Of a stretch of 64,000 bases of DNA, positions 1 to 64,000 are shown in pieces. The position numbers and the translations under genes were made by a program. A model generated the notes under the pieces. It was not told where the DNA came from, did no database searches, and saw nothing but the letters and a program-made list of their open reading frames with translations. The DNA lies in assembly GCA_964057225.1 (NCBI GenBank), contig OZ059896.1, positions 15,314,001 through 15,378,000 on the forward strand. Direction: 5' to 3'. Position 1 is the stretch's first letter, and the number at the start of each line of letters is the position of its first letter. This stretch comes from Auanema rhodensis (lineage: Eukaryota > Animalia > Nematoda).

Positions 1-2322
1 TTTCAGCTGTTATCAGTTTTATCTGATTATCTATTGTTGTTTGGTTTGTCGTGATAAGTACTATATATTGAATTTTGTTCTCTGTGTTCCATTCTATCCG
101 CTCTTGATATTATGATATTACTTTAACAATTTCGTCATATGGAAACAGCGCTCGTTTGGCTCTTTGCCAAAGCCCCCACCCCTTGCTCTCTGCTGCATAC
201 TCTCTATGCTTAATGCACTATTTCACTGATGACTAGGAAGCCTCACCCTCAGCAGCTGCGGAATTCAACTCTTAGCCACTTCTAAAAAATCCCAAAATTT
301 GCTTTCTATTTATTTTTTCTTTCGTTTTTGCTTCCTTCGTCGAAAATTTATGACGAAGTTGTGTAGATGTTTTGCCTATTACTTTTTGTTCGTTCAATTT
401 GGTCTGTGCATATCATCAACCAGCTTTTTAGCGTCAACTTTCGGATGTTTTCGATTTATTTCTCAACTATGAGCTAATCTCGAATATTCCAGCTGAATTA
501 GCGTTCTCTTGTGCACTTTCAGTATAGATTGTCGATCAATGTTTCTACCACTATCCAAACTGAAACTTAGTTTATGTTATGAGGCAAAAGCTTCTCATTC
601 TTTATCGACTAAAAAAAACGCGTCACTTGATTTATATGTCATTTTTATACCGATTCTTGCTATGGCATTGCTTGAAGGCTAAAGCAAAATTCAAGTATTT
701 CTTTAGTTCACAGTTGTTCTTGTCGTGCAGCTGTCATACTCAAGACGTTGGCATTGGCATGGAGATGAGAGCCAGTTGTTCTTCATCTCCTTCCGTAATA
801 CCATTTCTGTTTGAAAAATGTTTTTTATCTCTGAATGTTTGACTCTAGTCAGCTGATTTGACTTATGTTTCACAATTGAAATGCAACTTTACCGAAGGTC
901 TATATTGAAAAAGCTTCAGTGAAGGTTTCGCATTCGTCATATTTTAAAACAATGGTGTTGACGGCCAATATGAGCTTTCTTCAAAAGCAAATATCAAGCC
1001 CGTAGATTTTGTTTTAGCTCCACCGACTAAGAGGAATTATTGTTTCATGTATGAAAATTTTTTTTTAACGTTTCATTTCATATTCATATAGTTCGTAACT
1101 ACAAAGATTTTTAGTCCACCTCTTGTTTCCATATTTTCCAAATTTTGGTTTGTTTTCGTGTTTTGAATTCTCCCTGGACACTTTTGTTCACATTCTCTTT
1201 ATGTCTTATCTCTCGTCTTTCTATCTTTTACAATTTTTCCCCTTTTACTATGTATATATTTTTCTTTCTGATACTTATATGGCGTCAATGCCATCCTGTT
1301 CACTCTTCCTAGATTTACGATCTTGTCTTATCGCTCTCGGGCCATGCTCTAAGGCTATGTACTTTGCGGCGAACTAACTCTTTTAGAGTAAGATAGTAAG
1401 ATGAAAATGAGACCAATTTTCCCAGTTTATTCGTTACATTGACACGAGGTAGTTTGTCCTTTGGCCCCAACAAGATTTCATTTCTTCTGTAGACAGTATC
1501 GTTTGTCTGTTTAGCTCCGTTGCCATTAATCATTTCATTGTCTGTTCTCTGCGATTTTTTTCGTTAAGTTCATCTCTTGGAGCGATTACATTCGCCCTTC
1601 TCTTCCCTCCCACCTCTTCATTTCACGATGCCAAGGCTCCTCCTCATCGTCATCTACGTCATATCGTAGTGGTTTTGGCCCAACCTCTTCATTCCCTTTG
1701 CGAACAATTCAGTCTGCTCTATCTTTTTTCGTTTTTTTCTGTGTGGTTTATCGTTTTCTTCACTTGTTGCTTTCGCCAAACGGATAACATGAACCTAATT
1801 TTTTCATTCTCTTCAGGGGTAATTATTTGGAAGGTCCGGGACACGAATCTGTCAGGTCGTGTTTTTTGTCTTCGTTTGGTCGCCTCCCCATAGGCGATAT
1901 ATCGCACATCCAGCAACCGAGTTTCGTGTTTGACCGTTTTCTTTGTGGTGAGTTCGAGTACTACTCTTTGTATATATTGGCTTTAACCGGAAACTCATAG
2001 TTTTCTTGTCTTTATCATTTTACGCTTATGATTACTTTGATATGCATTAATAGCCTCCTCTCTTACTCATTTGTGTGATGACAACGTTGTTTTTCCTGTA
2101 CTCATTGCTTAATCACATTGGAGTTCTTATCAGAGGTCAGGCAAGTAGTCTGTTTTATGAAATCCTCGTGATTTTCTTCTGCGTAATCAGACAATCAAGC
2201 TCATTGTGTAATCATTTTGTTTCCTTAGAGTGTTTCTTTCACTTTATGGATTTCTTCTATTTCTTTGTTTTATATTTATTTCCTTTTTGCTTTAGTCTAA
2301 TAGCATATGATTCAGGTCGGAA

Positions 2323-4488
2323 ATGATTGAATCTGTAACAGCTTTTCAAGGCGAGATGCTGATCTGGCTTGCCGTCGGCTCCCTGATAGCTTTCATTCTC
2401 GCCTTCGCTATTGGAGCTAACGATACTGCTAATTCCTTTGGAACCAGCGTTGGTAGCAAGGTAAGCGTTTTATGAAGTCGGAGTTTGATGTTATTTCGTT
2501 TGGTTTAGGTGCTCACTCTTACCCAAGCTTACATTTTGGCTAGTATTTTTGAGACCATGGGAGCATGTCTACTCGGTTAGTGCAATTCCTAAAAAACTTG
2601 TCATTCAGTTTGATGTTTAGGACATAAAGTGACGGATACTATGCGAAAAGGAGTTTTAGACCTTTCCGTGTATAACAACAGTGAACGCGAACTCATGTAT
2701 GGACAGATCTCCATCCTGTCCGGTAAGCTCAGTTTTCCAAACTTGCTGAACATTGATGTTTTGTTTAGGTTGCGGAACTTGGATGTTGCTTGCAACAGCC
2801 CTGAAGCTGCCTGTCTCAACCACTCATTCGATTGTTGGAGCAACTATTGGATTTTCTCTAGTTCTGAAAGGAACTGATGGTATCCGATGGGCAAAAATTA
2901 ACAAAATTTGTGAGTTGTTGATACGATATTCTTTTGAAAAACCGAATTTCAGTCTTATCCTGGATTGTGTCCCCTCTTCTTTCCGGACTAGTTTCCATTC
3001 TTTTCTACTTAGCAATTGATCACTTTATCTTGAGAAGAGTTAGTTTTATCTATTCTTTATTGAGCTTTGAATGTGGATTTGCGACTTTTGAGTCATCTCT
3101 TCAATTTTAGAGCCGACCCCTTAACAGCGGTCTTCATATGCTTCCATTCTTGTACTTCTTATGTTTTTCCTTTAATGTTTTCGCAATAATCTATGAAGGA
3201 TCAGAATGTGAGTTATTTTTCACTCAATTATTCGAGGCTATTTCTTTATCCGAATAACAACTCCTCTTTAGTTCTTGGATTTGATAGTTTATCTCTTCAA
3301 ACTTGTCTTCTTATTGCTGGTGGAATCGGTATGTTTGCTGCCCTCGTTGTTAAGTTCTGTATTGGACCTTGGCTCAAGAAAAGCATATTAGGTAAATAAT
3401 AAAGATATATTGGCCTTCCATATCAATTTTGGATTGCGTTTCAGAGCGTGTTGATGGAGATGTCTGCAGTGGAAAGCCGTTGGTTGAAATGAATAATGGT
3501 GATGTACATAGTAAGAATATATATTTTCTGAATATTTGCCTACAATTCGATTAATTTTTCAGAAGCCGCTCTTTTGGAACTCGAAAACGGAGGATTGAAA
3601 GAGAAAGAATCTAACGGCGTTTGTCATGGTAGGTCTTCTTCTTTTTTTGTCGCGTATTTTTGAATAACATAATAATGAAAGAAAGTACTGGTTCGCTTAC
3701 TTGATGAAGAAGTTTTCTTTTTTTTTGATCCAAATATAATTCCAGCTCCAAATGTGGTTGCACCATCTTCTTCTGTCACATCTTTCTTCCGATCAACGAA
3801 ACCTGAAGATCCACAAGCTGCTCGTCTGTTTTCTCTTCTCCAGGTTATGACAGCTTGTTTCGGAGGATTTGCACATGGTGGCAATGATGTCAGGTAACAA
3901 TTGAACCTTGTTTTTTGTTTTGAAATCTTTTCATTCTTGTTTTCCGTTTTTCCAACTTCATTGTTTCAGTAACGCCATTGCTCCCCTTGTTTCTCTCGTT
4001 GTCATCTATCAGGAAGGTTCTACTGCTCAATCTCTTAGCACACCATGGTACTTACTCTTATATGGAGCCGTTGGAATGTGTATTGGACTCTGGCTTCTGG
4101 GACACCGGGTGATCTACACCGTCGGAGAAAACTTGACCAAAATTACACCACCAGGGTACGCTTTATTATGCCACAAGCCATATGTTAATGTCAATGTTTT
4201 AGTGGATTCGCCATCGAATTTGGAGCTGCTGTAACAGTTCTTGCAGCCTCGAAGTTTGGCTTGCCCATTTCTTCCACACAATGCAAGGTCGGATCTGTTG
4301 TAGCTGTGGGGCTTGTACAAGCTTCCCATTCTGTCAGATGGCATACATTCCGCAACATAAGTTTGTCATGGATTGTAACACTGCCAGTAGCAGGTAAATA
4401 GAGTCTTATACAACTATTATTATCTAATTTCTTTATAGGTGTTCTCTCAGCAGCTGTAATGTCGCTTTTCCAATTTTTCGTTTTATAA
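2323..4488 (+). CDS. pitr-1: PiT/SLC20 family Na+-phosphate cotransporter (spliced, ~13 exons)
   Basis: Exons translate to [46 protein letters not shown] (2323-2460), [84 protein letters not shown] and ...[11 protein letters not shown] (stop ends 4488). Both PiT signature motifs are present and introns are GT-AG. The pitr-1 assignment among paralogues rests partly on adjacency to egl-19. Confidence 0.92.
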
Positions 4489-7400
4489 CGAATAGCCGTG
4501 GTTTAGCACAAATTATCGAATAATCATATCCTGTTCATTTCCTCTGTTTCCTTCGAACACCCCTACAGATTTTTCCAAGATTATTGTTGATATTCTATTT
4601 GCTTTAATATGAGATTTCTCCTTTAAATATAACCTTTAATATCATAGATTATTCTTTTTTTTTCTTTTTTTCTAGATACTAGTTACTTTATTGTATCATA
4701 AGACGATTGCTCTATCTATTCTATCGCTGTCATTAAGCTGTATGAACAGGCGATGAGCAATGTTTGTTATTATTTTTTGTTGTTGGCAATTTAACAGGTT
4801 TTATTTACGTTAATACGGTACAGGTTGAGCAATTGTTATAGTTTCTTCTATATCCGTAGGCAGACTTGACGACGAACGTGCGTGATGTCTGATTTCACAA
4901 CATGATTCTTGAATATTAGACAAGCCTTCCTTTCATGATCATTTGTTGTTAGATCGTATATTCGTACTTCTATCACCCATCTATCCATTCTATATACAAT
5001 ATCTACCTACCTAAAAGAAAAAAACCAATACATGAATACATCTTTTACTTCTCCCCCTTTTATCACAATTTCAGGCCTCCTACTACGTTGTTAGATTTTT
5101 CATCCTATCACTCTTTCAATATTTTTTTCCATATTTGCGAGTTTTCTGTCATATGTGTCTGCCAAATTTGCATGTGAAACGACGTTCGAAAGTGTTAATA
5201 AAAAATTTGGCGGCTTTTTTGTGCAGTTTCTCTACAAACAAGTTGGTTAGCTTGCTAGAAGACATACATAACACATACATACACACACAACTGTTCGAGG
5301 CAGTACTCGTGTTGTTTTTTTGAATTATCTTGCAAAAGCGTTTGGAGTTGAAGGAAATCCGTCTGAGTGCATGCACGCAAGCACGCAGCATGCTGGTTGT
5401 AAAGTTTTCATTTTTAATTTCAATTACAAGCAGATGCTACACGTGCAGAAAGTGATATTGAAATATTTTAAGGAAACTATATTCAATATTTCTATCGTAT
5501 CACGTCATCTCTTTCTTAACATCATTTTGCGAACAAAGTTTTGATAAGGTTAGCGAAAGATTCTGCTGTGAAAATGATTGATCATCGTAGTTTGTATAGG
5601 CAGGCTGTCTACGACATCGGTCTTGCTGTCCAAGATGCGACAAAGGAGGCCGTTGCAAGTCATTCATACGGTAATCTCAATTAAATTCTTTTTTGTTTCA
5701 CTAACGATGCTGATTGTATCTATTATATGTACTATTTAAACAAAAAACGGGAAAGCTAAGACATTGGCTGTCTGCATGTGCTGGTGTGTATGTATGCCTG
5801 ACTGTATCTTTGATCATTAAGGTCGAAATGTTATAGAAGAAGCTACAATATGATGAGTTCTATGATTTTGTGTGGGATGATCGCTTCAGACGACATTTAA
5901 CACTTAGAAAAAAAGAAAAACATCCATAACATTTGAAATATTTGTCATGAATCCATTAAGAGTTAAAGGGATACAATTTTTGCTCTCTTGAAACTTACAT
6001 TAGACCGGGGATCGGCCATTGGCGTTTGAACTTTTAGTACTCACTTCAATACTAAGTTTTTAAAATGCCTATACAGTTCATATTATCTTAGGAAAATACC
6101 GGAAATACCTGTTAGGCTATATACTATATGTATAGAATGTGCCATCAACATATGATTGTGAGCATAGTCATGACCAAATCACATGGGTCTGTACCAGTTT
6201 TTTCTTTTCCTTCTTCCCCCTCCACTAGAGATAATTCCACAATGATCTATCTAATCAGGAGACGAAAAATTAAAATTGAATGATAAAATTTTATTTTCTC
6301 ACTTGAGATTATAACACTCACGAGATTTCTGAAAATAAAATATAAATTATACAGCGATCTTCGTCAACAGTGTGTTTCATATTTAAAACACACAAATGCT
6401 TGCATATACACTCACTCATATGTATATTATTCATTTTGCTAAATAGAAATTCAACTATTCAATCAAATTGTAATATATTATTAATATTATTATTATTATA
6501 ACATAATAAAATAATTTTATAATCGATAAAAATAGATTTTTTCGGGAAAATTTATATTTTATATGTGTCTATAGCATCATAAAGCGTTTTTTAGGCTTTT
6601 AAAGTTAGGCTATTTGAACAAAAATTAATATGCTTATACAAATAGTTTATGCTCGTATTTACAACTTGAATAACTTTTACTACTTGTCGGAAAAATAAAA
6701 AGATTGACTTAGTATATATACTAAACTAGAATAGCTGATGAAAATTCAACCTTATTTACATTAAATTCGAATAAATTATATGAATTATGACGTTTCACGT
6801 GAGAAACGTGACAACACGTGTAGGTGAGTAATTAGCATAAGTGGTACAATTGGATTTCAATTCGAATTAAAGGTGAGCGTCGTAAAATGAGCTTTATGCC
6901 ATATAGATTAAATGAAAATAAGAGATTTAGAGATAAAAAAGTTAAAAGAGCAAAGAGAGGGGGGAGGGGGTGGAAGAGCCACTCCAAGATATGAGCCCTG
7001 CATCACAGTTTCCCGAAATACGGCTGTTTGCGTTCTAGAAGTTGATGAACGACAGAAGAAGATGATGATGGTGATGGTGAAGATGAAAATGAAGATGCAG
7101 CAGAGCTAAAAGAGTAGAAGGAGAGATATCGCTGGAGAGTGAAAAGGTAGAACGTCAGTGTGATGAAGAATACTGAAGAAATAGAAGAGATAAAGGTAGT
7201 CTGAGAAAGTATAGCAACTATTGGTCAATTGAAAAGCGAACCGTCGGAGAAGAAGCATCCGTGATGCTCAATCTCCGAGTAGCGACAGATAGTTCGCACT
7301 CATCTTGCAACTACTTCTAAGTAGAAATTTCCTTTCGCAAAGGAATTAATAAGTATTTCTATGTTTCTTTCTACTGAGAAAAATTTTCTTATTTTCCTTA

Positions 7401-7770
7401 TGTTTTTCCTTGTATCTTTGAAATTTTAATCCAGACAGTAACTTTAATGAAATAATTTGATTATTATGTTTTGCAATTTATAAATTAATTCAGAGATTAT
7501 TGAGTAGAACGAAATCATTCTTTCCAACTATTTACAGAAAAAACTTTTTCTTGTTATCCTTTAACTAAAATTAATTATCTATTGATCAATTATTAAGTTT
7601 TTTTGATAATTGAAGGTTTATATGCCAATTATTTGATTGAAAAATAAATTCATTAACTAAGTATTTTTAAATTATATAGTTAAGAGTTTGTTATAATTAA
7701 TTAGAAAATCAAATTATTATAACATTTTGTAGTTATCTAACTGATTCAGTTATTTAGAAAGATTGATAGA

Positions 7771-7810
<40 letters not shown>

Positions 7811-9528
7811 AAACGAGAGAGAGTAAAATAGGTTTCGAAAGAGTTGAACGAGTCTAGTAACTGTCGTAATTTCCCTCGACTAGGGAATCAGTGTTCATTG
7901 AAAATTGAAGTTCTAGTGGGTACTGTTAGCACTGCTCAGCACATCTGTTCAAACACTTGGGGGGGATTTTTCAGAATTCATAAAAGTTGATGAGGATGTT
8001 AGCTAGTAGTAGTGGGAAAAATAGCTGAAGTTAGAAATGCAACAAAAGCATATTGGAAGGTCAGGGTGAAAGGTCCGTCGATATATATCATAGTCAGAAG
8101 AGTGTTTCATGAATTTTTCCTTAAGGCTGTTCTTCCTTTTGTTCTTGTTGTTTCTGTTTAGACAAATTGATTCAAAACATTTTTCATATACGTACACGTT
8201 CATAGTTCGCGATTCGCAGAATTTGCAAATTTTGAAGCTTTGATCCCAGTCATATGTACTATGAACTTAAGCTGGAACTTCTTCATCTTTCTTGAACAAT
8301 CACAGGGTCTTCAAGTTTCATTTGGAGTCTCTTTACCCGCTATAACAAACGATTAATCTCTTTGTAACGTATTCTCTAGTATTTCACTTCAAAAGAATAG
8401 GAAAACCTATTTCTAGTGACTGTAAGCAATGCTCAAGAAGTCAATCAGATAACGAGTAGACACAACGACTTCACGTGCTTCTTCACAGAACTGAATGTTT
8501 TTCCGCGCGAAAATCTTGAGTGTTTCCGTCTGCATCTTCTTGACTGGATTGTGAGTGTATAGAGGAGAGTTGACGTCTTAAGCATATACTATATTTAAAA
8601 TTTTTGTGCAAAATTAAATGTTTTCCCTCTGCACAAATCTGAATGACTTTTGTTTTGTCAAAAAAACCTTAGGACGAATATTCTACATAAGTATCAAAGT
8701 TAGGACGTTGTTGCATGACTTTTTCTTTCTGGTTTATATGCCCTTGTGATGTCTCAAGACGCAAACTGTCCTTAATGTGTTGTGCATGTGGATGAGGTAA
8801 AGCGAGAAACAGCTTAACTGATGGCTATTTGTGAAGAGGATTGAGATCTTTCGATGAGAGGTTAACCTTTGAAGAGAATTGTTTGAAAAACTAATTACTC
8901 TGATTAATTTTTAAAAAGGTTTTCTTTTTCTTAACAAAAACCTTCAAAATACTGTTTTTCTGTGTTTTATCACAAATATTATACAATCTAGGGAAGCATA
9001 CCTTTTATAATCTTGATATCTAATCAATCATTTTCGACAAACAAAAAATTAAGTCTGTATTTTTATTTCAGTTCATAGTCACAAATAACATATACATGAA
9101 GCTTAAGTGAGATAAATAACCGTAAAAGCTCACATGTGTGACAACTATGTTTATGAGATATGGAACACATGCTTTCCTATAATTCGTGAATCGAAGCAGA
9201 TTTTGCTAAAACTCTGAAACCTGTGTTATATAAAGAGATAGCTTGAGAAAACAATAGTTTGCAAAAAAGAGAGAGAGAGAAAGAGAGAGAGAGGGAAGGA
9301 GGGAGGGCGAGAGGGAGACAACGGCAAAAAGTATAAAGGTCAAAAGCATCTCTAAACATTTTTCCTTGAAAACAAATTTTTTCATTAAATTACTTGAACA
9401 TATCTCTTTCTGTACCTAATCGTCTTTTTCTTCTTTTATTCATAAATATTTAATTTTATTCTTCACCTAAGCCAATCGTATGAGATTTAAAGAGAAAAAA
9501 AATAATATTTTCGTCTAATGAAGATAAA

Positions 9529-9530
<2 letters not shown>

Positions 9531-9590
<60 letters not shown>
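9531..9590. repeat. (GA)n microsatellite
   Basis: Seen directly. Confidence 0.95.
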
Positions 9591-9591
<1 letters not shown>

Positions 9592-10003
9592 AAGAGAAAG
9601 AGAAGGGGATGGAGGGAGAAGAAGATCATTTTCGTATCCATATTTGAGTTTTTGTCCAAAGACATTTTGCCTTTCTACCATCAACATGATCTATCTCATG
9701 AATAAATTATATTTTAGAACTACAAAGATAGGAAAAAGGAGTATTAAGAGATGAAGATGTGAAAATGCATCATTTGAAATGAAAAAGGGAATATGGATGT
9801 ATTCTCTTGATATTGATTCATCCAACTAATGACTCTTCTTTATATTTCTTTTTTTTTAATTTGACTGCTTTAACACATCTCATACATACATATACGCAGA
9901 CACATTTTCAGTTTTAATCTTGCAATTGTTGTTCTGTTCTTTCTATTTATGGTGCCTGCTATATAGTTGGTCTAGACTTTCAGTACTATTTGATCAGCTA
10001 TGT

Positions 10004-10075
10004 GGGGGTATAGCTCAGGGGTAGAGCGCTCGCTTTGCATGCGAGAAGTCTGGGGTTCGATTCCCCATACCTCCA
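10004..10075 (+). tRNA. tRNA-Ala(UGC), copy 1
   Basis: 72-nt cloverleaf GGGGGTATAGCTCAGGGGTAGAGCGCTCGCTTTGCATGCGAGAAGTCTGGGGTTCGATTCCCCATACCTCCA. Anticodon TGC, G3:U70 alanine identity pair, A box and B box (GGTTCGATTCC), T5 run just downstream. Confidence 0.98.
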
Positions 10076-10080
10076 GTTAC

Positions 10081-10085
10081 TTTTT
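10081..10085 (+). terminator. Pol III oligo(dT) terminator of tRNA copy 1 (repeated after each copy)
   Basis: TTTTT begins 5 nt after the discriminator base. Confidence 0.8.
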
Positions 10086-10297
10086 GGATTGTTTGGAAAT
10101 GTGATAAGCGGCGTTTCATAGATCCAACTTTTTATCTGTTTTGGGCCATAAAACTTTGTTTATAATCATTGCTGATTCCACCTTTTCACATTCTACATTC
10201 GTTTGTTCCGTTTTTTTTATTTTAGTTTCAAAAAAGTTTTCAACCTAGGTAAGTTAGCTTCAAAACTTCCATGAGATAGCATTGATTTGAAATGCAT

Positions 10298-10369
10298 GGG
10301 GGTATAGCTCAGGGGTAGAGCGCTCGCTTTGCATGCGAGAAGTCTGGGGTTCGATTCCCCATACCTCCA
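10298..10369 (+). tRNA. tRNA-Ala(UGC), copy 2
   Basis: Identical to copy 1, 294 bp downstream. Confidence 0.98.
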
Positions 10370-10591
10370 GTAACTTTTTGGATTGTTGGGAAATGTGATA
10401 AGCGGCGTTTCATAGATCCAACTTTTTATCTGTTTTGGGCCATAAAACTTTGTTTATAATCATTGCTGATTCCACCTTTTCACATTTTACATTCGTTTAT
10501 TCCGTTTTTTTGATTTTAGTTCCAAAAAAGTTTTCAACCTAGGTAAGTTAGCTCCAGAACTTCCATGAGATAGCATTGATATGAAATGCAT

Positions 10592-10663
10592 GGGGGTATA
10601 GCTCAGGGGTAGAGCGCTCGCTTTGCATGCGAGAAGTCTGGGGTTCGATTCCCCATACCTCCA
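10592..10663 (+). tRNA. tRNA-Ala(UGC), copy 3
   Basis: Identical to copy 1. Confidence 0.98.
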
Positions 10664-10885
10664 GTAACTTTTTGGATTGTTGGGAAATGTGATAAGCGGC
10701 GTTTCATAGATCCAACTTTTTATCTGTTTTGGGCCATAAAACTTTGTTTATAATCATTGCTGATTCCACCTTTTCACATTTTACATTCGTTTATTCCGTT
10801 TTTTTGATTTTAGTTCCAAAAAAGTTTTCAACCTAGGTAAGTTAGCTCCAGAACTTCCATGAGATAGCATTGATACAAAATGCAT

Positions 10886-10957
10886 GGGGGTATAGCTCAG
10901 GGGTAGAGCGCTCGCTTTGCATGCGAGAAGTCTGGGGTTCGATTCCCCATACCTCCA
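10886..10957 (+). tRNA. tRNA-Ala(UGC), copy 4
   Basis: Identical to copy 1. Confidence 0.98.
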
Positions 10958-11179
10958 GTAACTTTTTGGATTGTTGGGAAATGTGATAAGCGGCGTTTCA
11001 TGGATCCAACTTTTTATCTGTTTTGGGCCATAAAACTTTGTTTATAATCATTGCTGATTCCACCTTTTCACATTTTACATTCGTTTATTCCGTTTTTTTG
11101 ATTTTAGTTCCAAAAAAGTTTTCAACCTAGGTAAGTTAGCTCCAGAACTTCCATGAGATAGCATTCATATGAAATGCAT

Positions 11180-11251
11180 GGGGGTATAGCTCAGGGGTAG
11201 AGCGCTCGCTTTGCATGCGAGAAGTCTGGGGTTCGATTCCCCATACCTCCA
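11180..11251 (+). tRNA. tRNA-Ala(UGC), copy 5
   Basis: Identical to copy 1. Confidence 0.98.
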
Positions 11252-11473
11252 GTAACTTTTTGGATTGTTGGGAAATGTGATAAGCGGCGTTTCATAGATC
11301 CAACTTTTTATCTGTTTTGGGCCATAAAACTTTGTTTATAATCATTGCTGATTCCACCTTTTCACATTTTACATTCGTTTATTCCGTTTTTTTGATTTTA
11401 GTTCCAAAAAAGTTTTCAACCTAGGTAAGTTAGCTTCAAAACTTCCATGAGATAGCATTGATATGAAATGCAT

Positions 11474-11545
11474 GGGGGTATAGCTCAGGGGTAGAGCGCT
11501 CGCTTTGCATGCGAGAAGTCTGGGGTTCGATTCCCCATACCTCCA
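11474..11545 (+). tRNA. tRNA-Ala(UGC), copy 6
   Basis: Identical to copy 1. Confidence 0.98.
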
Positions 11546-13533
11546 GTTACTTTTTGGATTTTTGGGAAATGTGATAAGCGGCGTTTCATAGATCCAACTT
11601 TTTATCTGTTTTGGGCTATAAAACTTTGTTTATAATCATTGCTGATTCCACCTTTTCATATTCGTTTATTTCATTTTTTGATTTTAGTTTCAAAAGATTT
11701 CCAGAGCTTTTTGAGCTTTTCTTTTACAATTGTATCACGTTGTTATTCTCCGGAACCTTACGACAATTCAAACAACAATAGAAGCTCAGCTACGTTACTC
11801 GCTTACTCTTAACCTTCTCCGCCAACTTCGCATGTTTCTTTTCTGCTACTACAATAGACAAACACACGAACACTAAAAAACAAAATTGAAAGAAATCTAA
11901 CAGCCCCGAGGCAAGACGTGCCAGCCGAGAATCGGGAGAGGAACTTCCACTCTTGATGGACATATTCGGACAAAAGCAAATTCTCATCTTCGTTCATCCT
12001 GCTAGCCTTGTGTCACTCTATCTCCCTTCCTCCTTTTCCCAAACTCTCTCTTTCTCTATATTCCTCCTACTCCGTCACTTCTAGTTTCTTTTTGCCTTCG
12101 AAAAGCTCCATATCCGATTATTTCATGTCATCAAGATCACATTCATTAATCAAGTTATTCAAAAGTATGTTCAAATAATATGAACTTGTTTTCGAAATGA
12201 ATAACTGGAAAAGATATTTTTGAATCGTCTAGCTTGAAATATTTAAGCTACAACTCTAACATAAACCCATGACTAAATAAGAAGAGTCACTCAGTCAGTC
12301 CACCGAATATTACAAGGTCATAGCCATTAAATCTGCAACAGATATACTAAGTCACAACGCAGAAGAGCGTTCCGGATTCTTCTCAGTCACTTTATGCCAT
12401 TGGTCAAGACGATGAGATGATTTGGCTTTGTAATCTTCTCGTGTTAGTCGTTCGTGACACCGTTTTCCGGAATTTAAATTTTTGACAACGGACTAGGAGA
12501 AATGAAAATGAGATAATTAGATTGAATAGCCCAATCAGCTTGTACTTCTTTTGTATTTACATATTTAATTCATTATATATAGATATACATATACATATAG
12601 AATATTGAATCAAAAAAAAATTTTGAACATGAGTTGCAGAGGGTAGTTCTTTCTAATATTCGTACTTATAACCAAAGGTTACTCTAATCCTGACCCATTC
12701 ATCCGTTCCTTTTATTTCGTATGTCTGTATTCTCTTTCATCTCTATCTATCAGTTACTCCCAATACTATCTATCTATTTCTCTAAGGTTCAGTCCTTCTT
12801 CATTCAAAGCTTTTGCTATACCCCTCTTCACCGAACTCTTGGCTCTCAGATATTTCTCTCATTCAATCACTCCCTCTCATTCCTCTTCTGTTATCCCTTA
12901 TCTGAATAAACTGTGGGGATGTGTATGTGTGAGTGTGTATGTTACCCACTAACCCAAGCTTACCGCAACCACCCGGAATATATGTGACAGCTGCTCTATC
13001 CTCGACTGTGTGAATGTGTTGTTGTGGAAAATTTCGTTCTTGCTCCACCTCTTATCCCTATTTTCTTTTAATCACTAACAATGAAAATCATAAAATACTC
13101 AGTTTGTTTATAAACGGAGGTCAATGAGAAAGATGATGATGATAGCCGAAGTAACAAGAAGAGAATATTCCGATACCGTTCAAGCGCACGTGAAAGTTCA
13201 CGCGAACGAACTAATTTTGGATGAAGTGGCTCAGGCGAACGGTTGTTCGTTTGTCGTGTCAGCGTGTCGTGCTAACTTCTCAAAGCTCATTGAAATTCAT
13301 TTTCGTTTTCTTTTCGATATTTCGCATCTTGCTTAGAGTGTTCGGTTTCCAATTGCCCTAGTTTGTGCAGATTGTCTCTCTGCAGCCTCGGAGCTAGGTA
13401 CAGATTTTTCTATGTTTCTCTTAAATTCTTTGAAAGCAGACTGGAAAGCTGAGAACAGCTGCATTTCTCCTACGGCATAGGTTTTCTTCTTCAATATCCT
13501 TTTCTCTTCCTGCTGCCTTTCTTTATCCATCTT

Positions 13534-13535
13534 TC

Positions 13536-13591
<56 letters not shown>
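13534..13591. repeat. (TC)n microsatellite
   Basis: Seen directly. Confidence 0.95.
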
Positions 13592-13594
<3 letters not shown>

Positions 13595-14003
13595 CTGTTC
13601 TACCTCTCTTAGTCATCTTCTTTCTGTTGAGCTTCCTTCCTCACAATCTGTTGTCTTATCTATCCGCTGGAATTTCTTCTTCTTCTTGTATCCCCATTTG
13701 TGAATTAGATTCTGCTATCTCAACCGGTATCGAATAGACAGAAATAAAGCTTTGATCGTATGCGGAATATCTTCAACTGTTGAGTGGGTTATACAGTAAA
13801 AAGAAGCAATAATGGCCATTGATGCTGATGAAAACAACGTTTGTACTAAGACTGCAATGTTGACAAATAAATTAAAAAAAAAACAGTTTAAATTCCTTAA
13901 CGATATTCACAGGTTTGGAAAGAAATGGTTGAAGAACGCTTCTCAGCTTTATCTTTCAATTTCTATTTCATTCTTCTTCTCCCTCTCTTTCTCTCACTCT
14001 TTT

Positions 14004-14046
<43 letters not shown>

Positions 14047-17000
14047 TCTCTCTCTCTCTCTTCTGAGTCTTTTTCTCAGAGTAGCATGAAGAGTCAATTA
14101 ATATAGATGAGAAAAAAAGAAAAAAAGATATAGAGAAACATGGAAAAGCTTATAGAAAGAGGAAGAGGGATGAGAGAGAGAGAGCAAGAAGTATAAGAAA
14201 AGGAAAAGACCAAGGGAGAACAGCCGATGATGGCCAGAGCAGACCAAGTAGGCCATACGTCCACCAACAGCAGCCGGCAGGCTCCAGCTTCTCCGTTCTA
14301 TATCAGCATTTGCCGCTGTCTGCTCTCTCTATGTTCAGCTAACAGCTGTGTACATCATTCCGCAATTGTCCTAGTATCTGCCTCTCTATTAGCTTTATAT
14401 AGTCTCTGCTAGAATTTCCTCGCTCGCCCAGCTCACAAGCTACATTCTTAGCTTTCATCTCATCTCCTTCTTCTCTCTCCCTGTCTTACTCCCTCAATCG
14501 GTTGGTCAGTCTCTGTCTCTATCCCTCATCATCTCCATCTCCCACTTCTCTTTCTCATTCTTTCTCTCCCTGTCTCTTCCCCTGTGACTGAGTAGTATTG
14601 ATCCAGCTCCCTTCCTCCATCCTCCAACATACGCACCACACAGACTAGCACACTTTGACAGAAAGAGAGAACGAGATAGAAAGATGGGGAGAGAGATAGA
14701 GAAAAGGAAAAGAAAAACGAGAGAGTAAGAGATATGGATGGAGAGAAAGAAAGAGAAAGCTCACAGCCAAGCACATAGAATGAGCCCCGGGTCTCTGCTG
14801 CTCTGGCTCTCTGGTTCCTCTCACACTCCCTCTATCTGTGACACTGAGCTTCGGCTAAGCTGACGACAACGACGTTGGACGACGTCGTTGGACGTTGCTG
14901 GTTGCTGCCTGGTGCTGCTGTTATCGTTCATCCATAGTCATGAAAAAATCTTAAGAATCAGTTTCATGTTTCTGCTCCCTTCTATTCCTTCAAGTTCTTC
15001 GTATCTCGTATAAGTAAAACTATAATCATGATTTAAGTGGTTTCACTATTTCAAGAAACGCTGGAACAAATCTCAGTCTATCCATAAAGCCATGCTGTAC
15101 ATTAATTCTACCAAGCCTTCTTCACATATTTCAACTGAATTTCTCATTTTTTCTATTTTTCTCCTTGTCATTCGTTTGTTCTCCCCATTTCCGACAGCTA
15201 TATTACTCTCCCAATATACTTATCATATTATCAAATTTCATTCAAACTTAATTGTTTTTCTAACTCAAGCTGTAAGGAAGATTACTTTCTCGGTATGCTT
15301 TGAAACAAAATATTTCTTTATATTCTATTCTAAATGAACCTGAAGTTATGAAGGAAGGAAGTCTGTGAAACGGCACTTTAATCGAAATATTATTCTACAA
15401 CTCATCTATATATTCAATATTATACTATACTACTTATATTCTGACAGCATATTTTCAATTTTTTTTATTTTATTTTCAATTTTTTTCATTTTTCTCCTCT
15501 TTCTTAATCCATTTTTCTTTATCCCTCCCTCTTTCTCTTTTCCTCCCTCTTTTTTTTGCTCTTCTCCCTCGTTTCTTCTGTCCTTACTCTGCATTTTATC
15601 AAGAAGAGGAAAAAAATCAATTTTCTCAAAGATTTTTATAAGAAAAATCATTTAATTTAGCCTAGCGTAAACCAAATACATATATGTATATCTCCCTCTC
15701 TCCCTTCACTGCCCCCCCCCCCCATCTCTCTCTCTTTCTCCTTCTTTCTCTCTCTCCCTCTCTATCTCTCTCTCCAGATGAAGCTTTCTGAGCTTTCGTA
15801 TAAGAATTATATAAACTAAATGCATTTAGAAAATATTTATAAGATATTTTTATATATCTTCAATATTGAACGAAATTATGATTATTTGCTTTGTTTTCTA
15901 GTTTTTTTCAAAAAAAATTTGTTTCTTTCAATCAAAATCTCTGCTATCTTACTTATTCTTTCTTCTCTTATTCTATTTCTCATACATAACAGTATTAATC
16001 TCTCGGAAAACCAATAGGAAGCACTAGATAAATACCAGGTGTGCGGTTGATCTTCCCGAAATTGAATGACAGCAAACTGTCCCTCGTTTACCTCACTTTC
16101 GTGTGTTTCTGCCTCCTACGTGCTTGAGCTGACAACAATTCAGATGCCATCTCCCTTTCCTTTTCTTGTATGTATCATATCTATCTTAAAAAAGGCTTCT
16201 ATAGTTGCTTTAAAATTGAAAAAAAACTTTCTTTTCCTCGCTTTTACTTGCTCTATCCTTTTCCCTCCCTCTTTTTTTGATTCCCTTCTATTTTAGTGTG
16301 TACTAGCTTTCTTAGTGTCCAATAGCTTCTTCTTCCTTTTCTCCCTTTTTTAATTCTCTCCCTTTCAAACAAATCGGCTTCTTTAGGACCTTACACGGCT
16401 AGTAAATCATACTTGTCCAGGTTTATGACCTTGAGCAGGTCAAAAGGCTTCCTGTTAGTCTACCTAGTGAAATCTCTGCCACCTTCACACGAGCTCGTAT
16501 CTCTGCTGCTAGCCCATCTCTTGCTTGCCTCTTTTCATCTACCCCTTGCTTGCTTCATCTCAATATCTTCGTCCTATTTACGTTCTTTCCTTCCACCCTC
16601 TGTTCCTCACCGACCTTTTCAGCTTCTCGACCCGTCTCTCACACATTGACTACCACCTCAAATCAGCATCACGACGATGTGTTGCTCAAGATTCAATCTC
16701 TTGTCACATTACCCGTCTTGCCTCTGTTTTGCACGGCATTTACCTCAATTTTTTGGCATTTTCCTGCCTCTTGAAGCTTGCAACCTCATATGAAATTCTC
16801 TGTTAATCGTGCGTGATTTAATGTGACTCCGACATCGCCTTAACGTACGCTTTTTCCTTCGACCAATCCGAACAATAGTAGATTTGTGTTATTTCGATGA
16901 GAATTTTTTTTTACAAATAGATTGTTCGGACATTCTATCTGGTCTTCTGATACCATTGACGTCGTTTATAAGTGATGTTAAGAGGACAGCAATCAATATT

Positions 17001-20000
17001 AGAGCTGAGTACTTCCCCTAAAGTGTCTCTCCCTTATTACTTTGTTTCAGTGTATGTATATAATTTCTTTCTTTTTTCTCTCTTTTTCCTTTTTTCTGTA
17101 GTCATCTCTAATTTTGGATGTAGTTTAGATCTAAATATCATCAATGAGAACCATAAAAATTTACAAGTTTTATGCAATTTCAACTTAAAACTTTAAATTC
17201 CAAAAAGTGAACAAAGAAATTAAATCATATGCTAGCTAAAGAAGTTGACAAGTCCGAATCTAACACATAAAATTGGAAATTTTGGAAGAAGGGCATGGGC
17301 TTGATTCTCTCTCACATTCTCTTCCTCTCGTTTTCTCTTGTATGTCTTATCTTGACGTCCTTAAAAACGTCTTCAACTTTGATGTCACTTTGTAGGTTCA
17401 TCCGACAATTGTGCAGATTGCCTTCAGACTTGTTCAAGCATTGAATCTGCTCTTTTCCGCTTCTCTCTTTCCCTCATTTTCTCTCTCTTTTTTCTCTCAT
17501 CGGACCCCCAAAAGCTTTCTGACTTTCTCGGCCTCGACGGCGTCATTGTCGCCACTAGCTTTAGCCGATGTGCTTCGTCGATCTGGGTCCAACTCTATGT
17601 GTGTGCCCCAAAGGCTGACGGCCTTCAGACGAGTTTGCCACTTGTCTGATCCTGGCTCTCGAACGAAGTCCCCCTGGTTCATCTTCAAATCACACTGGAA
17701 TCAGTCTTTTCCAGCTTATTCGAGAAAAAGTATCCGTTCTATATCATGCAAAATTGAATAAAAATTAAATGCGAAAGGAGAAGATGAAGAAGGAGAAGAA
17801 GAGGGATAAGAGAGAAAGAGGGGAAGAGAAATTGATATATTCATCCATTGAATCGTAGTTTTAATCGCTAAAACATGTCTCAGATGTAGTTTTCAATATA
17901 TGCTTATATAGTATAATTTATTTTAGTTTTATAGTATATTATTGAAAGAAAACAAAGAAACGATGATACTACATGTTCATATGTCTGTTGATATACAAGA
18001 GAAAGGAGGGAGGAGAGGAGGAAAAAAAGAAAAAAAGGCTTCGAAGAAACAGAATCTTCTAGTTCATCGAATATTCTGTTTACGTTGTTTACTATATTTG
18101 GTAAAAAAAGAGAAAAGAGAAAGACGAAACAGAAGCAAAGCAAGGGAAGCCTGCAGTATGAGACGAGTTCATATGATGGCTGTGACAGTAGGGCTGGAAG
18201 TCGGAAGATATGTGAGAAAAAAAGCAAAAAAAAGAAACGAAATCAACTATTAGTTTAGAAGAGAATGAAGGGAAGAAGCAAGAGTGGGAGAAACAGAAAC
18301 GGAGAGATGAATGAGTGAGGGAGGAAGAACATCCGTTCTGTACGAACAAAAAAAAACTAACAAACAAAGTTCATGCTGCAAGGGTGAACGTGAGGGTGGA
18401 TGAAGATACATGTAAGTTGCATCCATACGATCCAACACCTCCTTCACATTCGACTGCTTATCATATCAGCAACTTGCTATATTTCTGGCACAGCTTCTGT
18501 TCTCCACCAATTACATATCCAATCTTTCTCTGATGCCTATGCTGATTTCTGTCTTTTCACTCAGTACTTGCTACTGCCACCATGGCGTGAAGTTAACGCA
18601 TCTTTCTATCAAGATTTCCTTTATGCATTCGTCTCTTCCTTCTTCTTTCAGTTTTTTGTGCCTTCCGCAATCGTCGTCATTAGTGTCGTCATCGGTACCA
18701 GTTGGGCTGGAACATTCAATGTATATGTATATGTATTTGTGTCTTTTGTTTGTTTACCGGTCTAGCCTATTGCTATAATTTAATGAGAGTCACAATGTGT
18801 GGAGCACAGGGTACAACGGGAATTTTCTATTTCTGCCTTTCTCTCCCTCTCCCTTTCTCTCTCGCTCTCGCTTTTGATCTCTCTCGATCTCTCTCTCTCT
18901 CTCTCTCTCTTTCTCTTTTTCTCTCTGTAGATATATATATATATATATATATATATACACTTATATCTAAACTTTCTTCCTTTTTTTTTGCTCTCTTAGT
19001 GTCTCTTTTCATTTAAACCTTTATACATTCTGAGACTTCAATCTCCTTATTCATCTCACCTTCCAAACCATCATTACTGTCTTCCTTCCAACACCGTTGT
19101 GCTTTCCGTCAATTCTGATTTCTCGCATTTCTTGTCAGTTTCTGTCTCTTTTCAAACTTTTTTTTTAGTTTTAATTCTTGACTTTCGTTCTTATTGTCGG
19201 CATTCTTTTTTTCCTTTTCCGTAAGTTGACCTCATAGAGTTGATGACAACATTATAAGAAAATCGTTTAAACTCTTTATAATCAAACTTTCATCAAAATG
19301 AAAATATGATAAATTGACCTTAAATTTGTATTTTTAGAAACAATTTTCGATTACTTTTTTACAAATCCATATAAGTATATGGTTATATATCTTTAAAATT
19401 ATAAAAAAAAGAAAAGTGAATGACACAATAAGAAAGAGAAGGTCAGTCAGTATTAGAGAAGAAAAAAAAAGACACACAAACAGAGAGAAAGAGTTTTCAC
19501 TTTATATCTTCATCTACTCTCCTGCGATGGTCATAGAAATGCAGGGAAGAGGGAGAGAAGACAAGAAGAGTAGGAGAAGCTCAAATCCAAAAAATTGCGA
19601 ACGAAAGAAAACAGCAGAACAGCTTTTGGACCATATAGTCGTATATTCTATATTTTACTTAAAATGCTTGAAGTCATCAAGCTTCTAACAGTATTATCCT
19701 ATCAACCACAAATTTGTGGTTAGCACGTCTATATGAAAACTTATTTATTGTTATTTTTTTTTCAAATATATCATTTTCATTGAATATTATCGTCTTTTTG
19801 TGACCTTTTTTCTCAAATTAACTATATATTTCAATCTAATTAAATGTTAAAATGAACTTTCTATGCCACCAGATTCAACAAACTGACCGCTTCTTCCGAT
19901 TCTCGGCTCATAAACTTTCATTCTACTGCTTTGTGCTTAAATTTTTGAGAACAAGGATGTTGCATGAGCCTTCGTTAACTATTTAATAGGAAAAATCAAT

Positions 20001-20967
20001 ATTTTTATAGAAAAAAGGAATAGAAATTCGTATAACTTCATTATATTCAGTCATTACGATGTTGATTTGAAGAGGTTTTGATTAACACCTAGCATATTTG
20101 ATAAAAAAATTAAAGTTCTCTCTCTCTCCCTGTGTACCTATTTCCTTTTCTCTCTATCTCTCTCTAAACTTTTGTACCTCCCAGTTCTCTGTGAAAAAAA
20201 AGTTATGTTTGGAAAAAATCATGTGAGAAGGAGCTAGCTTAAAAGAAAAATTCGATCTTCGACGCTCAATAGTTCAGATTTTTAAGCCATAGACAAAGAC
20301 AAAAAGAACATAAAGCTCACACAAAGAATAGAAATATATATATATTCATCATCAAATTTCATATTTGATTTTATAATCTTTATTCTAAAACAATATCTTG
20401 ACTAAATCCCATTTTTATACTTTTCATCATAATAGAAAGAACAGAAAAAAATATATCAAATATTACTTTAATCTTAGAATATATTCATAATTTATTTATT
20501 TTTATATAATATATAGTTTATTATCTTTTTTTTTTCAATAAAATATATGTATATTGTATATATATTTTTTGAATTTTAAAGCAATCATTGATAACAAGAT
20601 TGTCACTCCTTCCCTCCCTCATTATATTTCTTCAACTATCTTCATAGTAATATATCTAAATTTATTTAAAATTTATAATATATTGAAAGATAATTGATTT
20701 ATATATAGTATATTAACCAATATTATACTTCTGTAATATTGTTTCACCAAATATTTTATCATTTCAAGTTAAGAATTTAAGATAATTTAATAAAATTAAA
20801 TATGATGTAATAAGTTTGTTTTTTAATTTATAAAATTACATATAATTAATATAAATAATTGAATTATATTATTTAATAACTTACTTGATTATATTCAAAT
20901 ATATTTATTATATATAATATTATTTTTATCATTTTCCTGTAACTATATGATATATACATATTCATAG

Positions 20968-20972
<5 letters not shown>

Positions 20973-21039
<67 letters not shown>
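20973..21039. repeat. (TA)n microsatellite
   Basis: Seen directly. Confidence 0.95.
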
Positions 21040-21043
<4 letters not shown>

Positions 21044-21934
21044 ATATATATGATTTTATATGATCAACCGCTTAATTGGGAAAAATGAGCAAAAATGATT
21101 TGAATTTCACGTCAATCACTCACGCGAATAATATGCTAATGAAGCTAATTGAATCATTTCTTAACGTAATTATTCATATAACATTGAAAACTTTTATTAT
21201 AACTATATGTATATATAACTATTATATATTTTTATTTTTATTAAACACATATATCACATATCTGACTCTTTCCATGTGTGTCGTCTGTATTCTCAATCAA
21301 TGCCAATTTTTCTTTTTTTTTATTCTCATGTCGTCATCACCACTTCATCGTCATCTATTAATACATCTTCATGTAATTCGGATGTACTTCCTACTCCAAT
21401 ATACATATACATATTTATTTTTTTCTCTTTTAACTCTTTTTCAATTGCATATTCCTTCTAGTTCTCTCTTTCTCTTTCTCTCTCTCTCCCTCTCTCTCTC
21501 TCCTTTGCTTACCGGATTGTTTACCGGGTTTTGCTAGCCTTTTCCTGTTTACTTGAGCAAGAGATGAGCGGAAAACACTGGGAGAAGAAGCTTTTACACG
21601 CAGAGACACACATGGAGGGCACACGGTTTTTTGCTCAAAAAATTTGGGTGGGAAAAGTCATCCAGAAAAGTACGAATGAAGGAAATATTCAGTAGATCGC
21701 TTTCCCTCTTTCTTTCATCTTCTCTTTCTATCTTTCTCTCTTTTAAGTTTTTGTGTTGAAAGTGTAATTATTGTTCATTTAATAACAAGTACTTGACATC
21801 CGAATATTGATTTTTAAAGTTTTTTTATAAGATGATAACTACTATATTTGAATTTAAAAGTTTAAATGTTAGTTATTTATACTGTATATTCTCATATGTT
21901 AGTGTTAAAAGGTCTAATCAGTATCTCTACCTCT

Positions 21935-21977
<43 letters not shown>

Positions 21978-22584
21978 TTTTCTTTTTCTGAATTTTTCAT
22001 TTTTTTCATTTCTCGTTCTCCTAGTTACATATACACACTAACACGTTCCTATCAGCAATCGTGAGCAGCTGCTATGCTCTTTCTCCATTATACTCTCTAG
22101 TAGCACAGGAGGATCGACCAAGCTTTTCTTTTTTTTTCTTTTTTTTTGGGATAAGATTTTTGCTTGAAAGGCAAAACTTGACTGATTGAAGGACAATTCA
22201 AATTCATTTCTTATGCTAAATGAAAAAAACAACAAAATATCCGTTTCAACAGTAAATACACTGCAAGTTATCCAATACTTTTGAGATTTCTTTCATTAGT
22301 TTTGGTGTCGTAGCTTCTATCTATTCTCATATCTAAAACGGAATAGGGAACACAAAGATATATAGAGAGAAAGAAAAGTTTAAAGTAAGAGAGATAGAGA
22401 GAGATAGAGAATATATATATCTATATATATGGTTAGGTATAAATATACATATATAGTATTCTATTTATATATTTTTTTTCATATTTTATCATTTCAACTT
22501 ATATGCCGTCGTCATGCAATTCTTTTTTATTTTCAATTTTCTTCAACATATTTACTAATTTTTCGTTATTTAGTTCTAGCAAGT

Positions 22585-40360
<17,776 letters not shown>

Positions 40361-40565
40361 TATATATTATATTATTTTATTTTTTTCATTCATGTATGAA
40401 AGAAGAAGATATTGAAATCTGAAAAAAGACAACAAAGAAAGAAGAAAATATAATTTTATTTTGGATTTTATTGTAAAGAGAATAATTCAATATATAATAA
40501 TATATATAATATGTAACATCGATAGAAGAGAGATCGATGAATTTAGAATAATTAGTATAATTATA

Positions 40566-40597
<32 letters not shown>

Positions 40598-41745
40598 TTA
40601 TATATATAAATATATATATCTGTCTTTTTTTTGATCAAATTCTCTCTCCTTATGTCTCTCTCTCTATTTCTTTCTCTCTCTCTCTCTTTATTTCTCGAAA
40701 TGTTTTATCGTGTTTTTCTGAATTGACTCACATGTACTTTCAACCTTATATGGATTAGTTTACGGATTTATCTGATTTTTATTTTACTTTTTGTACATTT
40801 AATCGTCAGCCAAGATAGATAGAGACGGTAAAGAACCAAAGAAAAAAACAAATTATAATTATAGGAAAAGTTATAAGAAAAGAGATTTGAGAGATTGATG
40901 AAGAAGATGATGATAAAACTTCACAAATCTTCAATATCGCTTTTCTTTTTTACTTCATCGACCATTTAGTCAGACTTTTCTTAATTTTTTATTTTTTTGT
41001 TCAAAAATGAAAAAAATACGATTTAGAGGATTGTATCCTTTCTGAGAAAAAGCCAACGGTTTATTGTTTTTTTACATAACTATTTCATATTTTCATGTTG
41101 GCATTTTTTGAAGAAAGGAAAGTAATTTGTTTTCTCTGGCTACAACAATCTGTTCTTTCTCCTCTATCTGTCTTCCTCCCTCCCTCACCCCTCCCCTCCC
41201 TACTTTCCAATCTTTCAGTCAAAAACTTTCAAAATAATAATTATTAATTGTCATAGTAAATATGCAAAGTATACGAGATAGAGGTTATAAACACCCCCAC
41301 GCACACATCCACCATCCACTATCACAAACACTCACACTTCCCACTTCCCTTTCACATACTATAGAGATTCTTCTACCTTTTCTTTATTTTTTTTTTGTTT
41401 TTTTTTTCTAAAACAGAATTCAGACGATTATGCATCGATACGTGATCTATCCCCTAGTCGGTCATGGTTTTCATCATCTATTTCATTACGAGTATTCATC
41501 TGGCGCTTATATATCTGTGTCTTATAAATTACTTTTTTATTATTATTTTGTTTTTTTTGTGACGTAATTTAATCCATATAAGGTTATACATTTTGCCTTA
41601 GTTATCATCATCTATTATTATATCATGATTTTTATATTTTGTTGATTCTCTTTGGAATTTTTTTTCGTATAATAAATTTTAAAAAAAATTTTATATTTAA
41701 TTATAAAAGTAAATAAATAAATATTATAAACAACTAAGAAATGCT

Positions 41746-41894
41746 AATCGTATACCATATAGGTAACTAAAGATGATAAACTATATGAAAATATGAGAAA
41801 AAGGAAAAGCTTACGGCACCCGGGATTCCCAAGCCGTCTCCGATCCAAGTACTAACCGGGAGTGCAACCGTTCCTTCTAATTTGGTTTTGAAAA
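41746..41894 (-). repeat. Fragment of the 5S rDNA repeat unit with a 99-bp internal deletion
   Basis: Matches 44546-44661 joined directly to 44761-44794. Confidence 0.95.
41808..41860 (-). pseudogene. 5S rRNA pseudogene (3' 53 nt only)
   Basis: Identical to 44609-44661. The 5' part of the gene and its proximal upstream flank are deleted. Confidence 0.93.
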
Positions 41895-42798
41895 ATAAAA
41901 ATTTGTAAATCAGATCATCGATCCTCACGTTTACACGTTAATATTCTAATTAACTTGAAAAGCGAAATATATGCTTATCTTTCCTTATTATCCCCATTAT
42001 AACTTAGTGGGGATTCCAAAAATTCACAGAGGGGTCTTAATAGACCACACAGATGTTTATATGTGTTTATAAATATTGTCATTATAGTATATCAATTCTA
42101 GATCCGACAGTTCACCGTATTTCAACTAGGTGTTGAAAACAATATTCGACATATACAATAGAAATAAAGGAAGAGATTACTTAAAACCGATGAGAGCCAT
42201 AATTAAAACTAAAAAAAAAACAAAATTTTATAATTAGGATTTTATATGATTTTCACATCTTCATAGAATAAACTTCTTTTATTCTTTTTGTGAATATAAT
42301 ATGGAATAAACAAGCTTCTTTCTGACGTTTAGGCTAATGATAATATCAGATTTGAAAATCAAATGATCAGATACTTATAGAATATTATATATGAAGAGAT
42401 TCAGATACTCAAAATAATAAATCCAAAACTAATTCTCAACTGATTGTACATAATAACGTTATTACGTTTTAGCGTAAACAGAAAAATGATACATCCGGTG
42501 CTTTTTGTTGAGTAAAAAAGGAATTGCAAGCTGATGAGAACAGAATCTTTATCAGTTCCCTGATATTCACATTAAGAGTTATCCGTCATATCTGATTTCA
42601 ATGGTAATGAGTTTGAAATTTAAAAAAATCAGAAATAGTATTGCTCGTTCTCCATATGTATTCTATAATTGCATTTCTTGTTATTTCATTCTTAGTACAC
42701 TTTGTTCATATTGAAATGGAAACATCTGTGATTTTCAGATATTACTTGTAAGAACTATCTATTTACTGTAATAATTGGAATTTATTCTTATAATCACA

Positions 42799-44217
42799 AT
42801 GTTAACTTCAATTCTTCTAAGTCTTCTAAGTTTTGCAACGATTACAGGATTTTGTATAACTATTGTTGTTTTAATTCCGGTATCTATATTAGCCTTCAGG
42901 TATAATATTTATAATTATAAATATATCATAAATCTTGAATATTAGGAGAAAATCTTCACCAATTTACTATATTGCTGTTTCTAATCTTTTAATTGATTGT
43001 ATTCTACTGTTTACAACCATATGTTATATCATTCCTGCATTCATATTCCAAGTAAAACATGTTTAACATCAGCTTCATGCTTAAACTGTTATTTCTAATA
43101 TAGACATGGATTTTTGCTGATGGTGGTAATAGTGAAGCTGTTAAGCTTGTTTCGGATATTTTTAGATTTTGCTGGTTTTTCACATCAGCTTCACATCTAA
43201 CTGCCTCTCTTAATAGGTAAATTTGAACCAATTATATAATAATAATCAATCAATATTTTAAATATTTTAAAGAGTAACTGTTGTATGTTTTCCTACATAT
43301 AACATATTTACACATAAACTTGTTAAAATATATGTTGTAATAAGTTTCTTTATTAATATATTTTTAACTATATTAACTCAACGTACATTACCATGTTGTG
43401 CGTAAGTTCTTCAAGTTGAATGATAATATTAATCTTTGAAACTTTAAGAATTGCTGTTGATATTGATTTATATTCATATACATATAGATTTATTGATAAT
43501 CTTACTAACTATGCTGATATCTATATTGATTTACCATATTGTCTAACAACAACTGTTATATGTGCTATAAGCTATACAACTGTATGAGTTTATTTTTAAA
43601 TTTTCAATAGATACATCTTTCATATTTTTTGAATAGCATTATTTAAACTTGATCTTAAACCTCTCAAACCTAAGCTCCAAGCTTAAATTTAACTTCAGAT
43701 CATAATGAGCTTAAACATCAGAGTATGATAGAAACTTTTATTCAATTAAAGGGTATCTAAATGGTTTCTAATTTTTTTTAGATTGTACTTCATGTTAGAC
43801 AATCAACAAAGAATTATACACTCAGCCAAACTATTCGACAAAAAAGAAAAGTTCAAGAGTATACGTGAGATAGATCATTCAATCAATTGGATAAAATAAT
43901 TTTTTTAGTTATGCCATACAATTCTGTGCCATTTCTGTGTTTTACCTTATAGCTTGGATCATGTTTCGACTTTTGCCATATTCCATAATAACATATGAAG
44001 CTTCATTGAGTTGGTTGATCATTAGCCCAATTACAGTATCTATTACCTGTAGTGCTAATGGCATTATTTATCTTTTAACCAATAAAGAAGTAATTAATTC
44101 TATCATAATATTCTCAAAAAATAGTAAATTTAATTATAGGTTCGACGAATTATAGAAAAACGTATAATTTCAATCGGAAGAGGGAATTCTGCTGTTTCAA
44201 TTATTAAAACTTATTGA
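42799..44217 (+). CDS. Nematode serpentine 7TM chemoreceptor, Srx/Srxa-like, 8 exons, apparently intact
   Basis: Spliced translation: MLTSILLSLLSFATITGFCITIVVLIPVSILAFR / RKSSPIYYIAVSNLLIDCILL..CYIIPAFIFQ / ..FCWFFTSASHLTASLNR / ..LPCC / ..YSYTY..NYADIYIDLP.. / ..EYTYAIQFCAISVFYLIAWIMFRLLP..SANGIIYLLTNKEVRR..KTY*. Seven hydrophobic segments and Srx-type motifs. TTTTCAG ending 42738 is a possible trans-splice site, and AATAAA lies ~30 nt after the stop. Confidence 0.85.
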
Positions 44218-44367
44218 AATTTTTTATATCTTATTATAAAAAACAAATAAACAGAATTATGAACAATTGAATTCAACCGTTCCTTCTAATTTGGTTTGGA
44301 AAATTGACGCGTCATGAGAAAAATGACGTCATTTCACGTGGAACAATCTTCCATAATATGCTAATCA

Positions 44368-44430
44368 GCCTTATCAGGCATTCAAAAATTGCGTATATCA
44401 CCCATGTTTCAGGGAATATCGCGGGTAATT
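44368..44430 (-). ncRNA. Candidate Sm-site small RNA (SmY-like architecture) in the 5S spacer; second copy at 44859-44921
   Basis: Minus strand reads: bulged hairpin GCGATATTCCCTGAAACATGGGTGATATACGC, then AATTTTTGAA, then hairpin GCCT-GATA-AGGC. Structural inference only. Confidence 0.3.
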
Positions 44431-44608
44431 GGGAAAAGTTTTCAACCAGCAATAAACGCACCTCGGCAAAGCCTCATTGGTCACGTTATCACCACTGCGC
44501 AAAGCTGTCTAACAGTTGACTCGGAAAACGAAAGCATTTCTAGTTAACCGTATACCATATAGGTAACTAAAGATGATAAACTATATGAAAATATGAGAAA
44601 AAGGAAAA

Positions 44609-44727
44609 AGCTTACGGCACCCGGGATTCCCAAGCCGTCTCCGATCCAAGTACTAACCGGGCCCAACGTTGCTTGACTTGCCAGATCGGACGGGATGGCG
44701 TACTTTCAACGTGGTATGGTCGTAAGC
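44609..44727 (-). rRNA. 5S rRNA
   Basis: 119 nt GCTTACGACCATACCACGTTGAAAGTACGCCATCCCGTCCGATCTGGCAAGTCAAGCAACGTTGGGCCCGGTTAGTACTTGGATCGGAGACGGCTTGGGAATCCCGGGTGCCGTAAGCT. Nematode-type 5S with paired termini, followed by a T run. Confidence 0.98.
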
Positions 44728-45293
44728 GAATGCTTACCTTTCTTTTCAGAATATGTATGGAGTGCAACCGTTCCTTCTAATTTGGTTTTGAAAATTGACG
44801 CGTCATGAGAAAAATGACGTCATTTCACGTGGAACAATCTACCATAATATGCTAATCAGCATTATCAGGCATTCAAAAATTGCGTATATCACCCATGTTT
44901 CAGGGAATATCGCGGGTAATTGGGAAAAGTTTTCAACCAGCAATAAACGCACCTCGGCAAAGCCTCATTGGTCACGTTATCGCCACTGCGCAAAGCTGTC
45001 TAACAGTTGTCTCCGAAAACGAAAGCATTTCTAGTTAACCGTATACCATATAGGTAACTAAAGATGATAAACTATATGAAAATATGAGAAAAAGGAAAAC
45101 AGCTATTCACCCGAATTTTGACATGCTCAAGTACAGTTAAAAGCTGTGAATGTCGAATGATGCTACCCTATCTGTGTTACCTTTAATATAATAAAATTAT
45201 TTTAACTATATCATATAAATTTAAAAAATTTAAAAATAAAATTTAATATAATTTATATTTACAATAAAAACAATTATGTACAACACGAAGACT

Positions 45294-48200
45294 TTATACC
45301 CTGCTGCCTCCAACCAATGATTGTAATTTGCTATATATATATTCTATATCAGCCTTAAATTATAATTAAGTTTATTATAATTAATGATTTTGATGTTATC
45401 ATACCCTTGATGACCAGATTCCACAATGTAATTGTACATATGAGGAAATTATAAGGACTGTATCAACACATCCTTGCTGTTCTAACTGACAAGCTAACGA
45501 AGTTAGGGCACATAGTATATAAGGCAATGATGGTGATGTTTCTAAACAATTGTATAATTCCAAATCAATAATCTGAAATTAAGATTACCTGGGGAAAAGA
45601 ATGTGAGACTATCAAGACGTTTTTCATTAAAATCTATGTTTGGCTCAGTAGAATCTAGTTTTGGCACATTCATCTGAAATAGGAGATATTTGATGTCTTA
45701 TAGTTCAAGTTGGTCTAAAATGCTTTAAAAAGGTTTTTTCACTCACAATTGAAGGTATATAAGGATTTAAAATGACTAGAGGTGCATCATGATATGCTAA
45801 ACGTTCTTTCTGAATTCTTTCTATTTCGCCCCAAACATCTTTGGCAAGTTTTTGTCGGCAAACCGGGATAATTCGAACACAAAGCTAAATATATGCTGTT
45901 AAGTAAATAGATTAAAGTTGTAGCTTTACCTGATCTTCCTTATTCTGTAAGAGAACAAAGTTCTCACCATGTTCAATGGTCATCTCTCCAACTCGATCAA
46001 TTTTAGACCAATAGCTTTGTTCACCTGAGGAGACAAATATTAGAAAATGTTGAAAAAGCAAAATAAGTTTGAAATTTCAAGTTTCAATTTTATTATAAGA
46101 GATAAGACAAACCTAGGAATATCACTGTCTGGCAATTCTTATGCCAAATCATTTCCCATAACTGTTCAGTTTCACATGACCAGTTAGCTACAATGAATTC
46201 ATCTAATCGATGATATCCCTGAAATATTATTTAAATTATAAATAAAAAATAGAAATTATAGAAACTAACCGGTAAAACAATATAATCTGATATTGGAACA
46301 CATAGAGGATTATGCTTACATTCACATAAATCTTCATATTGCATTTGTAATCGACTTTTTCCATTCACATTTTCTTCAGCTAAGTAATGTAAATATCTGA
46401 ATTTATTTATTTATTTTAAGTAAACAACAACAATAACAACAACAACAATCAAAAACAATATCAATTAATAATAAAAAGTACCTTTGGAATAGATCAGAAT
46501 GCACTCTAGTGATTCCATGTCGAATAAGCTGTCGTACAGCTTCATGACATAACTCATATTGTTCCTATAAAGTTTTAACTTCATTTATTATTCAACAAGA
46601 TATTTCATTTTTGTTAAATAACGATAACTCAAGGCTTCTTTATATAAGGAAGAACATACCACTGTTTGGACTAGCTTCTCTCGTTGACGTCGCATATGAA
46701 TCAGATGACCCATGAGATTCAAACGACGAAAATTTATCAGATGACATCTCATACTATCAATAAGAATATAAGAGCCTGATCGGCCAACACCCGCACTGAA
46801 ATTTAAGTTTATCCAAGTTTTCATGAAATTTTAAATTTTTTTTGGAGCTTGAACATACCTGCAATGGACTACAATAGGACCCGTAGAATGAATATCTGAT
46901 GCGTAATGCATGAAATCCAGAAGAGGGAAGACTGAATCTGGCACTCCATGATCAGGCCAGCCTTTGAAGTGTAGCTGATGAATCTTACGTTCTGCCTGAA
47001 ATTCCAGTCTTTAAGCTTAAGTTGGTGTCAGGTTGTAGCTTACCGGTGGTACACATTTATTCAATTTTAGGCTAATAATACGATGAATAAAATGGGAATT
47101 ATGTGTTTCAGATATCAGTGAAACTTGATAATTTCCATGAAGTTGTGGAGAATCCACAGAAGCTGGCCAATACTGATCGCATTTTCTCTGAAAAATTCAA
47201 CAATCTTCATAAGCATTCTCAAGTAATTAGAACCAACCCGTCCATCTTCAACCAGATTCGTGATAACGACGATGATATTGCATCGTTCTTGCCACATCAT
47301 AGCCCAAAAATCAGCAAAAGTAGATGGCAATGGAGCTTGTGTAGCGATATAAGCATTGCGTTTATCACATGACTATAAGAAAAAAGGTTTAAACTCTAAG
47401 CAACTTGAATAGTATTTCCCTATAATGACCCTATTTCTTATGTAATAATATGAATTTAACTCATATGTTTAACTAAATTTCAAACAATTCAATTACAGAT
47501 ATCTAACTAACTACAAAATTGGTTGAAGATTGTTTGCTGAATACATCAACTTAATCATCACATATGAAATTTAATATTTATATGTTCGTTCTAAGGAAAA
47601 TATAATAAGAGAGAGAGAGAGAGATAGAGAGAGTGAGCGAGAGCGCTCGTTACTTCAAAGCTGACTGTTAGGTCACTAGGCTGTCTATCGCTCTATTATC
47701 TACCTAATCCTAAATTGAATTCTCATCTGGAGGACAGCTGATTCGATGTCTCTTTTCTTACTTGCAGCTTATTTCATTTTATAATCCATAAAGACAATCT
47801 ACTTACATCAATATAATTGGCGTTTATATAGTCAGAGCCAGTGGCTGTATTGAGTCGAACACGTGAAGCTTCCATTGCTCCAATATTCAGATATCTAAAA
47901 CAAATTGAAAAATTTTTAAGAATTGTGAATATTGGTTGAATACCTATTCTTATCTAAATTCTTTTGCAAAGCATCAGGTGATGAACAATCATTTGAAGTC
48001 ATATTTTCGATTGACTGAAATGAAAAAAACTTTGTTATAACATGAAAATCAAGTTGATTTTCTTTGAATTCCCATCCTATGTGATATCATTATTATAATC
48101 AATTCATAAAGTTATTTAGTTTCATTCTCCCTCAGCACCCACAAAGTAAATTATTCTCATCAGCATCTTTAGATAATTAGATAAAGCCATTTGGTTTAAG

Positions 48201-51200
48201 AATGGTCCAAATATGGACTATATATCTTTAACTCGTTGCTCTAATTTACATAACAAAGCTGTCGGACAAATTGTCATACTTGGAAGTACATTAAGAGAGA
48301 ATTGGACAGAGAGGGAACAGGGTTAAGAAGATAGAAAAGACGAGACAGCCAGATAGAACATTCTGATAGATAATATAAAGGAATGGCATACAACTTCCGA
48401 TTACTAAATCACTGACTACTTCTTCTTCTCCCCTTCCATTCTTCTTTCTCTATCTCTTCCTCTCCCTCTTTTCCTTTAATAAGAGAGAAGAGAACAAGCT
48501 GGATCTATTTAAGTCTTCAAATCAATCAAACGTTTGGAAGCATCATTGTTAAGAAGACTATTTGAATATATAATCCGAACACCAGAAGCCTAACGACAAA
48601 GTTTCAAATTCAGCTTTTACAGCCATGCTTTTCCTACGAGTATCCCCATTCACATCTTATTCCCTTCTCACCTTTCTTTCATTTAAGTATTCAAGGGATC
48701 TAATCTCAAAATTAGTATGAATAGAAAGGAGATTGACTCAATACAAGGCTGATCCTATGATGATGATGACGGCCAAATTCTGACCCATCACCGACCATTA
48801 CAGCTAGTATTTCTTCCGCTTCTCTCCTACTAACTAGTAGCCTTCCTTCTTCTCTCGCTCACTTCTTAATTCCACATTTGACCCCACTTACGTCAAACTG
48901 GGTCCTATACTTGCTCTTGTTGTTACGTGCCAAATCTTCACAATAGCCATAAAACAGCTCAACAGGAATATCTTCACATCCGGTAGAATCTGAAGAGGAC
49001 TCATTTCAGAATTATTTTTCTTAATTCATACCATAAACCAGTGGACTGAGCTCATCCAAATAAACACATTTTTCTTTCTTTTTCTTTAATAAACTCTTCA
49101 TATCAAAACATCTTCTGAAAGAAATATATTGAGGTTTTTAAATAAAATAAGAGAAATATGATACCCTTTAAGGATATATGCTACTAAAAAGCATAAAAGT
49201 ACAAAAATCATTAAAGCAACTAAAGCTATTAGATATGAGAATCGTCGACTGGGATAGGCTTGTACAAGTCGTTGACATTTTGAATTATTCACACAAATTG
49301 ATGAAAAGTATGAACAATGATCTGAATCAATATAATTAAAACTTCATATTTAAAGGCTTTTGCTTACCATTCAAAATGAAATGATGCACATCACTCCATG
49401 GTCCTTGAATTCTTGTACGATTATCAACAGCACTGGTTACTGTAGTTTGAATTCGAACATCATATTCACTATATAAAGCCAATTCAGTGACTTCTAGCTG
49501 AATAATATTATAAATTCAATAAATAAGAATATAAATTGATTTAAACCTTATTAACTGTAGTATTAAATAATAAATTTCGTGTTTTATTGCCCATTTCAAT
49601 ACGATATTCAGCTCTTCCTTTAACTTTATGCCATTCCATTTTAATTCCTCCATTACAATCATAAGATAAGCTTAGTAATTGTGTTGGTGGTGGAACTGAA
49701 AACATTAAAATTTATTGAAAATCAAAAGATATAACTCAGTAATACCATCAAAATCAGTGGTGACTGTGTATTCTCGTGTCTTAGGTCCTTCTCCTTTCGT
49801 AGTTGTTGCCGAAATTCGAACACTGTGTATGCTATTAGGATCTGGAAGATGGTTGGTTATACATTAATTAATTTTAATATATATTTAATTATATAAAAAA
49901 CTTACTTAATCCAGCAATTTCATGTCGAAAACTATTGACAGATCTATCATGTACTGGAAAATGATCAACTCTCCATCGTGTCATATCGTGATTCTTAAAT
50001 TAATAAAATTATAATTAAAATATTTATAAATCTAAAATATACTTTATAATAAATATTAAACTGTTTTATATGTTCAATATCAGATGGATCCATTTTCCAT
50101 TTAACAACTATACGTGGAGATCCTAACATTGAATAAACTTTTATGTGTGATGGAACTAATGGTGTAACTATAATATTTTTGTTTTTATTTAGTAAAAGTA
50201 TTTTTATTTTCTTACCAATTTCATCTGAATGAAAAACTTTCTTTAATGCTGGAGATACTCCAAAATCATTTTCAACTGTAGCTGATAAGGAATATATTGT
50301 ATTTGGTTGTAAGTTACACACATTCAATGGCATTGCTGTATTACCGGGAAAACTGAAAAGGACAAATACAACGTCGGCTGAATGAATTCAGAATCACTTA
50401 CTATTCACGACGAGATTCCGAATCTCCTAATTTGTTTGTAATCACCGTATATGATTTAATATCACCATGCATCTCAACTGGTGGAAGTATATTCAATGAT
50501 ACACATCCAGTTGTTGAATTATTCATTGAAATGAATTGTGGTCCTTCATTTGGAGCTACAAGAAGAGACAAAAATTATTATTTGAAGATTTTTTCATAAA
50601 AAGAATGAGAGAAAATTTTTATTTTTTGATACTTTTTGTTCAACGATCCTCTCTAATCTACAACTTTCAACCTATCCCTCTTCTTCTCCTATATGTGTCA
50701 ACCCACCATTACATCCCTCTCTCATAAAACCTTTCAATTCTTTTTCATTTTAATCTCAAAAACATATTTTTTATTTAAAAGCATTTAATCTATGTATAAT
50801 GATTCTATATTCAAATAAATAAGAAAAAAAAGAAGAAATATGGGCTAATAACATCGAAAATCGAATAATCTTTCCTCCCTCCTGCTGGTGAGATTAATGA
50901 CAAATCATGATAGTTTTTCGTCTTTTACAAACATTCCCCCCCCCCCTAAATAGCATCAATACTCTCTCTTCTTCTCTCTCTAACCCCAATCTCTTTTGAA
51001 GTTGCGTTAGATATTAAGAAAATAATTTCAAAAACAATTATTTTTTTAAGAAACGTATAAAATGAATGAGAAGCCTTACCATTTCCTAATGTTCGATGTT
51101 TGGTAGCAGGACCAAAATCACTAGTTCCAGCTGAATTCTCAGCTCGGATTGAAAAAGAATATAAAGTAAATGGTGATAGATTATCAACTATAACGGATGT

Positions 51201-51894
51201 AGCATTCGTTGGTGCTGGTATGATGAAACGATGATTGCTCACAAGATTCCTGAAGTGAATATGACACAGTTGTATGAAGAAATACTGTTTAAAACATACC
51301 GAACAGCCACAGAATATCGAATGATGGGACGATGAGCTCTGGCTGTTAGGTGGTTCCAACTTAAGGTTACAGAATGATTTGTAGATAATTGAATATCAGG
51401 TGATGATGGTGGTACTGGAGGCACTGAAAACAAAACAAAATGTCATTGCCCCTCTCTATAAATGGTTTAAGAAAATGATCATACAGGTTATTATTCTATG
51501 TATTCCCCCTAATCTTATACTCAGTTCAATCCCAATTTTCTTTTTCTCTATCTAACTGGATGTTCTTATTCCAAGAACATTACTTAAAGTATATGTATAC
51601 ACATTTTATATTCAAATAACTATATACATATAATAAATAATTAGAAGAAGAAAAGAAAAGACTAAATCATATTCGATTAATCTGAAAGTATACAAAGTAT
51701 TTCTCTCTTCTATTACTAACTATGTTGAAATAACTATACATAGTAATATATACATATAGTTAGATGTATATATGTTTCCATATTTTCTCAATTTCAAATA
51801 AAAATGTTTTAATTAATCTGTACTGGGCACAACATGTATCGTATTACAGCTACCTCTCTACATCCTACCCAATCCCGAGCATCCTCAATTCCTT

Positions 51895-51925
<31 letters not shown>

Positions 51926-54779
51926 ATCTATCTCTCTATCTATCTATCTATCTCCCTCTCTCTATCTTTCTCTTTCTTATATGATTACTCGAGTTTTCAT
52001 TTAAATCGGCTTATACTGATAATTAGAAGTTCAGCTTCAATTACTCTATTATATAATTATGTTCATATATATAACCATAATTAACAATATTTCAATATCT
52101 AAGCATACACAATATGTGAATTCAAATATTCTATTGAAACATTTTAAATTCTTCAAAATAAAATCAGAAAATACGATGAAACATGTTATTGGATTTTGGA
52201 AAGTAGATAGTACTGGTGAAACTAATCAATTTACCAGATCATGAAACAAGATTTTAAGAAAAAGAATTCAAATAACTAATATATTGAAGTAAAATATATA
52301 ATTTATATTTATAAATTAGTAGTATTTTTCATTTAAATTCTAAATTCAATCTTGTCTCGTTATCCCCTTCCCCATCCATCTCTCTCTCTCTCTCTTTTCT
52401 TTTTATTTGTACTATCCCCTTATAACATTTTTCTATTTCTTTTCTCACTTATTTTTCCCCAAATTGTCATCAATTTAAATGCTTTTAAGTAACATTGATG
52501 AACAACGATTAACACTTACTTTACCAATGAAGTCTAACTAAAGATGTGACAACAGGAAGAGAGTTGGGGAGCAATTACGAACAATTAGATTCTTTTGCTC
52601 ACGCAACACTATTGTTTCGTCATTATGCTTGCCTGTCTGTCTCATCTTTATATGCTTTTTCATTACAAAGCAGCATCAAACGTATTAACTGTCACTTTCT
52701 AATTTCCAAGTTGAAAGCTTTAGCATAGTAAAACACCTTAACCATATTAACCATCCATTCCCTTTTCTAGCATACATCTCCATTTCTTTTTTTTTAATTT
52801 CTCATTGAAATCAATGATTAAACATCCGTATGTTACCATATATACATACAATTAGGTTGGGACAGGCTGTTTCCATTATGTTGATACGAACTATACATAC
52901 CTTACTCTCCTCCCACTCCCCATCTACATATCTACATCACACTATTTCATATATTAGATAACAATAGAAGATAATATAGCAGCAGGACATAGATAGAAGT
53001 AATAACCATAATGAGACAATACGTTCGAACACCTGCGCATCACATTTACCTTTCACTCTCGGTCATCTTCTTTCCATTTTACTTCACATTACTCATCATC
53101 TAATGTGCTTATAAGAATATAAAATATAATATAAGAATATGAATGAACCCTTAGAAACATTACACATTTGCAGTGAAACTTTGAAAATTTTAAAAACATT
53201 ATTCAAAGTGTCCCGCCATTGCTCTCCAACGTTTCCGGTTTTTGACCACTTTGCCGCATTTTCTTAGCTATGCTATGCAGGAGCAGACTAATATTAGCGG
53301 ACATTTGTACTAGAAAACTACTTTGAAATGCTTGTTTAAGTTGAAAGAACGCAAAATTAGCTCAAATATATGTTGAAGACTATGAGAAGGAGTTCATGAA
53401 TGATGTGACGTCATCAAACTTAATCAGCTATTAAGTCTTTGTGCTCGAGACAAGCCGACAATACAACCATATGAACCATCTAACTGACCAATGACATACT
53501 CATTCATTCATTCATAAGTAGTTGAAACTATCCCCTGATTCATGTTGCTCATATTCTCAAAATCTCTCATGTTCAATTGACACAGTGGAAGGTCTAAACT
53601 GAATTTAAGAGAGCGTATCTAGTGCATTTGAATGAATTTCGTGTGCATTGAAGTGGAAGGTGCCAAGTTGGGTAACCAATTGCTTTGACCACAACACATT
53701 CGAGAATATGCCACACAGAAGCTGTCTCCGGAAAGATCTTTCTTATTTATTCATAAGCGAATTTTAAAATTTTACAAATGATGATAACAATCTCTACTTT
53801 GTGCCAATTCTCTTAGAGGAGAAGCACAATGAACATGTCAAAATCATCAGAATGATGTAAGCTCAAGATACTGACATCAGAAATCCTTGACATTCACAAA
53901 TCTGAATAGATAGAACTGACAGCGAGTTCAACTGCATGGACATACGATGAAGACAGTTGAGAAGTCTGATCGTCCCTTGTTTCTCATTTTCTCTCTCCTA
54001 TCTATGTATCTCGAAGTCATTCATTTTATCTCCTCGCCTCTATCCTGCTGTGTCTCTTAGTCAATCAACACGGGACTATTTCACCAATGAGATTCAGCAA
54101 AGAATTTCAGTCTCTTTGGGCTAATGTTCAAGAGTTCGAACAGGATTCATTGCTTGTTCCCTTATATCCGTTCACTTAGAGCTTCCCACAAACACCCTAT
54201 CTTGGTCACTTTTGTCCAACATGTCTCTTGGGGAAAACTACAAAGAGTTTTGGTTAGATAAGAGTTGTAATCGTCTGATCGAATCTACGAATAGCTTAAA
54301 TGTGATTTCTTGTTTTCGCTTTTATCTTTTCAAATCATTCAAAAAGAATTTTAGCTTCAAACTCATTTTTCACCAAAAATTCTCTTTCGACCGTATTCCC
54401 GGAAAACATTCAATCTCTTTACTTCGACTTAATGTTTTGAGTAATTGAACGTCTGATTCCGAAAAAGACATTACAAGACAGCAAAGATGAAAATGAACGA
54501 TATGGATAATGAATAATGGATAAAACAAAGAATACAAACCTAACACCGTCAATTGAACTTGAGCTGTACTCATTGTTAATGCGAACAGTGGATCTGTTTC
54601 CAAACGACATCTGTAAAAGGAAAGATTAGACTATTATCTAAGAGAAAGATAAATGCTTACCTATATATTCCTGCATCTTCCGGTAGCACAGGACTGATTT
54701 TCAGAGCATAAAACGGAATTTCAAGTTGAAATCGCTTGTCAGCTACCCACCATTGTCTTGAAGAATCATCAACAACATT
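45294..54779 (-). CDS. ptp-4: Receptor-type protein tyrosine phosphatase (Ig + 4 FN3 + TM + catalytic D1 + degenerate D2); 5' exons not located
   Basis: Ig half-domain ..[15 protein letters not shown] (54779-54540). FN3 exons at 51423-49370 (e.g. [16 protein letters not shown]). TM segment [25 protein letters not shown]1 motifs [55 protein letters not shown] and QTVEQY. D2 lacks the HC(X)5R motif. Stop at 45294. The gene symbol is from recalled resemblance to C. elegans PTP-4 and is less certain than the family call. Confidence 0.88.
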
Positions 54780-57700
54780 CTGAAAAAAAAACAATAAATA
54801 GCATGATATTGGCTCATTACAAGAAGCTTATATGAAACAATAAATTCTAATAAAATATTATATTTATAGGTATATAGTATGGTATATTCAGTATTGTACC
54901 CCCACCCGCCTCTTACTCCCTCCCTTACTACCCTTTTTTTCTTAATCTCAATATTCATCGTCAGAGTTTCATGAATCAATTTACTATTTGGCTCTCCTGC
55001 AAATGCCTGTTTGTGGTCAGCATAATAAATGGATATGGTGCAGAGGTCAGCTGCCAGCTGCAGCTCATCCTTTTCAACACATTTAGACAGCTCACAAGAT
55101 CCTATTATGACTATAGATATGAAATTAATTTGATAATTATGGACTGAAAAGTCAATCTCAACTGACTGTTTTATTGGCAAAAAAAACTGTTTTTTTCCTA
55201 TTATTTGTCTTCATTCCCTAGCAGAATGTGAGTCTTCAGAAGTGACAGGCGGCTCATGTTGTGTCATCTGCTTAGAATCACTTGATGTTCTTAAGAGATA
55301 TGACTATGAGTTAGATTGAAATTGGCATTGTCTCTAAAGAAGATCACGGAAAGTACTTGACGTAAATCCCCCGTATTCGTTCCTTTTAGCAATCGCCCTC
55401 ATACCGTCCTCTAGTTAATCCCGACACATGATGCAGGCCACCCAGCATAGAGGTATGGCGTTCAACCATTCATTCACTTCCCTCCTCAAGCTCATCGTTC
55501 TTTTTGGTCTTTTGTAAAGGCCAAAAGCCGCAAGAGAAGATAGCATAATATGAAGACGATATGTCCATCTTCGACAACTTGCCAACATAGGCATTCTCTC
55601 TATTTCCCCAAAAAAGAGAAATGTCAATCAGCCTTATTATGAAATTTAAAAATGCGAGAAAATGCTATTAGTAAAGCTTAAAACATTGGCATATGATGCA
55701 CAAGTACAATTGAAAAAGTTGTTCGAGCTTATTCAGCATTCAGCCTACTTTCTCACATACCTCATTCATAGTTTTTCGGTTTTAATGAGGAAAAAACTTT
55801 TGAATATATCTATTTCCTAGGCTTCTTCAACAGATTTGTTTTAGAGCAGAAAACTAGCAACCGGTTGATAGGAAAAAAAAATAAAAATGAAAAGTTTTTT
55901 CTTGTCGCCGCACTTATTTGAACTGTTATGTAGCATATTATACGAATATATTTGAATAATATGTGACGTAAGACATTACAGTCCAAAGATAGATGTATGT
56001 TATGCTAATGAGTTGACACATCAAGAGATTATGTCGCTAACAAATCATTTATCCTCAATATGGAATACTATATGTGCTTCTCGTTTTCAAACACCACAAG
56101 CTGCATCAACTTGTTTCACCAAATGGCCTGTTTGTGCTCGTTCATTTGAAAAACCGTGCATGCATGTGGCAGCTCTCATATATCACTTCCTTTCTTGTTT
56201 CTCTTTCGTCTTTGTGTCTGTGCTTCAGCTTCGTCCATCATTCGGCAGCTAGTCAAAAGGCCGGCTGCACATGTTACTGGTAGAAGGAGCCGTTAAGCTG
56301 GCTGGCTGGTTGACTGCTGCAGCAGCTAGTACTGTAGCTTCCAGCTTGGTTCAATTCAGTCAGTCAACCGTTTCAGATCAAATGCCAGATGTCTTTGAGT
56401 GGATTGTGTCTAAGACAATCGTTTCCAATTTTCTGAGAGCCATGTATTCAAATTTCTACAGTATAATCGAGATATAGCAAGCTTGCAAAGATTTTTTTTT
56501 CACAGAAAATAGACGATCAAAGTTTAATCAAACGCTTATTCAGCCAACTATAAATAAGTCATAGAATAAGTGTATGGGAGGAAAGTATTCAACTTTTCAA
56601 AAAAGAAAATCTGAGTACACCGGAAATCCGGAAGTGAAACCCAATTTAACACCTTACCACCCTCAACATCTAAAATCAAAAATATGTATAAAGCCGTAGA
56701 AAAGAAACATTCACGTAACTCACGTGAAATATAAAATAAAATTTAACATTATAAATATAGTAAATACTATCATGATATGTACATATGTATCATATTCAGT
56801 CATTGTTATTCACAAATAGTTTTTGAAGAATCAGAGGTCACATTTTCATTGATATGGTAGATAATTGAAATCTTCAGATATTCAGCATGCCATACATGCT
56901 ACTCTCGTATAGCTTCATCCTGTTTTCACTCTGTTTTCTTATTAAATTTCGTCAATTTTCAATTGTTTTCCCTTATTCTATTCTCACAATTTCGTATATC
57001 ATCATCAACAAGGATCATATAATTCATGTTGAATAAGTAAAAAATAAAGAAAGAAAGGTTATAATTACTTGAAATATGGAAGAAGAATGGGATTATGTCA
57101 AATCTGTTGCTGCTAGAAGTCAGTTAGACCTGCATAACAGATGCTTGACCATCTATCGACGGAGCAATTATAGGCAGTTATGCAGCTAACTGACTTATGA
57201 ATAGCTTTTAGTATATGAGGAAAAGCAACCTGTCGTCGATCAGTGTTCACAATGAAACTCCGTGAAATGTAGCCACATTCTGCACCACCCCCCCCCCTCC
57301 GCTACCCACAGGCTTTCTCTCTTTTCTGCGATCCTTTTCTCAAAAATCTCCAAATAACTACATTGTACGAATGAATTTGCTGTTGAAGCTTGGATGCTTA
57401 CGCACGTATCGAGAAATTGAATCACCGATCAGATGCTCTAAACGCTTGTATATTTGGTTCCAATGATGGCCAATACTGCATATCAGATGAAACATACACA
57501 GTCGGAGAAGTGCTTGTCTCTCACTCTATACATCTAAGCCATTGGAGATATTTCGAAGATGAGGAAGAAGCAATAGTAAAAGACTGGCCAGTTATATTAT
57601 GTGTCATCTTCTTCATAAAATGCTGCAATGCTCACAGCTTTTCTCTCACGGTTCGTATCAAATTCCCGTACGCAGCTTCATCATCTTCTTTCAACTAAAC

Positions 57701-57811
57701 ATTGTGCTCGCTCGGGTCATCCACTGTCATTTGAAGCTGGAGATGAGGAGAGTGAGAAGACGTCACGGTACTATATGGGATGAAAATAATGAGAGAAAAA
57801 AAAATATATAT

Positions 57812-57814
<3 letters not shown>

Positions 57815-57861
<47 letters not shown>
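57815..57861. repeat. (GA)n microsatellite
   Basis: Seen directly. Confidence 0.95.
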
Positions 57862-57863
<2 letters not shown>

Positions 57864-58930
57864 CGTATTACAAGACTATACATAAACCCTTTTGCAAGTG
57901 AAGAGATTGGCACTTTCAATTCCGAATTCTATAACTCATCTGCGTTTTGATATACTATGAAACTATAAAACTACAAGAAGGAAGTACGTGGTCGTAATGT
58001 CTTCCGTCCATCAGTCAAAGGATTACATCTTAAGTATCTGGTTGACAGCAAGAAATCCTACTTGAGGTTAAGTTAAAGATTCTTTAAAATTTCGTGGAAA
58101 AGGTCTTAAGACTTTCTTGAAATATTGAAATCCCTCTCCGTTATCGTATTTTAAACGTTTTTAATCGAATTGCCCTAAGTTTAACGAATTCGCTATGGTG
58201 GCATAACAATTACAGCTTAAATCTCTCCGGAGGCTATAGCTTATCCAGTCAACTCGTCAGTTCACAATATCCATACACTTCTGTTGGACGCAAAGAGCAT
58301 GTCAATGGGTGGCCGTCCGTATGTTAGAGTCTCATAGCATCAGAAGTCTGAGTACAACGCACAGCAGCATTCAAATGACCCTTAAATAACGGAAGCCGTA
58401 CTTGAGGCTAGCACCATAGAATCAGTCGTTAACGAGAAAGACGCTGCACAGCATTCAATGTCTGTATAATCTATACACGGAAAATGGCACATCATCTGTA
58501 TTGTTCATGATCAAGACAATCCCATACAATTTCAAAACATTTCAAACTTGATTCAAATTTTAAAAAAACTTGAAAATCAATAAAATTGTATAGCAGAACT
58601 ATTATGTATAGATAATATCGAGAAAAAAACTGAATGATATAAAGAGCATATTGCACATAAAAATGTGAATTAATCGCCAAATTTCGCAATAAACATCGAT
58701 AACTCTTCGTACCACTTCATTCCATTTTTTTCCACCCTTGTTGAAGTATCAATATACATATATGTGAATGCATTCAAGTAGTTTTCCAGAAGTAGCATCA
58801 GCATCAGTAGCCGTAGGAAAAGAAGAAACTAGAGAAGTAGACTATGGCTAGCTGTTGTAGTAACATTCCGAAACCTTTTAGATATTCAGGAATGATAGCC
58901 CAAGTCAAAATAATATTCATATATGATAGA

Positions 58931-59037
<107 letters not shown>

Positions 59038-62000
59038 TTTTTTCATATTAAGTGAATAAAAAGAAAAACAAAAATAGTTGTGAATGAGCATAACAGGATA
59101 ATATTCGTCCTATCCATTGTCCAACATATTGTTCTTCATTGATATTCGCTTCGATGAGCCATTTTCTCAATGAAAAATGAGAAACAAGAGACTGTGACAG
59201 ATTTCCATTATACTCATTCTTATACTTGTCTCATCTTTATTATAATATTTTGATGAAATTCATATTGTATATGATGTTGTGTCTGTGTGAGAGCAAGAGC
59301 TAGAGAGATAAATCCTAGCTTTAACTATTGAGAAGCGAAAAAATTGTTTTGACAGAAAGGGTATTTCATACGCTTGCTCAAGCCAATTACCTCGTTTGGC
59401 TTTGAGCTATCGCTCTTAAACTGTTTTCTTGTCTCCATATGGTTAATAGACAATTAGCAATATATATATTATATATACATCATACTAAAAACAGGACAAC
59501 CAACATCTTCAAATCTTGGGAGCTGCCAGATTAAGCTTGAGACAGTTATATGGCCCGTCCGAGAGATATTAAGCAAATCATAGCACAGTCTATGATGAGA
59601 TTCCTTACTTGACTTGCTGACACAGGAAACTCGATGGCTTCTCCTGATCGTGCAAGATGGATGGAAATGTCAAGATGCAACTATTTATGTAATATTTACG
59701 GCTAAGTGTCCTTCTTAGCCATATTCAACCATCAAGACTCTCTCAGTTACCCTGCTCTTATATACTTTGCTGGCACAATCTGTTCCGACCCACGTAAGCA
59801 ATATGCCTCCTAAAAACCATGGGTCAACTTCTTTAGTTCAAAAAAGCTACTTAAACAGCTTGTGTCTGTAACCAAAATAGATAACAATCAAAAAACATTA
59901 GTATTTGTCTGTCAAGTCTCTTATCATCATTACCAAAAATTAGCATATGTCGTGTGTGTCTATTTTACGTCATATTTAACGTCAGTACGCTTTCCTGCAG
60001 ATATTTCATTTTCATGAGCTTATTGATGAACGGTTGTATTGTCATGGTAATCCGTTTGCACTCAATAGCAGATGAGCAAAATGAAAAAAAATGTAAGAAA
60101 ATGAATTTGATAATGAAGGAAAATATATGAATGAAGTCATAAATAAAATAAATTTAGATATTTAATATAAAGGGGAGTCAGAAAGAGAGAGAGAAAGAGA
60201 GAAGTGTTCAAAGAAAAATGTTCGTTTTCTTATTCTTCATATTCTTAATCCTTTTTCTAGCCATTGCTAAAATCTAATTTAGACATTCATGCTATTTTAT
60301 TTCAAAAGTAACTAGACACAACAGAATAGAGAGAGAAAACGATTGAAAAGGCCACTTATTGAAGTTTCAAATTGAAAAAAAAAGTTTTTTAATAAAGAGA
60401 ATAGCAGCAAAATCGTGCAGCTTTCTTCCTTTTCTTTTCAACTTTTCTAATTTGAATGGATTGTCTCCTTTCTTTTATTTTTTGTTTCATTTTAATCTTA
60501 TATAAGTTATAACTAGAAAACTTCTTTAAAATCGTGTAAAAGATATAGAAAGATTTCAAGATATATTTTCAAAATAGATAGTTTTGAAGAGTATATGTGC
60601 GAAATTTCAAAGAAGGCATATTGAATCCCATATTACCCTTATAATGTTCTGAATAAATCCGTACAAACGAAGATACGAAAGTTCCAGAAATAGATAAAGA
60701 GAGGAGAGAGAAAGAGAGAGAGAGATCATAGTCGTTTGTATTTGATTATTCACATTACGTGATATCATCATCTAAATAATACCGCTATCATATAGCTTAT
60801 TCCGTCCATCATTAATGGTTTTATATGGCTTGTTGTGTCAGCCTCATCACCCTACGAACACGGCTTGTTGTTAGTTCGATTGACCCTTTGGCGGCAATGC
60901 GCAAAGATGCTGATCATTCTCAAGCAATAACAACATACCGTTCGTTTCATCAAATAGATATTAAGCTATGATATGAAAAGGAAAGCTTTCAATCATACCC
61001 TCTATGATAGAGACCTTCGGGTTCGGGACAATGGGACTACTACAGGTCGACTAGAAAGCAATTAGACTCAAATATCACTGTAATCATAATCCCTAATTAC
61101 GTATACGGCTATTAACGCCCGGCTTATAGGTGACGTCAATATTTCGTCTTAAAATGACCAATTTCATGCATCATCTGGCTGCTCCTCTCTTTCTAGCTCT
61201 TATTCTCTCTAGATCTCATGTTCTCGTTCGAAACCCTTCGAGTCGAAGAGTGGAAAGGGATATCGTTACTAAGCCTCTCTTTACCTTAAGATTTCAATGA
61301 ATGAATATGCCCTTTTATAGAACAAACTATAGTTTCTGCATCCAATAATAACTGCTTAAAGCTCTATGTTAAGCCCTCCCGCATCGAGGTGACTAGTAAA
61401 ATAAGGAAATCTAGAGGAAGCACAATTGAAAGAGACGGAGCTTGAAGAAGATGAAGAAATATAAGAAAATGAAAGAAGTCAAAGCAATCAAATAAACACA
61501 AATACTATTTCCTCCGAAATTTTCAAATACACAGCAAGTTCTCAAGATAGCTTTTCCTCTATGATTACTGAAAGTATAAAACACAACATAATCAGCTTCA
61601 ACTTCTTTTCAACTTCAACTTCTATGTCATGTTTTACCACTCTTTGTCTTCACAAGCATGCTCTTGTTCTGGTGTTATCGAAAAAATTCGCTAAGCCCTC
61701 CTATCAACCTGGGGATTAAGCTCAAAGTATTATATTGCCTTATATTCTATTGAGTCAAACTGCCTTCTGTCATTTTATTCACCATCCTCTTATATGGTGA
61801 TGAAAAAGAATAGCCGCTACTAGTATTCGAAAGGATACTTAGATATTTTGAGAGAAAAATATAAGGAGTGAAAGACATTTGTGCTCCTCACTACATCAGT
61901 CAAGATCTTCCGGTCTTTACTATGATCATGGGCGTCCTTCCGGCTGTTCAACTAGGTCTATTTTTCCTAATGAACGAGTAGACTAGAACTAAACATTGGA

Positions 62001-64000
62001 AAAATAGAATAAAGAGAATGTGATTGAGTGTGTGGATGTGTCTGAGAGGAACAGAGATTCTAGTGTATTGAGGGCGAGTTATGAGAGACAGGAGGAAGAA
62101 CAGGAAAGAGCAGTATATGGCTGGGTCACACCAAGATTTGTCAAGCGGCTGACCCATTGCAAATAGGCGTTGAGATCCTTTCCATATACAGAGTAATCAG
62201 CTACACATAGCTATTGACATTGGCAACAGTTCTCGAAGGTGTTAAAAAATCTGAGAACAATCTCACATATACACAGTCATATATCTCTAATCTCTAAGCC
62301 TATATATGAGGAAGTTTTCTCAAGAAGTACAAGGTCAGATCAAACCTGAAACAGGCTATTGGCACCTACACACATACACACACACACACACAGCTCAGAA
62401 GAGTTTCAAGTTATAGGTGCTACTGCTGCAGTAGCTGAAAATAAGCAAAATGTTGAGAAGTACGAAAGGGGAAACTTGAATATGTTGATAAAACTTCGAA
62501 AAGCAATTCAGTTTTAAGTAGACAGGCATGCATGTATGCGTGTAGTACCCGTATTCAGTCATGCTATATATGAGAAAAAGGGAGAAGCATCTTCAGAGCT
62601 TTGCATCAAATTTCTTGTTCAAAAAGCCCCGTTGTCATAAATAACTAACCATGCTTTTCCTTTTCTCGTCTTGCCGCCTATCCTGTCCCTTACCCTCTTT
62701 ACATACTCTCCTCGTTTTCAAGTTTATTCGTTTCTTTTTTTCGTCTATATATCCGAAAAATAAGAAGAAGAAGAACAAGAAAATATGGGTATAAATGTAC
62801 GTGTTTCGGATATTTATCTCAGTTTGTGAATAGAGAACAAGGCGACAAGTACTAAAACAGACAACTTCATGTGCTGCAACACGAATGTTCATTGTCGGAC
62901 ACTGCATGTCAGGGTTGCAAACATCAGACAAGCATCAGCAACATTGAGAGCTTATCAGCCTTAAAAGATTATTTGGCTGTAATGTTGCCATATATTGCAG
63001 GAGCAACTGCTTTTGTCTGATCTCGACCCATTTAAGGTAATTGGTCAAAAATGTCATAAAAAAGACAAATAGAAGTCGGACACAACGGCACCGCATATCA
63101 AAAATGGATAGGCACAGATGAGCAAACATGGCCCAATAAGAATCTGCGAGAACATGTGTCACTTGGAGGTCGTTCAGCTCATCTATTGAAAAAAAACCTT
63201 ATGATGAGATGAAAAACAAACGAAAGAAACAGAGTAAGAGTTAGAGATAGAGGACAAGAGGACTGTCAATTACTATTATTATTCCGGAGTTGCTTGTCGA
63301 ACCAGGCACTTAGCTAAAGTAATGTTTTAACCTAAATGACCAAGGCTGTAAGGAGGCGATAAGACATGAAAAGGAACCGAAGAAAACGAGGCTGAAACAC
63401 CCAAACCCAAGACTCTGAATGCACATGCTGATGCAGACAATTCACATTAATGGGTATATGGAGGAGCTTAGTTATGATAGTTAAAGTCAATTCCCGCTTG
63501 TTCGTTAAAACCTAGAATTCAAATAACTTTTTTCGAACTGAACAACCATGAGAACATTGATACCAGTCTACACCCACATGCATTCAAGGAGCTTCCAAGA
63601 GAAAAAGAGTGTGGGGGGAGAAATGAAGATCTAAAAACGAGGGAAATATGCTGGCATCAATGGCTTAGTGACCAACCACATTAATGTTGGAAAAAGATGA
63701 CAATTAGTTGCTTTGCCATCAAATTTTATACAAGAATCATATAATTGGAAGCTCTCAACTCTTCCATTTTTGTCTCCTTCTCTCTCTTAAGCTTAATGCT
63801 GGAGCATGAGCTGAGAGCGTTGATATAATAGGGTACCGAGTGACGAAGAAAGAGTCTATCCGCCTCATTAGTCATCCCAAATCTTCTATCATCATAACAC
63901 CGAATCTCAAATGTCAACTTTGACTGAAAGGAACTAGAGCTAACCAACGTAAACTGGAGGAAGTCTATATCAGCAACTTGAAGCTTTTTTCAATAGCAGA

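Follow-up and report, generated by a model that had tools for sequence, protein, structure and literature searches.

The window analysed here is a stretch of 64,000 nucleotides from a 181-Mb assembly of the rhabditid nematode Auanema rhodensis (OZ059896.1, positions 15314001-15378000; C4 in the coordinates below). Two convergent genes frame the locus of interest: a calcium-channel alpha-1 gene (egl-19-like) on the left, whose C-terminal exon has orthologs in strongylids and in Diploscapter, and a receptor tyrosine phosphatase gene (RPTP) on the minus strand on the right. Between them lies a short block of repeats (41745-45099, at C4 15.356-15.359 Mb, inverted relative to the main arrays of the same repeat), and within the block a complete chemoreceptor gene (Table 1). 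A first-pass annotation of the window had described the repeats as a 5S array. The 5S rRNA genes are indeed present, but the array is not a plain one, as a complete U4 snRNA gene is part of every unit (Rfam RF00015, 117 and 113 bits in the two local units). The composite unit measures 491 bp in the window and 490 bp in the main arrays, and the combination of 5S and U4 was confirmed also on L035.

Table 1. Features of the 5S-U4 repeat block and of the chemoreceptor gene within it (positions in the window).
Feature	Position	Strand	Evidence or remark
Left outer edge of fragment: 64-bp spacer covering unit positions 272-335	41745-41808	-	98% identity to 44545-44608 and 45036-45099
3' half (52 nt) of 5S rRNA gene, shortened by 96-bp deletion	41809-41860	-	alignment; no Rfam 5S match
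Left 30-mer, T variant; repeat homology stops here	41865-41894	+	with preceding 6 bp identical to 44759-44794
Unique non-coding DNA, presumed promoter, 904 bp	41895-42798	+	no significant similarity to repeat unit
Srx-type 7TM chemoreceptor gene, 8 exons	42799-44217	+	GT-AG introns, no stops
Exons 1-4 of Srx gene	42799-42899, 42946-43051, 43104-43216, 43273-43401	+	
Exons 5-8 of Srx gene	43449-43581, 43782-43864, 43909-44089, 44140-44217	+	
AATAAA polyadenylation signal	44246-44251	+	22 bp short of right junction, 29 nt past stop codon
Right 30-mer, G variant; homology restarts at unit position 1	44274-44303	+	G common in main arrays
U4 snRNA gene, unit 1	44368-44506	-	Rfam RF00015, 117 bits, full length, threshold 46
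Intact 5S rRNA gene, unit 1	44609-44727	-	Rfam RF00001, 107.5 bits, full length, threshold 38
Third 30-mer, T variant; unit 2 start	44765-44794	+	sequence match
U4 snRNA gene, unit 2	44859-44997	-	Rfam RF00015, 113 bits, threshold 46
64-bp spacer, right outer edge; stops where 5S 3' end would begin (unit position 335)	45036-45099	-	alignment

The local fragment amounts to ~2.1 repeat units. Its left piece (41745-41894) consists of spacer, the 52 nt at the 3' end of a 5S gene, 6-7 bp of the region upstream of 5S and a 30-mer, and it is closed by a repeated 36-mer (41859-41894) that ends with this 30-mer. The right part (44274-45099) contains a full unit of 491 bp, after which the next runs for 335 bp. 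Between left piece and right part there is also a direct repeat of 117 bp (41745-41860 and 44545-44661). The 30-mer, CAACCGTTCCTTCTAATTTGGTTTTGAAAA, is found exactly at 41865-41894 and 44765-44794 and with one mismatch (T to G) at 44274-44303, i.e. three times in a window in which no copy is expected by chance. The direct repeats that had been reported to bound the insert are hence present, and the alignment also bears out that a collinear array is regained when 41895-44273 and one 30-mer are removed; the fragment then spans unit position 272 to 335. In the left 5S copy, a deletion of 96 bp (unit positions 389-484) removes the remaining 5S and most of its upstream region. The deletion junction has no second occurrence genome-wide and shows 2 bp of microhomology. 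Lying apart from the main arrays, with both outer flanks unique in the genome, the fragment is an orphon, the name reportedly given to solitary dispersed pieces of tandem rDNA or histone families (described, it is said, by Childs et al. in 1981).

The main arrays are located at C4:15.500-15.605 Mb (490-bp units, in the opposite orientation to the window piece) and at 16.26-16.33 Mb (471-bp units). The window piece lies 140-250 kb from the 15.5-Mb arrays and is one of only ~8 dispersed pieces genome-wide, which are found between C4 14.55 and 16.44 Mb. Two of its limits recur among the other pieces. Its left outer edge, position 272, is shared by further dispersed pieces as their left edge. Position 1, where the right junction falls, is the boundary between the 5S module and the U4 module. 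A shortened U4-bearing piece at C4:14564736-14564883 starts exactly at this position with unrelated DNA to its left, a solo 5S at 15.862 Mb loses homology there from the opposite side. Solo U4 cassettes (L047 and L061) and a solo 5S (L062) have homology that stops at the same module boundaries. A small hairpin (GGAGTG-CAAC-CGTTCC) spans position 1 and might, speculatively, render the site break-prone. In sequence, the flanking units are within 0-1% of the main arrays. When they are set against 60 full main-array units, private differences number three in unit 1 and zero in unit 2 (335 bp), and the left piece has one plus a change in the length of an A-run. The T/G mismatch between the 30-mers corresponds to unit position 25, where each variant is carried by dozens of main-array units.

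The 15.5-Mb array is itself interrupted: it comprises eight blocks separated by seven gaps. At least five of the seven (G1, G3, G4, G6 and G7) are LTR retrotransposons, with LTRs of 349-417 bp that are 99.7-100% identical and ORFs of 1692-3100 aa; the typing covers these five gaps and leaves G2 and G5 outside the classification. One of the elements is inserted within a 5S gene, and target duplications of 5 bp were read at G3 and G4. The usual insertions in the array thus look unlike the insert in the window. That the neighbouring arrays were resolved to single retrotransposon insertions with target duplications also bears on whether the window structure might be an assembly artefact, in which a unique 2.4 kb had been misplaced within a collapsed repeat. 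Tandem 5S arrays are difficult to assemble (PMC11643116), but both junctions of the insert and the junction of the 96-bp deletion are unique sequences, an overlap of 30 bp is too short for assemblers to join reads, and the local units carry private variants of their own. We hold an artefact to be highly improbable.

The insert itself (41895-44273, 2379 bp) occurs only once in the assembly. The first-pass annotation had seen in it an intact gene of eight exons preceded by ~900 bp and followed by AATAAA, and this description holds: 904 bp of upstream DNA precede a gene model of 924 nt (307 aa) with GT-AG at all seven introns and zero internal stops. Hydropathy places hydrophobic segments at the expected transmembrane segments 1, 2, 4, 5, 6 and 7, and a weaker one at the third. 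The assignment to the Srx family was approached exon by exon, and peptides were joined only for the tree and for the counts of frame, stops and hydropathy. Searched singly against Pfam, no exon had a match at E ≤ 1, and a six-frame scan of the genome with PF10328 (7TM_GPCR_Srx) matched none of 25 paralog sites. A profile of exon 7 (A2), built from 18 paralogs and searched against a representative protein library, retrieved 93 library proteins. Ten of the 93 were scanned with Pfam (nine of ~310-350 aa and one fused model of 520 aa), and eight of them matched PF10328 with 45-82 bits. On two full-length proteins that match PF10328 (P0004 and P0007), the alignments of exons 1-5 and 7 follow one another collinearly and their ends adjoin. 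The gene thus combines collinear similarity to family members with a seven-transmembrane topology within ~300-350 aa. The identification as an Srx-type receptor is hence supported, by the transitive evidence of its relatives.

The genome encodes ~25 paralogs of this gene, and its exon structure is common to the 20 that were fetched. The closest is only 50% identical in protein sequence, and the insert's only matches in the genome are at the level of exons (66-71% nucleotide identity). Outside the genome, the best identity of exon 7 is 53%, in a library that holds no proteins of a close relative. The paralog tree is star-like, and the terminal branch that leads to the window gene has a length of 0.56 changes per site.

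The insert does not resemble a mobile element or a processed copy, as had been argued before. Terminal inverted repeats, LTRs, a transposase and ORFs beyond the Srx exons are all absent from it, and it is present in a single copy; where interruptions of the array were typed, they proved instead to be LTR retrotransposons. A Helitron or another gene-capturing element was also considered and rejected, as the ends were seen by eye to lack matching termini. A processed retrocopy is contradicted by the seven introns, by the 904 bp of upstream DNA and by the lack of a poly(A) tail, there being no A-run 3' of the gene at 44253-44273. Since introns and upstream DNA are retained and a poly(A) tail is absent, the structure was evidently made at the DNA level.

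This part of the earlier proposal, an origin at the DNA level, therefore stands. A recent capture by copying does not. The genome-wide search for a donor locus that had been proposed returned none: the insert is unique, and there is no near-identical duplicate of it. As no donor exists, the gene has no paralog above 50% identity and the flanks are 99-100% array-like, recent copy-and-paste capture is, judging by the assembly, excluded. Three possibilities are left: the gene was relocated, the event is old and its flanks have been homogenised, or the gene is a resident. This genome alone cannot separate a gene that entered the repeat from pieces of repeat that landed around a gene.

A link between 5S DNA and chemoreceptor genes had also been suggested, together with a search for other genes flanked by 5S. 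It gains support from two more paralogs that touch 5S-U4 DNA. The first (C4:15498646-15499900) has the exon structure of the window gene and sits between two collinear 5S pieces at the edge of the main array (locus C4:15498129-15500047), which makes it a second 5S-flanked gene. The outer piece there, decayed to 78% identity, comprises the initial 23 nt of 5S and sequence from upstream of it, and the piece on the array side is the last 25 nt of 5S at the start of the main array; ~70 nt of 5S have been lost. This paralog runs in the direction of 5S, and the window gene opposite to it. The second (C4:14556392-14557968) has a 270-bp piece of the unit within intron 5, 92% identical to the unit. The cassette consists of the 30-mer and a complete U4 gene with its promoter, and begins exactly at unit position 1 next to an unrelated left flank. 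In this case the direction is not in doubt: repeat DNA entered a resident Srx gene.

Contacts with 5S-U4 DNA are hence seen in three of the ~25 paralogs, and two more paralogs lie 6.5 kb from an array edge. By hand estimates rather than permutation tests, ~0.03 contacts would be expected genome-wide; for the region of 2 Mb that contains the arrays and eight paralogs, a similarly rough estimate gives p ~0.005-0.05, according to the definition of 'touching'. One could imagine from this that 5S-U4 arrays recurrently exchange DNA with one Srx subfamily and act as a hub that relocates chemoreceptor genes along the chromosome. Break-prone repeats would then both capture whole receptor genes and seed their own pieces into them. 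We regard such a hub as rather unlikely.

The contacts, and the two paralogs 6.5 kb from an array, also agree with an old arrangement by descent. Here 5S, U4 and Srx genes would have been interspersed in this part of the chromosome before the composite repeat was amplified, gene conversion would keep the copies array-like, and positions 1 and 272 would be limits of homology and not breakpoints. The solo U4 and solo 5S genes whose homology ends at the same module boundaries fit this. However, the right part of the window fragment contains a true unit-to-unit junction (5S then U4, with no gene between), which indicates that it derives from an array. Moreover, the array-linked paralogs form no clade in the tree, and descent of all of them from a single embedded ancestor was rejected on this ground. 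There are also no significant decayed remnants of the unit in the insert or in either outer flank, as searched with Smith-Waterman alignments with shuffles, nhmmer and anchored alignments. We consider descent from such an arrangement quite improbable. By eye, 42109-42180 resembles unit positions 269-342, 44253-44273 resembles the region upstream of 5S, and 45100-45175 resembles 5S itself, but none of these similarities exceeded those of shuffled sequences (p = 0.05-0.8), and an AT-rich similarity of 50 nt between 41684-41733 and 44217-44266 is likely an effect of composition.

Our preferred reading, to which we assign a probability of roughly 45%, is that a gene-bearing segment was inserted into the 5S-U4 orphon by break repair. 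The weights that we give to this and the other readings reflect rough likelihood reasoning of our own, not a computed statistic, and they leave a small share of the probability unassigned. During the repair of a double-strand break, 2.4 kb of ordinary chromosomal DNA with a complete, old, single-copy Srx gene would have been joined into the spacer of the orphon, at the point where the 5S half of the unit meets the U4 half. The presence of 30 bases of spacer on both sides could result from staggered-end fill-in or from short-homology-primed synthesis, or alternatively from recombination with a fragment or circle that already bore those bases. Because no donor exists, the event would be a relocation, or old, and not a recent copy. 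The flanks may have become or stayed array-like through gene conversion, or through a recent move of the whole 3.35-kb block. Three aspects of this are inferred: that the gene went into the repeat, that break repair was the mechanism, and when it happened.

Several lines of evidence favour this insertion. The flanking pieces have the same orientation, consecutive phase and an overlap of 30 bp. The collinear pattern recurs at C4:15498129-15500047, where again a single event suffices, whereas independent deposits would have to match orientation and phase twice. Without the insert, the fragment is a typical orphon running from 272 to 335, with the usual start. The array is a frequent target of insertions, with LTR retrotransposons making up five or more of its seven gaps, and the left piece bears a second repair scar in its 96-bp deletion with 2 bp of microhomology. 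The hairpin lies across the junction position. Tandem arrays grow by unequal exchange, which is unable to step over a gene, and this too argues for an insertion. Finally, there are precedents in C. elegans, where interruptions at a fixed position and transgenes are found in the 5S cluster (PMC8961926).

Other observations weaken it, and most of them suit a different reading. This is that the Srx gene is an old resident and that break repair, by copying or ligating DNA of the array, recently deposited pieces of 5S-U4 around it, either through two events or through a single complex one with template switching. The 30-bp repeat would then be the mere overlap between a left piece ending at unit position 30 and a right part starting at position 1. 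The gene is old and without a donor (end branch of 0.56, closest of ~25 paralogs at 50%), and the repeat pieces around it are 99-100% array-like. With 0-3 private differences in the flanks, a recent insertion must have been cut-and-paste. An old one needs ongoing homogenisation of the 150-bp left piece, and the comparable piece beside the main array has decayed instead. Both pieces in the window start at recurrent boundaries (272 on the left, 1 on the right). In particular, two other dispersed U4 pieces, with unrelated flanks, start where the right junction lies; if the site is not prone to breakage, the odds of such a match are roughly 1 in 150. Each of the flanking 30-mers represents a different array variant, and the base at which they differ is exactly a standing polymorphism of the array. 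In both embedded cases the segment comprises precisely a single complete gene that looks functional, together with its promoter and poly(A) signal, which is unexpected for random capture. Lastly, in the sole case in which the direction is certain, where a paralog holds in its intron 5 a U4 cassette with 92% identity to the unit, repeat DNA landed in an Srx gene, and templated insertions at breaks are known in C. elegans (PMC4032859, PMC4490562).

Yet a resident gene requires two pieces to have been deposited at a distance of 2.4 kb with matching orientation and near-consecutive phase, and the same again at the main-array paralog. With ~8 dispersed pieces genome-wide, two independent hits so close together are improbable. 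The inserts known from polymerase theta measure tens of bases, against 150 and 826 bp here. Local copying from unit 1 or unit 2 does not help, because it leaves the start of the left piece at 272 unexplained; as a source of this piece it was rejected, since two sites distinguish the piece from unit 1 and its start lies on the recurrent boundary. We therefore take a resident gene to be possible, though less probable than an insertion.

Returning to insertion by break repair, the pair of 30-mers on which the original proposal relied is present, but it need not be a duplicated target, as the mismatch is a polymorphism that pre-existed in the array. Integration of a circle through 30 bp of homology, the example offered in the first-pass annotation, would explain the T/G difference. 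It requires that the gene was beside repeat DNA beforehand, and in these data it is indistinguishable from repair of a staggered break.

The structure shares features with several known systems and differs from each of them. Like other orphons, the fragment of ~2.1 units stands 140 kb from the main arrays, inverted, with more such pieces on the same chromosome; it differs in being split by, or flanking, an intact protein-coding gene and in the 30-bp repeat at the junctions. Capture of chromosomal fragments at double-strand breaks occurs in yeast. In C. elegans, repair by polymerase theta leaves templated inserts (PMC4032859, PMC4490562). The window shows comparable sharp junctions, a nearby small deletion with microhomology and a short target duplication, but known templated inserts are short and keep their template, whereas here 2.4 kb are inserted and no template is left. 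Transposable elements are common insertions in 5S spacers, and mobility of rDNA by way of circles is under discussion (PMC10946416). With these the insert shares the position of foreign DNA in a spacer and a flanking direct repeat of target sequence, but it is single-copy, has no LTRs, inverted repeats or transposase, and its repeat is 30 bp instead of 5 bp. The 5S-SL1 cluster of C. elegans, with non-rDNA interruptions at a fixed unit position and inserted reporter transgenes (PMC8961926), is similar in that non-rDNA breaks the 5S units at a defined position. There, however, the interruptions are repeats or artificial transgenes and the partner is SL1, whereas the window has a native chemoreceptor and U4. 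Yeast TAR1, which is cited in PMC8961926 as a protein-coding gene within the rDNA unit, is likewise a polymerase II gene among rRNA gene repeats; it is present in every 35S unit, whereas the window gene is single and occupies one spot of a dispersed 5S-U4 fragment. Our literature search found no report of a native chemoreceptor gene in a 5S array, and none of a tandem 5S-U4 linkage.

It is known that 5S arrays are mobile, shed orphons and acquire partner genes; a native protein-coding gene embedded in a 5S array is unusual. To our knowledge, chemoreceptor families are the fastest-turning-over genes of nematodes, and we know of little on how single genes of these families relocate. In this genome, members of one Srx subfamily meet 5S-U4 DNA three times and in three ways: between spacer repeats, inside a 5S gene, and through a U4 cassette in an intron. 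If the window gene is simply a resident, the fragment is an ordinary orphon whose 30-bp repeat is a look-alike of a target-site duplication, and the case calls for caution before gene capture is cited. If instead the contacts reflect a mechanism and not neighbourhood, they would link the instability of the repeats to the relocation of receptor genes, and the locus would provide a dated, sequence-resolved example.

The composite of 5S-U4 orphon and Srx-type chemoreceptor gene lies between a calcium-channel gene and a tyrosine-phosphatase gene, which are convergent. The left edge of a truncated unit piece in segment L061 coincides exactly with unit position 1. A few hundred base pairs past its other end, two candidate tRNA genes were noted, by resemblance to the eye only. 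Intron 5 of an Srx paralog (segment L047) holds a U4 cassette made up of the entire snRNA gene, the promoter and the 3' flank, and this cassette shares 92% identity with the unit of the array.

Features of the 5S-U4 sequences and of the window
Feature	Location	Strand or orientation	Details
Truncated unit piece	L061:365-483 = G000:C4:14564765-14564883		30-mer and 3' 40 nt of U4
U4 snRNA gene cassette	L047:1274-1543 = G000:C4:14556774-14557043	opposite to host Srx paralog	Rfam, 117.9 bits
5S deletion, window fragment	window 41860/41861		unit positions 389-484
5S deletion, distal end of main array	L045:9720-9880		unit positions about 364-459
5S deletion, variant unit class	main-array units of about 435 bp		unit positions 410-459
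Hairpin GGAGTG-CAAC-CGTTCC	window 44759-44774 and 41858-41875		spans 5S-module/U4-module boundary
LTR retrotransposon, 8.3 kb	G000:C4:15532652-15540979 (L038/L039)		inside 5S rRNA gene; LTRs, ORF, target duplication
Two-copy LTR retrotransposon, first copy	G000:C4:15543817-15555889	opposite to second copy	5S-U4 array
Two-copy LTR retrotransposon, second copy	G000:C4:15586507-15595882	opposite to first copy	5S-U4 array
5S copies without U4	G000:C8:9327225-9335389		period about 2676 bp
5S copies without U4	G000:C6:7908800-7910763		period about 476 bp
Calcium-channel gene, last large exon	window 39175-39987		left of composite; C-terminal tail, voltage-gated calcium-channel alpha-1 subunit (egl-19-like)
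Right neighbour of composite	window 46588-51359	minus	tyrosine-phosphatase and fibronectin-III exons
tRNA-Ala(UGC) genes, six, identical	window 10003-11546		perfect tandem array, 294-bp period

The 5' part of 5S was deleted repeatedly, with breakpoints that differ between the window fragment, the main array's distal end and a variant unit class. Close to the hairpin at the module boundary, unit positions 32-58 carry TGACG(C)GTCA palindromes; the same zone is the site of a 19-bp length polymorphism and of two retrotransposon insertions.

Retrotransposons have entered the main array. One element, with LTRs of 401 bp (99.75% identity) and an ORF of 2398 aa, is flanked by the target duplication CATAC within a 5S rRNA gene. 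According to a 2024 review (PMC10946416), no TE insertion inside a 5S gene has been reported. Another element is present twice, at different unit positions and in opposite orientations, and its copies are >99.8% identical across their shared parts, the second lacking ~2.7 kb present in the first. Taken together, these features of the pair indicate that its transposition into the array was very recent.

The U4-less 5S copies with other periods on C8 and C6 show that the genome contains several kinds of 5S arrays.
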